NCBI GenBank assembly: GCA_049513715.1
Contig: JBEKVV010000001.1
Coordinates: 576,001 to 640,000, forward strand
Length of the DNA: 64,000 nt
Direction of reading: 5' to 3'
Source of the DNA: Candidatus Bathyarchaeia archaeon
Lineage (GTDB): Archaea; Thermoproteota; Bathyarchaeia; 40CM-2-53-6
A program made the translations under genes and the position numbers. The notes beneath the pieces were generated by a model that saw only the letters and a list, made by a program, of their open reading frames with translations, was not told where the DNA came from and made no database searches. This document shows positions 1 through 64,000 of the stretch, piece after piece (within the stretch, counting starts at the first letter, position 1; each line of letters opens with the position of its first letter).

Positions 1-1796
1 GCAATGAAATGTCTGAGATCTTTGCTTTGACTCCACGAATTTGCTCGTACGCCAATGGGCCTTCCTTGATCCCCCAGCGGTAACCGGCGATGACCATCTC
101 CTTCACTTCCTGAAGGTACTGCGCCCCTTTCGTCACCTCAACTAACATGTTGCTCCCCTCGTCGACGCTCCAGACTCCACGGGCTTCGTCTGGCGGCCAG
201 CCTTCGTCGCGCAGAATCTTGGCCATTTCATGTTTGTCTTGGTACTCGCCAATTTTTCCTTCCTTGATCATGGTTACGATCTTGTCAGGGAGCGGTTCGA
301 TGGACAAGTAGATCTTGTTGTGCTTGTTGGGCGATTTGCCTTCGACAGGCCCTGCCGCGCTCCTTACGCTTTCACGGTAGATCACGATTGGGGTTGATGT
401 AACGATTTCAAGGCCAGTTTTGGTGATGAGGGTTTGGGCGATTTCTAGGTGAAGGGTTCCCATACCTGCGATTAGGTATTCCCCTGTTTCCTCATTGATT
501 TTCGTGACAAGGTTTGGGTCTTCGATGCTGAGCTTCCTGAGTAGGTCGACGAGTTTTGGAAGGTCGCGGCTATGCTTCGGCTCGACAGCCATTGTAACGA
601 CCGGCTCGGTTACGTAGTGGACTGCCTCGAATGCAGCTATGTCTTTGATTGTGGAAAGGGTTTCACCAGCTCTTGCCGCATCAAGGCCAAGGAGGGCTGG
701 TATGTTTCCCGCGCTTATGGTCCCAATAATTTCCCTGTAGGGTCCCATGAATATGCAGACTTGCTGAACACGTTGGTCGACGCGTGCACCAAGAAGGTGG
801 AACGTTGAACCCTCCTTAATGGTTCCAGAGAACAAACGCCCGCTCGCCACAACACCAGCTTGCGGGTCCACGACTATGTTAGAGATTGCCATGACGACCG
901 GACCGTTGTCGTCGCAGTTCATCATCGCCTGGCCAACTTCGCTGTTAATGTCTCCCTTCCAAATCTTGGGAATGCGGTATCTCTGGGCCACGTGTGGCGG
1001 CGGCATGGATTCAACAGCCATGTTGAGTATGGCTTCGTGCAGTGGCGCACGGTCCTTCAGTGTCTCCACTTTGTCGTTTAAGTATGCGTCAACAACGTCT
1101 GAGAACTTCACACCCTTCTCCTTCGCGATTTCCGCGTTAAACCCCCACCGATCCTTGGCGGACCCCATTGCAACAGTGTTGCTTGCGAAGCCTACCTTCC
1201 ACTTTTCCCGGTATTCAGGTTCCGCGTAAAGTTCAATGAGACGGTTGAACTCGGTGATAATTCTACCAATGCGCTCCTGGATCTGCTCAGAGTTCAACCG
1301 TAGCTCCTTGATTAGGCGGTCAATCTTGTTGATGTATAAGACCGGTCGAACCCGCTCTTCCAATGCCTGGCGGGTTACCGTTTCGGTTTGAACCATGATT
1401 TCCTCGACGGAGTCGACCACGACAACTGCGCCATCAATGACTCTCAGGGACCGGGTTACCCTGCCCGAGAAGTCTACGTGGCCGGGGGTGTCGATGAGGT
1501 TAATGACGTATGCGATTCCGTTTCTCTCGTGCAGCAAGCTAATGTTTGCCGCTTTGATGGTCATCTGGCGCTTCTGCTCTTCCTCCATATAGTCCAAGGC
1601 TAGCGCTGTGCCAGCCATGCCTGGTGACAGAAGGCCTGCAGCGGCAAGGAGGGAATCGCTCATCGTCGTCTTTCCGTGGTCGACGTGGGCGATGATGCCC
1701 ATATATTCCGGACGCAGAACTCGACTACGCCTTTCGGATCTGGTCCTTGTTCGCTATGATCTTCTGAAGTTCCGTTGTGCTCTTGTAACGGACCAT
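1..1796 (-). CDS. fusA: Translation elongation factor 2 (aEF-2), 3' end outside the window; split gene: exon 1 1796-1733, exon 2 from 1704
   Basis: Manual translation: exon 1 MVRYKSTTELQKIIANKDQIR, exon 2 (N)MGIIAHVDHGKTT..RQMTI..DTPGHVDF..NKID..GMGTLHLE..KSPNKHN, open to the window edge. Missing from the ORF track. Confidence 0.97.
1705..1732 (-). other. Predicted 28-nt bulge-helix-bulge (BHB) intron in the EF-2 mRNA
   Basis: Minus strand: CCAGA-UCCG-AA^A-GGCGUAG-ucgaguu-CUGCGUC-CGGA-AU^A-UAUGG. 4-bp central helix, two 3-nt bulges, 7-bp intron stem; removal gives CAG AUC CGA AAU AUG GGC (QIRNMG). Confidence 0.9.
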
Positions 1797-2029
1797 TTGT
1801 TCTCAACTCGACTTTGAAATTCGCGATGGCAACAAGGCTCAATCTCATTTATGCATTACTGTTGAAGGCCCTGTCAAGTCTCCGTCGGTTCGCGAACTGC
1901 TTTTTGCGTGTCAAAAGTCGTCGGGTGATTGAGCGATGATGCCAGTCGCCCTTGGTCTTGGCGCATTTCGCGGTGATTTCTGGTCGCGCGTTAAATACAT
2001 CAAACATGACAGTCTAGACCGAACTTTCA

Positions 2030-2963
2030 ATGCGAACCATCTTCAAACTCTATTTGCTTCTTGTCCTCGGTATTCTGGCTTTCTTCGTTGGTTCAGTATT
2101 AGGAGCCCTTTCATCTGGCAGACTAGTGCTCTCGCAATCAATAGAATGGGCGACGGGCATAGTTGCGATAGCAGAATCAGTTATGGCATTCGCGATATTC
2201 GTTTCCGCCACACTAGATGGTACGATTTTTTGTGCAACAAAGAGCAAAACACTATGCACATATCAACGATGAAGTATTGAAACCGCTCACGACGATAGAA
2301 CTCGAAACTCAAACGAAAACTCCAGACATCCGGAAAATAGGCGACATTTACGGCTTCTATGTTAAACTTCCAAGACATTCCTACTTCTATGATGATGCGA
2401 TTCTGCACTTACAGCTATCAAACCCAACAGTCGCCAGCAACCTAAGCGCCCTACATTCTAGAGTGAGTGAACATAGTGCTGAAATGAGCGAAACAGACGA
2501 TTTCATAGTAACGAAAGTAAATGAGGCATTGAGTAGCCGTAAACTCGAATACGACGGCACGGGAAACGCATTTTTCAACATTATACAAATTCTCAGTGAG
2601 GGGTGGCTTCACTATATCCACCGCATGGATGCCTCTGTCGTGCTGCCGTGGTTGCGACGAACATATCCTCGTATGGATGAAGGTCGTTCCTTGTATCTAG
2701 CGGGCACTTTGGTCTGGGAAGAACGTACAGCGGGTGAAAGAGATAGAGTGGTCGAAGCGGTTGAGAGTCTAGCGGCTGATACTGAGATTTTGCACAAAAT
2801 CGAAGGGCTTGAAAGCTCGAAGAAGAAACTTGAGGCTACCATAGACGAAATTGTTGGAGAAGCACAAGAACTAAGCATGGCAATCGAAAGTGATGGCTAC
2901 ACCGGAAAAGCCGACTGCTGCCCTACCATCTGGCGACTGATTACGACTTACTGGTTGAGCTAG
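2030..2963 (+). CDS. Hypothetical protein with N-terminal membrane helices, apparently split by a +1 frameshift near 2219 (ORFs 2030-2272 and 2217-2963)
   Basis: Removing one G from GATGGTA joins ...FVSATLD to VRFFVQQRAKH...; both parts look protein-like. Confidence 0.5.
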
Positions 2964-3100
2964 TTGGTTGTCTTGTTGTTGAAGTATTCGCCTAGTACGG
3001 CTCTTACGGTTTCGGGTACAGATTCAAGTTTTCGGGCTTTTCGTTCTTGCTCTAACGCCTTTACCATGTCGTCTGACATGGCTACCATTATCTTGTTCAT
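2960..3100 (-). CDS. Small ribbon-helix-helix (CopG-like) protein, 46 aa
   Basis: Manual translation MNKIMVAMSDDMVKALEQERKARKLESVPETVRAVLGEYFNNKTTN; strand-helix-helix pattern. Confidence 0.65.
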   Translation of the reverse strand: MNKIMVAMSDDMVKALEQERKARKLESVPETVRAVLGEYFNNKTTN

Positions 3101-3263
3101 TGCCAAAGGCTACACGCCACAGGGAGGATAAGGGAGGGTGATGGCAACGTGCGTTGATGGGTCAATGAGTGGTCGTGATGTTGCGGACCTCTACGACGCC
3201 AATGATAAGAGATTCACAATGTACTCCTTAGAGGACTTCTAGGTAAGGCTAGGCGAGCGTACT

Positions 3264-4307
3264 GTGGGCTTCAACCTTTCACCCATCGTAGTTAAGCAAC
3301 AACTCAAACTGGAAGATCTGAAGGGGCGAAGCCTTGCGGTCGACGCAAACAACATGCTCTACCAATTCCTAGCGCTGATTAGGATGAGAGACGGAAGACC
3401 CTTCACGGACGCTCAAGGGCGCACAACCTCGCACCTGGTAGGTCTGTTGCTCAGGACAACTCGGCTCATAGCCGACTACGACATTCGGCCTGTCTTCGTT
3501 TTCGATGGGAAACCCCCCGAATTGAAAATGAAAACATTGCGGGAGAGACGCGCGTATCGGGAACGTGCAAGGAAGGAGTGGGAGGATGCCGTAAGCGCGG
3601 GAGATCTCTCGAAGGCGTGGTCAAAGGCTACGAGAATGAACTCGCTCACACAGGAAATGCAGGCCGATGCACGAACCGTTCTCTCTCTGCTTGGTGTACC
3701 GTTCATTCAGGCCCCTGAGGAGGGGGAAGCTCAGGCAGCGCACATTGCAGCTAAGGGCGATGTTTGGGCGGCGAACAGCCGAGATTACGATTCCGTCCTC
3801 TTCGGGGCCCCACGTCTTGTCCGGTACGTGACGATCTCAGGCCAAGAATTCCTTCCCAGCAAAGGCGTCGCTCGGCCCCTGATTCCTGAACTGATTGAGC
3901 TGCAGAGGTTGTTGGGCTCGCTGGGTATTTCTAGGGAGCAATTGGTCGACTTGGCAATTCTGGTGGGCACAGACTTCAACGAGGGTGTTCACGGGGTGGG
4001 GCCAAAGACCGCGCTTAAACTCATCAAAGCCCATGGCCGCCTTGAAGAGCTGCCAACCCAATATCGAGATAAACTCGCCAAGAATCTGACTGAGCTCCGT
4101 CAAATGTTCCTGAATCCAACCATAACAGATTCGTACGAAATCCGCTTCGAAGGACTCGATGAAAACGGATTGTTTCGTTTCCTTTGCGATGACCGGGGCT
4201 TCTCCAAGGGCCGAGTAGAGTTGGCGGTTAGGAGAATGAAACAATTCTACGCCCGGGAACGGTCCACACTCACTTCGTGGTTGGAACCTCAGTCGGAGGA
4301 TTCGTAG
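3264..4307 (+). CDS. fen1: Flap endonuclease 1
   Basis: AVDANNMLYQFL, VFVFDGKPP, EGEAQAA, ILVGTDFN, C-terminal PIP-like STLTSW. Confidence 0.97.
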   Translation: MGFNLSPIVVKQQLKLEDLKGRSLAVDANNMLYQFLALIRMRDGRPFTDAQGRTTSHLVGLLLRTTRLIADYDIRPVFVFDGKPPELKMKTLRERRAYRERARKEWEDAVSAGDLSKAWSKATRMNSLTQEMQADARTVLSLLGVPFIQAPEEGEAQAAHIAAKGDVWAANSRDYDSVLFGAPRLVRYVTISGQEFLPSKGVARPLIPELIELQRLLGSLGISREQLVDLAILVGTDFNEGVHGVGPKTALKLIKAHGRLEELPTQYRDKLAKNLTELRQMFLNPTITDSYEIRFEGLDENGLFRFLCDDRGFSKGRVELAVRRMKQFYARERSTLTSWLEPQSEDS

Positions 4308-5909
4308 GTGCCGGATCTAACCCCGTTCAGCAAGTTCGCAGATGTTTGCAGGGCCTTGGAGAGTACAACCAAACGAACCGAAAAGGTGGTCTACTTGGTC
4401 AAATTCCTCAAATCACTCACCCCGGACGAGATTCAGCCGGCGGTTTCCTTCCTTACCGGCCGACCTTTTCCGGAGTCGGATGAACGCGTCCTAGATGTCG
4501 GTGGGCGGACACTCTGGAAGATGAACCGCGGAGGTGGCCAATCTGCGTTGGTCTCCAAACCTGCAACCATCCTAGAAGTCCTCAGGACTTTCGATAGAAT
4601 AGCATCATCCTCAGGGCCGGGTTCAAGACAGCGAAAGGAAACCCTGGTCGAAACTCTCCTAAACAAACTCCCTCCTTCAGATGCGGAGCATTTGACGCGA
4701 ATCATTTTCGGGGAGATGCGAATTGGCGCTGTCGAGGGAGTTGTTTTGGACGCAATCGCTGAAGCTGCCTCCATCAACCCGGAACAAGTACGGAGGGCAA
4801 ACATGCTTCTGGGAAGTCTGCCCAAGGTGGCCAGAATTGCATTAACTGAAGGGCCTGAGGCAATCAAGAACATCGGCGTGGTGCTGTTCGTTCCGATTAA
4901 GCCAATGCTTGCGGAAATGGCGCAGGATTTCGGAGAGGTCTTGAAAGAGCACGGCGGAGTGTCTGCCTTCGAATACAAGTACGATGGTGCACGAATCCAA
5001 ATCCACCGCAAAGCGCGGGAGGTCAGGATATTCAGCAGAAGACTGACAGACGTCACAAGCAGCCTTCCGGACATCGCACAATTGGCTAAAGAGAAGATAC
5101 GCGGCGATGAGTTTCTTGTTGAAGGGGAGGTTGTGGCAACTGGGCAGGAAGAGAAGCCTCTTCCATTCCAAGACCTAATGCGCCGGTTTAGACGCATGCA
5201 TGAGATTAATGAGATGGTGAAAGAGATCCCGCTCAAGCTCTTCCTATTCGACGTGATTTACCTGAACGGAGAAATGCTGATCGATTCGTCGTACGAGAAA
5301 CGCTGGAACACTCTCGAGGGCTTGACTGAGCAGAATCTGATGGCTACAAGAATTGTGACGGGGGACTCGAGCGAAGTCGGGCGATTAATGGAGGCATCCA
5401 TCAAAGCTGGCCATGAAGGATTGATGGCTAAGGATTTGAAGAGCACGTACACGCCTGGTGTGCGTGGAAAGAAATGGTTCAAAATCAAACCAGCAGAATC
5501 GGTGGATGTTGTGATCATTGCGGCAGACTGGGGGTCTGGAAGGAGGCGGGGATGGTTGAGCAATTACCACCTCGCAGTGAGAAGCGAGGCGACAAACGAG
5601 TACCTTGTTGTTGGTAAGACGTTCAAGGGCCTTACTGACGAGGAGTTTGAGGAGATCACGAAGAAGCTCCTTGAGCTGAAGACAAAGGAGACCGAGTATA
5701 CCGTTTACGTGAAACCGTCAATTGTTGCGGAGGTCGCCTTCAACGAAGTACAGCGCAGCCCCCACTACAAATCAGGGTTTGCATTGCGATTTGCACGAAT
5801 AACTAGGTTTAGAGAAGACAAAGGCCCAGAAGACGCTGACACCTTGGAGCGCCTGAATCGTCTCTACCAAGACCAGTTTAGGTACAAGGCACCAGCAAAC
5901 TTCCGATGA
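4308..5909 (+). CDS. lig: ATP-dependent DNA ligase
   Basis: EYKYDGARIQIH (motif I), EGLMAK, KWFKIK, ALRFARITRFREDK. Confidence 0.96.
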   Translation: MPDLTPFSKFADVCRALESTTKRTEKVVYLVKFLKSLTPDEIQPAVSFLTGRPFPESDERVLDVGGRTLWKMNRGGGQSALVSKPATILEVLRTFDRIASSSGPGSRQRKETLVETLLNKLPPSDAEHLTRIIFGEMRIGAVEGVVLDAIAEAASINPEQVRRANMLLGSLPKVARIALTEGPEAIKNIGVVLFVPIKPMLAEMAQDFGEVLKEHGGVSAFEYKYDGARIQIHRKAREVRIFSRRLTDVTSSLPDIAQLAKEKIRGDEFLVEGEVVATGQEEKPLPFQDLMRRFRRMHEINEMVKEIPLKLFLFDVIYLNGEMLIDSSYEKRWNTLEGLTEQNLMATRIVTGDSSEVGRLMEASIKAGHEGLMAKDLKSTYTPGVRGKKWFKIKPAESVDVVIIAADWGSGRRRGWLSNYHLAVRSEATNEYLVVGKTFKGLTDEEFEEITKKLLELKTKETEYTVYVKPSIVAEVAFNEVQRSPHYKSGFALRFARITRFREDKGPEDADTLERLNRLYQDQFRYKAPANFR

Positions 5910-5919
5910 GAGGCTCGAG

Positions 5920-6618
5920 ATGAAGGTCGTTGTTCTGTTTAGTGGCGGGAAAGACAGCACGTTCGCACTCTGGTGTGCCCAGATGCAAGGCTGGGACGTG
6001 ACGGCCTTAGTAACCGTTTTCCCGGAGTCGAATGAGTCGTGGATGTTTCATTATCCAGCCCTCAAATGGACCGCACTGCAAGCGGAAGCAGCGGAAATCC
6101 GACAGGTTAGAATTCAGACCAAGGGGGCGAAGGAAGAAGAACTGGCAGATTTGACCTTGGGCTTGAAGCCGATTTTGAAGGACGAAGGGATTGATGGAAT
6201 CGTCTCAGGGGCGGTGGCCAGCGAGTATCAGCGGACGCGCCTGGACAATGTCTGTGAGGAATTGGGGATCAAGAGTTACGCTCCTCTCTGGCACAAGAAT
6301 GAAGAACAACTCGTCAGGGAACAGGTATCCGCGGGGTTCGAGTTCGTGCTGACTGCTTGCAACGCACTTGGGTTGGACGAGCGGTGGCTAGGCCGAAAGG
6401 TAGGCGCAAAGGATGTGGATGAGCTAGTTAAACTGAAGAAGCGGTTTGGTTTGAGCATAGCCTTCGAAGGTGGGGAAGCAGAAACGTTCGTTCTGAAGGC
6501 TCCCCCATTCAAACGCCAACTCTCAATTGTACGAAGTACTCCACATTGGCAAGGGGATTCAGGCTACCTGGAGCTAGAAAAGGTCATGTTAGGAAGGACA
6601 GCCCAATCGCACGTGTGA
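5920..6618 (+). CDS. dph6: Diphthine--ammonia ligase (Dph6 family)
   Basis: SGGKDS PP-loop, SWMFH, GAVASEYQ, FEGGEAETFV. Confidence 0.9.
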   Translation: MKVVVLFSGGKDSTFALWCAQMQGWDVTALVTVFPESNESWMFHYPALKWTALQAEAAEIRQVRIQTKGAKEEELADLTLGLKPILKDEGIDGIVSGAVASEYQRTRLDNVCEELGIKSYAPLWHKNEEQLVREQVSAGFEFVLTACNALGLDERWLGRKVGAKDVDELVKLKKRFGLSIAFEGGEAETFVLKAPPFKRQLSIVRSTPHWQGDSGYLELEKVMLGRTAQSHV

Positions 6619-6652
6619 AGAGCACAGCATGCGACTTGCCCTACATTCTAAG

Positions 6653-7963
6653 TTAAGCCCGGGCTAAGCGCTCTGCTATCTCCTGCGCTTTGGACATGAC
6701 TTCTTCTTGATTGAGTGTTGTCAGTTTGCGGTTTTGCATGAGGACGTTACCGTCGACGATTGTTGTATCCACGTTTGAAGAGGAGGCTGAGTAAACCAAG
6801 TCTGACACCACGGTATCTTTTGTGAAGATAGGAGTCATGTTCGGGGTTTTCATGTTGACCAGGATCAAGTCTGCTCGCTTTCCGGGTTCTATGCTGCCAA
6901 GTTCATTGCTCACGCCTAGGGCTCTCGCACCTTCTATGGTGGCTAGGTCCAGAACTCGCTGTGCGTTCAGAACCGTAGCGTCCCATCTGTGCGCCTTATG
7001 CAGTAGCGCGCACACCTTCATCGTCTCAAACATGTCCAACGTGTTGTTGCTCGCTGCGCCGTCAGTTCCCAACCCCACCGCCATATCCAGCTCAAACATC
7101 TCAGGCAAGGGAGCGACGCCTCCACTGGCCAATTTCATGTTAGAGACTGGGCAATGGGCAACAGTAACCCCCGCCTTGGCCAATGTTCCCACCTCACTTT
7201 TCGTAAGCCATACGCAATGGGCTGCAAGCATCTTCCTCGAAAGCGCACCAATCTTGTCCAAGTATTCTACAACCCGCATTCCATGCTGCTTCTGGAAATC
7301 AGCCTGCTCCTTTCGCGTCTCCGCCACGTGAATGTGAATGATTGAGTCATTCTTTTCACCGAAATCCTTCGCCCAAAGCAACATCTCGGCTGAACAAGTG
7401 TATGGGGCGTGGAGCCCAATCGCAAATCTGATTCTTGGGTTGTCAAGTCCTTGGACGTAGTCGAAGAATTTCTTGGAAGTCTCCTGCCCAAGCCGCGCGT
7501 TTGCGGGGTCGAACAGGTCCATGATTCCATAAGACAAGAATCCCCGCAACCCCGATTCTTCAACCGCCTTCGAAACGTGCTCCATGTGGAAGTACATATC
7601 CACTAAACATGTCGTGCCTGAGAGAATCATTTCAGCAGAACCCAACAGGGCCCCGTTATAGCAGGCCTCGTCAGTGAGCTTCGCCTCAAGCGGCCAGATT
7701 TTCTTTTGCAACCAGTCTTGAAGTTGCATGTCGTCCGCTAAGCCGCGGAACAGTGTCATCGAGAGATGTGTGTGGGTGTTGATTAGACCAGGTAGGGCTA
7801 TCTTGCCGTTGCCATCGATCTCAATATCCGCTGAGGCCTTGACTCCACGGCCAACTTCTTTGAAGATCCCGTCCTGTATCAATACGTGCCCGTTCTGAAG
7901 CACGTCCCGTTTCGCGTTTTGAGTAACAATCCAACTGCAGTTCTTTACCAGCAGCGATGCCAT
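6653..7963 (-). CDS. mtaD: 5'-methylthioadenosine/S-adenosylhomocysteine deaminase (amidohydrolase, MtaD/DadD-like)
   Basis: NTHTHLSM, HAPYTCS, HIHVAET, AHCVW, GTDGAASNN. Confidence 0.85.
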   Translation of the reverse strand: MASLLVKNCSWIVTQNAKRDVLQNGHVLIQDGIFKEVGRGVKASADIEIDGNGKIALPGLINTHTHLSMTLFRGLADDMQLQDWLQKKIWPLEAKLTDEACYNGALLGSAEMILSGTTCLVDMYFHMEHVSKAVEESGLRGFLSYGIMDLFDPANARLGQETSKKFFDYVQGLDNPRIRFAIGLHAPYTCSAEMLLWAKDFGEKNDSIIHIHVAETRKEQADFQKQHGMRVVEYLDKIGALSRKMLAAHCVWLTKSEVGTLAKAGVTVAHCPVSNMKLASGGVAPLPEMFELDMAVGLGTDGAASNNTLDMFETMKVCALLHKAHRWDATVLNAQRVLDLATIEGARALGVSNELGSIEPGKRADLILVNMKTPNMTPIFTKDTVVSDLVYSASSSNVDTTIVDGNVLMQNRKLTTLNQEEVMSKAQEIAERLARA

Positions 7964-8021
7964 AACCGAATCGGGTCATGAAGTCTAGTGTTTAGTTAAA
8001 AGCGCCGCGTTTCGCGCTCAC

Positions 8022-8918
8022 TCACAGAAGAATGCCGACCCCGAATCCCACGGCAATCAAAAGGATCGTACTGAGTATCAGCAGGACGTTGGCGCCTTGT
8101 GCCGGGACGAGGTCAGGGGTTTTATCATAACTCGATAAAGCAATACGACCTGCCTTGAAGGAGATTGGAATGGTCGCTAGGGAGATCAGGGTCGTGATTG
8201 GGGCCGCGTGGAACATGGCAGCCAAGACAATCGACGCATACGTTGCTGCTAGGCACGCCACATAGATCCACGCTGACTTTTTCCTGCCCAACAGAATGAC
8301 TACGTGGTGTCGTCCCGCTCTCTTGTCAACGTCCGCATCGGGAAATTCGTTCAAGAACAAGAGCATGGCCACAAGAATTGTGACGGGCACGAAGATGGAT
8401 AAAGCTGCAGCGTCAACTACTCCGGTTTGAGTAACGTAGGTTCCTACTCCCATTAATCCGAAGCCTGCCCCCGCTACGATTTCACTTAACCCATGTATGC
8501 GCGCAATGACGGGAGTGTACAGAACGATAGCGACAGCTCCAAAGGCTATGAGCGGGATTAGTACGTTGAACATGCGAGTTAGGAAGTATGCCCCGATCAA
8601 AGCGGCAGCGAGTAAACAGGTTATAGACACCGCGAGGGCTGAGGACGGTGACATTTGTTTGCTGACAAGCACCTCCACGCCACCGCTGAAAGGTGTCTTC
8701 GTCGTCTCCGCATCAATCTTTGAACGGTAGTCGAAGTAATTATTGAAAGCGTTTACAGCCGCGTGAGTTAACAGCGCACCAACCATCACAAGAACCGCAT
8801 GCATCGGATTGATATTCCGAATCGAGTAGTAGGACGCTGCTAGGCCTGCTAGGACTATGACGACAGTTAACGGTAGAAAATTCACACGCGTCAATATTGC
8901 GACGTTTCGCAAGCGCAA
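8022..8918 (-). CDS. UbiA/MenA-family prenyltransferase
   Basis: NAFNNYFDY, TPFSGG, NEFPDADVDKRAGR; multiple TM helices; start placed at TTG 8918 behind a GGGGAAG SD. Confidence 0.85.
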   Translation of the reverse strand: MRLRNVAILTRVNFLPLTVVIVLAGLAASYYSIRNINPMHAVLVMVGALLTHAAVNAFNNYFDYRSKIDAETTKTPFSGGVEVLVSKQMSPSSALAVSITCLLAAALIGAYFLTRMFNVLIPLIAFGAVAIVLYTPVIARIHGLSEIVAGAGFGLMGVGTYVTQTGVVDAAALSIFVPVTILVAMLLFLNEFPDADVDKRAGRHHVVILLGRKKSAWIYVACLAATYASIVLAAMFHAAPITTLISLATIPISFKAGRIALSSYDKTPDLVPAQGANVLLILSTILLIAVGFGVGILL

Positions 8919-9024
8919 CTCTTCCCCTAAGAGACTTGACTGAGTGATAGCGCAACCTAACCGTTTTAACTTGCACGTCCACGTTCCCACTCAGGTAACA
9001 ACTCATAGTTGAGGAAGACCGTGT

Positions 9025-10266
9025 TTGAGCAAAGTGAAAGATCCCTCATTGGCGCCGCAAGGGCAATTGAAAATCGAGTGGGCCCGAGCCCACATGCCAG
9101 TCCTCGAACAAATCCGCGCGCGTTTCGAGAAAGAGAAACCGTTCAAAGACATCTCAATCGCCATGTGCATTCACCTCGAAATGAAAACGGCAGTTCTGGG
9201 CCAGACGTTCCAAGCTGGGGGCGCCTCGGTTGCAATTACAGGCAGCAACCCGCTATCCACTCAAGATGATGTAGCCGCTGCGCTAGCCAATTCCGGTGTG
9301 AACGTTTACGCGTGGAAAGGAGTTACACCGGAAGAACATCACTCAAACTTGCTGCAGGTCCTCAGTCACAAACCACACATTTTGATCGATGATGGGGGTG
9401 AGCTTTCGGTCACTGTTCACACCGAAAAGAAAGACCTGCTAAACCAGGTCTTGGGTGCATGCGAAGAGACAACCACGGGGGTTCATCGGTACAAGGCTAT
9501 GGAGAAAGACGGAACCCTCAAGTACCCTGTGATAGCGGTTAACGACGCGTTCACCAAGTTCCTATTCGACAGCCAACATGGGACCGGCCAATCGGCCCTT
9601 GAAGGAATCATGAGGTCAACAAATCTGCTCATAGCAGGAAAGACGATCGTCGTGGGTGGGTATGGATGGGTTGGGCGAGGAATTGCATTGAGATTGAAAG
9701 GTTTGGGTGCAAACGTCATTGTAACTGAGGTCGACCCTGTTAGAGCGCTTGAAGCAGCCATGGAAGGTTACCGTGTCATGACGATGAAAGAAGCAGCAAG
9801 GGTCGGCGACTTCTTCGTCACCGCCACAGGCTGCTGTGACATCATAACCACAGAACACTTCGCTGAAATGAAGGATGGCGCCATTTTGGCGAACGCAGGG
9901 CATTTCGATGTTGAAATCGATGTTAAGGCTTTGCGCGAGAATGCCACCGCGGTTAGGGTTGCGAGGCAGAATGTGGAGGAGTACAAGATGAAAAACGGCA
10001 AGCGCCTCTACCTTCTCGCCGAGGGACGGTTAGTGAACTTGGCTGCTGCAGACGGGCATCCGGCTGAGGTGATGGATATGAGCTTCGCAAATCAAGCCCT
10101 GGCAGCCGAGTACGTGCTGAAGAAGAAGGGAGAGCTTCAACCAAAAGTCTACCCGGTTCCGCTGAAGATAGACAAAGAAATCGCACGGCTGTGGCTTGAA
10201 ACCCAACACATGAAGATCGACACGCCCACAGATAAGCAGGTGAGGTATCTCACGTCTTGGCGATGA
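9025..10266 (+). CDS. ahcY: Adenosylhomocysteinase family, HxExK type (probable S-inosylhomocysteine hydrolase)
   Basis: SNPLSTQDD, EETTTGVH, GYGWVGRG, GHPAEVMDMSF; substrate motif HLEMKT. Confidence 0.93.
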   Translation: MSKVKDPSLAPQGQLKIEWARAHMPVLEQIRARFEKEKPFKDISIAMCIHLEMKTAVLGQTFQAGGASVAITGSNPLSTQDDVAAALANSGVNVYAWKGVTPEEHHSNLLQVLSHKPHILIDDGGELSVTVHTEKKDLLNQVLGACEETTTGVHRYKAMEKDGTLKYPVIAVNDAFTKFLFDSQHGTGQSALEGIMRSTNLLIAGKTIVVGGYGWVGRGIALRLKGLGANVIVTEVDPVRALEAAMEGYRVMTMKEAARVGDFFVTATGCCDIITTEHFAEMKDGAILANAGHFDVEIDVKALRENATAVRVARQNVEEYKMKNGKRLYLLAEGRLVNLAAADGHPAEVMDMSFANQALAAEYVLKKKGELQPKVYPVPLKIDKEIARLWLETQHMKIDTPTDKQVRYLTSWR

Positions 10267-10324
10267 GTTTTCCTTTTTCCGGATACGAAAATACGAAAAT
10301 TAGCCGATCTGGGCCACGTCGTCG

Positions 10325-11101
10325 TCAGAGAAGTCGTGGTATTTCTATGGGCAAGACCAGTGTTGGAAGCTTCACGTAGAAATAGACATAGACCGCTGCT
10401 GCTAACCCTAGTGTTGTTGCTAGAATTGCCACGTAGTCTGCGAAGTGCAATTTTAGTGTGACAATGGCGGTTCTTTTCTCGCTGGCTCCGAAGGCGCGGG
10501 ATTCGAGTGCTTCCGCTAGCTCTACGCTTCTTCGGATTGCGGATATAATCAGCGGAATGAGGATTGGGATGTAGTTCCTGACTCGCTTCATGAAGTTCCC
10601 TTTATCGAGTTCAAGGCCTCTGGAGCGTTGGGCGTCCACCACTGTCTGCGCGTCCAATGCCATTGTGGGAACAAGCCGCACGGCGGTGGTGAAAGTGAAA
10701 GATATCGAGTACGGCACGTGGATTTGTTCAAGGGCTAGTCCTAAGTCGTCTGCGGAGGTGGTCATGAAGAAGAACGAGAACGCCGAAACAATTGCGAAGA
10801 AACGAACCATAAACGCCAAGGCCGAAGCCAAAGGGGTCCCGAAAATAACGTTCGTGATGAGTATGAATAGGCCAAGGAACAGCCCGCCCCGCATAGACCG
10901 CAACCACCGGTCCGCACTTTTGGCTAAGAGCACGAGTGGGACTTGGGTGAAGAAGGTGATCAGCAGCACGTAGATGTTAGTGAACATCAAGGCAACCGTA
11001 AAGAACCCTAAGGTTACGAGGAACTTTGCTCTCGGGTCCAGCCTGTGAATTAGGCTGTCAATTTTTGTGAACTTGAAGCCTTCAACAAATCTCAGCGACA
11101 A
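10325..11101 (-). CDS. ecfT: ECF transporter transmembrane T component
   Basis: IHRLDPRAK, AQRSRG and ALESRAF motifs. Confidence 0.92.
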   Translation of the reverse strand: MSLRFVEGFKFTKIDSLIHRLDPRAKFLVTLGFFTVALMFTNIYVLLITFFTQVPLVLLAKSADRWLRSMRGGLFLGLFILITNVIFGTPLASALAFMVRFFAIVSAFSFFFMTTSADDLGLALEQIHVPYSISFTFTTAVRLVPTMALDAQTVVDAQRSRGLELDKGNFMKRVRNYIPILIPLIISAIRRSVELAEALESRAFGASEKRTAIVTLKLHFADYVAILATTLGLAAAVYVYFYVKLPTLVLPIEIPRLL

Positions 11102-11108
11102 TTGTTGG

Positions 11109-11957
11109 TCACCTTTTCAGGAGTTCCGCGGGGGCCTTAGTGGCGTCCCTGAATCTGGCCGTGATGAATTCCCTGGCCACATACGCGTCGATTATGTCGA
11201 GTGGGAAATCGAACTCCTTCAAATTCCTCATAAGAACCGAGATCTGGGGCATCACAAGGGATGATTGGGCGACTAATTTCTCATCGGTTAGTATTTTCGT
11301 CGCCTGGCCATCGGCAATGATCCTACCTTTTGATAGGAGTACGATTCTGGGTTTGCACTCGGCCACGAACTCAACATCATGAGTGACGATTACCACAGTC
11401 TTGCCCTGTGAAACGAGTTGAATGATGAACTGCCTTAACTTGTCCTTTTGCAAATAATCTTGCCCGATCGTTGGTTCATCCATAACTACGTGCTTCGGGT
11501 CCCAGACAAGAATCGCTGCCAGGGCTACGCGTTTTCTCTCCCCCCCACTGAGTACAAAGGGTGATGAACTCTCATAGCGTTCCAAGTCAAGTGCTGTGAG
11601 AAGTGTCGTTATCCTGCGTTGGATCACATCTTCGCTGAAGCCGAAATTTCTCAGCGAAAAACCAAGTTCTTGGGCGACGGTTTCAGCGAATAATTGGTGG
11701 TCCGGGTTTTGGAAGATCAGGCCAACATTGCGGGAGAGCTGTGCAACCGACTTGTCTGTCGTGTAGACGCCGTCAACGGATACCTTCCCGGAATTGGGCT
11801 TCAAGAGGCCATTGAACATCTTGACTAGAGTCGTCTTGCCGGCGCCATTTTCTCCCATTATGGCGACGAACTCGCCGTCACCGATCTGAAGGCTTACGTC
11901 ATGTAGGACATCCGTTCCCATTGGGTAGTGGAAGGTTGCGTTCTCGACCGTAATCAT
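11109..11957 (-). CDS. ecfA: ECF transporter ATPase
   Basis: GENGAGKT, FQNPDHQ, LSGGE, DEPT. Confidence 0.92.
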   Translation of the reverse strand: MITVENATFHYPMGTDVLHDVSLQIGDGEFVAIMGENGAGKTTLVKMFNGLLKPNSGKVSVDGVYTTDKSVAQLSRNVGLIFQNPDHQLFAETVAQELGFSLRNFGFSEDVIQRRITTLLTALDLERYESSSPFVLSGGERKRVALAAILVWDPKHVVMDEPTIGQDYLQKDKLRQFIIQLVSQGKTVVIVTHDVEFVAECKPRIVLLSKGRIIADGQATKILTDEKLVAQSSLVMPQISVLMRNLKEFDFPLDIIDAYVAREFITARFRDATKAPAELLKR

Positions 11958-12796
11958 TTGATGAGGAACCTTCTGAGAAGGTCTGCTGCTTGTTCAACAG
12001 TGGTTGGGTTCTCGGCTATTGGAAAACCATCCAGCCTGAGGAGATGAAAGAGCATCGTGACGCGCGGTAGCCCGATGCCTATCAGGCGGGCGGTGTCACC
12101 GTAGATCTCCGAAGGGGGGCCGTCCAGGGCTACTTTCCCCTTATCCATCACGATTATGCGGGTTGCGTACCGTGAGACTATGTCCAATCTGTGCTCGACG
12201 AGCAGTGTAGTCAATTGAAGCTCTTGGTTCAGTTTGGCTATGACCGCGATTATCTCCTCGGCCGAGCGCGGGTCAAGAAAGGACGTCGGTTCATCCAAAA
12301 CAAGAATGCTCGGGCGCATGGCGAGGACTCCAGCGATCGCGGTGCGTTGCTGTTGGCCGCCGGAGAGTTCGTAAGGCGCTTTTTCCCGAAGCTCGTACAC
12401 GCCAGTCGCTTTCATCGCCCATTGGGTTCTCTGAATTGCCTCGTCACGTGGGACTGCGAGATTCTCCAAACCAAACGCGACATCTCGTTCAACGGAGAGG
12501 GAGAACAGTTGGTTCTCTGGGTTTTGGAACACGAATCCGATGTGGGTGGCAAGTTCTGCTGTGGATTTGCCGATAGTGTTCAACCCGTCAACCTCCAGGT
12601 TGCCTTCTAGGTTTCCTGAGTAGAAGTTTGGGATGAGACCGTTCAAACATCTGCAGAATGTGGTTTTTCCGCAGCCGCTGGGGCCGGTGAGAATGACAAA
12701 TTCGCCTTTCTCGATTGAGATGTTCACGTCCTCCATTGAGGGGCTGCCGGCACCCGCATAGGTGAATGTGAGATTCCGAGCTGCAATTGCGGGCAA
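11954..12796 (-). CDS. ecfA: ECF transporter ATPase
   Basis: GPSGCGKT, FQNPENQ, LSGGQQQR, DEPT. Confidence 0.92.
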   Translation of the reverse strand: MPAIAARNLTFTYAGAGSPSMEDVNISIEKGEFVILTGPSGCGKTTFCRCLNGLIPNFYSGNLEGNLEVDGLNTIGKSTAELATHIGFVFQNPENQLFSLSVERDVAFGLENLAVPRDEAIQRTQWAMKATGVYELREKAPYELSGGQQQRTAIAGVLAMRPSILVLDEPTSFLDPRSAEEIIAVIAKLNQELQLTTLLVEHRLDIVSRYATRIIVMDKGKVALDGPPSEIYGDTARLIGIGLPRVTMLFHLLRLDGFPIAENPTTVEQAADLLRRFLIK

Positions 12797-12823
12797 CGAG
12801 TTGTTTCCCTCGGCATGTTCATC

Positions 12824-13882
12824 TCATTTTTGCGTAATTACCCTAGTTTGGGATGAAGCCTCCGCGTTACCCGTGTCGGCGGTATTAGGTTTTGGGGAAC
12901 GTGACAAGAACTCCCGGACAAGGCTCAACGCGTTCTTCAAAGCTTCATTCGCCTCCCCCTTCACCTGTGCCCCTGCTGCCGTCGCATGTCCCCCTCCCAT
13001 TCCCCCCATCCTAAGGCCCAAAGGGTTCGCCAAGTCAGACCCAAGGTGCATCCCAGTCTCAGTCACGAACTCCCGAGTCGACCTGAGGCTAACGGTCAAA
13101 TCACCATCCCTCTTTCCAGCAACTATCGCCAGATGAGCACCCAAGGCAACTAGTCCTCGCGCGGCCGAGGCATGGTACGACCCCACTTCCGACGACGCCA
13201 CCAACCACTTCCCAACCCGCTCCATCCGCACACGTTGGGCTGACTTGATCCTAGCAAACCTCTCAGAATCGTCCATTGTGGGGCGGGTGGCCGCAATCGC
13301 TTCTTGAGGATCAGCCCCTGCCGAAACAAGGGTGTAGGCGTTCTTGAAGGTGCGGCGTGTTCCAATCGTCATGTGTCCCGTTTCAACAAGCACGCCAAGC
13401 AAAAGAGCTTGACTGACAGTCGGATTGAGCTTCACACCCATTTCCTCATACATTTCAAGAACCATTTCGCACGTAGATGTGGAATGCTCATCGCATAGAA
13501 CCAAAGCAGCGGTTTTGGTGTTTTCAGGGTGCGGAGCATGATGGTCTATCATGACTAGAGGTTTAGCGGAATGCAAAACCTCTTCCTTCAACTTCCCGAG
13601 CTGTTGAAGTGTATTCGTGTCGACGGTTACAATTAGGTCGACGGAGTCCAGCCGCGGGCTCTCATCCACTTCCAGAGGGACGAGGTGGAGGATTTGCTTC
13701 GACAATTTGCTGACGCCATCAGGCGACGTGAACGTCAATTGAAGTTTAGGGTTAATTTTGTTGGCCAGAGCCATGAAAGCGTAAGCTGAGCAAACGGCGT
13801 CTGGGTCGGAGTTCTGGTGGCCTACGACTAACGCGCTCCTTGACTTTCGAAGGAGTCTCACTAGACTGGCTTGTCCACGCAA
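12824..13882 (-). CDS. DHH/DHHA1 phosphoesterase (NrnA-like)
   Basis: HQNSDPDA, IDHH, GGGHATAAG. Confidence 0.88.
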   Translation of the reverse strand: MRGQASLVRLLRKSRSALVVGHQNSDPDAVCSAYAFMALANKINPKLQLTFTSPDGVSKLSKQILHLVPLEVDESPRLDSVDLIVTVDTNTLQQLGKLKEEVLHSAKPLVMIDHHAPHPENTKTAALVLCDEHSTSTCEMVLEMYEEMGVKLNPTVSQALLLGVLVETGHMTIGTRRTFKNAYTLVSAGADPQEAIAATRPTMDDSERFARIKSAQRVRMERVGKWLVASSEVGSYHASAARGLVALGAHLAIVAGKRDGDLTVSLRSTREFVTETGMHLGSDLANPLGLRMGGMGGGHATAAGAQVKGEANEALKNALSLVREFLSRSPKPNTADTGNAEASSQTRVITQK

Positions 13883-14163
13883 AGACTGAGCTCCTTGACT
13901 TTGGCATCCGCGGCAGAGAACGCGATGTCCGTGGCCTCAGATACGATATGGTCGAGGTCCTCATTGCCAGTGGCGAGCTCGATCGCCACCTCAACGTAGA
14001 GCAGGAGCGGTTTGTCTCCTTCTGCCTCAACTGTGACATCCAAGTCGCTGATTTGTTTCACGGATATTTTCGAAAGCAGATGTCGTCTTGCTGCTTCTTC
14101 AGCTGCCGAGCATATTTGCTCTATTTCCTCGGTCTTAGGCTTTCGAGCTAGCTCAATGCCCAT
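13861..14163 (-). CDS. DUF3194-like small archaeal protein
   Basis: AEEAARRHLLSKI..ISDLDVTVE pattern; conserved position after prefoldin beta. Confidence 0.65.
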   Translation of the reverse strand: MGIELARKPKTEEIEQICSAAEEAARRHLLSKISVKQISDLDVTVEAEGDKPLLLYVEVAIELATGNEDLDHIVSEATDIAFSAADAKVKELSLCVDKPV

Positions 14164-14207
14164 TGCGGCCTGGTCCCGTTAACGCGTTGAATTCGATCCT
14201 TGAACTG

Positions 14208-14576
14208 TTACTTTGTGGAAGTCCTGGGGCTCTGTAAGCGTTCTTGGAGTTTTTCTTGAACTTCTTTTAGCCTTTCGCGCGTTCGGTCCTCCTGCTTTCC
14301 GAGAACTGTCACGCGAGTGGTTAGAAGTTCCTTTCTCTCCTTCAATTCGGTGAGCAAATTCTGACGGTTAGATTTGACTAGAATGCTGCCAACGCTTTTG
14401 TATACTGGCGTCTCGTCAGTGGATTTCTCAAGCTCCGCAAGTGCCTTGTCAGTCTCATTCAATTCCAGCTCCAACTGCTGCTTCTGCGACGACACTGACT
14501 GGAGTGTTTGTTGAAGCTGCTGAAGTCGAACCAACTGCTCTTGGAGTTGCGGTGGTAACTCTACTTCTTCACCCAA
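14208..14576 (-). CDS. pfdB: Prefoldin beta subunit
   Basis: ELPPQLQEQL, VYKSVGSILVK, coiled coils. Confidence 0.95.
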   Translation of the reverse strand: MGEEVELPPQLQEQLVRLQQLQQTLQSVSSQKQQLELELNETDKALAELEKSTDETPVYKSVGSILVKSNRQNLLTELKERKELLTTRVTVLGKQEDRTRERLKEVQEKLQERLQSPRTSTK

Positions 14577-14764
14577 AATTGATGCCTTCAAAAATTCCGC
14601 GTGGATCTGCGTAGCGTTAAGGCGGCGGCTAATTAAGTATTTCAGAAATACTGGGCATCGCCGTCAAGAACTGGATGCTCAACACAACTTTGAAGTCTCA
14701 CTCGGCGCAGTACGAGCAGAATTAAGGAACATTATTCGCGGGAGAAGACAACCGACGACCCTCA

Positions 14765-15402
14765 ATGCTCGCTGCATACTCTTCGACCTGGATGGGACAT
14801 TGTACGACTCATCCGAATATAGTAGACATCTTGAAGAAGAGATAGCGCGAGTAGTCTCAGAAGAACTCTCCATAGACAAAGGCCACGCCGTGGTCCTACT
14901 CAAGCGCAAGAGGAAAGAAATCGGAACACTAACACGCACAATCGAAAGCTTAGGCATAGACCGGAAACTATTCTACAAGAAAATCTCTACAAGAGTCGAG
15001 CCGAGGCTCTACATTTCACCAAATCCGACCATTCAACAAACGATCAGGCAACTCAAGCAGATCGGGTTCGGCATCGGACTAGTTTCAAACAGTGGGCGCG
15101 AACTCGTGGAGAAGATACTAGGCGCGATTGGCGTTGAAGCTGCGCTGTTCGACACAATAGTCACAAGCAATGAGGCCAAGCCTAAACCTTCCCCAGAGCC
15201 CTATCTGCTAGCAGTTGAAAACCTGGGATGCAACAGGAATGAAGCGGTGTATGTTGGGGACCGCGAGGAGGCGGAACTTCGGCCCGCCCGAGAGCTTGGG
15301 CTGAAAACTGTCCTCGTTAGTGCCGAGAAACGAAAGAGTGAATGGGCCGACGCTATCGTAACCAACATCTCTCAACTCCCTAACGTGCTCATCAGAGGGT
15401 GA
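14765..15402 (+). CDS. HAD-family hydrolase; 5' end uncertain
   Basis: ILFDLDGTLYD lies just upstream of the listed TTG at 14800; VSNS, KPSPEPY, YVGDR motifs. Confidence 0.85.
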
Positions 15403-15488
15403 TTCAAATCCTTTGATCGAGAAGCAGGGAAAGGCTATAGTCACCGGCCATCTGCCTATTATGACAAAGGAAGCTGGAGGCTCTGGAA

Positions 15489-17111
15489 GTGGAAGAGGGC
15501 GCTACGCGGCTGGATATTGCGCTCATTAACAAAGCCGCATATCCTGAGCCCACAGAAAAAGTCGAACTCGTCCAGACGCACATCTCCTACGTCTTCCTAA
15601 CGGACAATTACGTCTACAAAATCAAGAAACCCGTAAACTTCGGGTTCCTCGACTTCTCAACACTCGAAAAAAGAAAGCACTACTGCGAACGCGAGGTGGA
15701 ACTCAACAAACGCCTCTCGCCAGACGTGTACTTGGAGGTCCTACCCATAACAATGCACAACGGAACCGTCGCAATAAGTGGGAAGGGCCGAGTAATCGAA
15801 TACGCGGTGAAAATGCGGCGGATTCCGATGGAGACCCTCATGATAAGGCTGTTGAAGGATGGTCGCCTCAGTCGCGAAACTGTTGAGAATGTCGCACGAA
15901 AAATCGCGCAGTTCCATGCTGACGCAGCTGTGTCCAAAGAAATCGACCGGTTCGGAAGCATCGATGTGATCAAGACTAATACGAATGAAAACTTCGCGCA
16001 GACGGACAAATACATTGGGAAGTCCATAACGAAAAACCAGTTCGATGCAATACGCCGCTTCACCGATGATTATCTGAATAACAGACCCCACTTGTTCAAC
16101 AGAAGGATAGCCGAAGGCAGGATTAGAGACTGCCACGGGGACCTACATCTGGAGCACATATGCATAACCGAGCCAATCAGAATATTCGACTGCATTGAGT
16201 TCAACGACCGTTTCCGTTATTCGGATACTGCTGCGGACATCGCGTTCCTTGCCATGGATCTAGATTTCCACGGTCGAAGAGAATTGTCAAAGGTGCTGAT
16301 GGATGCGTACGTCAAATTCTCAGGAGACAAAGGAGCCTCCGATATGGTGAACTTCTACAAGGTTTACCGCGCCTACGTGAGGGGCAAGGTGATAAGCTTC
16401 CGCCTCGACTCCGACGACCCTACCATCCAGCAAGAGGCGCTCCGAACCGCGCAGAAATACTTCAACCTCGCAGCATCATACCTTCAGGAGGACCCGGGAA
16501 CTCGTCCGTTGCCCGCTAACAGACCTAAACTCATCATCACCTGCGGACTCATGGGCACAGGCAAAACCACAATCGCGAAGGAACTTGCTGAAACAAACGG
16601 GTGGGAATTGATATCATCGGACACAGTGAGGAAAGAACTCGCGGGAATTCCATCCACCCAGCACCAATACGAAAAATGGGGCAAAGGGATATACTCAAGC
16701 GAGTTCAGCCGGAAGACCTACGAGAGAATGAATGAGATAGCAGAGAATTATCTGAAGAACGGCAGCTCCGTCGTGATGGACGCCTGCTACGGAAAGAAAA
16801 CCGAAAGGGCAAGCGTCTACGCCGTCGCTAAAGCAACAGGCGCCGACTTCACGTGCATAGAACTGGTCTGCTCAGATGGAGAGCTGAAGAGAAGGCTCAC
16901 GACAAGGACGAGTGAACGAGGGTCAATCTCGGACGGAAGATGGGAAATCTTCTCAGACCAGAAAGCGAACTTCGAGAAAATAGACGACTTCCGTAAAGAA
17001 GAACAGATGGTCGTCGATGGGTCGAAACCAAAGGAAGAGTTGGTGAAGCAGATAATGCATGAGGTTGGGAGAAGGACTGAAGCCAACACCTCCAAGAATC
17101 CGCAGCCTTAG
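15489..17111 (+). CDS. Aminoglycoside-phosphotransferase-like domain fused to an AAA_33 kinase domain
   Basis: QTHISYVFL, YKIKKPV, RDCHGDLHL, DCIEFN; GLMGTGKT, SSDTVRK. Confidence 0.88.
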   Translation: MEEGATRLDIALINKAAYPEPTEKVELVQTHISYVFLTDNYVYKIKKPVNFGFLDFSTLEKRKHYCEREVELNKRLSPDVYLEVLPITMHNGTVAISGKGRVIEYAVKMRRIPMETLMIRLLKDGRLSRETVENVARKIAQFHADAAVSKEIDRFGSIDVIKTNTNENFAQTDKYIGKSITKNQFDAIRRFTDDYLNNRPHLFNRRIAEGRIRDCHGDLHLEHICITEPIRIFDCIEFNDRFRYSDTAADIAFLAMDLDFHGRRELSKVLMDAYVKFSGDKGASDMVNFYKVYRAYVRGKVISFRLDSDDPTIQQEALRTAQKYFNLAASYLQEDPGTRPLPANRPKLIITCGLMGTGKTTIAKELAETNGWELISSDTVRKELAGIPSTQHQYEKWGKGIYSSEFSRKTYERMNEIAENYLKNGSSVVMDACYGKKTERASVYAVAKATGADFTCIELVCSDGELKRRLTTRTSERGSISDGRWEIFSDQKANFEKIDDFRKEEQMVVDGSKPKEELVKQIMHEVGRRTEANTSKNPQP

Positions 17112-17239
17112 ATGGTAACCCTGATTTTACCGCCAGCACTCTAGAACCAAAATAGCCCATTGGTTCGCGTCGAAACCTTCGACTGAAATTCACCATAACT
17201 GTTAAGTCGAATAATACTGGTAGCTTGCACGGATGAAAG

Positions 17240-18493
17240 ATGCCTTCCAAAATCAAGGATGCTGGCCTAGCCAAACAGGGCAAACTGAGGATCGAATGGG
17301 CAGAATCACGCATGCCAGTTCTCATGAAGCTAAGAAGAGATCACTCGGAATCGAAGCCGTTGCGCGGTATGAGGATCGCTGGATGTCTCCACATAACCAC
17401 AGAGACCGCTGTCCTCGTCAGGACACTCAAAGCGGCTGGAGCGCAAACGGTTTGGTCAGGCTGCAACCCGCTCTCAACACAAGATGATGTAGCTGCAGCT
17501 TTGGCGGATGAGGGGATAGACATCTTTGGTTGGAGGGGGCTGTCTAAAGACGAGTATTACTGGTGCATCGAAAAAGTCATCGAGACAAAGCCGAACATGA
17601 CTCTCGATGACGGTGCCGACCTAGTATTCACATTGCATGATTCTCACAAAGATCAGTTGAAGGACGTCGTTGGCGGGACTGAGGAGACAACGACGGGCGT
17701 CCATAGGCTGAGGGCGCTAGCACAAGAGGGAAAACTCAGGTATCCAATAATCGGCGTCAACGACGCCGAGACCAAATGGGACTTCGACAACGTCTATGGA
17801 ACAGGCCAATCGTCGATTGACGGAATCATAAGGTCCACAAACGTGCTGATCGCGGGCAAGAATTTCGTCGTGGGCGGCTACGGCCATTGCGGGAAGGGGT
17901 TAGCAATGCGAGCGAAAGGCCTGGGGGCAAACGTGATCGTAACCGAAGTTGAGCCTGTAAATGCGCTCAAAGCGGCCATGGAAGGTTTCCGGGTCATGCC
18001 GATGATGGAGGCCGCAAAGGTTGGAGACATCTTCATCACTGCCACCGGATGCAGTGACGTGATAACTGGCAAGCAGATGAATCTGATGAAGGACGGCGCC
18101 ATCCTCTGCAACACCGGACACTTCAATGTAGAGGTTTCCGTAACCGACCTCGAGCAACTCGCAAAAGACAAGAGAGAGATTAGGCCGAATAATATGGAGT
18201 ACACCTTAGCGAATGGAAGGAGGCTCTACCTACTCGCAGAGGGTAGACTGGTAAACCTGGGTGCAGCTGAGGGCCACCCCTCCGAAGTAATGGACATGAG
18301 CTTTGCAGATCAATTCCTCTCCCTCGTCTACCTCGCTAAAGAAGGAAAAACAATGAAGCCCGGCGTCTATGATTTTCCAAAGGAACTGGACCGCGAAGTA
18401 GCCAGGATAAAACTGCAGAGTATGGGGATGGAGATAGACCAACTAACGCCTGAGCAAAATCGTTACGTCAGGGGCTACGGGGCGGGAACCTGA
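17240..18493 (+). CDS. ahcY: Adenosylhomocysteinase, HxTxE type (SAH hydrolase)
   Basis: CLHITTET, CNPLSTQDD, EETTTGVH, FDNVYGTG, GHPSEVMDMSF. Confidence 0.95.
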   Translation: MPSKIKDAGLAKQGKLRIEWAESRMPVLMKLRRDHSESKPLRGMRIAGCLHITTETAVLVRTLKAAGAQTVWSGCNPLSTQDDVAAALADEGIDIFGWRGLSKDEYYWCIEKVIETKPNMTLDDGADLVFTLHDSHKDQLKDVVGGTEETTTGVHRLRALAQEGKLRYPIIGVNDAETKWDFDNVYGTGQSSIDGIIRSTNVLIAGKNFVVGGYGHCGKGLAMRAKGLGANVIVTEVEPVNALKAAMEGFRVMPMMEAAKVGDIFITATGCSDVITGKQMNLMKDGAILCNTGHFNVEVSVTDLEQLAKDKREIRPNNMEYTLANGRRLYLLAEGRLVNLGAAEGHPSEVMDMSFADQFLSLVYLAKEGKTMKPGVYDFPKELDREVARIKLQSMGMEIDQLTPEQNRYVRGYGAGT

Positions 18494-18503
18494 GGATCCG
18501 GCG

Positions 18504-19367
18504 CTAGCTTCGAAGGTTTTCGACGATTTTTTGGGCTGAGTGTGACCTATTCAAAGTATAGAAATGAATTCCGGGGACTCCACGTGCGATGAGTTCTCTA
18601 CATTGCCCGGTAGCATGCACAATACCATATTGCTGGACCGCTTCTAGATCATTCTGAATGGCTTCAAGATCCGTCGCGAGTTTCTCTGGAATCTTCGCTC
18701 CGCAGGTTTGAGTGAACCGCACGATCTGACCGTAATTTGTGATCGGCATGATCCCTGGGATAATGGGAATTGTTATCCCTTTTTCCCGCATTCTTGTTTC
18801 GAAAGCGAAGAAATCGCGGTTGTCGAAGAAGAGTTGAGTAATGATGAAATCGGCTCCTGCCATGACTTTTTCTCGGAGATGGTCCCAATCCGTTTCTTTA
18901 TTGGGAGATTCTATGTGTCCTTCGGGGTAACCTGCAACAGCAATGCAAAAAGGATAGGAAGTGTGAATGAAGTTCGTCAGTTCACTTGCATGTTTGAACC
19001 CATCCGAATGAGGTCTGAAACTCATTTCTCCTTTTGGAGGATCGCCGCGTAGTGCGATTACGTTTTCGATCCCTGAACTGTTCAACTCATCAAGAATGTT
19101 CGTGAGTTTCTGTTTTGAGTGCCCGACACAAGTGAGGTGTGCCATGCTTTCCAGACCGATTTCACTTTTAGCGCGTTTCACAATCTCGACGGTCTTATCT
19201 TGGGTTCGACCACCGGCACCGTAGGTCACAGAGACAAATCCGGGTTTCAGTTTTGCGATTTGTTTCAAGGTTTCGTAGAGCTGAATCGTGGCCTCCTCCG
19301 TTTTTGGGGGGAAGAACTCGAACGAGAATACGGGCCTATTTTTCTGTAGTATCTCAGTGATTTTCAT
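18504..19367 (-). CDS. metF: 5,10-methylenetetrahydrofolate reductase (bacterial-type)
   Basis: FSFEFFPPK, SVTYGAGG, AHLTC, LRGDPP, YPEGH, TQLFFD, HFYTLN; start at ATG 19367. Confidence 0.94.
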   Translation of the reverse strand: MKITEILQKNRPVFSFEFFPPKTEEATIQLYETLKQIAKLKPGFVSVTYGAGGRTQDKTVEIVKRAKSEIGLESMAHLTCVGHSKQKLTNILDELNSSGIENVIALRGDPPKGEMSFRPHSDGFKHASELTNFIHTSYPFCIAVAGYPEGHIESPNKETDWDHLREKVMAGADFIITQLFFDNRDFFAFETRMREKGITIPIIPGIMPITNYGQIVRFTQTCGAKIPEKLATDLEAIQNDLEAVQQYGIVHATGQCRELIARGVPGIHFYTLNRSHSAQKIVENLRS

Positions 19368-19594
19368 GAAAGGGCCTCTTCCCGGCACTACTGAGGAATA
19401 GGTTGAAGCACTATGAAAAAAAGATGCTTGCTTGTGAGCACTGTACCAATGTGTCAACATGGCTCCTGTTAGCACTTGTGACCGAACTTGATTGCTCCAT
19501 AAGGAGCCTTATCGTCATACCGGGAGCCTCAATTGAGGCTGCTATTGATAGGATAGTTTTCCTTGACTCTCTAAGCTAAATCAGCATTTCCTCG

Positions 19595-19795
19595 TTGCTC
19601 TGTGGTGTCAATGTGATAACTAACAGTAGCAGGCACATCCAAATAACCAAAAAGCGGTTTTGCCAAAAGTGCAATACTTTCACAGATCAAGTCTGCCATA
19701 AAGTCAGGTATCAGCAAGATTCAGAGAAATCAGAGCTGTTGATTAAGAAAAGCTACTGGGTCTGTCCTCTCTTGCCGCAACCCTTCGGGTTTTAA
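19595..19795 (+). CDS. Possible small zinc-ribbon protein (possibly frameshifted)
   Basis: CQKC; a second CxxC (CPLC) appears if one T is removed near 19771. Confidence 0.3.
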   Translation: MLCGVNVITNSSRHIQITKKRFCQKCNTFTDQVCHKVRYQQDSEKSELLIKKSYWVCPLLPQPFGF

Positions 19796-19848
19796 TCGAA
19801 CCTCACTAAGATGTGGCTTAGAGGTACCTGTTCTCTGGAGCTTTCTAT

Positions 19849-20958
19849 ATGCCCGAGCTTCTAAAGAAGAGCATCGAAATCGACGAGGATACAGGCGCTG
19901 TGGGTGGGCTGCTCACATATGCGAATGCCAAGATACCAGTACCAAACAAGTTTGCCACAACCACCGAACTGAACGCGACACGGCTCGTGGGCCTTAAGGA
20001 GGAATTCCCAACAGAGATAATCATTGCCGGCAAGCTGATTTACCCAGAGACGCTGAAGCGGATTCTCCGCGGAGAAGAATTCCTGAAAGAATTCGCCAGG
20101 CGGATAGCCCGTGAAACGTCGGTACACGAAGACGCACTTAGCATGCTCTTCCTCATCCTCAAAGGGGAAGCCGCGGTGACAGAGACAAATGATTTGCGCA
20201 CAGTCCTTGACCTTCAATACTTCGCCGACATGGACGTTATTACAGTCCAGCAAACACCCGGAGTATCGCCGGAAGAATTCGATAAGCAATACAGATTCGC
20301 GGAAAGGTGGCTGGACAACCGAGGCATAGACAAACCACTAATGCCAGTCCTGTCGCCTGCACCGACTCGCGACGATTTCGAAAAGACGCTTAGACCACTT
20401 CTGAAGAAGAAAGTGAATTTGCTAGGGTTCGATATGAGGGGGGGCTTCTATTACCAAGCACTGCGCTCACTTGAGGATGCCAAGAAGAAGAATCCTGAAT
20501 TGTGGGTTCATGCATTCCAAGTTCCTCCCAAGATTCGCTTCGGGAGAACCTTCCTACGTTGTTCCGAGGGCATGATGCTTCCGCTCTTCGGCGTCGATAG
20601 CTTCAACAGATGGGTCGTTCCACCACCCCCGGTTCCTCTTACCAAAGACAAGATCAACATGTTCGATTCCGCGAATTGGGGCGTGTTCAAACGCAAAGAA
20701 TGGACCCAAGAGTACGGAGCAAAATTGACGTGCACTTGCCCCATGTGCAACAAGCACAGGCTTCCCACCTTCTTCCTAGGCCAAGTGCTCACCGTTCTCG
20801 GAAGAAGCAAGGTCCATGACCATTACGCCCAACGCCAACAACTCCAAGAGTTATCGAGGCGAGTGAAGAGGGGGACGGTCAAAGAATTCGTTCACAAAAA
20901 GAGATACCCTAACGATTTCCTTGAGCAGGTAACAAAATCCGACAAGGAACCGGACTAG
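19849..20958 (+). CDS. Divergent tRNA-guanine transglycosylase (TGT)-like protein
   Basis: C-terminal CTCPMC..H zinc site, WVHAFQ and FGVDSF strands typical of the TGT barrel; no DSGG motif. Confidence 0.55.
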   Translation: MPELLKKSIEIDEDTGAVGGLLTYANAKIPVPNKFATTTELNATRLVGLKEEFPTEIIIAGKLIYPETLKRILRGEEFLKEFARRIARETSVHEDALSMLFLILKGEAAVTETNDLRTVLDLQYFADMDVITVQQTPGVSPEEFDKQYRFAERWLDNRGIDKPLMPVLSPAPTRDDFEKTLRPLLKKKVNLLGFDMRGGFYYQALRSLEDAKKKNPELWVHAFQVPPKIRFGRTFLRCSEGMMLPLFGVDSFNRWVVPPPPVPLTKDKINMFDSANWGVFKRKEWTQEYGAKLTCTCPMCNKHRLPTFFLGQVLTVLGRSKVHDHYAQRQQLQELSRRVKRGTVKEFVHKKRYPNDFLEQVTKSDKEPD

Positions 20959-21530
20959 AGTTTCGCTTCAGCCATCTTCGTCATCAAAGCTCGAAGGTCT
21001 ATCTCTGAACGCGTCCGCCAACCCAAGGAGGTTACCCCGGCGTCGTCCTCATCCAGATATCCTGTCCTTAGGAATATGTCAACCAAGGTTACGGCCTTCC
21101 AGCGCCCGAATTTTAGGGCCAGGAGCTTCTCCAGGTCCTCGCGAGGGGCCTTGCCTTGCTTTGAAACGAGGTAGGCTACGGAGGCACTCAATGCGGCTAG
21201 GTTGTCAATTCGCCAACCAATCATCTTAGCCTCCTTCAAACCTAAGGTGCCTTTCAAGGCCACACAGTACCGGGCCTCCTCAAGCGGGATGCTGCTTTCG
21301 GCGGCAATCTCTCCTGTTTGTGGTTCTGTGACCTTCTTCACTTTCAGGTCAAGCTCCGAAAGTAGTTGGTTCAACTGAGTGAGAACCTGCTGGTAGTTCT
21401 TGCCCACCTTCTCCTTCAACTCCCACTCCCTCGCACCCGGCATCTTGCCGTGCCGAAAGAGGAGAAGGTGAATCGCCCGCTTCAACTTGTCAGCGTAGAA
21501 GCTCTTCGTTTCCGTTTCAGTTTGAGTCAA
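20955..21530 (-). CDS. Kite-like (ScpB/Nse1/Nse3) tandem winged-helix protein
   Basis: Operon with SMC; LGWRTRSEI resembles the MAGE/Nse3 WGPRA..E end; 191 aa. Confidence 0.6.
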   Translation of the reverse strand: MTQTETETKSFYADKLKRAIHLLLFRHGKMPGAREWELKEKVGKNYQQVLTQLNQLLSELDLKVKKVTEPQTGEIAAESSIPLEEARYCVALKGTLGLKEAKMIGWRIDNLAALSASVAYLVSKQGKAPREDLEKLLALKFGRWKAVTLVDIFLRTGYLDEDDAGVTSLGWRTRSEIDLRALMTKMAEAKL

Positions 21531-22329
21531 TCACTTTAGCCTCTTTGGGAATCGGAATTGGGAAACTAACTCCTCCTTCTAGGGCCTTTTCTGAAGGATT
21601 GTCAAGGGGAGTTAGGGTCATCTTCTCGCCCTCGGGTTGTAGTTTGGCATATCCGTATGTTATCAGAAAGCTTGCGAAATACGCTCGTTCTACAGTCAAC
21701 TGGTACGAAGCTGCCTTGACGAAGGCCCAGTAATCCACAGCCTTCCCGTCAGCGGCGTAGCGCTGGCGAAGCTCGCCCCATAGCTCTACGAGGTGTTTTC
21801 CAAATTCCTTGTCCTCGATACCCAACCCCGTAAGCGTCCCAGAATCTGCCTTACCGGGATCCTTCCCACGCACGTAATCCCGCTGCTTCCATCGCTCCGA
21901 TATGGGCAAAAGCAGATTCCAGTAATTGATGGCGTCCCCGACAACACCCTCAGTCAACTGCTCTAATTCGGCAAGGGGATGCCAGCTCTGAAGGAAAACC
22001 TCTGCCAGTCGTTTTTCGCTCATCCGTTCGACTTTCTTCGCTATGAACTCCGGTTCAGCGTATAACACGCTGGACTGGAACTTGAGTTGGGTGTTCTGAA
22101 GGCGCACAACCTCGGAGAGCCTGTTGAGCGTATGAGCGTCCCGGCAATGGTCATCGAAACCCTCCCAGTACGGAAAATATTGTCGTAGCGTCTCAACGCC
22201 AAGATTCACATCAAGGAAGAACGGGTTGAACTTCCGCTCGGATATGGCATCACATGTCTCAATCAGTTCCTGAAGCTCCTTTCTACCCGAAGCGAGCACT
22301 GAACGCTTGCTCTTCGCTCTTGTGGCCAA
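21517..22329 (-). CDS. Kleisin-like (ScpA/Nse4) protein
   Basis: Between SMC and kite genes; NPFFLDV N-terminal motif, C-terminal winged-helix-like TVERAYFASFLITYG. Confidence 0.55.
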   Translation of the reverse strand: MATRAKSKRSVLASGRKELQELIETCDAISERKFNPFFLDVNLGVETLRQYFPYWEGFDDHCRDAHTLNRLSEVVRLQNTQLKFQSSVLYAEPEFIAKKVERMSEKRLAEVFLQSWHPLAELEQLTEGVVGDAINYWNLLLPISERWKQRDYVRGKDPGKADSGTLTGLGIEDKEFGKHLVELWGELRQRYAADGKAVDYWAFVKAASYQLTVERAYFASFLITYGYAKLQPEGEKMTLTPLDNPSEKALEGGVSFPIPIPKEAKVIDSN

Positions 22330-22330
22330 C

Positions 22331-24256
22331 CTACTTCAACTCGCTCACAACAGAAGACCCCTGAACGTTTTGTACAACAATCACGTGGCTATTTTCGGTT
22401 ACGCTGATTTGTCCCGGAGTTATCGCGAGATACTGGCCCTCTGTCATAGTGCCCGCACTCGACGTGATTAGCTGTGTAACAAGTTCTCGGTTCTTCGGGT
22501 CCATGTGGACGTCAAATTCATCTATGGCTCGGAAGGGGGAGGTGATGTGCTGCTGCAAAGCTAGGAGGAAAGCCATCATCGCTATGCTCCGCTCCCCGCC
22601 GCTTTGGGTAAATGCGTCTAGTGGGGTTGGTTTGTTTCCTTTGAAGCCCACCAGAATCTCCAAGCCACACTTTTCGATGTCTCTTGACGACATCAAGCGA
22701 ATTGAACCGGTTGCGCTGACGCTCAGCAGCATTTCGGTATAACGTCCTGTCAACTGTTCAAGGAATCCTGTAAGGACGTCTCGCCATCGGCCGAGGCGCT
22801 TGTCCAACTCGGTAAGAACTTCTTGGCGGCTGTGGGCCACCTGGTCGGCCTTTTGGCGGAGCTCCTCGTAGACCTTTGCGTATGACGAGTACATGCGTTC
22901 GACGTCCTCGGAGATGGAGGCAAGGGGTTTCATTTGCTCCTCCACTCCGCCCAGTTCAAGCATGACCTCTAGGATTTTTCTCGGCGAATCAACCGGCGCG
23001 CCCTCCTTCTCCGCTGAGGCGATCATCGGGTCGAGTTCTTCCTTGGCTAGGCGGACTTGGGCTTGAAGGTCACCCACCTCTTCCGTGAGGAGTTTCCGCT
23101 TGAAACCCGAAACCTCGTACTCCACGTTCGTGTCGATTAAGCGGGAGAGGGCATCCTCTAGCCGTCCGCTAGTGTCGACAATACTCTCAGTGAGGTTTGA
23201 TAGTTTCTCCTTGGATCTTTCCAGTTTGGTTTGGGAGAGCTCCACAGTCTCCTTCCAAGAAGTCCTCAGCTTGCCTAGGGTTTCAAGCGCAGGGTTCTCG
23301 TTGACGCCTTGCTGCGGTTCGGTGAAGATCTTCAGATCATGAAGCAGATTCGTTGCCCATTCGAGGTTTAGTTGGTGCGTCGTCAGTTCCCTGGCGAGTT
23401 CCACGCGTTTGTCCTCAAGCGCAACGCGGCCTAGGTTCAGTTCATCGAACTTTGCTTGACGCTTCTTCTTGGACTCTGCCAGTTCCTGAATCTTGTTTTC
23501 AATGGATTGAAGGGATTTAGTCCTTGACTCGATCCGCGTCTCAATGCGACCTAAAGCCTCCTTCCGCTTCTGAATCCTGCTCCAGAGCAGCTCTCGTTTC
23601 AGTGCCTCGAGCTTCGTTTCCAGTTGTCGTTTCTGTAGGAATCGTTCGTATTCACGCTTCCAGTAGTCGTGGGTTTCTTTTGTGGATTCGAGCACTTGGG
23701 CGAGGGTATGCTCTTCGCTTACGACACTGTCTAAGCGCAACCTAGCGTCAAGCACGTCTTCTCTGTATGATTGAAAACCCACTGCCTCTTCTAACATATT
23801 CAACTTGTCCTGTGGGGTTACTGCGGCGAAGCGCCCCACCATGAACTGGTGCATTATGACGAGTATGTTGTCCGGGTTGAGACCCATGGTTTCGAATACG
23901 TCAGTGACGGCCGACTTCGCTGCCGCTTTGTTTTGTAGCATGTAATAGTACGTGCCATTTTGCTTCAGGACTCTTGTAATCGTGACTAGGTCTGTGTGGT
24001 AGTGGGGGAAGGGACGCTTCGTGCCCGAGTTGTCGAGAACTAGTGTGATTCTGGCTTCGTCGTTTCCCCACTTTATGAGGTCGCTGAGCTTCTTCGACCT
24101 TTCCGTGTAGGCCTGCCCCAAGACCACAGATATTGCTAGGAGAATCGACGATTTCCCCGCACCGTTCGGCCCGCAAATGATGTTCAGCCCGGGCTCTAAG
24201 GGAACGTAGGCGTTTTCGTACGACATGAAATTTGTTAGGACTACTCCCTTGATCAT
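22331..24256 (-). CDS. Short SMC-family ATPase, SMC5/6- or coalescin-like
   Basis: NFMSY, GPNGAGKS, coiled coil, QSGGERS, PFRAIDEFDVHMD; only 641 aa. Confidence 0.88.
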   Translation of the reverse strand: MIKGVVLTNFMSYENAYVPLEPGLNIICGPNGAGKSSILLAISVVLGQAYTERSKKLSDLIKWGNDEARITLVLDNSGTKRPFPHYHTDLVTITRVLKQNGTYYYMLQNKAAAKSAVTDVFETMGLNPDNILVIMHQFMVGRFAAVTPQDKLNMLEEAVGFQSYREDVLDARLRLDSVVSEEHTLAQVLESTKETHDYWKREYERFLQKRQLETKLEALKRELLWSRIQKRKEALGRIETRIESRTKSLQSIENKIQELAESKKKRQAKFDELNLGRVALEDKRVELARELTTHQLNLEWATNLLHDLKIFTEPQQGVNENPALETLGKLRTSWKETVELSQTKLERSKEKLSNLTESIVDTSGRLEDALSRLIDTNVEYEVSGFKRKLLTEEVGDLQAQVRLAKEELDPMIASAEKEGAPVDSPRKILEVMLELGGVEEQMKPLASISEDVERMYSSYAKVYEELRQKADQVAHSRQEVLTELDKRLGRWRDVLTGFLEQLTGRYTEMLLSVSATGSIRLMSSRDIEKCGLEILVGFKGNKPTPLDAFTQSGGERSIAMMAFLLALQQHITSPFRAIDEFDVHMDPKNRELVTQLITSSAGTMTEGQYLAITPGQISVTENSHVIVVQNVQGSSVVSELK

Positions 24257-24480
24257 CTGGCCCGAGCTACCGTATGAAAACTAGGGTTGATTCTGGCCGC
24301 GTAAAAAACGTTCAGGGCTCTCCAGTCTCGTTTCCATCGGTTCTCTACTGGGCGGAAAACTGTGCTTCTTTCTGGCGAACGAAAGGTCCCCCATTTTTAC
24401 GGTGAGTTGGACCGATTCTTGTCAACATGTTCGCGCGGAGAATCGCGTCACTCGTTCAAGTGTAAACGCGTAGATGTAAG

Positions 24481-24488
24481 TTTATATA
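24481..24488 (+). promoter_or_regulatory. TATA box upstream of gar1-tfb
   Basis: TTTATATA, followed by a GGGAGTGA SD-like site before TTG 24535. Confidence 0.6.
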
Positions 24489-24534
24489 CGGTCCTGACTT
24501 TTCGATGACTCACGGCGGGAGTGACGTAGCAAGT

Positions 24535-24765
24535 TTGCTTAGGCTCGGCAAGATTCTGCATTTTTCAAGCAGCCGCAGCCTCATAGTCAAATGCGAAGAA
24601 ACAAGATTCGTAAGATTGGGCACAAAAGTCTGTGATTCCAAACTCAAAGAGATTGGAAAAGTTCAGGACTTCTTTGGACCAATTGCTGCACCCTACTTGT
24701 CAATCCGACCGACAAGCACCTCGCCTACCCGATACGTCGGCCGAATCGCCTACTCATTAAATTAG
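24535..24765 (+). CDS. gar1: H/ACA RNP subunit Gar1
   Basis: LGKILH, IGKVQDFFGPIAAPY; conserved position upstream of tfb. Confidence 0.85.
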   Translation: MLRLGKILHFSSSRSLIVKCEETRFVRLGTKVCDSKLKEIGKVQDFFGPIAAPYLSIRPTSTSPTRYVGRIAYSLN

Positions 24766-24784
24766 ATTAAGTAGAAGTGAGAGA

Positions 24785-25741
24785 GTGTCTGAGGAAACAG
24801 ATAGTGAATTAGGGGAAACCCTACAATCGCCACGTAGGGTCCGCGTCTGCCCTGAGTGCGGTGGGCCAAAGCTGATGCGGGATTACGAGGCGGCCGAAAT
24901 TGTATGCATGGCATGCGGATTCGTCATTGCGGATAAGATTGCTGACACGAGGCCTGAGTGGCGCGCTTTCGACGACGACCAAAAGGCCAAGCGTTCCCGC
25001 GTTGGCGCACCGTTAACCTACACGATTCACGACAAAGGCCTCTCCACCATTATTGATTGGCGTGACCGACGTGTCCTCGGAAAGAACGCAACTGCAACCC
25101 AACGCCTGGATCTCTACAAACTCCGCAAGTGGCAAAGCAGAGTAAGAGTATCTGACGCTACCGAAAGAAACCTAGCAGTTGCACTCGCCGAACTAAGCAA
25201 ACTCTCATCAGCGCTGAACCTTCCCAAAAATATTCTTGAAACAGCCTCAGTCATCTACAGGCGCGCAATCAAGAAACGGCTGATTCGTGGGAGATCTATT
25301 CACAATGTTACCGCAGCGGCCATCTACATGAGTTGCAGGCAATGCGGCGTACCACGAACACTGGACGAGATAGCGTCCTCATCCAGCCTGAACAAGAAGG
25401 ATATTGGAAGAAGCTACAGGTTCATGGTACGAGAACTTGAAGCCTTTGTACCGCCGTCCACAAGCAGGAACTATGCAGCTCGATTCAGCAATAAACTAAT
25501 GATCTCTGGAAAGGCTGAAGCTATTGCAATCAAAATTCTGGAAATTGCTAAAGACATGAAATTGACGAGCGGGAGGGGGCCCACCGGAATTGCAGCCGCG
25601 GCGACCTATATCGCCACGGTCCTCACAAACGAAAGAAAAACGCAACGCGAAATCGCAGAGATTGCCAACGTTACTGAAGTGACCATTCGAAACAGGTACA
25701 AGGAATTACTCGAGCGCCTCTACATCGAAGTCCCCCTTTAG
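24785..25741 (+). CDS. tfb: Transcription initiation factor IIB
   Basis: CPECG..CMACG zinc ribbon, PEWRAF, HDKGLST, GRGPTG, VTEVTIRNRYKEL. Confidence 0.97.
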   Translation: MSEETDSELGETLQSPRRVRVCPECGGPKLMRDYEAAEIVCMACGFVIADKIADTRPEWRAFDDDQKAKRSRVGAPLTYTIHDKGLSTIIDWRDRRVLGKNATATQRLDLYKLRKWQSRVRVSDATERNLAVALAELSKLSSALNLPKNILETASVIYRRAIKKRLIRGRSIHNVTAAAIYMSCRQCGVPRTLDEIASSSSLNKKDIGRSYRFMVRELEAFVPPSTSRNYAARFSNKLMISGKAEAIAIKILEIAKDMKLTSGRGPTGIAAAATYIATVLTNERKTQREIAEIANVTEVTIRNRYKELLERLYIEVPL

Positions 25742-25772
25742 CGTGCAATCTAGGCCCAAAAGTGTGGTTGGG

Positions 25773-28700
25773 TCAGGCTTTTTTCGCTGTTTTGTTCGTC
25801 GGCAGCTTTTTTGCGGCCGGTCTGGGGACTTCGCGTAGGCCGAATTCGTATGTTCCGCCGTCTATTTGCCAAGTCTTAATGTAGTAGGGCTCCTTAAGCT
25901 CTGTTTTCTCTGTGGCGACTACGAAGCGCTTCGCTCGTACTTCGTGGGATAAGTAGCTGCGTTTGCTCTGAAGCATGCTCGCCTTTTCGGCTGTGGGTGC
26001 GATGATGTAGCCGTGAACGTAAGAATCGACCTGCAGGTCCATCTCCTTTCGCATCTGTTGCATGCGTCGTACAGCGTCGCGGGTTAAGCCTTCAGCTAAT
26101 TCGCTTCTTGTCAGTTTAAGGTCCAAGTAGACCGTTCCGTCTGTGAACTCCGCCTTCGCGAAACGTTCGGCTTCTGGGCCGGACTCGAATTTTGCGGATT
26201 TCTGCTTAGGCACGCCTGACAGTCTGCGGGTGTTGGCTTGTTCGAGCAGAAGTGCGGAGTACGTTCGGAGGGCGTTTCTAATAGGTTTGGCATCTGAGGC
26301 CACGGTTATGCGGGGCACTGGTTGCCGCTGCTTCAAGGCTTTGCCGATGCGGGCGACCGCTATCGTCGAGAGGACGATCTGAGCTGCTTTCATTTCTTCC
26401 TCGAGCGAATCGTTCAGGAATTTCTTGTCATAGCTCGGCCAGTCTAGAAGATGGACGCTTGGAGGATGTTTCGGCTCTGCGTTCTTGAACATGTCTTGGT
26501 AGAGTGACTCTGAAAGGAATGGGGCGATTGGGCTTAGCATAGTGAGAGCGTTCTTGAGTGCGGTGTAGAGTATCGCATATGCGGCTAGCTTGTCCCGATT
26601 CTGTTTCTCAACCCATGTTCTTCGCCTGATGAATCGAACGTATGTGTGGCTGAGGTCCTCGACGAGAAAAGCTTTGAGCGCCCGCACAGCCTCATAGACC
26701 TTGTACTGCTCCATCGCCTCTGTAGCATACTTGATCGTTCGATGCATCCTGCTGAGCAACCAACGGTCTTCGGGTCGAAGTGACTTCGTCAACTTTGCGA
26801 TCGGCCACTTTGTGGGTGAGAATTTGTCGAGGCTCATGTATGTGCTAGCGAAGACGAACGTGTTCCAGAATGTGCCAAGGTCGCCGCTGTACTGCTTCAC
26901 AGCATCCCAAGAGAACCTAAGGTCTTCCCAGATTGTGTTTTGGAGTACGTAGTATCGGAATGCGTCGCGGCCGAATTTCTGAACCACTTCTTGAGATGTG
27001 ACAAAGTTCCCTAGCGACTTGTGCATCTCACGTCCCTTGTCGTCCAAGACAAAGCCGTGCATGAGAACGGTGTCAAACGGCCGGAGGTCCATCGCCACCA
27101 TCCCGGCTTTGAGTAGTGAGAAGAACCATCCAGAGATCTGATCGCGGCCCTCCACTATGAAATCTGCAGGCCACCACAGCTTCGTCACCTCGGGGTACTT
27201 GGGGTGGCTTAGACATGCGTAAGAGGCTGCGCCAGAGTCGTACCACCCCACCATGACGTCCGGTATCCGAGCCATTTCACCGCCACATTTGCACCGAATC
27301 CTAACTTTATCCACCCAAGGTCTGTGCAGGTTTGGAAGGTCCACCTTCGCCAGGGACCTCTCAAGAAGTTCCTGCTTCGAGCCAATGACTTCATGCTGCC
27401 CGCAGGAGCCGCAAACCCAGACGGGCAGGGGTGTCCCCCAGAACCTTTGCCTCGAGACTACCCAGTCTTTCAGGTTTTGAAGCCAGTTCTTGAATTGGCT
27501 AGCGCCGGCCCAGATTGGTATCCACTGTGTGGCATCAACGTCTTTGATGAACTGGTCTTTGAGATGTGCGACTCGCACAAGCCACTGTTCAGTAGCACGA
27601 ATGATTAGGGGCGTTTTGCAACGCCAACAGACGGGGCTCCTGTGCTCTATCTCGGTCTCAAAGAGGAGCATCCCGGCCGATTTCAAATCCTCAATAACTT
27701 CGGGGTTGGCGTCACGCACGAACTTCCCTGCATACTTGCCAGTATCAGAAACCAACCGTCCCTGGTCGTCCACGAGCATGAGCACTGGAAGATTGCTACG
27801 TATACCCACCTCGTAGTCTTCCTCGCCGTGGCCAGGCGCCGAGTGCACGCAACCAGTCCCATCTTCCATGCTCACGTATTCCTTACTGAGAACAACGCGG
27901 TGGCCGCCTTTGAGTTTCGCCTGCGCAGGCACTAGGCCTTCCAGTGGCGAGCGGTAAGTGAGCCCTTCGAGCTTGGTTCCTGGAAAGCTTTCTAGAAGCT
28001 CGAAGTGTGTCCCCGTCTCCTTCTGGACGCTCTCCATTCTTGCCTTTGCGATAATGTACACTTCGTCATCTGACCTTACCCTAGCGTAGTCGAAATCCGG
28101 GTTAACCATAACTGCTACGTTCGAGGGTAATGTCCATGGGGTCGTGGTCCAGATGAGAACGAATTCATTCTGTTTCCCCTCAACTGGAAATTTCACATAG
28201 ATGGATGGGTCGCGGAGCATCTTGTACTCCAAAACAACCTCGTAATCTGAGAGCACTGTTTCGCACCTTGGGCACCAGTGAACCACGCGTTGTCCATGCT
28301 CGAACAGTCCCTTGGTCCAAGCTTGCTTCAGGCTCCACCAGTCACTTTCGATGTAATCATCATGATGCGTCATGTAGGGCTTAGCCCAGTCCATCCACAC
28401 CCCAAGGTCTTGGAAGACCTGAGTCATTGATTCGGAATTCATTTCAGCGAAACGCTTGCACTCAGAAACAAACTTCTCCAGGCCGAAGCCCTCAATGTCC
28501 TTTTTCGTTTTGAAGTCGAACTTTTGTTCTACTGCCAGTTCGATTGGGAGCCCGTGGCAGTCGTAGCCTGGTTGATCTCTAACGTGGTAGCCGCGTGATC
28601 GTTTGTATCGGATTATCGTGTCCTTGAGAACCTTGTTCCAACATGTCCCTATGTGAGGAGTATCAGAGCTTGGGAACGGTGGCCCGTCGAGGAAATAAAA

Positions 28701-28829
28701 CTTCTGACCGTGCGACCTTGCCTCCTTGACCAGCTCATAAGTTCCGTTTTCCTTCCAGAGGTTCCTCACTTGTTCCTCGGTTGCTTTCGGGTTGTATTGC
28801 TTCGGAAGTGCGCCTACCTGTCTACTCAC
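25773..28829 (-). CDS. ileS: Isoleucyl-tRNA synthetase
   Basis: DGPPF, HIGT, GYDCHGLPIE, WTTTPWTLP, SRQRFWGTP, EMHKS. Confidence 0.97.
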   Translation of the reverse strand: MSRQVGALPKQYNPKATEEQVRNLWKENGTYELVKEARSHGQKFYFLDGPPFPSSDTPHIGTCWNKVLKDTIIRYKRSRGYHVRDQPGYDCHGLPIELAVEQKFDFKTKKDIEGFGLEKFVSECKRFAEMNSESMTQVFQDLGVWMDWAKPYMTHHDDYIESDWWSLKQAWTKGLFEHGQRVVHWCPRCETVLSDYEVVLEYKMLRDPSIYVKFPVEGKQNEFVLIWTTTPWTLPSNVAVMVNPDFDYARVRSDDEVYIIAKARMESVQKETGTHFELLESFPGTKLEGLTYRSPLEGLVPAQAKLKGGHRVVLSKEYVSMEDGTGCVHSAPGHGEEDYEVGIRSNLPVLMLVDDQGRLVSDTGKYAGKFVRDANPEVIEDLKSAGMLLFETEIEHRSPVCWRCKTPLIIRATEQWLVRVAHLKDQFIKDVDATQWIPIWAGASQFKNWLQNLKDWVVSRQRFWGTPLPVWVCGSCGQHEVIGSKQELLERSLAKVDLPNLHRPWVDKVRIRCKCGGEMARIPDVMVGWYDSGAASYACLSHPKYPEVTKLWWPADFIVEGRDQISGWFFSLLKAGMVAMDLRPFDTVLMHGFVLDDKGREMHKSLGNFVTSQEVVQKFGRDAFRYYVLQNTIWEDLRFSWDAVKQYSGDLGTFWNTFVFASTYMSLDKFSPTKWPIAKLTKSLRPEDRWLLSRMHRTIKYATEAMEQYKVYEAVRALKAFLVEDLSHTYVRFIRRRTWVEKQNRDKLAAYAILYTALKNALTMLSPIAPFLSESLYQDMFKNAEPKHPPSVHLLDWPSYDKKFLNDSLEEEMKAAQIVLSTIAVARIGKALKQRQPVPRITVASDAKPIRNALRTYSALLLEQANTRRLSGVPKQKSAKFESGPEAERFAKAEFTDGTVYLDLKLTRSELAEGLTRDAVRRMQQMRKEMDLQVDSYVHGYIIAPTAEKASMLQSKRSYLSHEVRAKRFVVATEKTELKEPYYIKTWQIDGGTYEFGLREVPRPAAKKLPTNKTAKKA

Positions 28830-29036
28830 TGTTGTTGCCTCCCAAGAATCTCAGACTCACAGAATACTCGCGTGCGTAACGGTGCAAAAGCCTCATGATA
28901 AGTAGTGCAATTAACCGAGTAAGCTTGCGATTTCTCGGTCACCTTTCAACCGTGACACCATTCACAACGGCTCTGAAGGCATTTCTGTATTTTAGTTTAA
29001 CTAACCCTTACGAGATACTGGCCGCATCCACTTGCC

Positions 29037-30053
29037 TTGAATCAGGTCGAGAGTTCAGTGTTCTGCTTAGGAATTGAGTCAACCGCGCACACTTTTGGGG
29101 CGAGCGTTGTGTCCGATAAAGGCACGATTCTCGGCGATGAACGAGATGTTTACGCTTCAGCTCCCGGAACGGGGATTCATCCTCGTGAGGCTGCTGAGCA
29201 TCACAGTGAGGTTGCGCCGCGGGTCATCGCTAGCACGATAAGCAAAGCCGGAATCGTAGCTTCGGACCTCAGCGGAGTTGCCATAGCGTTGGGCCCTGGC
29301 TTGGGTCCTTGCCTGAGGGTGGGCGCGACCGTTGCCAGAGCAATCTCTTCCTACTATCGGATTCCTTTGATTCCCGTAAATCACGCGATCGGCCACATTG
29401 AGATTGGGTTGTTGACAACCGGTGCCGAGGACCCCTTGGTCGTTCTGGTGTCGGGCGGGCACACAGCAATCGCTGCGTTCTCAGGAGGGAGATGGCGTAT
29501 CTTCGGCGAGACCGAGGACATTACGATTGGGAACCTGTACGACATGTTCGCCAGAGAAATCGGCCTACCCTCACCCGCGGGTCCGGAGATTGAGAAATTG
29601 ACGAAGACTGCTACGAGATTTATTCCGGTCCCATACGTTGTCAAAGGCAACGACGTGTCCTACTCCGGTTTGCTCACCGCCTCCCTTGCACGGCTTCGAG
29701 GAGGGGCGAAACTCGAAGACGTATGCTACTCTATGCAGGAAGTCTCCTGCTCCATGCTCGCCGAAGCGGTGGAGCGAAGTCTTGCATACACAGGAAAGAA
29801 GGAGCTCCTCCTAACAGGAGGAGTGGCGGCCAACAAGACCTTGCAGAAGAAGCTGGAAGAAGTGGCCAAGCTGCACGACGCCCGTTTCTACGTTGTCGAG
29901 GCGCCGTATACAGGAGATAACGGTGCGCAAATCGCTTGGACGGGAATGTTGGCCCTTCGTGCTGGTGTGATAACAACAGTGGAAATGTCGCGCGTCAGGC
30001 CGAAGTGGAGGTTGGAAGACGTTGATATCCCTTGGAGAAACGGTTCACCCTAA
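29037..30053 (+). CDS. kae1: KEOPS t6A synthase Kae1
   Basis: GIESTAHT, GIHPREAAEHH, NHAIGHIE, VSGGHT, DNGAQIA. Confidence 0.96.
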   Translation: MNQVESSVFCLGIESTAHTFGASVVSDKGTILGDERDVYASAPGTGIHPREAAEHHSEVAPRVIASTISKAGIVASDLSGVAIALGPGLGPCLRVGATVARAISSYYRIPLIPVNHAIGHIEIGLLTTGAEDPLVVLVSGGHTAIAAFSGGRWRIFGETEDITIGNLYDMFAREIGLPSPAGPEIEKLTKTATRFIPVPYVVKGNDVSYSGLLTASLARLRGGAKLEDVCYSMQEVSCSMLAEAVERSLAYTGKKELLLTGGVAANKTLQKKLEEVAKLHDARFYVVEAPYTGDNGAQIAWTGMLALRAGVITTVEMSRVRPKWRLEDVDIPWRNGSP

Positions 30054-30681
30054 GCTAATCTACAAAGGGGCCGAAGCAGAAATCTACCTAGAACACTGGC
30101 ACGGCCAACCTGTAATTCGCAAGAGCCGGATGCCGAAACCCTACCGCATACCCGAGCTGGACGAGGCAATACGGCGGATGAGAACTGCGCATGAAGCAAC
30201 CATGATGCAAGAAGTCAGAAAATTGGGCGTTCCAGTTCCCACAATCCAACACATTGACATTGAAACCTCCACGCTGATAATGGACTATGTCAACGGCTCG
30301 AGTTTGAAGGATGAGTTGAACAAACTGCCTATGCCAACAAGGAAGTCGAGATGTAACATGCTAGGCAGGCTGTTGGCGCAAATGCATGAGGGTGGGATAT
30401 TTCACGGTGATTTGACCATTTCGAACGTGCTCTCCGAGAACGGTAAGCTGTACGTGATTGACTTTGGTTTGGGGGATTTTACGCATGAACTCGAGGACAA
30501 AGGTGTCGATCTCCTTTTACTCAACCGTGTTCTGAAGAGCACACACTACCGATATCATGTTCCACTTTTCAAAGCCTTCATGGACGGCTACTCTTCAGTA
30601 GTTGGAAAGAAGCAGGGCAAAGAGACGTTTCTGAAGATGAAGGAAATTGAGAGGCGGGGTAGGTATTTTGAAAGAGGCTAG
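30022..30681 (+). CDS. bud32: KEOPS kinase Bud32
   Basis: KGAEA, HGDLTISN, IDFGL, IERRGRY. Confidence 0.95.
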   Translation: MISLGETVHPKLIYKGAEAEIYLEHWHGQPVIRKSRMPKPYRIPELDEAIRRMRTAHEATMMQEVRKLGVPVPTIQHIDIETSTLIMDYVNGSSLKDELNKLPMPTRKSRCNMLGRLLAQMHEGGIFHGDLTISNVLSENGKLYVIDFGLGDFTHELEDKGVDLLLLNRVLKSTHYRYHVPLFKAFMDGYSSVVGKKQGKETFLKMKEIERRGRYFERG

Positions 30682-31246
30682 GCACAGCGTTTACTTTGCC
30701 ACCCATAACCGGAGCAAGTATATGGAGGCCTCACGAATCGCCGAAGTTTTCGGGATTCAACTGAAGCAACTCAATATCGAAAAAGAGGAAATTCAGTCAG
30801 ACAGCCTCACCGAGATTGCTTCACACGCAGCTCTTCAGGCCGCAAAATCAAGACCCTACAGAGTGGTCTCCGAAGACGCAGGCTTCTTCGTTGAAGCACT
30901 AGGAGGCTTTCCTGGTCCATATTCGGCCTACGCCTTCCGAACTTTAGGCACGGCAGGCATCTTGAAGCTAATGCGAGGCGAACGAAACCGAAATGCATCG
31001 TTCATGGCGGCACTGGCATACTGCCAACCTGGCAAACATCCCGTCTGTTTCAAAGGTGTCGTGAAAGGAGTTGTGAGTAGACGCCCCAAAGGAACCAATG
31101 GCTTTGGTTTCGACCCCATTTTCATTCCTTTGAAGGGCGATGGTCGCACATTCGCTGAAATGAGCATCGAAGAAAAGAACGTCATCTCGCACCGAGCTGG
31201 TGCATTCAGACAGTTCTCACGATGGTTCACGTCGAAACGGGAATGA
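30668..31246 (+). CDS. rdgB: Non-canonical purine NTP pyrophosphatase (RdgB/HAM1)
   Basis: FATHN, EEIQ, EDAG, GFPGPYS, GFGFDPIF, SHRA. Confidence 0.93.
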   Translation: MKEARHSVYFATHNRSKYMEASRIAEVFGIQLKQLNIEKEEIQSDSLTEIASHAALQAAKSRPYRVVSEDAGFFVEALGGFPGPYSAYAFRTLGTAGILKLMRGERNRNASFMAALAYCQPGKHPVCFKGVVKGVVSRRPKGTNGFGFDPIFIPLKGDGRTFAEMSIEEKNVISHRAGAFRQFSRWFTSKRE

Positions 31247-31263
31247 CGCTAGGTTTAGACAAC

Positions 31264-31270
31264 TTAAATA
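31264..31270 (+). promoter_or_regulatory. TATA box upstream of rps15
   Basis: TTAAATA about 60 nt upstream of the inferred start. Confidence 0.45.
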
Positions 31271-31329
31271 ATCAAGGTTCAAAGACTAGGCGACGATAGT
31301 CAGAATTCCAAACTTGGAGAGGATCGATC

Positions 31330-31779
31330 ACGGCTAGGCTTTACACAAGCAAACGAGGGCGGTCTGGGTCAACACGCCCAATCAGCAAGAAAACCCCAGC
31401 ATGGTGCAAATACACTTCGGAGGAAGTTGAGGCCTTAGTCTTGAAACTAGCCCGGGAAGGAAATTCCCCAAGCATAATAGGCGTGATGCTCCGAGACAGG
31501 TATGCTGTCCCACTTGTAAAGTCCGTCACGGGGAAGAGCGTGCATGAGATACTCAGTACGGGTGGTCAAGCCACACCCTTACCTGAAGACCTCAGCGTCC
31601 TGCTCAAGAAAGCTGGCGATATGAAGCGGCACTTGGAAAAGAACCGCAAGGACTACGTCAACAAACGATCACTCGCAATGATTGAATCGAAGATCCACCG
31701 CCTAGTGAAGTATTATCACGCGAGAGGGCTGCTTCGGCCTGAGTGGGAATACAAACACGTTGTGGCCTCAGTGGCATAG
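31330..31779 (+). CDS. rps15: 30S ribosomal protein uS15 (S15P/S13e), apparent ACG start
   Basis: In-frame (T)ARLYTSKRGRSGSTRP..PAW upstream of the listed ORF; GVMLRD, PEDL, ESKIHRLVKYY. Confidence 0.95.
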   Translation, partial: TARLYTSKRGRSGSTRPISKKTPAWCKYTSEEVEALVLKLAREGNSPSIIGVMLRDRYAVPLVKSVTGKSVHEILSTGGQATPLPEDLSVLLKKAGDMKRHLEKNRKDYVNKRSLAMIESKIHRLVKYYHARGLLRPEWEYKHVVASVA

Positions 31780-31782
31780 TAG

Positions 31783-33231
31783 ATGCCCACGGACCCAAAC
31801 CAAGACGCTTTCCTTGAACGTGCGAAACAGCTATCAGACGCAATCAAGGAAAACCTGCAAGCAGACTCGTTCATCACAGTAATCTCACACCACGACGCTG
31901 ACGGTCTTTCCTCCGCAAGCATCATAGGCGCTGCGCTAGCACGCGCCAAAGCCCGCTTCACTGTAAGAATCGTTGAAGAGCTGAGGGCGGATGTTGTGGA
32001 TGAGATTTCGATGGCAAAGCCCGATGTTGTGCTGTTCTGCGACATCGGCAGCGGCTATCTAGACCTGATTGGGACTCGGCTTGACGCCAAGGCCAGCTTG
32101 GTCATGGACCATCATCCGCCAAACGCTACTGTTCCAAGCAAAACGCTTCAACTCAACCCACATGAGTTCGGGATTGATGGCGCGAGGTTAGTGAGCGCTG
32201 CTGGCGTGTGTTACCTCGTGGCTAGAGAAGTATCGGACCAGAACAAGGACCTGAGCGCCATGGGGATCGTCGGCGCGCTGGGCGATATGCAGGACAAGAA
32301 TGAGAAGAGGTCGCTCATGGGCCTAAACGAGCTTCTCGTAGAAGATGCCGTTTCCTCGGGAAACGTTCGGATTGATACAGATTTGGTCATCTACGGAAGA
32401 GAGACGCGGCCTATTCATCGGGCCCTCGCCTATACAACCACACCTTACTTGCCAGACCTTAGCGGCCGGGAAGACAATTGCTTGACTCTCCTCACAAACA
32501 ACGGAATCGCAGTGAAAGATGGGGACCGTTTTCGCACTCTGGCGGATTTGACACAAGATGAAAAACAGAAACTGCTGAACGCAATAATCGCCCACCTGAC
32601 CTCGATCGGCTTTCAGTCCAGTGTTGTCCTCGATTTGGTTGGCACGGTGTATACTCTGGTCAAGGAACCACAAGGCAGCCCGACTAGGGACGCTAGAGAG
32701 TTCTCGTCTTTGCTCAACGCATGCGGCAGAACTGGTAATCCTTCGATTGGCGTCAGTGTGGGGCTAGGAGACAGGAAGACTGCTCTGGATGAGGCCAACG
32801 ACGTGGTCACAACCTACAGGAAGACGCTGGCATCATACATGGAATGGCTGACCAAATCACCCGAAGCAATCCAAAAGCTCAACTCAATCTGGATAATTCG
32901 CGGCGAGAACATGATTCAAGAAAGCATGACTGGGGCCTTCTCCTCTGTGATATCCTCAGCCGGAAACCTCTCCCCTGACCACGCCATATTCGTTCTTTCC
33001 CGTTCAAAGGACGGTGGAATCAAACTCTCAGGAAGAGCACCGCCGAAACTGCTCAAAATGGGTGTTAACCTAGGTGCAGCGCTCAGTGCAACTGCCCCGA
33101 AATACTCGGGCTTCGGGGGAGGGCACAATGTGGCAGCCGGTGCCCACATCAAAGTACAAGACCCCAACGACTTCCTTCAAGATCTAGACTCGGCAATAAC
33201 GGCGCAGATGAAGCAAAGCAATGGAAGCTGA
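31783..33231 (+). CDS. Archaeal RecJ-like DHH exonuclease
   Basis: HHDADG, DHH, GALGDMQD, LLNACGR, GGGHNVAAGA; conserved rps15-recJ-pcc1-rps3ae order. Confidence 0.9.
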   Translation: MPTDPNQDAFLERAKQLSDAIKENLQADSFITVISHHDADGLSSASIIGAALARAKARFTVRIVEELRADVVDEISMAKPDVVLFCDIGSGYLDLIGTRLDAKASLVMDHHPPNATVPSKTLQLNPHEFGIDGARLVSAAGVCYLVAREVSDQNKDLSAMGIVGALGDMQDKNEKRSLMGLNELLVEDAVSSGNVRIDTDLVIYGRETRPIHRALAYTTTPYLPDLSGREDNCLTLLTNNGIAVKDGDRFRTLADLTQDEKQKLLNAIIAHLTSIGFQSSVVLDLVGTVYTLVKEPQGSPTRDAREFSSLLNACGRTGNPSIGVSVGLGDRKTALDEANDVVTTYRKTLASYMEWLTKSPEAIQKLNSIWIIRGENMIQESMTGAFSSVISSAGNLSPDHAIFVLSRSKDGGIKLSGRAPPKLLKMGVNLGAALSATAPKYSGFGGGHNVAAGAHIKVQDPNDFLQDLDSAITAQMKQSNGS

Positions 33232-33475
33232 AATCAAACTCAAATACCGATCTCCGTTGTTTGCAGAAAGCGTGAAGAACGCTCTGAATCCGGACAACAA
33301 GTTGATGGGGGGAGGCATGAGGATTGCTGCCCGCACTCACGGGCGAATCGTAAGCATAACTATCAGAGGCTGTAGCAGAGTTGAGACGCTTCAAGCAACA
33401 GTCCAAGATGTTTTCCGCTGCCTTCGCGCCGCAGAATCATCGCTTTCGCGACTGGAGCAACGCAAGAGAGCATAG
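33221..33475 (+). CDS. pcc1: KEOPS subunit Pcc1
   Basis: ALNPDN, TLQATVQDVFRCL; gene order. Confidence 0.8.
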   Translation: MEAEIKLKYRSPLFAESVKNALNPDNKLMGGGMRIAARTHGRIVSITIRGCSRVETLQATVQDVFRCLRAAESSLSRLEQRKRA

Positions 33476-33496
33476 CGCTATTGTTGCTGTGAACTC

Positions 33497-33504
33497 TTTA
33501 AATA
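33497..33504 (+). promoter_or_regulatory. TATA box upstream of rps3ae
   Basis: TTTAAATA about 50 nt before the TTG start. Confidence 0.5.
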
Positions 33505-33553
33505 GCGCTCAAATGGTACGTTCACAAAAATCCGAAGCGATAGTGGAAATCAC

Positions 33554-34186
33554 TTGTCAAAGGCCACAAGAAAAGTCAGAGACAAATGGCGACTGAAAGA
33601 ATGGTACGATGTCTACAGCCCATCATACTTCGGTGAGATGGTAGTCGCAAGCATTCCTTGTGAAGACCCAAGCGCCATCATTGGGCGAGTTGTCGAAACA
33701 ACCCTTTACGACATTACGAATGATTTCGCCCACCAATCAATCAAACTCTACTTCCTAGTCGTGAACACGAAGGAGCACAGAGCGGAGACAATTCTCAAGT
33801 CGCATGAATATGCTACTGACTACTTGCGCAGCCTGGTAAGGCGCGGAAGCACTAGGATGGACGGCATCTTCAACGCCACTACAACGGACCAATTCTCAAG
33901 TAGAATATCCGTTGTAGCGTTTACGCGGGATCGGATAAAGGCCTCCCAGGAGCACGGCATTCGCCAGATGATGAGACAAGTGGTGGAAGAGAAAGCTGCA
34001 TCGCTAAGCTACGAGCAACTCTCTCACGAAGCAGTCCTGGGCAAGCTTGGGTCAGACATTTACAACATGGCAAAGAAGATAGCTCCTTTGAGGCATGTTG
34101 GCGTTAGGAAGTCGAGGCTCATATCGATTCCTGCTGGTGTCATCGCTACACCGGCGCAGGTTATCGAGCAGGCCAAAGCAGCCTAG
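33554..34186 (+). CDS. rps3ae: 30S ribosomal protein eS1 (S3Ae)
   Basis: KVRDKWRLKEWY, GRVVETTLYDIT, DYLRSLVRRG, KKIAPLR. Confidence 0.96.
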   Translation: MSKATRKVRDKWRLKEWYDVYSPSYFGEMVVASIPCEDPSAIIGRVVETTLYDITNDFAHQSIKLYFLVVNTKEHRAETILKSHEYATDYLRSLVRRGSTRMDGIFNATTTDQFSSRISVVAFTRDRIKASQEHGIRQMMRQVVEEKAASLSYEQLSHEAVLGKLGSDIYNMAKKIAPLRHVGVRKSRLISIPAGVIATPAQVIEQAKAA

Positions 34187-34321
34187 TTCATAGGAACAGT
34201 ACGGCGACCGGGATTTTTGATTCTCACTTCGCAAAAGTGGACAGCAAGAAAATGCGGTGTTTCACGCTACAAGTTTTCTGCGAGATTCATCAGACTAAGT
34301 AGACGGCGTCGAACCCAAAGG

Positions 34322-34627
34322 TTACCGGGCAGATCTCTTGTACATCTTCCGAATCTCCGCATGAATTTCGTCTAGGTCTTTCTGAAGACTGTCAACATCC
34401 GGAGGCAAAGCCTCGTCTGGTCTGGAACTGCCCGGAGTCGCTCGACTAGAGATTCTTTCCACTTCTTTAGATAGGCGTCGAATCTTTTCCTGCAGGTCAG
34501 CGGTCCTCTCAAGGCTGTGCAGGAGACCTGCCAATCCTCCCGTTATGATTCCTGCTGCAACGCCCGCTATGAACGAGACTACGTCGAAAGCCATGGCGAA
34601 TCCAAACCACACAAGTAGCTTTGGCAT
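34322..34627 (-). CDS. Small membrane-anchored coiled-coil protein
   Basis: Gly-rich TM helix followed by a heptad region; start may be ATG 34594. Confidence 0.6.
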   Translation of the reverse strand: MPKLLVWFGFAMAFDVVSFIAGVAAGIITGGLAGLLHSLERTADLQEKIRRLSKEVERISSRATPGSSRPDEALPPDVDSLQKDLDEIHAEIRKMYKRSAR

Positions 34628-34849
34628 ATATGCTAATAAACAGCCGACAGTTAGTGGCTTTAATTAGCTGACGACGCGTTTGAAATGCGCTGTTTCCGCA
34701 CGCCTACTCTTTGAGAGCTAATTAGTTCGACATTTTCTGCTAAACAGCGTTTTTTGATGTCGCAATTCCACGTAACTAAGAGACAAGAGGGGAAGGATTT
34801 TGAGGGCTCAAGATTAGTCAACACTTGCATGAATGGAGATCGGGTCCAA

Positions 34850-35746
34850 TTACAGACGATTTCGCAGAGCTTGCCGTTCTTTGGCGACCTCTTCCCTGAA
34901 TTCAGGTATAGCCTTCATGAGTGACGATTGCTTTCTATTGAGCTGGCGAATAATCCACCTTTGAGTTCTCTCGGGTCGTAATTGCCATATCGGGAGCTGT
35001 TCGTCCCACGCAAGGATTTGGTTATAGGTGACTTCGGCGGTGGCATAGAACCCCTCTGTCGTCTCAAGATAACGATTTGTAACCAAGAGTTCCAATGAAG
35101 GCAGCTTGAAGCGGGAAGTCACAAAGTGCCACTTTTTCGAGTCCGGCGTTTTTTCATTGTAACGAGCACTTTTCGTGATTAGCGATAGCACCTGCTCGTT
35201 CCGCGCTAATTCGGTCAAAACGGCTCCGAGTCTGCGGTCTGTTTCTTCGTGATGAATCACCTCGTAGATTGTGCCACGACCTGAAATTGCTTGTATGACA
35301 TGGCTGTCAGGTCGTTTCGGATTATCAAGGCAATCTTTGATTGCGGCGCGGAATCTGCTTTCGAACTTCTTCATACTTGCACTTTGTTTTGGTGAATACC
35401 GTAATGTTCCTTTAATCCCAAGGTCAAATGGAAGTTCTTGGTCAGATTCCAAAATGGTTATAGTACGATGAGCAAAGCTTTGTCGAACGCCCAATTCCCA
35501 GTATACGTTGGGATTTGCATCAGTCAGGTCCGCAACCACTATTTCTGAACTAATCAAGTCCGCTATTATTTGATTCAATATGTCACCACGCAAGGCTTCG
35601 GAACGATGTGCATCAATCGCATTGTCTTCTTCTATGAGCGGCTTCAAGAAGTCTTCGTAGAACTCAGTCCAGTATTCGGCTGTGTGTCTGATTGTCGTGC
35701 CACTAAAAGGCATAATCACAAAACATTTCGCTTTCGACTGTGACAA
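34850..35746 (-). CDS. Nucleoside 2-deoxyribosyltransferase-like (TIR-related fold) domain protein
   Basis: CFVIMPF, IVVADLTDANPNVYWELG, LPFDL. Confidence 0.7.
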   Translation of the reverse strand: MSQSKAKCFVIMPFSGTTIRHTAEYWTEFYEDFLKPLIEEDNAIDAHRSEALRGDILNQIIADLISSEIVVADLTDANPNVYWELGVRQSFAHRTITILESDQELPFDLGIKGTLRYSPKQSASMKKFESRFRAAIKDCLDNPKRPDSHVIQAISGRGTIYEVIHHEETDRRLGAVLTELARNEQVLSLITKSARYNEKTPDSKKWHFVTSRFKLPSLELLVTNRYLETTEGFYATAEVTYNQILAWDEQLPIWQLRPERTQRWIIRQLNRKQSSLMKAIPEFREEVAKERQALRNRL

Positions 35747-35774
35747 TTGTGATTTTTCCCTCTTTGACGTTCGT

Positions 35775-36461
35775 TCACTTGAGCGGCGGTTTTCCCGCGT
35801 CTGCTAGTTTTTGATTGATGGCTGCTTTTTTCTGCTTTAGGCGTTCAGGTTGGACGTAGTAGTGGTCGAAGAGGCCATCTAGGACGTCGAGATTCGACTC
35901 GGCCTCTCCGGCTTCAACCTCAACGATCTCCCCAGAGGACTTAGATTTTATGGGGTGTGTAGCGAAGTTGCCAACGACCCTTATTGCATCTACTATTTCT
36001 CGTAGGCTGCTTGGGAGTGTGGGCAACACTTCGTCAATCTGCTGTGACAATTCCTTCGACTTGGTGTGCGCCGCTTGTGTCAAGACTGTTTGCAGACACC
36101 TTCTTGACAATGCGGCGCTTGCCATTGGACTTATGGCAAGCACTTCAGCCGACTCCCGGTATACCGTCCTGACGTGCTCAGGAACTTCAGGCGGAACAGG
36201 CCTGACTGCTCCTCCCCGCGGCCAAATGAACCAATTTTGAGTCACCTTTTCCTTATAGTCAGTGCCTGCAGGTGTAGCGACCACACATGTAACTACGAGT
36301 CGCTGGCAATTCGGGCAACTTTCGAAGTCCACGGCGATTCGTTCCGAATCACTCCTGCCTTCAAGGGCATTGACCCCCCAGTCTGTGGTTGTTCCAACTG
36401 GACCAACGCTTTGAGGTTTGAAGTACACATCGTGAAGGCAATGCGGACACTTTCCTCTCAT
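35775..36461 (-). CDS. DUF4145 domain protein with N-terminal zinc ribbon
   Basis: CPHC/CPNC; SPMASAALSRRCLQ, IRVVGNFATH. Confidence 0.8.
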   Translation of the reverse strand: MRGKCPHCLHDVYFKPQSVGPVGTTTDWGVNALEGRSDSERIAVDFESCPNCQRLVVTCVVATPAGTDYKEKVTQNWFIWPRGGAVRPVPPEVPEHVRTVYRESAEVLAISPMASAALSRRCLQTVLTQAAHTKSKELSQQIDEVLPTLPSSLREIVDAIRVVGNFATHPIKSKSSGEIVEVEAGEAESNLDVLDGLFDHYYVQPERLKQKKAAINQKLADAGKPPLK

Positions 36462-36485
36462 TTCCTAACCGCCAACTTAGACTCC

Positions 36486-37454
36486 TTAGCTTCCGTGTCG
36501 TACGATATTCGTGATATATGCGAGTAATGACAAGAAACTAAGCAGGATTCCCACCGTCGGGGCATATCTGTTCAGGAGCTCCACCCCAGTAGCTAGACGG
36601 TTTTTTCTCTCAAAATCAAGAACGGCTAGACCGTGATCGGGGTCGAGTCGGAATAGGACAGGGTCAAGCGACCTGTCGGCTATGAGCCTGCTAGCAAGAC
36701 TTCTTAGCAGTGGGTCATGGCCTTTCTCTCGAAAAAGCGGAGTGACCATGAGACGAGCAACTGTATCTTTCTTAATGGCATGTCCCGCTTTCGTTGACAA
36801 ATAGTCGCTCATATGTGCCGCCCCTCTTTCAATCCACTTGACCTTCGAGAATTTGCTTTTCTCTATCATTGCACGACGCAGACATAGAGCAGCAAGTGTC
36901 CTTGAATTGAATATCCCCGTATAAACCGAAAAGGTCAACCCCCACACAAATGACGTCACCAGACTCAGAAAAATCAAATTGACGAGAGAATCCGAAATAA
37001 CGAATCCCCCAAATATCACCGTCAATTGACGCAACAGAAGGAAGAATATCATTAGAAGGATGGAATACTTCCATATGATTTCCGATCCTTCCATAATCCT
37101 GTAGTATACACCAAAATCCACTCTGCGATAGAACTGTGACATACCCACCGACGGAACAAGACCGACGAGTAACGAGGAAGCAACTGCAGCGTACGAAACG
37201 AAAATGGCTGCTGAACTTAGAAGATGTTGAAGGATCGTTCCGACGACGCTGACAACCAACACGATTGAAAAAAGCGACGACATAATGAACGCCAACCCGA
37301 CGACACCAGTTACCCACCACGTTTCGAGTTTTGCGAACCGTCCCTCCTTTCTGCCTAGTGGAACCCTGAGGTCAGAAAAACAGTAATCCGTCATTCGTTT
37401 TTTCAATTCCGTGCTACCACAAACACATGATTCCTCTGCCATCCTCGTGTTCAA
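36486..37454 (-). CDS. Hypothetical membrane protein
   Basis: 322-aa ORF with about 5 hydrophobic helices. Confidence 0.6.
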   Translation of the reverse strand: MNTRMAEESCVCGSTELKKRMTDYCFSDLRVPLGRKEGRFAKLETWWVTGVVGLAFIMSSLFSIVLVVSVVGTILQHLLSSAAIFVSYAAVASSLLVGLVPSVGMSQFYRRVDFGVYYRIMEGSEIIWKYSILLMIFFLLLRQLTVIFGGFVISDSLVNLIFLSLVTSFVWGLTFSVYTGIFNSRTLAALCLRRAMIEKSKFSKVKWIERGAAHMSDYLSTKAGHAIKKDTVARLMVTPLFREKGHDPLLRSLASRLIADRSLDPVLFRLDPDHGLAVLDFERKNRLATGVELLNRYAPTVGILLSFLSLLAYITNIVRHGS

Positions 37455-37523
37455 GCAATTTCCGAGTCATTGTCCCTGCTCGATGTCATGGTTTCATCAG
37501 CCAAGAGGAGCCTGTTGTGCTTC

Positions 37524-37694
37524 TTATTTTTTTGTATCAATTGTCGGTTGCGCTGGAAGTTCGCCTAACGGCTGCTCAAAGTCATTGCCGCAGCCTTCGC
37601 AGTAGTAGGTGAACCTGCAGATTTCGCCCTGCTGAGTCCAAATGCGTTCACAAGATTGAAGCGTCACGTTCGATTTGCAGTAGGGGCACCTCAA
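37524..37694 (-). CDS. Small zinc-ribbon protein, 56 aa
   Basis: Manual translation MRCPYCKS...YYCEGCGNDFEQP... Confidence 0.55.
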   Translation of the reverse strand: MRCPYCKSNVTLQSCERIWTQQGEICRFTYYCEGCGNDFEQPLGELPAQPTIDTKK

Positions 37695-37826
37695 TAGAAG
37701 TCACTGGCCTTCTCTGAGCGGCAAACATAGATAGCGGAAATGTTGTTTGCAGAGTGTACGCTCTGAGTTGACTCAAACTATTGAAGAAACAGACGAAAGC
37801 TCTCTCAATTATTGGTTCTCGCAATC

Positions 37827-38837
37827 CTATTTTTTCTTCTTTCTACTAACGACTAGAGAGGCGAATGCCGTCGTTACCGCGATTTCGGCATAGAATACCA
37901 TTTCAACCAAGCTGAGCTGTGGCGGAAGCAGTTGAACTGCACCGACGACGAAAGGCAACGTGCCGATTCCTATGCCGACAAATAGAGTAAGACCCTCTGA
38001 AACCTCAAGCACTTCGACCCTGCTGATTGCCACTATGATAAGTCCCAAGAAGAGCAGTGATGGAACCCAGAAAGCGAGTGTTCCTCGCAAGACTTCATCG
38101 GACGGACGCAGAAAGGAGACTTTCAAGGAATAGAAGTCATCGAATGACGAGAAGTTGACTGTATAATTCGCTGGTCCTTGATAGTAATTCCGCACTAAGT
38201 CAGCAGGAAGAGAGGACCCGAGCTTTACGAAATTCTGAGAAATCCTCCAGCTGTCGGCTATGCTTGGTGACGCTGAGACGTATGAAGTTAAACCCACGAG
38301 ATTGAGAGTCCTATTGAAACCGAACAAGAACGTAAGTGAATAGGCATCCCATGGGTATTCGCCCTCATGCTTCAGAGGCCATTCATGAGGTCTGGCACCT
38401 TTCTCAGGATAAGTCGGAAGCGGCCAATATCCACCTCGCTCCGGGCTAGAGAAGTCCCAGGTTCCATTCGAGAGCGTCGTTGGATGCCCCAAGATGTATT
38501 GGAAGTCTTTCGGAGACCATGAAAGAACGGAGTTGAATGACTTATTGTCGAGCGTTTGAAAATCCACTTGGAAAGAACTAGTTCGGAGAACGGTTCCCTT
38601 CACATCTAACTCAAGTGACTCTAGGGTAAATGCTGCGGACGCCTGCCCATTGGTAATGCCGAATGGTCCAAATGTGTAGTACGGTTTGCTCACGACCGGA
38701 TAGGATACGGCTGAGGCCCCGACGAACAAAACCGCTCCTGTGATGAGCACTAGCAAGGTTATGTGAATGGAATGTACGACAAACCATCTCCAACTCGATT
38801 GAAGATACGATTTCAGAGAGCCGATCAATTTGGGCAT
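37827..38837 (-). CDS. Hypothetical membrane protein (N-terminal TM, extracellular beta domain, 3 C-terminal TMs)
   Basis: Hydropathy pattern; YPWDAYSL motif. Confidence 0.65.
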   Translation of the reverse strand: MPKLIGSLKSYLQSSWRWFVVHSIHITLLVLITGAVLFVGASAVSYPVVSKPYYTFGPFGITNGQASAAFTLESLELDVKGTVLRTSSFQVDFQTLDNKSFNSVLSWSPKDFQYILGHPTTLSNGTWDFSSPERGGYWPLPTYPEKGARPHEWPLKHEGEYPWDAYSLTFLFGFNRTLNLVGLTSYVSASPSIADSWRISQNFVKLGSSLPADLVRNYYQGPANYTVNFSSFDDFYSLKVSFLRPSDEVLRGTLAFWVPSLLFLGLIIVAISRVEVLEVSEGLTLFVGIGIGTLPFVVGAVQLLPPQLSLVEMVFYAEIAVTTAFASLVVSRKKKK

Positions 38838-39036
38838 CTCGTGGCTTCACAACTCTCAATACTAATAGACGATATCTCGTGCTAGAATTTTTCGGTTGAT
38901 TCCCGACCAAGCTCGTAATCCAATCATCTTGATCTGAAGAAGTAATCAGCTACTTCTACAAGAATAAGGGAGACATCGACAATCCTTGAGTACACCCAAA
39001 GTTTCACTATGGAACGGTTGTGTGGCTAGCCGCGAT

Positions 39037-40383
39037 TCATAGAGGGTCTCCGCGGGGATTTGTGGCAGGTGTGCCGCAATTCATGCAAATGAGGTCTGTC
39101 CATGGGAATTCTGCGCCGCAATACTGGCACTTATTTCTAATCTCATTTCTGGATTGAGCTGGAGAGAGGGCAATGAATCCATCCAATTCCTGAGGCTCAA
39201 ACATTGACACGTCTGTCGCGATGCGAAACTGCGAATAACCAATTGCCCCTGCATACAGGTCATAGACACCGGGAGCAACGTCTAGAGAATAGCGGCCCTT
39301 ATCTCTGGAGGACAAATAGCAAGCGGACATGACCTTTCTGCCGGTTGACTGATGCGTTGAAGGGACCGCCGCGGTACCGCTTGCTATGACAACCGCCGGC
39401 AGGGTCAGCGGATTGCCTTTCGATAGATACAATGTCCCTGACAGACTCCAAGTCACATATTCCCCCTTGACCGCGATAGGGTGAAAATCAAATTGGGATG
39501 CTGGGGGGGTCGCCCCGACGACTGATATCTCATCGCTGCCGTAGAACCGGTAGGTTCCTGCTATTTTGGGAGCGACCACGTCCGAAAGCCTGAAACTGAA
39601 CCATCCCCCTTTCAATGAAGACTGAGCCTCGGGGAATCTGAGTGTGGTCTTCACAACCCAGAATCTTGGGTAGTTCGGATCGTTCTCTGGGTTCACTGTA
39701 ACCATTATGTCGCCTGCAGAAACCAGCAAATCCGTATGGATCTCTTCAGCGGGATTGTTCGCCGCCGCTGTCAAGTCAAAGTCCCGCGGAATGTAGACGG
39801 TTATGACCTCGTCTCCGTGAAGAACCTGATGAGGCCTAACCGCCACCAGCACTCTAACTTTGTTCTGGTGGTCGTCCGTAGATGTCAGAACCTCTGTTCC
39901 TTCAATCGGATACCGTGAGTCTTGATGAGCGCGGTAACCCCAAGGTTGAGGTGAAATCGCAACGACCCCATACGTTTGAAGGGCGGCCTCGGCTGTGAAT
40001 TCTGCTGCAATTTCAGCAAGCAACTTCCGCAACTCAACAGTATTTGATTTGGAAAACCTATGGTACTTACAAACCAGAGGAAGAATTCCCTTGACTTTAG
40101 AGACCGCTTCCTCAACCAGGCCATAGATCGGCTTTCTATCTCCAAACGCCATGTAAGCCATACCGAGCTCGTTCTGAATCCAATCGCTCTCATCTGAAGT
40201 AATCACTGCCAAGAACCCGTTAGATGCCTGTATCCTGTTCACTATGACAGGGAGCGGGGGGGTCTTGGAAATCTCTTGGGCAATAATGCACTCGATCCCA
40301 TGAACGCTCAACTCGCTTCTGATGACCTCCACCAACAATTCATCCCCCTTGGCGAAGCTTATCGAAAGAAACAGTTTGCCCAG
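39037..40383 (-). CDS. TIR-domain protein fused to beta-sandwich domains and a C-terminal zinc ribbon; apparent CTG start
   Basis: KLFLSISF upstream in frame; IQASNGFLAVIT..SDWIQNELGMA; VAPGVYDLYA; CQYCG..CMNCG. Confidence 0.7.
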   Translation of the reverse strand: MGKLFLSISFAKGDELLVEVIRSELSVHGIECIIAQEISKTPPLPVIVNRIQASNGFLAVITSDESDWIQNELGMAYMAFGDRKPIYGLVEEAVSKVKGILPLVCKYHRFSKSNTVELRKLLAEIAAEFTAEAALQTYGVVAISPQPWGYRAHQDSRYPIEGTEVLTSTDDHQNKVRVLVAVRPHQVLHGDEVITVYIPRDFDLTAAANNPAEEIHTDLLVSAGDIMVTVNPENDPNYPRFWVVKTTLRFPEAQSSLKGGWFSFRLSDVVAPKIAGTYRFYGSDEISVVGATPPASQFDFHPIAVKGEYVTWSLSGTLYLSKGNPLTLPAVVIASGTAAVPSTHQSTGRKVMSACYLSSRDKGRYSLDVAPGVYDLYAGAIGYSQFRIATDVSMFEPQELDGFIALSPAQSRNEIRNKCQYCGAEFPWTDLICMNCGTPATNPRGDPL

Positions 40384-40740
40384 AATTCAGCACCTGTCCG
40401 CCTCGGATTAGAGCATATTACCGCATAAGGGCGTTTGGGGGAACTCGAAGTTCACAGGTCGAGAGTGAGTTAAGAGTTTGGAGTATCTGGATTATCGCAG
40501 GAAAAGGTTGAGCCAGGCCGTGGGTTTTCGATGCCGATTGCCATTATATTATCTATGTCAATGGTTTCCATCGCGAGTTTTCTTTTCCCTGGCGTGTTCC
40601 CCAGCTCAGCAGAACAAGCAGGATGTCATCTCTGGAACGACCGTCGAGTATTTGTGACAGACCAAGTGTCTTGGCGGCTTCAAGATTGAGCAGGTCTATC
40701 CACTTTCTCGGGTCATTCCCAGCTCCAGCTTTCTCGAATG

Positions 40741-40769
40741 TGTGCGCACCACTAAGGGCACACACAAAT
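40741..40769 (+). repeat. Dispersed repeat copy (TGTGCGCACCACTA-N4-CACACACAAAT)
   Basis: Matches 42754-42784 and the reverse complement of 43966-43992. Confidence 0.7.
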
Positions 40770-41056
40770 GACCGCGGCAGGGATTCGAGAGATTGGTGAA
40801 AAGTTCTGGTTTGGACATGTTGGAAAAGAATCGAGTTCAGGCATTAACGTGAGCCGCATCATCGCGTGTGCACAATTACGTTCACAACCGAAAACTCCAC
40901 AAGGCAAGACAAGTCCTACTATGGACCGCAGGATAACGCGAATGGGTGTGAGCCACAATAGAACGATCTAAGAATTACCACCGGCCATCGCCAGAGTTTG
41001 ATCTTCTACGAGAGGGCGCTCGTGCATTTAGTCGATGCGACCCGGACAAAGTCGAA

Positions 41057-42091
41057 TTGCTGATTCAGTCGTGCTATGAGAATTTCTTGGAGCTCAATCT
41101 TCAACACCCTCGGCTATTCGCCAAAGCAAAAGAAGATCACCTTGATTCCCAGAGTCTCCTGAAACGAGTGCTGGTGATTGCAATTCCACCAAAAACCGAA
41201 ACCAAGTGGGGCCAGAAGATTCTCTGCCTATTTATGTCATTTCAATATGCGGTTGAGGCAGTCATCGTCGCGCACCTCGAAATGAGGAAAGCCTGGCAGA
41301 AGTCTCTCTCTCGAAAGCATTTTTGGGAGATTGTTGATGATTACCGCAGGCGACTGCTGGACCTTTTCGGAGAGGTTGGGTTTGATCGTTCCGACGTCCA
41401 TTTTTTCATTAAGGGAGACGAGGTTGTGTGGCCCGTTAATGTCTCTGAGGTAGAAGCTCTCGACTATGTCGACGCGAATCTGCAGGCTGGCTTATGGGCA
41501 AAACTCAATGACGTTTTTGGCCTTTTTACCGTTCAGGCCTATGAGGCGGCGGAGATTGTTCGAAATAAAGGCGCCTTGTTTAAGGCATTATTCGATGGAA
41601 TACCGACTCGGTTCTTTGCTTCAAGGAGAAGTGTCAAGAAAAGCACTAGCGTGCGCACTGAAGAACGCAATAAACTACCAAAAATCGGACTCGTTCTCGG
41701 TCGAATCACTACAACAAGTTATGTCAAAGACGTTCCAAGTAGTTGGAGCGTCCCATTCACATTCAGAAATCACGATAAAGATGTGTTAGGAAGAGTGAGC
41801 AAGTCCAAGATATCTGTCGTTGTCCGACCCTATGTTTCAGGAATCATTCCCGAACGACACGGATTCGGCCCTGGCGAACTCGACGACTTTCTCATTCCAC
41901 CAGGTCGCACGGTCGTTGGTGTAGCAAATATCGGCATTCAGCCTTTGTTTGCGAGAAACAATTGGGAGGACGAGTATAGTCAAGCTTTCAATACAGGTGA
42001 TCTCAAAATCAAACTGCAAATCAGTTACGTAATAAGTGACGAGTTTGGTAGGATCAAGAAAGCTAGAGAGCGTAGACTTCGCGTTTCTTAG
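41057..42091 (+). CDS. Hypothetical protein
   Basis: 344-aa ORF, frame open about 100 nt further upstream. Confidence 0.55.
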   Translation: MLIQSCYENFLELNLQHPRLFAKAKEDHLDSQSLLKRVLVIAIPPKTETKWGQKILCLFMSFQYAVEAVIVAHLEMRKAWQKSLSRKHFWEIVDDYRRRLLDLFGEVGFDRSDVHFFIKGDEVVWPVNVSEVEALDYVDANLQAGLWAKLNDVFGLFTVQAYEAAEIVRNKGALFKALFDGIPTRFFASRRSVKKSTSVRTEERNKLPKIGLVLGRITTTSYVKDVPSSWSVPFTFRNHDKDVLGRVSKSKISVVVRPYVSGIIPERHGFGPGELDDFLIPPGRTVVGVANIGIQPLFARNNWEDEYSQAFNTGDLKIKLQISYVISDEFGRIKKARERRLRVS

Positions 42092-42099
42092 TCACTGGT

Positions 42100-42717
42100 T
42101 CAAATACCTAAGTATCTCCGAACAAAATCTATGATGACCTCAGCTGCTGGCGGACCTAACCTTGTCGCCATTTCCTTCACCCTGTTCAAACGACTAGGTC
42201 TGAGAAGATCCTTACCTTTCTCCTTCTCAAGGAGACGGAGCTCTTCTTTGATGGTGGCAGTTTGGTCTTTTGAAACAATTCTATCCAAATAGTCTTCGAG
42301 GTCTTTCAGCGAATTTACGGTGGTCGTTTGGTTCTGAGTTATGATTCCTCCAGAAGCTATCTGCCCACCGCTCACAGGTCCATTGACATTAATGATGTTA
42401 AAGTTAACAGCGAGATTCCCGCGTGCACGTCCCTCAACCGCCTCAATCCCGAAACTTGTTAAGCCAAGTAGGTGCGACCATTTCTTCGTCGTTCCAATTG
42501 ATCCTGTGGACTGACCCTTTACTAGATTTGAATCGATTAAATATTCGATGTTGAACTCTGCTAGTTCTTCGCTTATGGCAAGAAGTTTAGCGTATTCTGA
42601 AGGTTTTGTAAGAATCTCAGCTCCCAGCTGTTTCTTGTTGTACAATTCCTCAAGAATCTTGGCTCTGATGTCCTGATTGCTCAGACCTGACAAAGCCCTT
42701 ATGCACTGGCCGTCCAT
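42100..42717 (-). CDS. Hypothetical protein with N-terminal winged-helix-like domain
   Basis: IRAKILEELY..NIEYLIDSNLV..LTSFGIEAVE. Confidence 0.65.
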   Translation of the reverse strand: MDGQCIRALSGLSNQDIRAKILEELYNKKQLGAEILTKPSEYAKLLAISEELAEFNIEYLIDSNLVKGQSTGSIGTTKKWSHLLGLTSFGIEAVEGRARGNLAVNFNIINVNGPVSGGQIASGGIITQNQTTTVNSLKDLEDYLDRIVSKDQTATIKEELRLLEKEKGKDLLRPSRLNRVKEMATRLGPPAAEVIIDFVRRYLGI

Positions 42718-42753
42718 CCTACGAGCTCAGATTTGAACCGCTTGGTGTGTTAT

Positions 42754-42820
42754 TGTGCGCACCACGATACCCACACACACAAATCAAAGCCTGAACGACC
42801 GTTGAAATTCCGTCCCCCGA
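42754..42820 (+). repeat. Dispersed repeat copy
   Basis: TGTGCGCACCACGATACCCACACACACAAAT..GCCTGAACGAC; inverted relative to 43936-44052. Confidence 0.7.
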
Positions 42821-42835
42821 GCGATGCCTCGACTT

Positions 42836-43120
42836 CTATTTCGTCAAGCCACCCTGCTTCCGGAGTCTCTCCACCAGTTCCCGGTATCGGGGGTCAGCCC
42901 TTGCCTTAGCGAAGAGAGGCGCGTGCATCACGGTTGAGGCAATTATCGTATGGGCTTCGAGCGCCTTGTTCATGTACTCGAAGTAGGAGTCGAGGTCTCC
43001 GAGGGCGTGGTAGACGTACGCAATGAAGTTGAAGCCGATCGGACCTATGTTGGCGGTCTCGATCTTCTTGATTGCGAGGAGCGCCCGTTCCCTGTCGCCT
43101 TCCAGAGCCGCGTTCAGCAA
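42836..43120 (-). pseudogene. C-terminal fragment of a TPR protein (adenylate cyclase/TolB-TPR type)
   Basis: AYVYHALGDLDSYFEYMNKA..ARADPRYRELVERL; N-terminal domains absent. Confidence 0.6.
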
Positions 43121-43423
43121 AATTAACCTCGCGAGCGCTTCCCATCAAGAAACGACTCAGTTCAGTCGCCTTCAGTTCGATAATAGTATCCCACTTCCAC
43201 CTGCGGCCCTTGTAGTTTACGCCTGAATTGAAGTGTTGACGGAGAAGATTGATGAACCGTTGCTTGCCTTCCGCTTCGAGAGATTCGCTAGACTACTTTC
43301 AAGGTCACATATTCAACCGTAGAGAGGCCTGGTAGGTGAGGCAGGCACGTTGACCCTCGCCTGCGAGATATATTCTGTATATTGGCAACCATTAAACCGA
43401 CTTGACGATTTGTACTCGGTTCT

Positions 43424-43624
43424 ATGAGCCACCATTGTAAATTGTGTCACCCACCTAAGATATTTCGATCAATCGACCGACTGCATGAACATCATTGGAC
43501 GACTCATCGACGATGGTGCTGCAATGTTTGTCATCATTTGAGTCGACTTCACTCAGGATTCCATGGCTGTGCAGTCTGTGGTTGCCGATACTCGAAGAAG
43601 CAGCAAGAGCGCCTTCGTGACTAG
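43424..43624 (+). CDS. Small C2H2/Cys-His-rich zinc-finger protein
   Basis: CKLC..F..L.EH...H, then CNVC and CAVC. Confidence 0.5.
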   Translation: MSHHCKLCHPPKIFRSIDRLHEHHWTTHRRWCCNVCHHLSRLHSGFHGCAVCGCRYSKKQQERLRD

Positions 43625-43696
43625 AACTCCTTCAGGGCGTCGGAAGTTGCTTATTCGAGTGTGAGTGCTATGTTGTATCTGAGAGGTGACTAATGT

Positions 43697-43813
43697 ATGG
43701 CAAAGCAAAGTAGGGGAGCTAAGAAAGCGTGGACGGCTGCTAGAGATAAGAAGGTGACGAAAGCACGCGAGAAGAAGAAAGAACGCAAAGCCGCCCTTTC
43801 CACGTATCAATAG
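43697..43813 (+). CDS. Small basic peptide, 38 aa
   Basis: GAGGTGA SD, then MAKQSRGAKKAWTAARDKKVTKAREKKKERKAALSTYQ. Confidence 0.45.
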   Translation: MAKQSRGAKKAWTAARDKKVTKAREKKKERKAALSTYQ

Positions 43814-43935
43814 GAACGCGCTGTTCTGACTTGAACCGTTTTTTCCGTTTCGGCAGACTCATTCTGAAAATGATGTGAATAACGGGTAACAGATCAAGAA
43901 GGGTAACGTAGCGGGACGCTTGTGAGGAGTATCAC

Positions 43936-44052
43936 TGGTGCGAGCATCGCAATTTGAACTACCAATTTTGTGTGTGTGGGTATAGTGGTGCGGGCAACAG
44001 AATTTGAACCATCGTCGTTCAGGCGTTATTTTGTGTGTGTGCGCACCACTAG
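43936..44052 (-). repeat. Tandem degenerate tRNA-3'-end-like units (att-like relics)
   Basis: Minus strand GG-TTCAAAT-TCTGT-TGCCCGC-A-CCA and AG-TTCAAAT-TGCGA-TGCTCGC-A-CCA, 50 nt apart. Confidence 0.6.
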
Positions 44053-44192
44053 ACCCGCCCTATCGGAAAAATACGAGTGAACAGTTGGGGTTTGGTGCTG
44101 TTTGTGGCTGAGTGGTTTGTGTAGTAGTGTTTAGTGGCGCGCGCAACTCCACTAGACGCAGCTGCATTTAGTCAATCTTTGGCAAAGTGAAA

Positions 44193-45719
44193 CTAGAGCT
44201 TTCGTTTGCGTGACTGGTTTGGAACGAAGCAAGCGATCAAGGCCACTGAATCTATGGCTGTGGCGATAGGAATCCACATCACAACTATGCTAGGATAGCT
44301 GGTTATCGGTGATTCGAACCCCATTCTTAGGGGTAATAGGATCAACGCCCCAACGATCAAGAAATAGGAGCAGACCAACGCCGCCAGCAGCCTCAGCCCG
44401 AGCACATCAGTCGGCCTTCCGATAATGAAAACCATCAAAGTGAGGATAGCACCGATGAGCAAAGGCGTTAGAGAGAGCATCCAAGCATTCACAGAATGCG
44501 GAAAAATCGAAGCCCACGGCACTATAGGAAGGTGAAGACTGAGACTTCTGAGAAGAAAGCCAAGGTCGCTGAAATAGCCATACACTACAAAATAGGAAAG
44601 CCCAGCAAAGCCCAACACTCCGAAACAAAACCGGTCGCGGCGTCTGACCAGTGTCCTCATGAAGTGGGCAACAAAGAATAACGAGCCGAAGGTAGCGAAA
44701 ATTGCAGGGGCAATTGCTATGAACGGAAACAAGACAAGCACGGCAGCAGACCAAATCGAGAAGAACGCAATGCCAGCTTTGCCAAAGATACATGTCTGAA
44801 ACTGAAGCCAATTCGCTTGTACAACGATTGCCACACGAATAACAGCAGCAACCGAAGAGGAGAGAGGAAGGAGTTGCTTGAGGACCACCTTAACTATTCT
44901 AGCGAACGTTTCAGAGCTGTTTGGCGCAGTGTCGTTTCTCACCTTCCAGGACTCCGCTTCGTAGATGATAGCGGGAGCAATTGCGGCGAAGAATAGAAAT
45001 TCTACATAAGCAACGTAGGGGGTAAGAACAGATGGCGTGCTCGGCTGACAGGCCAATATGCTCGCAGGCCAGATGCTGTAGTATATTCCTGTCAACATCA
45101 CGAGCCCATAAAGCAAGCCGTAATTTACAAAGACATGAATTAACTCCGTCCTATTGTTCGCCTCCCAGAAAAATGAGACCGATGGGAGTCTAATCTTCTT
45201 CCAAGCTCCATAGACTCGCACCCTGAGTCCATTCATCCGTTCATAGACTCTTACCAAGAGTCCATTCGTCAACGGGACAATTGCTATCAAAAAGATACCC
45301 AAAGCGGCGCCAAAAAGGAGTCCCTGCGCGGCATCGTTTAGGATTCCGTTTGCCAGCGATACAGTCGGTGGATAATCCCAGACAGAAATGCCCTGGATGC
45401 CGAGAAGGATTTCTTCTTTGGCTAGCGCGATCCAGTACACACCAACGAGACCACCGAAGAAAAGGAATCCTGAAGAAATCCACAGCGCTGTTCGTGCTGC
45501 AAATCGACCGATTTTTCCGATTCGTCGTGAGCGATACAAAAGTAGAAGTGGCATTTCAGGGACCAACGGAAGAGTCATCAGAGGTACGACCAGTACTGGA
45601 GGGAAGCCGAAATTGAACAACGAGAAAGAATAAGCGAATGGTGCGATTACGAACGCGAGATAAAGAACCAGGGAGACAGCGTAAAGCCAAAATTCACTGA
45701 GACGAAGCTGAATCCTCAT
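44193..45719 (-). CDS. Hypothetical polytopic membrane protein
   Basis: 508 aa with more than 10 hydrophobic helices. Confidence 0.65.
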   Translation of the reverse strand: MRIQLRLSEFWLYAVSLVLYLAFVIAPFAYSFSLFNFGFPPVLVVPLMTLPLVPEMPLLLLYRSRRIGKIGRFAARTALWISSGFLFFGGLVGVYWIALAKEEILLGIQGISVWDYPPTVSLANGILNDAAQGLLFGAALGIFLIAIVPLTNGLLVRVYERMNGLRVRVYGAWKKIRLPSVSFFWEANNRTELIHVFVNYGLLYGLVMLTGIYYSIWPASILACQPSTPSVLTPYVAYVEFLFFAAIAPAIIYEAESWKVRNDTAPNSSETFARIVKVVLKQLLPLSSSVAAVIRVAIVVQANWLQFQTCIFGKAGIAFFSIWSAAVLVLFPFIAIAPAIFATFGSLFFVAHFMRTLVRRRDRFCFGVLGFAGLSYFVVYGYFSDLGFLLRSLSLHLPIVPWASIFPHSVNAWMLSLTPLLIGAILTLMVFIIGRPTDVLGLRLLAALVCSYFLIVGALILLPLRMGFESPITSYPSIVVMWIPIATAIDSVALIACFVPNQSRKRKL

Positions 45720-45813
45720 AAGAACGGCATCTCAAAGCAAAGGAACACACCAGGGATAGTAACAGTTAGTTTTTTACCTGTAGAATGTAACCACAATATC
45801 GGTGTTTTGTCCA

Positions 45814-45909
45814 GTGGCACGATGTAATGGTATTACAGCAGACGGAACTCGCTGTAAGAAGAATGTAGCTGGGCGGAAAAAACTCTACTGCGAAGATCAC
45901 GGTGGCTAA
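45814..45909 (+). CDS. Micro zinc-finger protein (C3H type), 31 aa
   Basis: MARCNGITADGTRCKKNVAGRKKLYCEDHGG; GGTG SD. Confidence 0.45.
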   Translation: MARCNGITADGTRCKKNVAGRKKLYCEDHGG

Positions 45910-46423
45910 CGTCTCTCAGCTGTTTGAGACCTATCATTCACTTTCGGTCAACTCAGCCGGTTAACCTCGCCATTCTCACGTGCTAAGTTCGACCAAACCT
46001 GCAAAGCTTGCTTATGCAATGCCCGCATTGCTCCAAGCCAATGTATCTGCTAAGTCAGGCCCAACAATGGCGTTTGGAACGTTGGGTTGTGACTGAGAAA
46101 TTTGTCTGTTCCGATTGTCAGCTCATATCCACAAGAGAGGGGGACAAGATATGGATAACCGAGGGATTTTGACACCCACCCTCCCGGAAGGCCAATCCCT
46201 CGCATCCAAGGACGATGTAAGCAACACGCGCTTCCATGACATTATTGAAATGCTTGCGGAGCACTTATGAGAACGCAGACTAGGACCGGCCACGTTTTTC
46301 CATCTGATGGCAAAATGCCCCTCTGATGGTTCTCACTTTTCACGAGATTTAGACAGTATTCGCCGCTCATGCGGAAATCGTAAAAGACTGTCAGTTATAG
46401 AATCACAATCGCAAGCGGCGGAC

Positions 46424-47944
46424 ATGGGAAGGATTATCGGCCCATCGCGAGCGGTCATACTACTGTTCTTTCTGTTCGTCTTTATAGTGAACTCTTCCAA
46501 TTATCCGAAGGCAAAGGGGCAGTCGTCTTACAACCTGTCGATCACCGCTCAGACGTCTAGCACCGAGATGGGGTCCGCAGTTGACTTGAATGGGCAATTA
46601 ACTCCCTTGCCCCCTGTGCCCACCAATGTCTGCGTCCCGGCCTGCGTGAGGCTCCAATTGCAGGAGATGAACCTAGATTCACAAATCTGGAATGACCTCG
46701 AACAATACACTGAGATTTGTGGACCCGGCGTTACTGGTACAGGTTGTCAAGACTTCCATAGCGATGGAAGCTTTCGAATAGTCTGGACTCCGGATATGGC
46801 TGGCAAATTCATGGTAAGAACCAAGCTTGTTTCTTGGACCCTTGTTTGCAACGGTGGACAGATTTGCACATCGCAGCGGAACGTGCTGGCGACAAGCAAC
46901 GACCTGGGGTGGTTCGAAGTGCAACCAAGGTCTTTCGTCGGCATCCCAATCTACTCCAACTCGGAATGGAACATGGCCGTCGGGTTTGGTTGGGTTGGCC
47001 TATTCTTCGGTTCCATCGGTGTGCTGCTCTGGGCCGTAAGTAGACGACAAAATCCTTTTCGAAAAGAAACCGGTCCGAGCATGCGTGTTACGGCTAAACT
47101 CAAAAGCACTGACGATAGCCCGGACGATTTAGTTGGTGGTCTAACTGAAGTCAAGAAAGCTCTTGCTGAAGCAATTGAGCTGCCGCTAATGCGGCCAGAT
47201 CTCTTTGAGAGGTACCGTGTGGTGCCCCCTACCAAAGGACTGCTTCTGTACGGTCCACCCGGCTGCGGCAAGACACTTCTTGCAAAATCTATCGCGGCTA
47301 AAGGAAAGATAGCGTTCGTCTATTGTCGCTCCACAGACATATTCACGAAATACTACAGTGAAAGCGCCACGCGCGTAAGGGAGTTGTTTGAAAACGCACG
47401 GAAGAAGGCCCCGTGCGTGCTGTTCTTCGACGAGATTGATGCTCTCGTTCCAACTAGAGGCTATTCAGACGACGCGACAGCGCGAGAAGACGTCAGAGTA
47501 ACTAGCGAATTCCTCGCGCAGATGGATGGTCTTACTCCACTTGAGCGCGTGATCGTGATTGCTGCAACGAACCGTCCTGATGCCATAGACCCAGCCCTTA
47601 TGAGGCCAGGAAGATTCGATAGGATATTATACGTTCCACCTCCCGATTTGGAGGCACGCACTGCCATCTTGCGAAATAGTATGCATGGTGTACCGAAAAA
47701 TGATGACGTGAATCTCAATGAGATTGCCCGAAGTACTGATGGCTACTCTGGAGCGGACCTCGTAGCTCTTTGCCGCGAGGCCAAGATGCGCGCGATGAAA
47801 GCAGAAGTTGAAGGCTCACCGCGCCCTGTCATGCCAAGAGATTTCGCAGATGCTCTGACTGTTGTGAAACCTAGCATCTCGCAAGCAATGCTTGAGAAAT
47901 TTGAAGCTTTTGTGAACTCGTTTAGAAGGTACAGAGAGAGCTAG
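46424..47944 (+). CDS. Membrane-anchored single-domain AAA+ ATPase (Cdc48 D2-like) with an extracellular Cys-rich domain
   Basis: Signal-like N-terminus, TM helix, GPPGCGKT, FFDEID, ATNRPDAIDPALMRPGRFD. Confidence 0.88.
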   Translation: MGRIIGPSRAVILLFFLFVFIVNSSNYPKAKGQSSYNLSITAQTSSTEMGSAVDLNGQLTPLPPVPTNVCVPACVRLQLQEMNLDSQIWNDLEQYTEICGPGVTGTGCQDFHSDGSFRIVWTPDMAGKFMVRTKLVSWTLVCNGGQICTSQRNVLATSNDLGWFEVQPRSFVGIPIYSNSEWNMAVGFGWVGLFFGSIGVLLWAVSRRQNPFRKETGPSMRVTAKLKSTDDSPDDLVGGLTEVKKALAEAIELPLMRPDLFERYRVVPPTKGLLLYGPPGCGKTLLAKSIAAKGKIAFVYCRSTDIFTKYYSESATRVRELFENARKKAPCVLFFDEIDALVPTRGYSDDATAREDVRVTSEFLAQMDGLTPLERVIVIAATNRPDAIDPALMRPGRFDRILYVPPPDLEARTAILRNSMHGVPKNDDVNLNEIARSTDGYSGADLVALCREAKMRAMKAEVEGSPRPVMPRDFADALTVVKPSISQAMLEKFEAFVNSFRRYRES

Positions 47945-48118
47945 GAATTTAGGAATGAAAAATAAGTCATCGATCATTGCCTCAGCACGCGACCGGACCT
48001 GATGTCCATCGTTTTCTACACATACCTCTTTGTCAAGGCTGAATAACCGACTCTGCCCGATCAGGCATGCTTTATCTTGGCATTGATTTTCTTCCATTGC
48101 GGCAAGGCGTCCTACCAC

Positions 48119-48400
48119 TCAGTCTCCTTTTCCGCGACTAACGCTCTTTGCCCTCTCCGCTTCTTGCACGCAATTCCACCCCAATTCCTGTATTCGGGCG
48201 GTATGGGGATTCTCATTTTTCATGATGTTCAGAAGTGGTTGCGTTGCGGAGATCAAAGCGCTCTCCACCTGGTCAACATCACCGTCATAGGAAACAAAGC
48301 TTACTTCCAAGTTCTTGTCCGTGCTTGATTCTAGTGTTGATGCGTTCTTGTGGTTCAATGCCGTGACTGTCAAGGTTGCTAAAACGATTCCTGCAAACAA
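48119..48400 (-). CDS. Possible small secreted/hypothetical protein fragment
   Basis: Hydrophobic N-terminus only. Confidence 0.25.
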   Translation of the reverse strand: MFAGIVLATLTVTALNHKNASTLESSTDKNLEVSFVSYDGDVDQVESALISATQPLLNIMKNENPHTARIQELGWNCVQEAERAKSVSRGKGD

Positions 48401-48428
48401 GGTGGCGAATGTCTCAGAACGTTACGTT

Positions 48429-49352
48429 TCATGTTAGGCCGATGGAATTGCAGAGACTTTCTCTGTAAATAGACTCTGTGAGCTGCTGACATCGATGAAG
48501 GAACTCGTTTTCGTCGGTTGGTTTGTTCCCTCCGTGGAATATTTGATTTCTCACCACGAATAGACAAAGGCCAACCAATCTTAATGTGGACCTGACGTCC
48601 GACTTTCTCGCAAGATCGTTTAGCTCATCACTGTAGTTCTTCTGGCCGTGCCAGTCTGTCAATCCCCGCGAACCAGTTCTTTGACAGTTTGGTCGTAGAC
48701 TCTAAGGATTTCCTTAATCGGTGCTCGGATGTGCGTTGATGAGATTCCCAATTGCAGTCAAATCGCCCTTCTTTTGTGGATCGAAAATGCCATAAAACGA
48801 GTTGAACGCAATCCACTGCATCACGAAACTGTCAACGGCATTGTCCGCATCTCTTGCTTTCCTAAACCATCCTATACTTCTCTCAATCATGGGACCCTCT
48901 TTATGCGCTTGCAGTTTCTTCATGAACCTGGCTAATGCCTCAAAGTTTGCGATTGGAAGTAACAGGCGAATCGAGAACGACGAAAATGGACTTTATGAAG
49001 CTAGAATTCTCCGAACTTCCTTTTCCGTAAGATTACCTTCCTCGATTGTTCGGTCGGGCAGAAAGTAAGAGAGCCTTTTCGGGTCCAAGCAACGCCCTTC
49101 ATAAAGAGCATAATGAATCGTGTTTCTATGTTTGATAGCGTAATCTTGTGCTCTCGTGACTTCTGTTGTCCCTGCCGCTACCATAGCATCCTTGCCGGTG
49201 GCTTGGGTTCTCGCAAGCTTCAGATACAATCTATCGACAAGCGCCATCATCTCGTGCATTTTTTGTTTGGCTTCTGGATCGCCGGTGTCCACCCATCGTG
49301 TCAACTCCAGCGATTCATTTGGCGTGTTTTTGAATGCCACAATTACGGGCAC
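48429..49352 (-). pseudogene. Disrupted ApeA-like HEPN gene
   Basis: In-frame TAA at 48993-48995, frameshifts near 48715 and 48665; SIGWFRKA..FVMQWIAFNSFY and RNQIFHG (RxxxxH). Confidence 0.65.
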
Positions 49353-49416
49353 AAGGTTCCACCTATCTTCCTCTAATTATTATAGCACGGATTAGCAAAA
49401 TAAATCAGCAGGTAAC

Positions 49417-50553
49417 ATGTTGAGCGATGACAGGCTAAGGGAGCGTATTGCCCTTATCACACGTTATTTCTGGTTGGATGACCTATTCAAGATAGGAAAC
49501 GAACTCAATTTAGATTATTTCAGGAAGTATTCGAGTCCATGGGAGACAAACCAGTATCAAGCGGCAACTGAGATTGCGAGAAACATAGATGATGACAAGC
49601 TGATCGGATTATGCAAGAAGTATGTGCCGAAATACGGACTTTCATTGGGTGGGTTCCATGGGAAATACTACACGGCGTCGACAACCGGCGAACTGAGGCT
49701 TCAGGATTCGTGGGAACTCATTCGTAAGAATGTCCGAAAGGCGTTGAGCAAATGGAGTGACCAGTCGTACGGTACCCTCCAGGCCCTGATAAACAAGAAC
49801 GGAAAAGCTGCTTACTTCGATCTATTAGATGAGATCGAAAAGGTTCTGGGTTATGAGTTCACTCCTTCGTATCTTCTTCCAAGGCTGAGACCGCTCAATC
49901 TCGTCTTCAAGACTGGCAGTAACAAGTATCCTGAGTGGACCATGCCGTCCGAAATCATTCCTGTTGTCGAAGAAGAAATTCACGGCTTCAAACGACCATC
50001 TCAGCCCTCTCATGGGAAACGGTCGTTCAGCGAGAGTTTGCTGAAGCAACTCAGAGAATTCGATTCCCTTGGAAACGGCATAGTAGATGCGAGAAGAAAT
50101 CTGAACGTAGTCTTCGAGCGCAGGTTTGGTACTGCCCTGTTGAAGCAGAATGAAATGGCAACAAACGATTTGAGAAAGCCCTGTAGTAACGAGGAAGAGT
50201 TCAACAACAGAATCCTTACACTCGCTTTACTCATCGATGGAATTGAAGCAGACAGGATTTCAAAATTAGTCAAAAGCGGCACACAAGGTGGGTCGGTGAA
50301 CCTGCTAGAGAAATTTCTAGAGGAGCACGTGGAACAATATGACAAGACTGCCATCAAGAATCTAAGGATGACAGTAACCCTGCGCAGCAAAAGATATCCA
50401 GTCCACAAGGACGACCCTCAGTATCTGAATGCACTGAGTTACTTTGGATTCACGGAGTTGCCACCGGACTGGCAAGATCTGTGGGAGACTCTTCTGAACA
50501 GATACCTGGAAACTCTTCAGTCACTCATTAGCTCCATCATCCGGATTCAGTGA
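49417..50553 (+). CDS. Hypothetical protein, possible C-terminal HEPN-like domain
   Basis: 378-aa ORF; LRSKRYPVH in a helical C-terminal domain. Confidence 0.65.
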   Translation: MLSDDRLRERIALITRYFWLDDLFKIGNELNLDYFRKYSSPWETNQYQAATEIARNIDDDKLIGLCKKYVPKYGLSLGGFHGKYYTASTTGELRLQDSWELIRKNVRKALSKWSDQSYGTLQALINKNGKAAYFDLLDEIEKVLGYEFTPSYLLPRLRPLNLVFKTGSNKYPEWTMPSEIIPVVEEEIHGFKRPSQPSHGKRSFSESLLKQLREFDSLGNGIVDARRNLNVVFERRFGTALLKQNEMATNDLRKPCSNEEEFNNRILTLALLIDGIEADRISKLVKSGTQGGSVNLLEKFLEEHVEQYDKTAIKNLRMTVTLRSKRYPVHKDDPQYLNALSYFGFTELPPDWQDLWETLLNRYLETLQSLISSIIRIQ

Positions 50554-50655
50554 AATTCTGCACTGTGAAATTGTGGCATGAAATCCAACGAACGCTCATT
50601 ATACTCACTGTAGATGATGAGTATATGCGAGAAGAATCGAAGGGAGGGGTCCAAC

Positions 50656-51402
50656 ATGTCCGCATTACCTTACAATGCTTGGGTTGACGAAGACAAGTAC
50701 ATGCTAGAAATGGCGAGGATGCACAAGCTACAGCCGAAGCTCGATGTCATAGACGTACTGCGAGAGGAGTTTGATGGATTGAAGGCTGACACGAATTACA
50801 AGCCTGGATTCATAATGGAGAGAAGGTCGTGGCTGGTTGCCTCGCTCTCGGCGCAAATACTCGCTCTCTCATTGGAATTGACGGATGATCTTGCAGCGGT
50901 GTGCTTGGCGTACCTAGAGACCTTGGACAGGCGGGACACCGCATTCATCGAACATCTTTCAACTTTCACGTCAAAGGATGGGCATCGGTTCTACGAGACG
51001 GTTTCGAAGGACGTCAACGAGGCGGCGAAAGCAGTTGGTTTTGACCCAGAATCCGCACCTTCTCATGAAATTGAAATCGTGAGGCAGAAGTTTGTTGAAA
51101 TTAGGGACATGAGAGACCTGTTCTGGGGCTGGTACATCGGTTACAAGCATGGGCAATTTGCGACGCCAATAGTTCTGACATTTAGCGCTCCGGGGACCGA
51201 GCCGAAACAAGAATGGGGGCTCTACCTTATTCCGCGACCGTTCAGGAGGGACGCGATAACCGGGAAGTTGCACACGGAAGACCGATTCATCAACACTGTC
51301 GACAATGTGGGAGCATTTCATAAAACGGCGGTCGAATGCGTCAGTCTGTCAATACAGACTAGAGACCGACAGTATCCGAAAATATACGGAACGTGGACTT
51401 AG
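50656..51402 (+). CDS. Hypothetical protein, possible HEPN variant
   Basis: GGAGGG SD; helical protein with YIGYKHG. Confidence 0.6.
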   Translation: MSALPYNAWVDEDKYMLEMARMHKLQPKLDVIDVLREEFDGLKADTNYKPGFIMERRSWLVASLSAQILALSLELTDDLAAVCLAYLETLDRRDTAFIEHLSTFTSKDGHRFYETVSKDVNEAAKAVGFDPESAPSHEIEIVRQKFVEIRDMRDLFWGWYIGYKHGQFATPIVLTFSAPGTEPKQEWGLYLIPRPFRRDAITGKLHTEDRFINTVDNVGAFHKTAVECVSLSIQTRDRQYPKIYGTWT

Positions 51403-51514
51403 AAGGATGAAATGAAAAGCGGCTTGAAGCCTATTGTGGGAGAGAACAGGTGGACACCGATCTTGGCAAGGAATTGGCAAAGAACCTCGAACTGACACGG
51501 CGGTTATGTGTGGA

Positions 51515-51715
51515 ATGAATGCGAAACTGAAGTTCGACATTCAACGAATGGACGGAATTATTAAAAACATAACTTTCCTGTACGGTTCAGAGGCAATCAT
51601 TTTGCAGAATAGCAAATTCGACCCCAAGTTTGACTATGACTTTCGCGAAGCCCTCGGCGAGCTAAATCGGCAGTTCATGGTCCTGAGAAAAGACATACAG
51701 ACCATGACCAATTAG
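51515..51715 (+). CDS. Small hypothetical protein
   Basis: MNAKLKFDIQRMDG... protein-like composition. Confidence 0.3.
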   Translation: MNAKLKFDIQRMDGIIKNITFLYGSEAIILQNSKFDPKFDYDFREALGELNRQFMVLRKDIQTMTN

Positions 51716-52371
51716 GAGTGAGCGTTACACGCCCACGAAAGTCGGTTACCGCAGGGCGATCTACACTGGCGAATATCCGCGAATTGACGCAATACTGTCA
51801 GAAAGTTTGGATGATATTCGTGCCGAAACTTGTAAGAGGGCGGTTCGACTGCCGATGACAAATCGTTTTTCGAAACCGCATCGGATTTAGCCTTAACGTT
51901 GATTGTCCGCGATCGCGACAAAACGTTGAAAAGAATCAGAAGTCGACCCAAGAGTTCTGAAAGCCCATGTCATCCACGGGTTAAGAGAGCGTGGAATACG
52001 GGAGTAATAGCCATCGGTCCACAGCCTTTGGCGGACCTTGTCGTAGAACCCCAAGGGGGGATTGTTGGAGAAACGAGTCTTGGTCTAAGACTTCTGCCTT
52101 TGCTTAGACCAATCGTGATATGCTCCTAGCTGTCTCTCAATTAAGAAGTTGCCCGATCATGGAAAATGTTATGACAGTATTCGTTCTTTGAGTCTTGATG
52201 AAGCGTATTCTTGAAACCATTCTTTGAGCTTTCTGAACTACAGAGCGAGGTAGAACGACTCAAGGCCAAACAATTGTACAAAGAAAAGGGAATCTGGCAA
52301 TACGAAAGACACATGAGCAAAGTAAGGACCAAGAATCCCTGAAGTTTGAAATAACGAAGGCGGGACGATTT

Positions 52372-54843
52372 ATGAACCGGCGACACGAATCAAGTTTCCG
52401 AATACGTTCTCGCATACAGGCCTGGCGCCGGATGATGCATGGCCGGTTGCAACTCGAATATGGATTAAGACTTTCGAGATCATACCGGAGAATACTGCGG
52501 AATCTGCAGGCGATTCATTTCTGGGTGTTGAAGAGAATCTGGGCAGGTCGTGAATGGAAGCGCTTCCAGCTAGAATCGATGGAAATCATTGGCAGCTTGT
52601 TGCGTGCTGTTATCGGGCAAATGCTTTTTGCAATATTACTCGTAACGGCAATGGAATTACTCGGTCCCTTCGCAGTCGCATATACGGTTCAAATCCATGT
52701 AGACTCCACGCAATACTTCGGCATACTGAGCGGACTCATCCAACTATCCGGAGTATTCATAGGGCTTTATTTCACGGCTGTTAGCGTCGTTGCAACCACA
52801 GCTTACAGAGACGCATCCGCTGGCGTGCGTTCCCTCTTGATACGTGAAAAGATAAGCAGTCGTTACTTCCGAATCGTTGCATTACTAGGCGGAACGTCAC
52901 TGATGATTCTAGTGATGCAAACTCTCGGATACCCGCCTAGTATCCTGAATCTCGCGATGGTTAGTGTTCTTGGGGCTCTGGCGATCTTCAGCTTCGTCGT
53001 CATGGGACTAAAAATGATCGACTTCTTGGACCCTTCTCAGCTCACCAGATATCTTGCTAATGAGACGATTGAATCGATCAAGTCGGTGAGTCCCTCAGGA
53101 TTCATGTGGAAAAACAATGTAATTCAGAGTCTTCACCAACGCGTGGCTGAGAGGGCACTTTCAACCTACCAAAACATCATCAAACTCGCCACATCGAGAG
53201 AGAGTCAAGTTTCAGGGATAGATCTCGCTGCTCCCGCCCTTGCAGTTCTGCGCGTATACGCTGATGCTAAACCCCGAATTCCCACTGAGAGCTACTGGTT
53301 CAAACGGTCCTACGGACATCAGGATTGGTTGACCGCAGATTTCACGCGACTAGATCTGGCGTTAAGAACTAGCACCTCCCTTCTGCCAGATCTCATTCCG
53401 AACCTATCTTGGTTTGAGAAATACCTAGGTGAGATTTTTGTGATGATTTTGAGAGCCGTCATAAACAAACAACATAGTCAGGAAATCATCGAGCTCAGTG
53501 AGTGGATCAATCAATCTCTTACAATAATGGCAGAGGACTTCGAGCTCACTGAAGCGGTGTATTTGCTGCACATTTTGAGTCCCGTGGTCCGTGGAGCCAT
53601 ATATGCAAACTCCAAAGACTACTCTCATCCTGGATTGTTGGATGCTTGGATGAGGTGGCCGATTAGCATTTTGCTCGGCTTTTCCAGAAATTTCTTGACC
53701 ATTACTTCAGAATCCATTCATCAGCAAATGAACAATATCGCTTGGGATAAACTAGAAACCCTGTATGCGACGAAAATGCCGCGCGACGCTGTCAAGAAGC
53801 TAGAGTATTTGCTAAAGACCATACAATTCGAGCAAGCAGTCGAAGGTCAAATCATTACACCTTTGTGGTACTGGGAAGAAATCATCGGTTCTTCACTTCT
53901 ACTGAGTATTTCAGAAAGTATAGAGGCACTCATTGAGATTTTCAAGATGTTTCCGACCGAAGCAGCAAGTCTCATAGAGGATAAACAATACGAACTCGCA
54001 GCCGCGGCAATACAAAGGGGATTGGAGGCATGTGAGAAGTTTGAATACCATCTTGGAAACGGAAGCCAACTTGCTGAAAGTTTGGCGGACCTTCATCGGA
54101 CTGCGGACATTCCTTGGCCAAAGCCTGACTGGAGTAAGTTCAAAGGCGAAATTGATGCCTGCCGTGGTAATCTGGCATCTTCTCTCGCTCGGGTAGTCAA
54201 CAATATCGGTCTTCTACCTCAATTGGAAGGGCAACCCGATTACTTCGGGCAAGCTTACACATTTCTCGCTGAGCAATCTTACACCGCAATGTTGACAGGT
54301 AATCATAAATTGTTTGAGCAGATTTTCCCCTCTTTCTTCCAGTCCTGTTTTATTGCCAGACAAAGAGTTATGAAACGAACAAAACCTATGGCCGGTTCGA
54401 TGGATGCAGCGCTTGTGCTGAGCACCGAACCCATCCTAGATTTACTGGAACTATCAGGATATGCAATACTGTTTTCTGAATTGGGAGACAAGGAACTCTG
54501 GCATATTACGAACAAACTATGGGATAGCTTCTTGTCTAGAGCGGCTGATTCGAAGATAAGATTGATTTCCGCTATAGCAGAGTATCGAGATGGGGTCTTT
54601 GGAGTTACACCGCGTGACTTTGTACGAACGAAATGGCAACAAACATTTGAACAAAAGCTTCGCGAATCTGGTTTGCTTAGCGAATACGGCGAACCCCTTA
54701 AGAAAGTTCACAAAAGTGCCATAATCAAAATAATAACTCGTACAGGCCACCTATTCGACCGTCCTCGTGACATATTTCAAGCTCTATATTTGTCTAGAAA
54801 GTCGAAGGCGCGGGGAATCAAATGGCGTCGAAGTGTTCAATAA
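52372..54843 (+). CDS. Large protein with N-terminal membrane domain (DUF2254-like) and long helical C-terminus
   Basis: 823 aa; 4-5 TMs including GVFIGLYFTAVS. Confidence 0.7.
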   Translation: MNRRHESSFRIRSRIQAWRRMMHGRLQLEYGLRLSRSYRRILRNLQAIHFWVLKRIWAGREWKRFQLESMEIIGSLLRAVIGQMLFAILLVTAMELLGPFAVAYTVQIHVDSTQYFGILSGLIQLSGVFIGLYFTAVSVVATTAYRDASAGVRSLLIREKISSRYFRIVALLGGTSLMILVMQTLGYPPSILNLAMVSVLGALAIFSFVVMGLKMIDFLDPSQLTRYLANETIESIKSVSPSGFMWKNNVIQSLHQRVAERALSTYQNIIKLATSRESQVSGIDLAAPALAVLRVYADAKPRIPTESYWFKRSYGHQDWLTADFTRLDLALRTSTSLLPDLIPNLSWFEKYLGEIFVMILRAVINKQHSQEIIELSEWINQSLTIMAEDFELTEAVYLLHILSPVVRGAIYANSKDYSHPGLLDAWMRWPISILLGFSRNFLTITSESIHQQMNNIAWDKLETLYATKMPRDAVKKLEYLLKTIQFEQAVEGQIITPLWYWEEIIGSSLLLSISESIEALIEIFKMFPTEAASLIEDKQYELAAAAIQRGLEACEKFEYHLGNGSQLAESLADLHRTADIPWPKPDWSKFKGEIDACRGNLASSLARVVNNIGLLPQLEGQPDYFGQAYTFLAEQSYTAMLTGNHKLFEQIFPSFFQSCFIARQRVMKRTKPMAGSMDAALVLSTEPILDLLELSGYAILFSELGDKELWHITNKLWDSFLSRAADSKIRLISAIAEYRDGVFGVTPRDFVRTKWQQTFEQKLRESGLLSEYGEPLKKVHKSAIIKIITRTGHLFDRPRDIFQALYLSRKSKARGIKWRRSVQ

Positions 54844-54899
54844 TTTACAGAATCCTTGAAGCGTGAAGAATCAGGAAATCGAAGCAGGAGGGTGTCAAG

Positions 54900-55874
54900 T
54901 TGAGCCGAAATACAGAACGAAATCTTCGCTTGTCACAGAGCTCGGTCTTCTACTACACACAAGGGCTAGACGATCCGGTCTTGAAACGGACCCCTGACTA
55001 TTCCACAGATCTCTATCCTAGCATGTTGATTACAGATGTTCAAAACGAGATCATGCCGTATACTCTTCACAAGGAGAGTAGCCTTAGCGTCTACGTTTCG
55101 CCTTCTGATCCAAGAACCGAAGAACTCGTAACAATAGCTCTCAAAAGACGTAATCATGCCTCGGACCTTCAATCAGCAGTCTCTGATTTCTTGAGAGAGT
55201 GTGTTCAAGTCATTATGACTTACGGGTTAGCCGCATACGAGGTAGCGTATCTGGTTGAAAAGAAAACAGAAACTGAGGTTGGGTTTCGATTGAGCCTAGT
55301 ACCGCCAAAGGCATTGATTCATGATGGCAAGTTGCGGCAATATGTCCCACCTGATATCGCGGAGAAGTTGAACGTATCTCAATATATCGACCTGCCAAGA
55401 GAAAACGTGTTTTTATTTGAACATCCAAGCTTCACGGCGTCAAAGATTACTCAAATGATGAACTCTTTGTCTCTTTTGAGCAAAGCTGTCCCCAGCTTGT
55501 TACTGGGAGGATTTTCTGGTACGTCGGGTAAGCCATTTGATGTAGGAGTGCCATCGCCATCTTTAGAGAAATCCGTTTTGGCGCAGGTTACAAGACTCAT
55601 TGGATGGAACGCCAGAGGCTTGTTTAATGAAGAGATTTCCGAATTCTATCAGTTTCACCGACTGCTGCTTTTCCACAAATTCGTCACTGAATTGCGAAAC
55701 GCACTACTGTCGAAAATGAACGATAGTTTCCGCGTTGCCGGAGGCAGGCTCGGATTTTCAGTCGAGCTGAGGATTGAGGGGTTACCTACAATACAAGATT
55801 TGGAAGAGGCGATATCTAGACTAACTGCTGGAGGTTACCCCTTCGGCGAATTTGTAACCAAATTCGGTGCTTGA
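54900..55874 (+). CDS. Hypothetical protein coupled to the upstream gene (weak portal-like resemblance)
   Basis: 324-aa ORF; IMTYGLAAYEV..FRLSLVPP. Confidence 0.65.
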   Translation: MSRNTERNLRLSQSSVFYYTQGLDDPVLKRTPDYSTDLYPSMLITDVQNEIMPYTLHKESSLSVYVSPSDPRTEELVTIALKRRNHASDLQSAVSDFLRECVQVIMTYGLAAYEVAYLVEKKTETEVGFRLSLVPPKALIHDGKLRQYVPPDIAEKLNVSQYIDLPRENVFLFEHPSFTASKITQMMNSLSLLSKAVPSLLLGGFSGTSGKPFDVGVPSPSLEKSVLAQVTRLIGWNARGLFNEEISEFYQFHRLLLFHKFVTELRNALLSKMNDSFRVAGGRLGFSVELRIEGLPTIQDLEEAISRLTAGGYPFGEFVTKFGA

Positions 55875-55921
55875 TGAATTGGTCAAATTCCACAAATCTC
55901 GACTCCCACGAGTTTAGCTAA

Positions 55922-56230
55922 AATCAGGCCAGAGGTATCTTTGAGAAAATTGGAGATCCATCAGCAGTAGCGAGAACACTTGAACAACTCTCCATCATTG
56001 AACACCGCAGAGGAAGGTACGATGATGCCAGACGGCTATCCAATCAGGCTAGAGAAATCTTCGAGAGACTCCAAGACTCGTCGGGAATAGCAGCAGCACT
56101 ATACCAGTTGGCGATGATAGAACACCGCAGAGGGAACTATGATGAAGCGAGTAATCTGTACAACAAAACTCTGCAGATAAGGCAGAGACTTGGTGACCAG
56201 TCGGGAATAGCCAACACTATCGGCCAACGT
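55922..56230 (+). pseudogene. Start-less TPR-repeat fragment (40-aa repeats)
   Basis: NQARGIFEKIGDPSAVARTLEQLSIIEHRRGRYDDA / NQAREIFERLQDSSGIAAALYQLAMIEHRRGNYDEA; 120-nt periodicity. Confidence 0.7.
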
Positions 56231-56258
56231 GCATTTCTAGTCTGGTCCGTGATAACGC

Positions 56259-56516
56259 TCATTTGTCACGGTTGGCCATGCGAGTGAATCTCTCTTTGGT
56301 CTTTGGGGGTGACGCGGAAGCGACCTCCGCATCGAACATTACATGGACTACCTGACCGGTTACAACAACCTCATCGTCTTTGTGAGTGATTGTGTCCAAT
56401 TCAATTTCACATGTTGGACCGTAGGATTTGCGCATGTCTGAGAGAAGCTTCCTTCGATTAGGTTCTGAGTTCTGAGATCGCAATCGGAGATCATATGGAC
56501 CGTGGCTCTCCAACAA
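56259..56516 (-). CDS. Small hypothetical protein
   Basis: Overlapping, co-oriented member of the minus-strand operon. Confidence 0.4.
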   Translation of the reverse strand: MLESHGPYDLRLRSQNSEPNRRKLLSDMRKSYGPTCEIELDTITHKDDEVVVTGQVVHVMFDAEVASASPPKTKERFTRMANRDK

Positions 56517-57027
56517 ACATTCTCTGCCTGGCTCGCTGCCTCAGAACATGCTTGTCTTTGGGCTGTGGTTTCGGTGGAACTTCAACTACCCTGTGATATC
56601 CTGCTTTCTGAAGTTTCATCAGTTCGCTCACCTTGATGAACCCTATCTCGGTGGCTTTCGCTTTGATAGCCCTGATTTCTCCCATATTGAAGTCAGGTAA
56701 TTGAATGCGGAATACGATTTCGTTTGGGAGCGATTCAATCTTCATTGAGATTATGTCGTAGTCCTCAGCGATGCTTTGGAGTCTGCGGAAGATTCGTGTC
56801 TTATCGGTTGGTTCGACAATTTCTTTCTTCTCGACTTCAGTTTGGTCGCAGGTTTCGCAGTACCATTGTAATTCCTTGATGTAGACGGGTGGAACCTTAG
56901 GCTCTGGTGCTGCTGTGTACCTGCATGACACCGCTGTTTGGGCTGTAATGGTTTTGCATTGGTTGCAGTGTCGTTTGGCGCGGAGGCTGTAGTGTTTACC
57001 GCCGTGCGTGAAGGGCATAGAAATCAT
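56491..57027 (-). CDS. Zinc-ribbon hypothetical protein
   Basis: CNQC..CETC. Confidence 0.6.
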   Translation of the reverse strand: MISMPFTHGGKHYSLRAKRHCNQCKTITAQTAVSCRYTAAPEPKVPPVYIKELQWYCETCDQTEVEKKEIVEPTDKTRIFRRLQSIAEDYDIISMKIESLPNEIVFRIQLPDFNMGEIRAIKAKATEIGFIKVSELMKLQKAGYHRVVEVPPKPQPKDKHVLRQRARQRMFVGEPRSI

Positions 57028-57410
57028 TCATCTTAGGCTTGATTTCTGTTAGGTCGGGCGGCTTCGCCAATAACTCACCCTCTTCGAGGACGTATTCTTG
57101 ATGGCACCAGTCGCAGCTCAACCCAAAAATGCCCAACTCCACTTGTAATTGGGCCTCCGCAGGTCGGACATCGGCGACTAACCGAATTCCCGAGTTCAGC
57201 TTTGCCGATTGCGGTCGTTTCACCTCTAGGATCTTTTGAAGATGGTTTTTCGGTGAATTGGTTGTCTTTGAATTGGTAAGTGCAGTTGCAAGCTCTGCAC
57301 CCAAAGTTAAACTCGTGAATCTCTGTTTTCTCCCAGCGTGTGCTGTGGCTTATCCAAGTTAACGGTTTCTGGCAGTTGGGGCATTGCGTGGATTTGTCTT
57401 CGACCTGCAA
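56996..57410 (-). CDS. Multi-zinc-ribbon protein, apparent +1 frameshift near 57132
   Basis: CPNC..CRAC..CPTC in one frame, CDWC in the next frame after GTTGGGCA. Confidence 0.5.
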
Positions 57411-57413
57411 GTG

Positions 57414-57602
57414 TCATTTCGCCCCGACAAGCCTCACAAATGCATCAAGTTTCAGAGGAACGATTTGACCGTCAATTTGCCGTTCAAACCAGCATTGGCA
57501 ACTGTCACAGCGATAAAGCGGGAATCCGTTTTGACCCAGCAAACTCAAACCGCAATACGGGCAATCCATCTTTAACCCTGATTCTTGCCGTGGCCGATTC
57601 AA
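57414..57602 (-). CDS. Small zinc-ribbon protein
   Basis: CPYCG..CDSC. Confidence 0.5.
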   Translation of the reverse strand: MNRPRQESGLKMDCPYCGLSLLGQNGFPLYRCDSCQCWFERQIDGQIVPLKLDAFVRLVGAK

Positions 57603-57701
57603 TCGAATAAGGCACAGGGTGACATCAGACCTCAGGCTCAGACATCAAGCAAAGTGAATCTCGGCAATCGCCCTAGATCTGAGTCAGGTTATTGTTCGTG
57701 A

Positions 57702-58340
57702 CTAGGATTGATACGCATACCCATCAATTTCGAAACCTGATTTGCTAAGGGCCCTGACGAAAGCACCTTTGGAAGGAGTTGACACATGCCTTCTGGCTTC
57801 TGTCCATCGTGAAAGCCAGAAATATAGCTCCGCCAGTTTTTCGTCCCGCGTTTTCCGTCCCGCGTCTTCCATTGGCTGGGCGAAATCAGGGTCCGACATC
57901 ATACCAACAATGGTTGCATCTAGATCGGTTATGATATCTGCGAAACGTAGCTTTCTCAGCAACTCAAACGGGTGTTCGCCGATTAGGATCGTCAAATAGT
58001 CTCGGACAAAGTCTCGGAACGAAGCTTTGTCAAGAACGTCCGCAGCAAGCGTGTGTCCGCCCCCCTGTTCAAGTAGTTCAATCTGAGGCAAGCGCAAAGC
58101 GCGCCGGATTGTGATGCTAATGAGCTGGTTCCAGTTTATCTCATAGTTTCTTTGCTTCCCAACCCGCTTACCTAGTCTTACGATTCTGGCTCGAATGAGC
58201 CGCTGAAGTTGGTCTATGACGCTTGGAGGCTTGAGATCTAGTTCGCTAGCGATTGTCATCGGACTGGTTTTTCCCCGGACAAGTAGAAACAGCACTTGGG
58301 AAGTGCCCGTGTTGTTCAAGGGGTCAAAAGTCGGAGGCAT
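57702..58340 (-). CDS. ArsR-like winged-HTH regulator
   Basis: SPMTIASELDLKPPSVIDQLQRL..GKQRNYEIN. Confidence 0.75.
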   Translation of the reverse strand: MPPTFDPLNNTGTSQVLFLLVRGKTSPMTIASELDLKPPSVIDQLQRLIRARIVRLGKRVGKQRNYEINWNQLISITIRRALRLPQIELLEQGGGHTLAADVLDKASFRDFVRDYLTILIGEHPFELLRKLRFADIITDLDATIVGMMSDPDFAQPMEDAGRKTRDEKLAELYFWLSRWTEARRHVSTPSKGAFVRALSKSGFEIDGYAYQS

Positions 58341-58394
58341 TGCTGATTGCCGGCATTGTCGTGAATCATTCTCGTAAATAAAGATTAGGTATAA

Positions 58395-58419
58395 GCCTTA
58401 CTGATAGCCTTAGTAAGGC
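58395..58419. promoter_or_regulatory. Palindromic operator candidate
   Basis: GCCTTACT-N9-AGTAAGGC between divergent genes. Confidence 0.5.
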
Positions 58420-58452
58420 ATATGACTAATCGATATCAGGAAGTGAGCCGCT

Positions 58453-58800
58453 TTGAGAATTCCCGTAAAAAAGGCAATTCTCTCTCGCATGAACATACTT
58501 GAAGTCGAGGCCGGGACGAACGGTTATCATGGCGGAGATTCTGGTGGGGGTAGCCGAACCTACTTAGCTTTGAGAGACCGCGGTGCGACGACATGGCGGC
58601 TCAGGGTGAGAGACCGGTGTGGAAAGGACTGGATTTTCGAGCAGCCGGTCTCAGTTGAGATTACCGTGGGTGGCGACAGCGAACTTGACACTTTTCTCGA
58701 CGCCTTGAAGTTCTCCGCTCAAGCCCTAACAGATTTACTACGCCTTGAACACGCCGACAAGCCCACGCATGACGTATTCCACGACGTCGAGGTGGAGTAG
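58453..58800 (+). CDS. Hypothetical protein of a type seen in phages/integrative elements
   Basis: EAGTNGYHGGDSGGGSRTY..GGDSELDTF. Confidence 0.6.
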   Translation: MRIPVKKAILSRMNILEVEAGTNGYHGGDSGGGSRTYLALRDRGATTWRLRVRDRCGKDWIFEQPVSVEITVGGDSELDTFLDALKFSAQALTDLLRLEHADKPTHDVFHDVEVE

Positions 58801-58813
58801 TGGATTGTCGAGT

Positions 58814-61093
58814 ATGTTGCGCCTTGGGATGGCTGCGCTGCGCAAAGCGCTGAACCTATGGGCATACGACGACTACGTACAATTCTACGTTGATAACGAT
58901 TTTTGCATAATACCGATTATCCCCGAAACCAAGAAGCCGAACCTGAACGAATGGAAAGAGTTCCAGCAACGAAAGCCGAGTCCCGACGAAATTCAAGAAT
59001 GGTTCGGTGCGAAAGAGAGCCAACGCCGACCGAGCATTGCCGTAATTGCAGGTCGCATTTCAGATAACTTAGTGATAATTGACTTCGACGAACTGGAATG
59101 GTATTCAAAATTCTTTGCAGCGCCGTTCTTGACCACCGCTGAGATCGAAAGCACCACGTTAGTCGACAAGACAAGCCGTGGCGTGCACGTTTTCCTTCGC
59201 TCATACGTGCCAATGAAAAGCTACAACATTCCAGAACTGCACGTGAATGTGCAAAGCGAAGGCCGTTATGCGCTCGTGCCGCCAAGCATTCACCCGTCCG
59301 GTGCGCAGTACACATTTCTGACAGAACCAAGAGCACCCCGCCTAATCGAAAACCTGCCAGACGTTTTGAAGAACCGCATAGAAGGCATGAATTTCCAAGT
59401 GCCAGCGGTCTTAGACCCTATTGCTGAAGGCAACGTTCAGGTTCACGTTCGCCCTTGGCGACGTTTCCCGCCGCAAGTACAAGCGTACTTCGTTGACACG
59501 GAGATTGGAGATCGCCACCATAGGGCGGTCGGCATTGCTTCCACAATGCTGAACGAATGGAAATTCCCGCTAGAAATGGCAAGACAATGGTTGTATGAAT
59601 GGAACGACCTTGTGTTGAAGCGACCAATTCCCGTCGCCGATATTGACCACGCATTACACGAAGCACAAGCGAAAGGCTACGTGTACGGCAAACAAACCAT
59701 TCAACCGGCAGCACTGACCGACGACGAACAAAAGGCCAGCGAAGCCCTAGCGAAAGACCCAGCACTGTTATTCAAAGTGAAAACTGCACTTGGCGGCCTA
59801 GTGGGCGAAGACAACAACCGCTTGCTGCTATTCGTACTGAACCTTGCCAAGCAAAGCGTCGAAATTTCGGGGCAAAGCGCAGGCGGCAAAAGAACATTGG
59901 TCGACGAAGTGCTGCGGGGCTTCCCTGACGACTCATATCAGAAAGTAACGGGCGTCACTGACAAGGCGCTGCGCTATCTTGCTGAAAGCATTCGCACGCT
60001 TTACATTGCTGAACGTGGTGCGCTCGAATCACACGGCGAAGAAACAACTGCGGCGTTCGACGCCAAGATGGTCATTTCAGAAGGCAAACTAAGCATTCTC
60101 GTGCCAGAGAAAGACGAAGAAACAGGCAAAATAAAGTCGACCACGATTGAGACCAAGATCGAGAACATTATTTCCACTAGCACGCAACTGTCGCTGCCTG
60201 AAGAACTAGAAAATCGACTGTGGCGCACGAGCATTGACGACAGCGAAGGCCAGAACGCTAAGGTTCGTGATTACCTACTTGATTCGGCGGCGCAGGCCAA
60301 CGACGACAAGCCTGATTTTGCCCCGCAGAAACAGCAAGTACAAAGTCTCGTCAAACTGATTGAGGTTGAAGCACCGAAGGCCGTTATTGTTCCTTTCGCA
60401 CCGGCTCTGAAGTCGCTGTTACCGAGCGACAAAACACGGGTACGACGAGACACTACGAAGTTGCTTGCCCTGGTGCGATACATTGCTATTCTTCACTACA
60501 AGCAACGCCCAAGTTTCACAGGCAAGAAAGGCATTGTGCATGTCGTTGCCCTTCCCGCCGACCTTTACGCTGCGCTAAGAATTGGTTATGCGGCGTTCGT
60601 TGAAACTCGAACCGGTTTCAATGCCTCAATTCGTCGTGGTTACGAGATAGCAAAGACGCTTTCAGAAATTACCACGGAAGCCGTTCAAAATGCTGGGGGC
60701 GTTAGCGACCGCACTGCCATACGGTACGTCAAGGCACTCAGGAAGCAAGGCATTCTTATTGAATCTGAGAAACGGGGACGAATCCCAATTTATACATTGG
60801 CGCCAAATGCGGCGAAACTTGTCGTCGTCGAAAAGGCGGACGTTCTGGGCCGTTTTGATTGGAAGGAGCTTGAATTAGCCTGCGAAATGGTCGCCGCCAC
60901 GGGGTCCGTAAAATCGCCGGTCATCGACCCGTTGACTGGCGACCTCGTGGACCTGATTGGCGGCGATCATAATTCCAAGGCTGAAACGGCGGACAATCAA
61001 GAAACAACCCAAGAAATGCACTCAGAAATGGCCGCCAAGCCACTTGACGACTTTTCGGCGTTGGCGGCGACGAACACGAGCATTGGGAAGTAG
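58814..61093 (+). CDS. Replication protein: bifunctional primase-polymerase + PriCT-like domain + AAA helicase-like domain + wHTH
   Basis: KKP..WKEFQ, VIIDFD, TSRGVHVF, VPPSIHPSG; GQSAGGK, LYIAE, RVRRD. Confidence 0.85.
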   Translation: MLRLGMAALRKALNLWAYDDYVQFYVDNDFCIIPIIPETKKPNLNEWKEFQQRKPSPDEIQEWFGAKESQRRPSIAVIAGRISDNLVIIDFDELEWYSKFFAAPFLTTAEIESTTLVDKTSRGVHVFLRSYVPMKSYNIPELHVNVQSEGRYALVPPSIHPSGAQYTFLTEPRAPRLIENLPDVLKNRIEGMNFQVPAVLDPIAEGNVQVHVRPWRRFPPQVQAYFVDTEIGDRHHRAVGIASTMLNEWKFPLEMARQWLYEWNDLVLKRPIPVADIDHALHEAQAKGYVYGKQTIQPAALTDDEQKASEALAKDPALLFKVKTALGGLVGEDNNRLLLFVLNLAKQSVEISGQSAGGKRTLVDEVLRGFPDDSYQKVTGVTDKALRYLAESIRTLYIAERGALESHGEETTAAFDAKMVISEGKLSILVPEKDEETGKIKSTTIETKIENIISTSTQLSLPEELENRLWRTSIDDSEGQNAKVRDYLLDSAAQANDDKPDFAPQKQQVQSLVKLIEVEAPKAVIVPFAPALKSLLPSDKTRVRRDTTKLLALVRYIAILHYKQRPSFTGKKGIVHVVALPADLYAALRIGYAAFVETRTGFNASIRRGYEIAKTLSEITTEAVQNAGGVSDRTAIRYVKALRKQGILIESEKRGRIPIYTLAPNAAKLVVVEKADVLGRFDWKELELACEMVAATGSVKSPVIDPLTGDLVDLIGGDHNSKAETADNQETTQEMHSEMAAKPLDDFSALAATNTSIGK

Positions 61094-61179
61094 AAAAAAA
61101 TTTTTGGCGTTCACGTGCACACCCATGCAGCCAGAAGCGGGTTTTCACCGCTCTTATTCTACGCTCGTTCCTTGGGTGC

Positions 61180-61338
61180 TTAGACCTTGATTTTTCTAAC
61201 TCGTATTTCACTGTCAGTCAAGCTAAGCCCTAAGGTGTCGCCTTCCTTCAGACCGAGCGCTTCGGCGATCTCCTTCGGAACTGTGACTCTGAGGCTGTGA
61301 CCTATCATAACCAGTTTCATTTTGAATTCAATGGGCAT
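61180..61338 (-). CDS. AbrB/MazE/SpoVT-family DNA-binding protein, 52 aa
   Basis: Manual translation MPIEFKMKLVMIGHSLRVTVPKEIAEALGLKEGDTL... Confidence 0.85.
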   Translation of the reverse strand: MPIEFKMKLVMIGHSLRVTVPKEIAEALGLKEGDTLGLSLTDSEIRVRKIKV

Positions 61339-61372
61339 GTGCCTTCAACCAAGCATAGAGTATAATCAAAAG

Positions 61373-61418
61373 CTATACTTAAGTATGTGTATAGTGCTAG
61401 ACTATACGTGGTATAGTC
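61373..61418. promoter_or_regulatory. Cluster of CTATAC/GTATAG boxes including the palindrome GACTATAC-GTG-GTATAGTC
   Basis: Seen directly between divergent abrB and the ORF at 61421. Confidence 0.5.
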
Positions 61419-61420
61419 CT

Positions 61421-61795
61421 ATGCAAACACAACGCCCATTCGAAACCGAAGGGCAATATTCCGAGAGATTCCAACGAGAGAATCAAGTTCTCGGCGAATG
61501 GTTAAGCAGCATTCCACCTGAGTTCAAGAAAGAACCCGTTCGAACCTTAGACATAGATTCTCTGAAGGGGCGGGTCTCATATTTCGCTTGGTTTGCAGAA
61601 CACGGCTATACGCTCAAAATGCGGAGCGCATACAAACGGAAACTGGACGAAGCTCAGGAAGCTTTGCGATTGGTCCATGAATGCGCTTGCTGCGGAATTC
61701 TCCTAACTGAGACTCAGGATTCAGTTGGCCCTGAATGCGCCAAGCACCCTGCCAGGTTCCCTTGTAACGCACACAGGGGAATGGGCGTGAATTGA
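61421..61795 (+). CDS. Hypothetical protein with C-terminal zinc finger
   Basis: CACCGILLT..S.GPEC motif; ATG at 61421. Confidence 0.6.
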   Translation: MQTQRPFETEGQYSERFQRENQVLGEWLSSIPPEFKKEPVRTLDIDSLKGRVSYFAWFAEHGYTLKMRSAYKRKLDEAQEALRLVHECACCGILLTETQDSVGPECAKHPARFPCNAHRGMGVN

Positions 61796-63196
61796 ATGCC
61801 TCAAGGCACCGGAATTCTTTGTGGCGATCTGAAAATGTCGCCTCCCTGGGCGCAGTGGGAAAAAGAGGACGACGATTTTCACCGGTGGTTTGCCGCACTC
61901 AAAAGCGACACGACTCGAAAGGTGTACTGGTACGCCATAAGCAACGTGCACCGTGCCTTGAACCTGCGACCAAAACAGATCGTGGCCGCCTACAAGGCCG
62001 GTGGGCAAACCAAGCAAGACTTTGTCGACCGCCTTGACGAACACATTCAGGAATTGAAAGCAGCCGACAAAGTGCCCACTGCGAAAGGCCAATGGATTGC
62101 CGTCGTTAGCCTCTTAGATTATCGGGGCGCAATCAAAAGCGCCAAGGAATTCGAAATAAAACAGCCCGAAGACGAAACCATAGCGCCACAGCACATTCCA
62201 ACCCAAGAAGAATACGAAGCCATGCTGCGCCACGGCGCAAGCGCACGAGACCGTTTTCTCATGAGTTTCCTACGTTGGGCAGGCGGCCGCAGAGGCGTAG
62301 CTAACGACCCTGAACCAATGCGCCTGCGCCACTTGGTTGACCTAGACATTTCAGCGCTCAAGCAGGGCACCGTTACGTTCACACACAAAACGACCTGCGC
62401 GGTGCTCATGTATGCTGGCCTAAAAGACGGCGAGATTGTACGTTACAAGGAAACCTACGTTTCGTTCTTCCCACAGGAAACCATGCAACTACTCAGCGAA
62501 TACCTGCAGGCTAGAATGCGAGAAGGCGAGCAAATCACCGCTGACAGCTACTTGTTCACCTACGACCGCAACAGCGTGGTCAAGAAACCGTTCGCCCCAA
62601 TCACCAACCAAACGGTCAGCCGCATAGTCAGCGACGCTTCAATGACTGCAGGCTACATCATTCAATCAAAGCACCGCAAGAAACCCAAGGCCAAGTTCAC
62701 CGCCCATTCACTACGCCGCCTAATGTACAATTCACTCGCAGGCATTGACGACGTCGACAAAGAAGCCTTAGACGGCCACGTAAAAGGCGTTAAGGCCCGC
62801 TACCACGGCAGCGTCGACGATCTCGTGAAAGTAATAGAATTCATGCGGGGCAAATACGAATTCGGCATGCGCCACCACTTAGGCACCGAAGGCGCTGATT
62901 TACGCAAGCAAATGATTCTTGACTTCGCCAGAACACAGGGTCTGAAAGACGACGAAATAGCGACTATTCAGAAAGGGCTTGGTATGGCAGCAGACGTAGA
63001 AGCTCTACGTGAAGCAATCGTCGCCGCAGTGAAAGCCAAGCAACCAATAACCATACGCACAGCACAGGACGGCGGCACCCGCCCGCTCGACGCCCTACTA
63101 ATCAACGAAACCGACCTATGCGAGCACTTGGCGCTTGGCTGGGAAGTAGTACGGGAATTGAGCGACGGGAAGATTGCGATAAGGAGAAACCATTAG
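61796..63196 (+). CDS. Tyrosine recombinase/integrase
   Basis: GGRRG (catalytic R), HSLRR, GH, ARY catalytic Tyr. Confidence 0.9.
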   Translation: MPQGTGILCGDLKMSPPWAQWEKEDDDFHRWFAALKSDTTRKVYWYAISNVHRALNLRPKQIVAAYKAGGQTKQDFVDRLDEHIQELKAADKVPTAKGQWIAVVSLLDYRGAIKSAKEFEIKQPEDETIAPQHIPTQEEYEAMLRHGASARDRFLMSFLRWAGGRRGVANDPEPMRLRHLVDLDISALKQGTVTFTHKTTCAVLMYAGLKDGEIVRYKETYVSFFPQETMQLLSEYLQARMREGEQITADSYLFTYDRNSVVKKPFAPITNQTVSRIVSDASMTAGYIIQSKHRKKPKAKFTAHSLRRLMYNSLAGIDDVDKEALDGHVKGVKARYHGSVDDLVKVIEFMRGKYEFGMRHHLGTEGADLRKQMILDFARTQGLKDDEIATIQKGLGMAADVEALREAIVAAVKAKQPITIRTAQDGGTRPLDALLINETDLCEHLALGWEVVRELSDGKIAIRRNH

Positions 63197-63380
63197 CTGA
63201 AAAAGCGCGCGCTTTCGGGTTCTGTTAAGACTTCGGGTGATGTTTTTTCTGTTAAGCATCGGGTCTTGTGCCTATTGAGTGCATTCTGTATCGTGGATAT
63301 CGTGGACGCCATAATCCTAACCTCACGCTAACTCGTATCTCCATAGACCCAACCAAATAAGTCAGAACGCAAAAAGTAGT

Positions 63381-63674
63381 TCAGTCTAGTTCGGGGTCTC
63401 TGTTTTCCGAGAAATCTTTCAAAATCGTTGAGAAATCCCAAACCCAAAATCGCTGATTATCCGCTCTCCGCAGGTATCTCCACCAGAACCACAAATTCAC
63501 TGAGAGAACGAACAGAGTAAGGGCTGTCAGCAAAACTGCGAATCTCGCGAACTCCCACGGTGAACTCAAATATTCTGGGTGCAGCGATAGAACAAAGAAA
63601 CCGACCCCGTCAATGAGAGCCACAACTGAAAGCACACGCAGGAAGAGGTGTTCTTTGCTCGTTAATCCTTTCAA
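63381..63674 (-). CDS. Small 2-TM membrane protein
   Basis: Two hydrophobic helices; paralogue of 63696-63902. Confidence 0.55.
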   Translation of the reverse strand: MKGLTSKEHLFLRVLSVVALIDGVGFFVLSLHPEYLSSPWEFARFAVLLTALTLFVLSVNLWFWWRYLRRADNQRFWVWDFSTILKDFSENRDPELD

Positions 63675-63695
63675 CTTTCTTCCCTCCTAACGCAC

Positions 63696-63902
63696 TTAGA
63701 GTACGCCGTATCTCCAGAGGACGAACCAAATGTTAATGAGGAGCGGTACCAGCGTAACAACAATGACTAAGAACGCCAGTACACCATAGCCGAATCTCAT
63801 TACCTTCTGGCTCTTTATGGATATCAAGTAAAATATGATTGCGTCGGTAAGAGCAACAATGATGATTACACGAAGAGTCAAATCATAAAGTAACGAAAAC
63901 AT
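63696..63902 (-). CDS. Small 2-TM membrane protein
   Basis: GAGGAG SD; two hydrophobic helices. Confidence 0.55.
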   Translation of the reverse strand: MFSLLYDLTLRVIIIVALTDAIIFYLISIKSQKVMRFGYGVLAFLVIVVTLVPLLINIWFVLWRYGVL

Positions 63903-64000
63903 TCAACTCATCTCCTCTCGTTTCGGCTTTGATGGATTCGATTGACGAGGCTTGACAAGGATAACTATTTCCCCACCTTGAGCCCGCATCTTCCATTCCA

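What the first reader, a model, noticed from the sequence alone, without database searches (positions are those of the whole stretch)
1695..1796. tRNA-type (bulge-helix-bulge) intron interrupting the EF-2 coding sequence
Seen: exon 1 encodes a normal EF-2 N-terminus (MVRYKSTTELQKIIANKDQIR), then hits a TAG inside a 28-nt insert (1732-1705) that also shifts the frame. The insert and flanks form a canonical BHB: central helix UCCG/CGGA, 3-nt bulges AAA and AUA, 7-bp intron stem GGCGUAG/CUGCGUC and an imperfect exon-exon helix CCAGA/UAUGG. Cutting after the second base of each bulge gives QIR-N-MGIIAHVDHGKT, the conserved sequence before the G1 P-loop. Established: archaeal EndA cleaves BHBs and RtcB ligates; the well-known mRNA case is crenarchaeal cbf5. 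Inference: an essential translation GTPase depends on tRNA-splicing machinery, which could be a regulatory checkpoint and may signal more hidden mRNA introns in this lineage. Gene callers would start at ATG 1702 and miss it.
Basis: partly seen in the sequence, partly recalled or inferred. Interest (0 to 1): 0.95.

Follow-up and report, generated by a model that had tools for sequence, protein, structure and literature searches.

The report
tRNA-type intron inside archaeal EF-2 gene
The gene for the essential translation factor EF-2 of this uncultured archaeon is split after codon 21 by a 28-base intron of the kind normally found in tRNAs, a split kept in dozens of related genomes and missed by gene callers.

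Summary
On the minus strand a 28-nt insert (1732-1705) separates a 21-codon exon 1 (from ATG 1796) from the rest of aEF-2. [quoted passage not shown]

Comparative support is strong:
- The same insert sits at the same site in 57 of 74 readable EF-2 genes of the order, and in 3 genomes of other orders of the class.
- Insert lengths run from 25 to 54 nt and the stem covaries: 90.5% of cells pair, against 20-52% in slid registers.
- All 60 inserts carry an in-frame stop.
- Cutting after the second base of each bulge gives ..IRN[I/M]GIIAH.. in 58 of 60, the reading found in intronless relatives.

The genome encodes two EndA-family proteins and RtcB. Its cbf5 gene carries a 19-nt BHB intron at the position of the experimentally spliced crenarchaeal cbf5 intron.

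No RNA data could be obtained, so splicing itself is inferred. In my searches of the held library I found no report of an EF-2 BHB intron. A 2020 paper names cbf5 as the only other BHB intron reported in an archaeal mRNA. This scan had not noted the EF-2 intron before, but its notes list BHB-type inserts in other protein genes of other archaea.

Verdict: a real new member of a known kind. The regulatory-checkpoint idea is untested.

The parts
1733..1796 (-). Exon 1 of aEF-2: ATG 1796-1794, 21 codons (MVRYKSTTELQKIIANKDQIR) plus the first base (A1733) of the split Asn codon
   Evidence: It is homologous to the N-terminus of intronless EF-2 genes. Codon-position entropy is 0.33/0.27/1.11 bits over 45 distinct exon-1 sequences.
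1705..1732 (-). 28-nt BHB intron, cut after the 2nd base of each bulge; holds the in-frame stop TAG 1727-1725
1735..1738 (-). Central 4-bp helix, 5' strand UCCG (exon 1; codons Ile-Arg)
   Evidence: Pairs with 1707-1710 in 59 of 59 distinct sequences. Covaries as UCCG/CGGA, UCCG/CGGG, UUCG/CGAA and UGCG/CGCG.
1732..1734 (-). 5' bulge AAA; predicted cleavage between 1733 and 1732
   Evidence: Bulge position 2 is A in 58 of 60 (Asn codon position 1) and position 3 varies A/T, i.e. is intronic.
1711..1731 (-). Intron hairpin h': GGCGUAG (1731-1725), loop UCGAGUU (1724-1718), CUGCGUC (1717-1711)
   Evidence: The five stem pairs counted all show changes on both sides, with 94.9% of cells paired.
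1707..1710 (-). Central helix, 3' strand CGGA (intronic)
1704..1706 (-). 3' bulge AUA; predicted cleavage between 1705 and 1704
   Evidence: Positions 1-2 vary (AU, AG, AA, AC, UA, CA). Position 3 is A in 59 of 60 (Asn codon position 2).
1699..1703 (-). 3' strand of the weak exon-exon helix (UAUGG), pairing with CCAGA 1743-1739
   Evidence: Pairs 1 and 3 hold in 56 and 59 of 59 sequences, pair 2 never, pairs 4-5 partly. The helix is relaxed.
1..1704 (-). Exon 2 of aEF-2 (begins A1704; the ATG at 1702-1700 is codon 23 of the spliced reading). It runs off the window; the stop lies at G000:C1:575579
   Evidence: GTP_EFTU from profile position 6, then EFG domains II-V.

Best explanation
This is a bulge-helix-bulge (tRNA-type) intron inside the coding sequence of the single aEF-2 gene.

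Proposed mechanism:
- The pre-mRNA folds so that UCCG of exon 1 pairs with CGGA at the 3' end of the intron. The 5' bulge lies between this helix and the intron hairpin; the 3' bulge lies between it and a weak exon-exon helix.
- The host splicing endonuclease cuts after the second base of each bulge. Two EndA-family genes suggest the (alpha-beta)2 type, which tolerates relaxed motifs.
- RtcB joins the exons, creating the Asn codon A|AU and the reading ..DQIR-N-MGIIAHVDHGKT...
- Unspliced mRNA can give only a 23-aa peptide, because a stop codon lies three codons after the 5' splice site.

Shown here: the structure, its covariation, its conservation, the homolog-consistent junction, the enzymes' genes, and a second mRNA intron (cbf5) in the same genome.

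Inferred: that cleavage and ligation actually occur, which enzyme does it, and when.

The intron is old. It is found in 8 of the order's 10 sampled families and in three genomes from two families of other orders. It is missing from 17 readable genomes of the order.
For: (1) Anatomy at the stated coordinates.
(2) In the order, 105 genomes were searched and 79 had an EF-2 match. Of these, 57 carry the insert at this site, 17 do not and 5 are unreadable. Three more carriers lie in other orders of the class.
(3) Over the 60 introns, lengths are 25-54 nt and 17 of 60 are multiples of three, yet 60 of 60 hold an in-frame stop.
(4) The canonical cut gives RN[I/M]G in 58 of 60. Cutting at bulge base 0 or 1 gives mixed residues (Y/D/N/H), and base 3 breaks four sequences.
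(5) RNAalifold finds the central helix, the 3-nt bulge and the stem on its own. Pair counts: 90.5% paired against 20-52% when slid; covariation score 0.282 against at most 0.080; 62 double-change cells against at most 11; 0 of 500 shuffles reach the observed value.
(6) Intronless EF-2 genes read ..IRN[I/M/L/F]G.. without a break: L019, genera g2/g3/g14, and the 12 of 16 outgroup loci examined that were readable.
(7) The codon after Asn is ATG in only 19 of 60 (ATT 22, ATC 12, ATA 5, GTC 2), so an internal start cannot be the general solution.
(8) Exon 1 evolves as coding sequence.
(9) The genome has two EndA-family genes and one RtcB gene. The best solved-structure matches of the first are 3p1z_B, 3ajv_B, 2cv8 and 2zyz_B, listed only as 'tRNA-splicing endonuclease'; that these are crenarchaeal alpha subunits is recalled.
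(10) cbf5 in the same genome carries a 19-nt BHB intron that splits the catalytic Asp codon G|AT. This is the position assigned to the crenarchaeal cbf5 intron in PMC2738675. It is present in 27 of the 27 related loci, out of 30 fetched, where the motif was found, and its central helix covaries.
(11) The insert is present on 56 metagenome contigs, so it is not an assembly error.
Against: - There is no RNA-level observation of any kind.
- Folded alone, the window's own sequence prefers another hairpin by up to 5.4 kcal/mol when the BHB is enforced.
- The exon-exon helix is weak: pair 2 never forms and pair 4 forms in 17 of 59. The motif is therefore relaxed rather than canonical on the 3' side.
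- Related sequences are not independent, so the covariation statistics overstate the number of events.
- The genome is a MAG with 8.8% estimated contamination.
Confidence: 0.88

Rival explanations
1. No splicing occurs. The upstream ORF is a 23-aa leader peptide, or not translated at all. EF-2 is made from the internal ATG 1702 as a protein lacking its first 22 residues, and the hairpin acts as a translational operator.
For: An ATG follows the insert in this genome, and public gene calls use it. Single-sequence folding gives a different hairpin.
Against: In 41 of 60 intron-bearing genes the corresponding codon is ATT, ATC, ATA or GTC. There the next ATG lies after the P-loop (..GKTTM..). Exon 1 is homologous to the N-terminus of uninterrupted EF-2 genes and evolves as coding sequence. 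The Pfam GTP_EFTU match of the truncated ORF starts only at profile position 6. The intronic strand CGG[A/G] stays complementary to the exonic UCCG and covaries with it.
Confidence: 0.05
2. The break is overcome by recoding during translation: a frameshift or a ribosomal hop over the insert, as in phage T4 gene 60.
For: There is a stop codon just after the break and a hairpin over the gap, which superficially resembles the gene 60 arrangement (the gene 60 features are recalled, not looked up).
Against: Insert lengths run from 25 to 54 nt in all three phases, so no single frameshift fits. I saw no matched take-off and landing codons that restore the frame: landing on the CGG of CCGGAAU reads N-I-W..., out of frame (by inspection). 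The conserved features are those of an EndA substrate.
Confidence: 0.02
3. The gene is a pseudogene, or the insert is an assembly or sequencing artefact.
For: The genome is a MAG with 8.8% estimated contamination.
Against: In this genome only one match to the EF-2 query has an EF-2-level score; the second match has E = 5e-7. The insert is present in 60 genomes and on 56 metagenome contigs. Exon 2 is an intact 707-codon frame with all EF-2 domains.
Confidence: 0.01

Closest known systems
cbf5 pre-mRNA BHB intron of Crenarchaeota (Desulfurococcales, Sulfolobales). Watanabe 2002 and Yoshinari 2006 seen only as citations; Yokobori 2009, PMC2738675, passages read.
   Same: A short BHB intron inside a protein-coding sequence. 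It splits a codon, is often relaxed, sits in a lineage with a two-subunit EndA, and shows a patchy gain/loss pattern among relatives. This genome carries a cbf5 intron at the same codon position.
   Different: The host gene differs (aEF-2, a translational GTPase), as do the lineage and the position: 64 nt into the coding sequence, inside the start of the GTP_EFTU domain. Splicing of the EF-2 intron has not been shown experimentally.
BHB introns of archaeal pre-tRNAs and pre-rRNAs
   Same: The architecture is the same: two 3-nt bulges, a 4-bp helix and cuts after bulge base 2. As in a tRNA intron at 37/38, the central helix is formed by exon 1 and the 3' end of the intron. The presumed enzymes are the same (EndA, RtcB).
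   Different: The substrate is an mRNA. The outer helix is a weak exon-exon pairing rather than an anticodon stem. The junction must preserve a reading frame.
BHB intron in the 5' UTR of HVO_1309, Haloferax volcanii (PMC7714728, passages read)
   Same: An mRNA substrate of the splicing endonuclease, near the 5' end of the transcript.
   Different: That intron lies in the untranslated leader, and its circular form and in vitro cleavage were demonstrated. Here the intron interrupts the coding sequence and nothing has been demonstrated at the RNA level.
HAC1/XBP1 unconventional mRNA splicing (IRE1 cut; RtcB named as ligase in reference titles seen; the remaining details are recalled)
   Same: It works alike in outline: a protein endonuclease cuts stem-loop sites in a mature mRNA, ligation changes the reading frame, and without splicing the protein is not made.
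   Different: The endonuclease and the recognition motif are unrelated. That system is a proven stress switch; no regulation is shown here.

Membership tests
Archaeal BHB (tRNA-type) intron | Two 3-nt bulges on opposite strands separated by a 4-bp helix | tested here: met
   UCCG/CGGA with bulges AAA and AUA in the window. The central helix pairs in 59 of 59 distinct sequences with compensatory variants, and the bulges are 3 nt in all 60.
Archaeal BHB (tRNA-type) intron | Flanking helices on both sides (h' in the intron, h between the exons) | tested here: inconclusive
   h' is strong and covaries (94.9% paired). h is weak: A-U, mismatch, A-U, then 17 and 46 of 59 paired. This corresponds to a relaxed form. 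Passages of PMC5829648 say only (alpha-beta)2 and epsilon2 enzymes cut relaxed motifs.
Archaeal BHB (tRNA-type) intron | Cleavage at the symmetric bulge positions yields a functional joined product | tested here: met
   The cut after bulge base 2 gives RN[I/M]G in 58 of 60, the reading of intronless homologs. Other registers do not. The rule itself (cut after base 2) is recalled, not looked up.
Archaeal BHB (tRNA-type) intron | Host encodes the splicing endonuclease and the RtcB ligase | tested here: met
   Two PF01974 genes (84 and 55 bits) and one PF01139 gene (578 bits). Solved-structure matches of the first EndA gene are listed as 'tRNA-splicing endonuclease'.
Archaeal BHB (tRNA-type) intron | Exact empty site in relatives | tested here: met
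   17 genomes of the order and the 12 readable of 16 outgroup loci read through the site without the insert.
Archaeal BHB (tRNA-type) intron | Intron removed from RNA in vivo or in vitro (spliced transcript, circular intron, cleavage assay) | not testable with these tools
   No RNA run was listed. The metagenome contigs showed only the unspliced form.
cbf5 intron family (orthologous intron) | Located in cbf5, between the 1st and 2nd letter of the catalytic Asp codon | tested here: not met
   The finding lies in aEF-2. A separate intron of this genome (G000:C1:415527-415545) does meet this feature.
Group I / group II self-splicing intron | Ribozyme core recognisable by covariance models; hundreds of bases long | tested here: not met
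   The insert is 28 nt, and the window has no Rfam match at gathering score.
Intein | In-frame protein insert with splicing domains | tested here: not met
   The insert holds a stop codon and shifts the frame. A true intein does occur 10 codons downstream in some relatives.
Programmed translational bypass (gene 60 type) | Matched take-off and landing codons flanking the gap | tested here: not met
   By inspection, no matched pair restores the EF-2 frame. Gap lengths vary from 25 to 54 nt.

The most novel reading that the evidence does not exclude
EF-2 synthesis in this lineage is gated by the tRNA-splicing machinery. These genomes have tRNA genes crowded with introns, so the amount of translatable EF-2 mRNA would track the free capacity of EndA and RtcB, matching elongation capacity to the supply of mature tRNA. 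One observation fits selection on the unspliced state rather than on structure alone. A UAG three codons after the 5' splice site is kept in 52 of 60 introns, even where its stem partners no longer pair (T-T in 20 and A-C in 24 of 59). That stop would abort translation of unspliced mRNA cleanly. A wider form of this reading: the first 90 nt of EF-2 are a hotspot for insertions. Three BHB intron positions lie within 20 nt, and an intein sits in the P-loop.
Probability: 0.2. Interest if true: 0.85.

Novelty: new member of a known kind. Interest (0 to 1): 0.66.

Why it matters
- A 2020 paper I read in passages (PMC7714728) names the cbf5 mRNA of Crenarchaeota as the only other BHB intron reported in an archaeal mRNA, beside the 5'-UTR intron it describes. 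A 2025 structural paper cites only the three cbf5 papers among the references I saw.
- A second host gene with 60 natural variants would show that the tRNA-splicing pathway has been recruited for mRNAs more than once. This gene is essential and highly expressed.
- The variants form a ready-made substrate series for EndA specificity: relaxed outer helix, four central-helix variants, 25-54 nt hairpins.
- Public protein collections hold the truncated 707-aa EF-2. If EF-2 serves as a phylogenomic marker (recalled, not checked), such truncated calls could enter marker sets, and similar short introns could hide elsewhere.
- Three intron positions and an intein within about 30 codons make this gene end a useful case for studying how such elements are gained and lost.

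Tried and rejected
- RNA evidence: no RNA holder was listed for window:1300-2300, so read laying could not be used.
- Metagenome scan with an 18-nt exon-1 stretch: 74 stretches, of which 56 carry the insert, 13 are unrelated, 5 are too short and none is spliced-like. This collection is presumably DNA, so the result says nothing about splicing.
- Generic genome-wide scans for further mRNA introns (BHB motif plus ORF fusion) gave no excess over shifted cut registers:
  - strict motif, 267 candidates against 251-274;
  - compact hairpins, 30 against 25-28;
  - relaxed stem, 301 against 283-324.
  The EF-2 intron was recovered as a positive control. The strict scan's stem requirement (at least 5 pairs) excludes the 4-pair cbf5 stem; I did not check the relaxed scan's list for it. 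These scans cannot find a handful of true cases.
- One candidate inside the window (28206-28238, minus strand) lies within an uninterrupted 1018-aa ORF, whose cluster holds a member named isoleucyl-tRNA synthetase. It is a chance motif.
- A search for a second copy of the intron in the genome found nothing beyond 14-nt chance matches. The fuzzy-regex version of this search got no answer from the script machine.
- The other translational GTPases of the genome are uninterrupted, as is rtcB.
One EF-2 cluster member is labelled as an Acidobacteriota-type MAG, probably a binning error. 'Bathyarchaeia' therefore rests on this scan's earlier, unchecked notes.
- Literature: eight full-text searches found no paper describing a BHB intron in EF-2. 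Hallam 2006 (PMC1643844) is not held and might mention introns in protein genes of Cenarchaeum. No supplements were opened.
Full report
**1. What is in the window**

The window is G000:C1:576001-640000 of an 11-contig, 2.79-Mb assembly. On the minus strand an ATG at 1796 opens 21 sense codons (MVRYKSTTELQKIIANKDQIR). These are followed by AAG GCG TAG (the 23-aa ORF 1725..1796). Twenty-two bases further on, in another frame, the long EF-2 frame starts at ATG 1702 with MGIIAHVDHGKTT. That frame is 707 codons long and has all EF-2 domains, but its Pfam GTP_EFTU match begins only at profile position 6.

- central helix UCCG 1738-1735 with CGGA 1710-1707;
- bulges AAA 1734-1732 and AUA 1706-1704;
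- stem GGCGUAG 1731-1725 with CUGCGUC 1717-1711 around a 7-nt loop;
- imperfect outer helix CCAGA 1743-1739 with UAUGG 1703-1699.

Cutting after the second base of each bulge removes 1732-1705 (28 nt). It joins ..AUC CGA A to AU AUG GGC.., which reads I-R-N-M-G.

The window has no tRNA gene and no Rfam match at gathering score.

**2. Is it more than chance?**

Folded alone, the window's sequence does not choose the BHB. The 76-nt fold has MFE -21.1 kcal/mol with z = -1.6. On the 67-nt segment the BHB conformation scores -13.4 against an MFE of -21.1 kcal/mol. The case therefore rests on comparison.

*Within the order.* I searched 105 genomes of the same order with the uninterrupted N-terminus of a relative (L019); 79 had an EF-2 match. 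I read the 5' region of each.
- 57 genomes carry an insert at exactly this site.
- 17 do not.
- 5 could not be read because of contig ends or an intein that pushed the start out of the fetched stretch.

The carriers cover 8 of the 10 sampled families. In the window's own family, genera g1 and g15 have the insert and g2, g3 and g14 lack it. Family f6 lacks it in its one readable genome.

*Across the class.* In a class-wide sample of 201 genomes, 178 had a match. Only the best 150 match rows were listed; 55 more were not. Among the listed rows from outside the order, all but four were contiguous. All four exceptions turned out to have inserts. Three are at this site (two genomes of family f29 and one of f13). 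One is a few bases downstream.

*Outgroups.* Of 16 named outgroup loci examined (labelled, among others, Nitrosotenuis, Nitrososphaera, Acidilobus, Desulfurococcales, a Bathyarchaeota MAG, DPANN and methanogens), 12 were readable and all 12 read ..xIRN[I/F][G/A].. without a break.

**3. Anatomy of the 60 introns**

- Lengths run from 25 to 54 nt, and 17 of 60 are multiples of three.
- All 60 contain an in-frame stop (TAG 52, TAA 5, TGA 3).
- The central helix pairs in 59 of 59 distinct sequences. It occurs as UCCG/CGGA (52 of the 60 introns), UCCG/CGGG (5), UGCG/CGCG (2) and UUCG/CGAA (1). The last two are compensatory double changes.
- 5' bulge: position 1 is the synonymous third base of the Arg codon (A or U). 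Position 2 is A in 58 of 60 and G in two. Position 3 varies A/U.
- 3' bulge: the first two positions vary (AU, AG, AA, AC, UA, CA). The third is A in 59 of 60.

This is the pattern expected if the cut falls after the second base of each bulge and the Asn codon is assembled as A|AY. With that cut the product is RN[I/M]G in 58 of 60, and RAVG or RDVG in the two f29 genomes. A cut at base 0 or 1 gives a mix of Y, D, N and H. A cut at base 3 gives RIMG in four sequences.

RNAalifold, run on a plain MAFFT alignment of 59 distinct segments, predicts the central helix, a 3-nt 5' bulge and the stem stacked on the 3' side. Six of its 9 pairs show double changes.

Counting the full BHB on that alignment gives:

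| Measure | Observed | Controls |
|---|---|---|
| Cells paired | 90.5% | 20-52%, partners slid by 1-3 columns |
| Covariation score | 0.282 | 0.021-0.080, slid |
| Cells with changes on both sides | 62 | 0-11, slid |
| Shuffles reaching the observed pairing, double-change cell count or covariation score | 0 of 500 | (2 of 500 reach the two count-of-pairs/types measures) |

The sequences are related, so these figures overstate independent events. Even so, the stem differs outright between families, for example GGCGUAG/CUGCGUC, GGCGUAAAA/UUUUACGCC, GGCCGAGCG/CGCUCGGCC and GAAAUA/UAUUUC.

In 52 of 60 segments the MFE itself contains the central helix. The outer exon-exon helix is weak everywhere: A-U, a constant mismatch, A-U, then partial pairing. 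The motif is therefore relaxed on its 3' side.

**4. Exon 1 is coding and belongs to EF-2**

- It aligns with the N-terminus of uninterrupted EF-2 genes.
- Over 45 distinct exon-1 sequences the entropy per codon position is 0.33, 0.27 and 1.11 bits.
- The codon after the junction is ATG in only 19 of 60 genes. In the other 41 it is ATT, ATC, ATA or GTC. The 'start at the ATG' solution used by gene callers therefore cannot work in most carriers, where the next ATG lies behind the P-loop.
- In this genome the exact 707-aa truncated protein is in public collections. It was seen on 47 contigs, in a 72-member cluster whose full-length members (706-707 aa) are named 'elongation factor 2'.
- The insert is present on 56 of the 74 metagenome stretches that matched an 18-nt exon-1 word. 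Thirteen were unrelated and five too short. It is not an assembly artefact.

**5. The machinery, and a second mRNA intron**

The genome has two EndA-family genes (PF01974 at 84 and 55 bits, each also with the N-terminal domain) and one RtcB gene (578 bits). The 186-aa EndA protein is closest to chains 3p1z_B, 3ajv_B, 2cv8 and 2zyz_B. I recall these as catalytic subunits of crenarchaeal two-subunit enzymes; the table itself says only 'tRNA-splicing endonuclease'. The 192-aa protein is a weaker match and is likely the structural subunit. Passages of PMC5829648 say that only (alpha-beta)2 and epsilon2 enzymes cut relaxed motifs.

ARAGORN called 33 tRNA genes, 28 of them with an intron. This is a rough figure, since the program does not model multiple introns.

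Checking cbf5, I found that it too is split. Exon 1 ends ..GGA ACC CUA G, and exon 2 starts AU CCG AAA GUC... Between them lies a 19-nt insert, A-GACA-GUAA-UGUC-GGGG-UA, with central helix CCCU/GGGG and bulges AGA and UAA (G000:C1:415527-415545). Pfam finds DKCLD on one side of the split, and TruB_N positions 72-149 plus TruB_C_2 and PUA on the other. The cut falls between the first and second letter of the catalytic Asp codon. PMC2738675 places the crenarchaeal cbf5 intron at exactly this position (section 'Sequence and phylogenetic analysis'). The same intron is present in all 27 related loci, out of 30 fetched, where the GHGGT motif was found. Its central helix covaries as CCCU/GGGG, CCUU/GAGG and CUCU/GGAG. 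The lineage thus carries the one archaeal mRNA intron whose splicing has been shown elsewhere, which makes splicing of the EF-2 intron by the same route the economical reading.

**6. Rival readings**

- *Internal start without splicing.* This fails on the start-codon count, on the homology and coding signature of exon 1, and on the covariation of an intronic strand with an exonic one.
- *Frameshifting or hopping.* This fails on the spread of lengths over all three phases. No take-off and landing pair restores the frame.
- *Pseudogene or artefact.* This fails on conservation, on the intact 707-codon exon 2, and on EF-2 being the only match with an EF-2-level score in the genome.
- The other translational GTPases are uninterrupted.

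**7. What remains inferred**

I could obtain no RNA evidence. The timing relative to translation, the enzyme's identity and any regulation are all inferences.

The 'checkpoint' idea has one observation in its favour. The UAG in the 5' strand of the stem is kept in 52 of 60 introns, even where its partners do not pair (T-T in 20 and A-C in 24 of 59). This looks like selection on the stop itself. Against an indispensable role, 17 readable relatives lack the site-A intron; 16 of them have no BHB intron in this region and one has a different intron 15 nt downstream.

**8. Further features of the same gene end**

- Genome G026 lacks the site-A intron but has a canonical 42-nt BHB intron 15 nt downstream, between the His and Val codons of AH|VDHGKT.
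- Genome G105, from another order, has a 40-nt one cut one base later (G|UC), with three of its four central pairs formed. Both restore IIAHVDHGKTTM.
- Many genomes of genus g2, and also G001 (genus g1) and G084 (family f10), have an intein after GK of the P-loop, with LAGLIDADG_3 and Intein_splicing matches. G001 and G084 carry both the intron and the intein.

**9. Novelty**

Eight full-text searches found no report of a BHB intron in EF-2. PMC7714728 (2020; passages) states that only one additional BHB intron, in cbf5 mRNA, had been reported besides its own 5'-UTR case. PMC12397907 (2025; reference list seen) cites only the cbf5 papers. Hallam 2006 was not held.

This scan had not noted the EF-2 intron before. 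Its unchecked notes list BHB-type inserts in other protein genes of other archaea, for example rtcB in DPANN.

The taxon label 'Bathyarchaeia' comes from such notes, and I could not verify it.

I class the finding as a new member of a known kind, of clear interest to people working on archaeal RNA processing and on annotation of uncultured archaea.

Noticed in passing
L165:1369-1387 (= G000:C1:415527-415545, + strand; outside the window): The cbf5 gene of the same genome is split by a 19-nt BHB intron (CCCU AG|A GACA-GUAA-UGUC GGGG UA|A) inside the catalytic Asp codon G|AU. This is the position reported for the crenarchaeal cbf5 intron. It is present in all 27 related loci, out of 30 fetched, where the motif was found, with a covarying central helix. 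I found no report of it for this lineage.
   Followed up: yes
L029:250-291 (G026, same order, family f3): This EF-2 gene lacks the site-A intron but has a canonical 42-nt BHB intron 15 nt downstream, between the His and Val codons of IIAH|VDHGKT (GCCC AU|A ... GGGC AG|G). Seen in a single genome.
   Followed up: partly
L164 (G105, another order of the class), minus strand, directly after the ..IIAH codons: A 40-nt insert with a 14-bp hairpin. It fits a BHB with 3 of 4 central pairs (CCCA/GGGG), cut in the Val codon G|UC, one base from the G026 site. This makes three intron positions within 20 nt of the EF-2 gene.
   Followed up: partly
L018 / L160 (G001), L152 (G084), L153-L159 (genus g2): An intein of about 330-600 residues follows GK of the EF-2 P-loop (GK|C...HN|T). 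LAGLIDADG_3 and Intein_splicing matches were found in G001. G001 and G084 carry both the BHB intron and the intein, about 10 codons apart.
   Followed up: partly
window 1725-1727 (-) and the same column in relatives: The in-frame UAG in the 5' strand of the intron stem is kept in 52 of 60 introns, although its pairing partners often do not pair (T-T 20, A-C 24 of 59). The conservation looks sequence-specific rather than structural, and is unexplained.
   Followed up: partly
L157 (G043, genus g2), minus strand, upstream of ..KQIRNIGIIAH: The EF-2 N-terminus is replaced by a shorter, unrelated start (TTG..GFAESRRYK) behind an A/T-rich box. A remnant 'PRF' of the usual start lies about 80 nt upstream in another frame. 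This looks like a local rearrangement of the gene's 5' end.
   Followed up: no
G000 whole genome: ARAGORN finds only 33 tRNA genes, 28 of them with an intron call and some with implausible lengths of 1.7-2.7 kb. This agrees with this scan's earlier notes of multi-intron tRNAs and a homing-endonuclease cassette in this genome.
   Followed up: no
cluster of the EF-2 protein: One near-identical EF-2 (706 aa) is deposited under a bacterial MAG label ('Candidatus Acidoferrales bacterium'). This is probably an archaeal contig binned into a bacterial genome.
   Followed up: no
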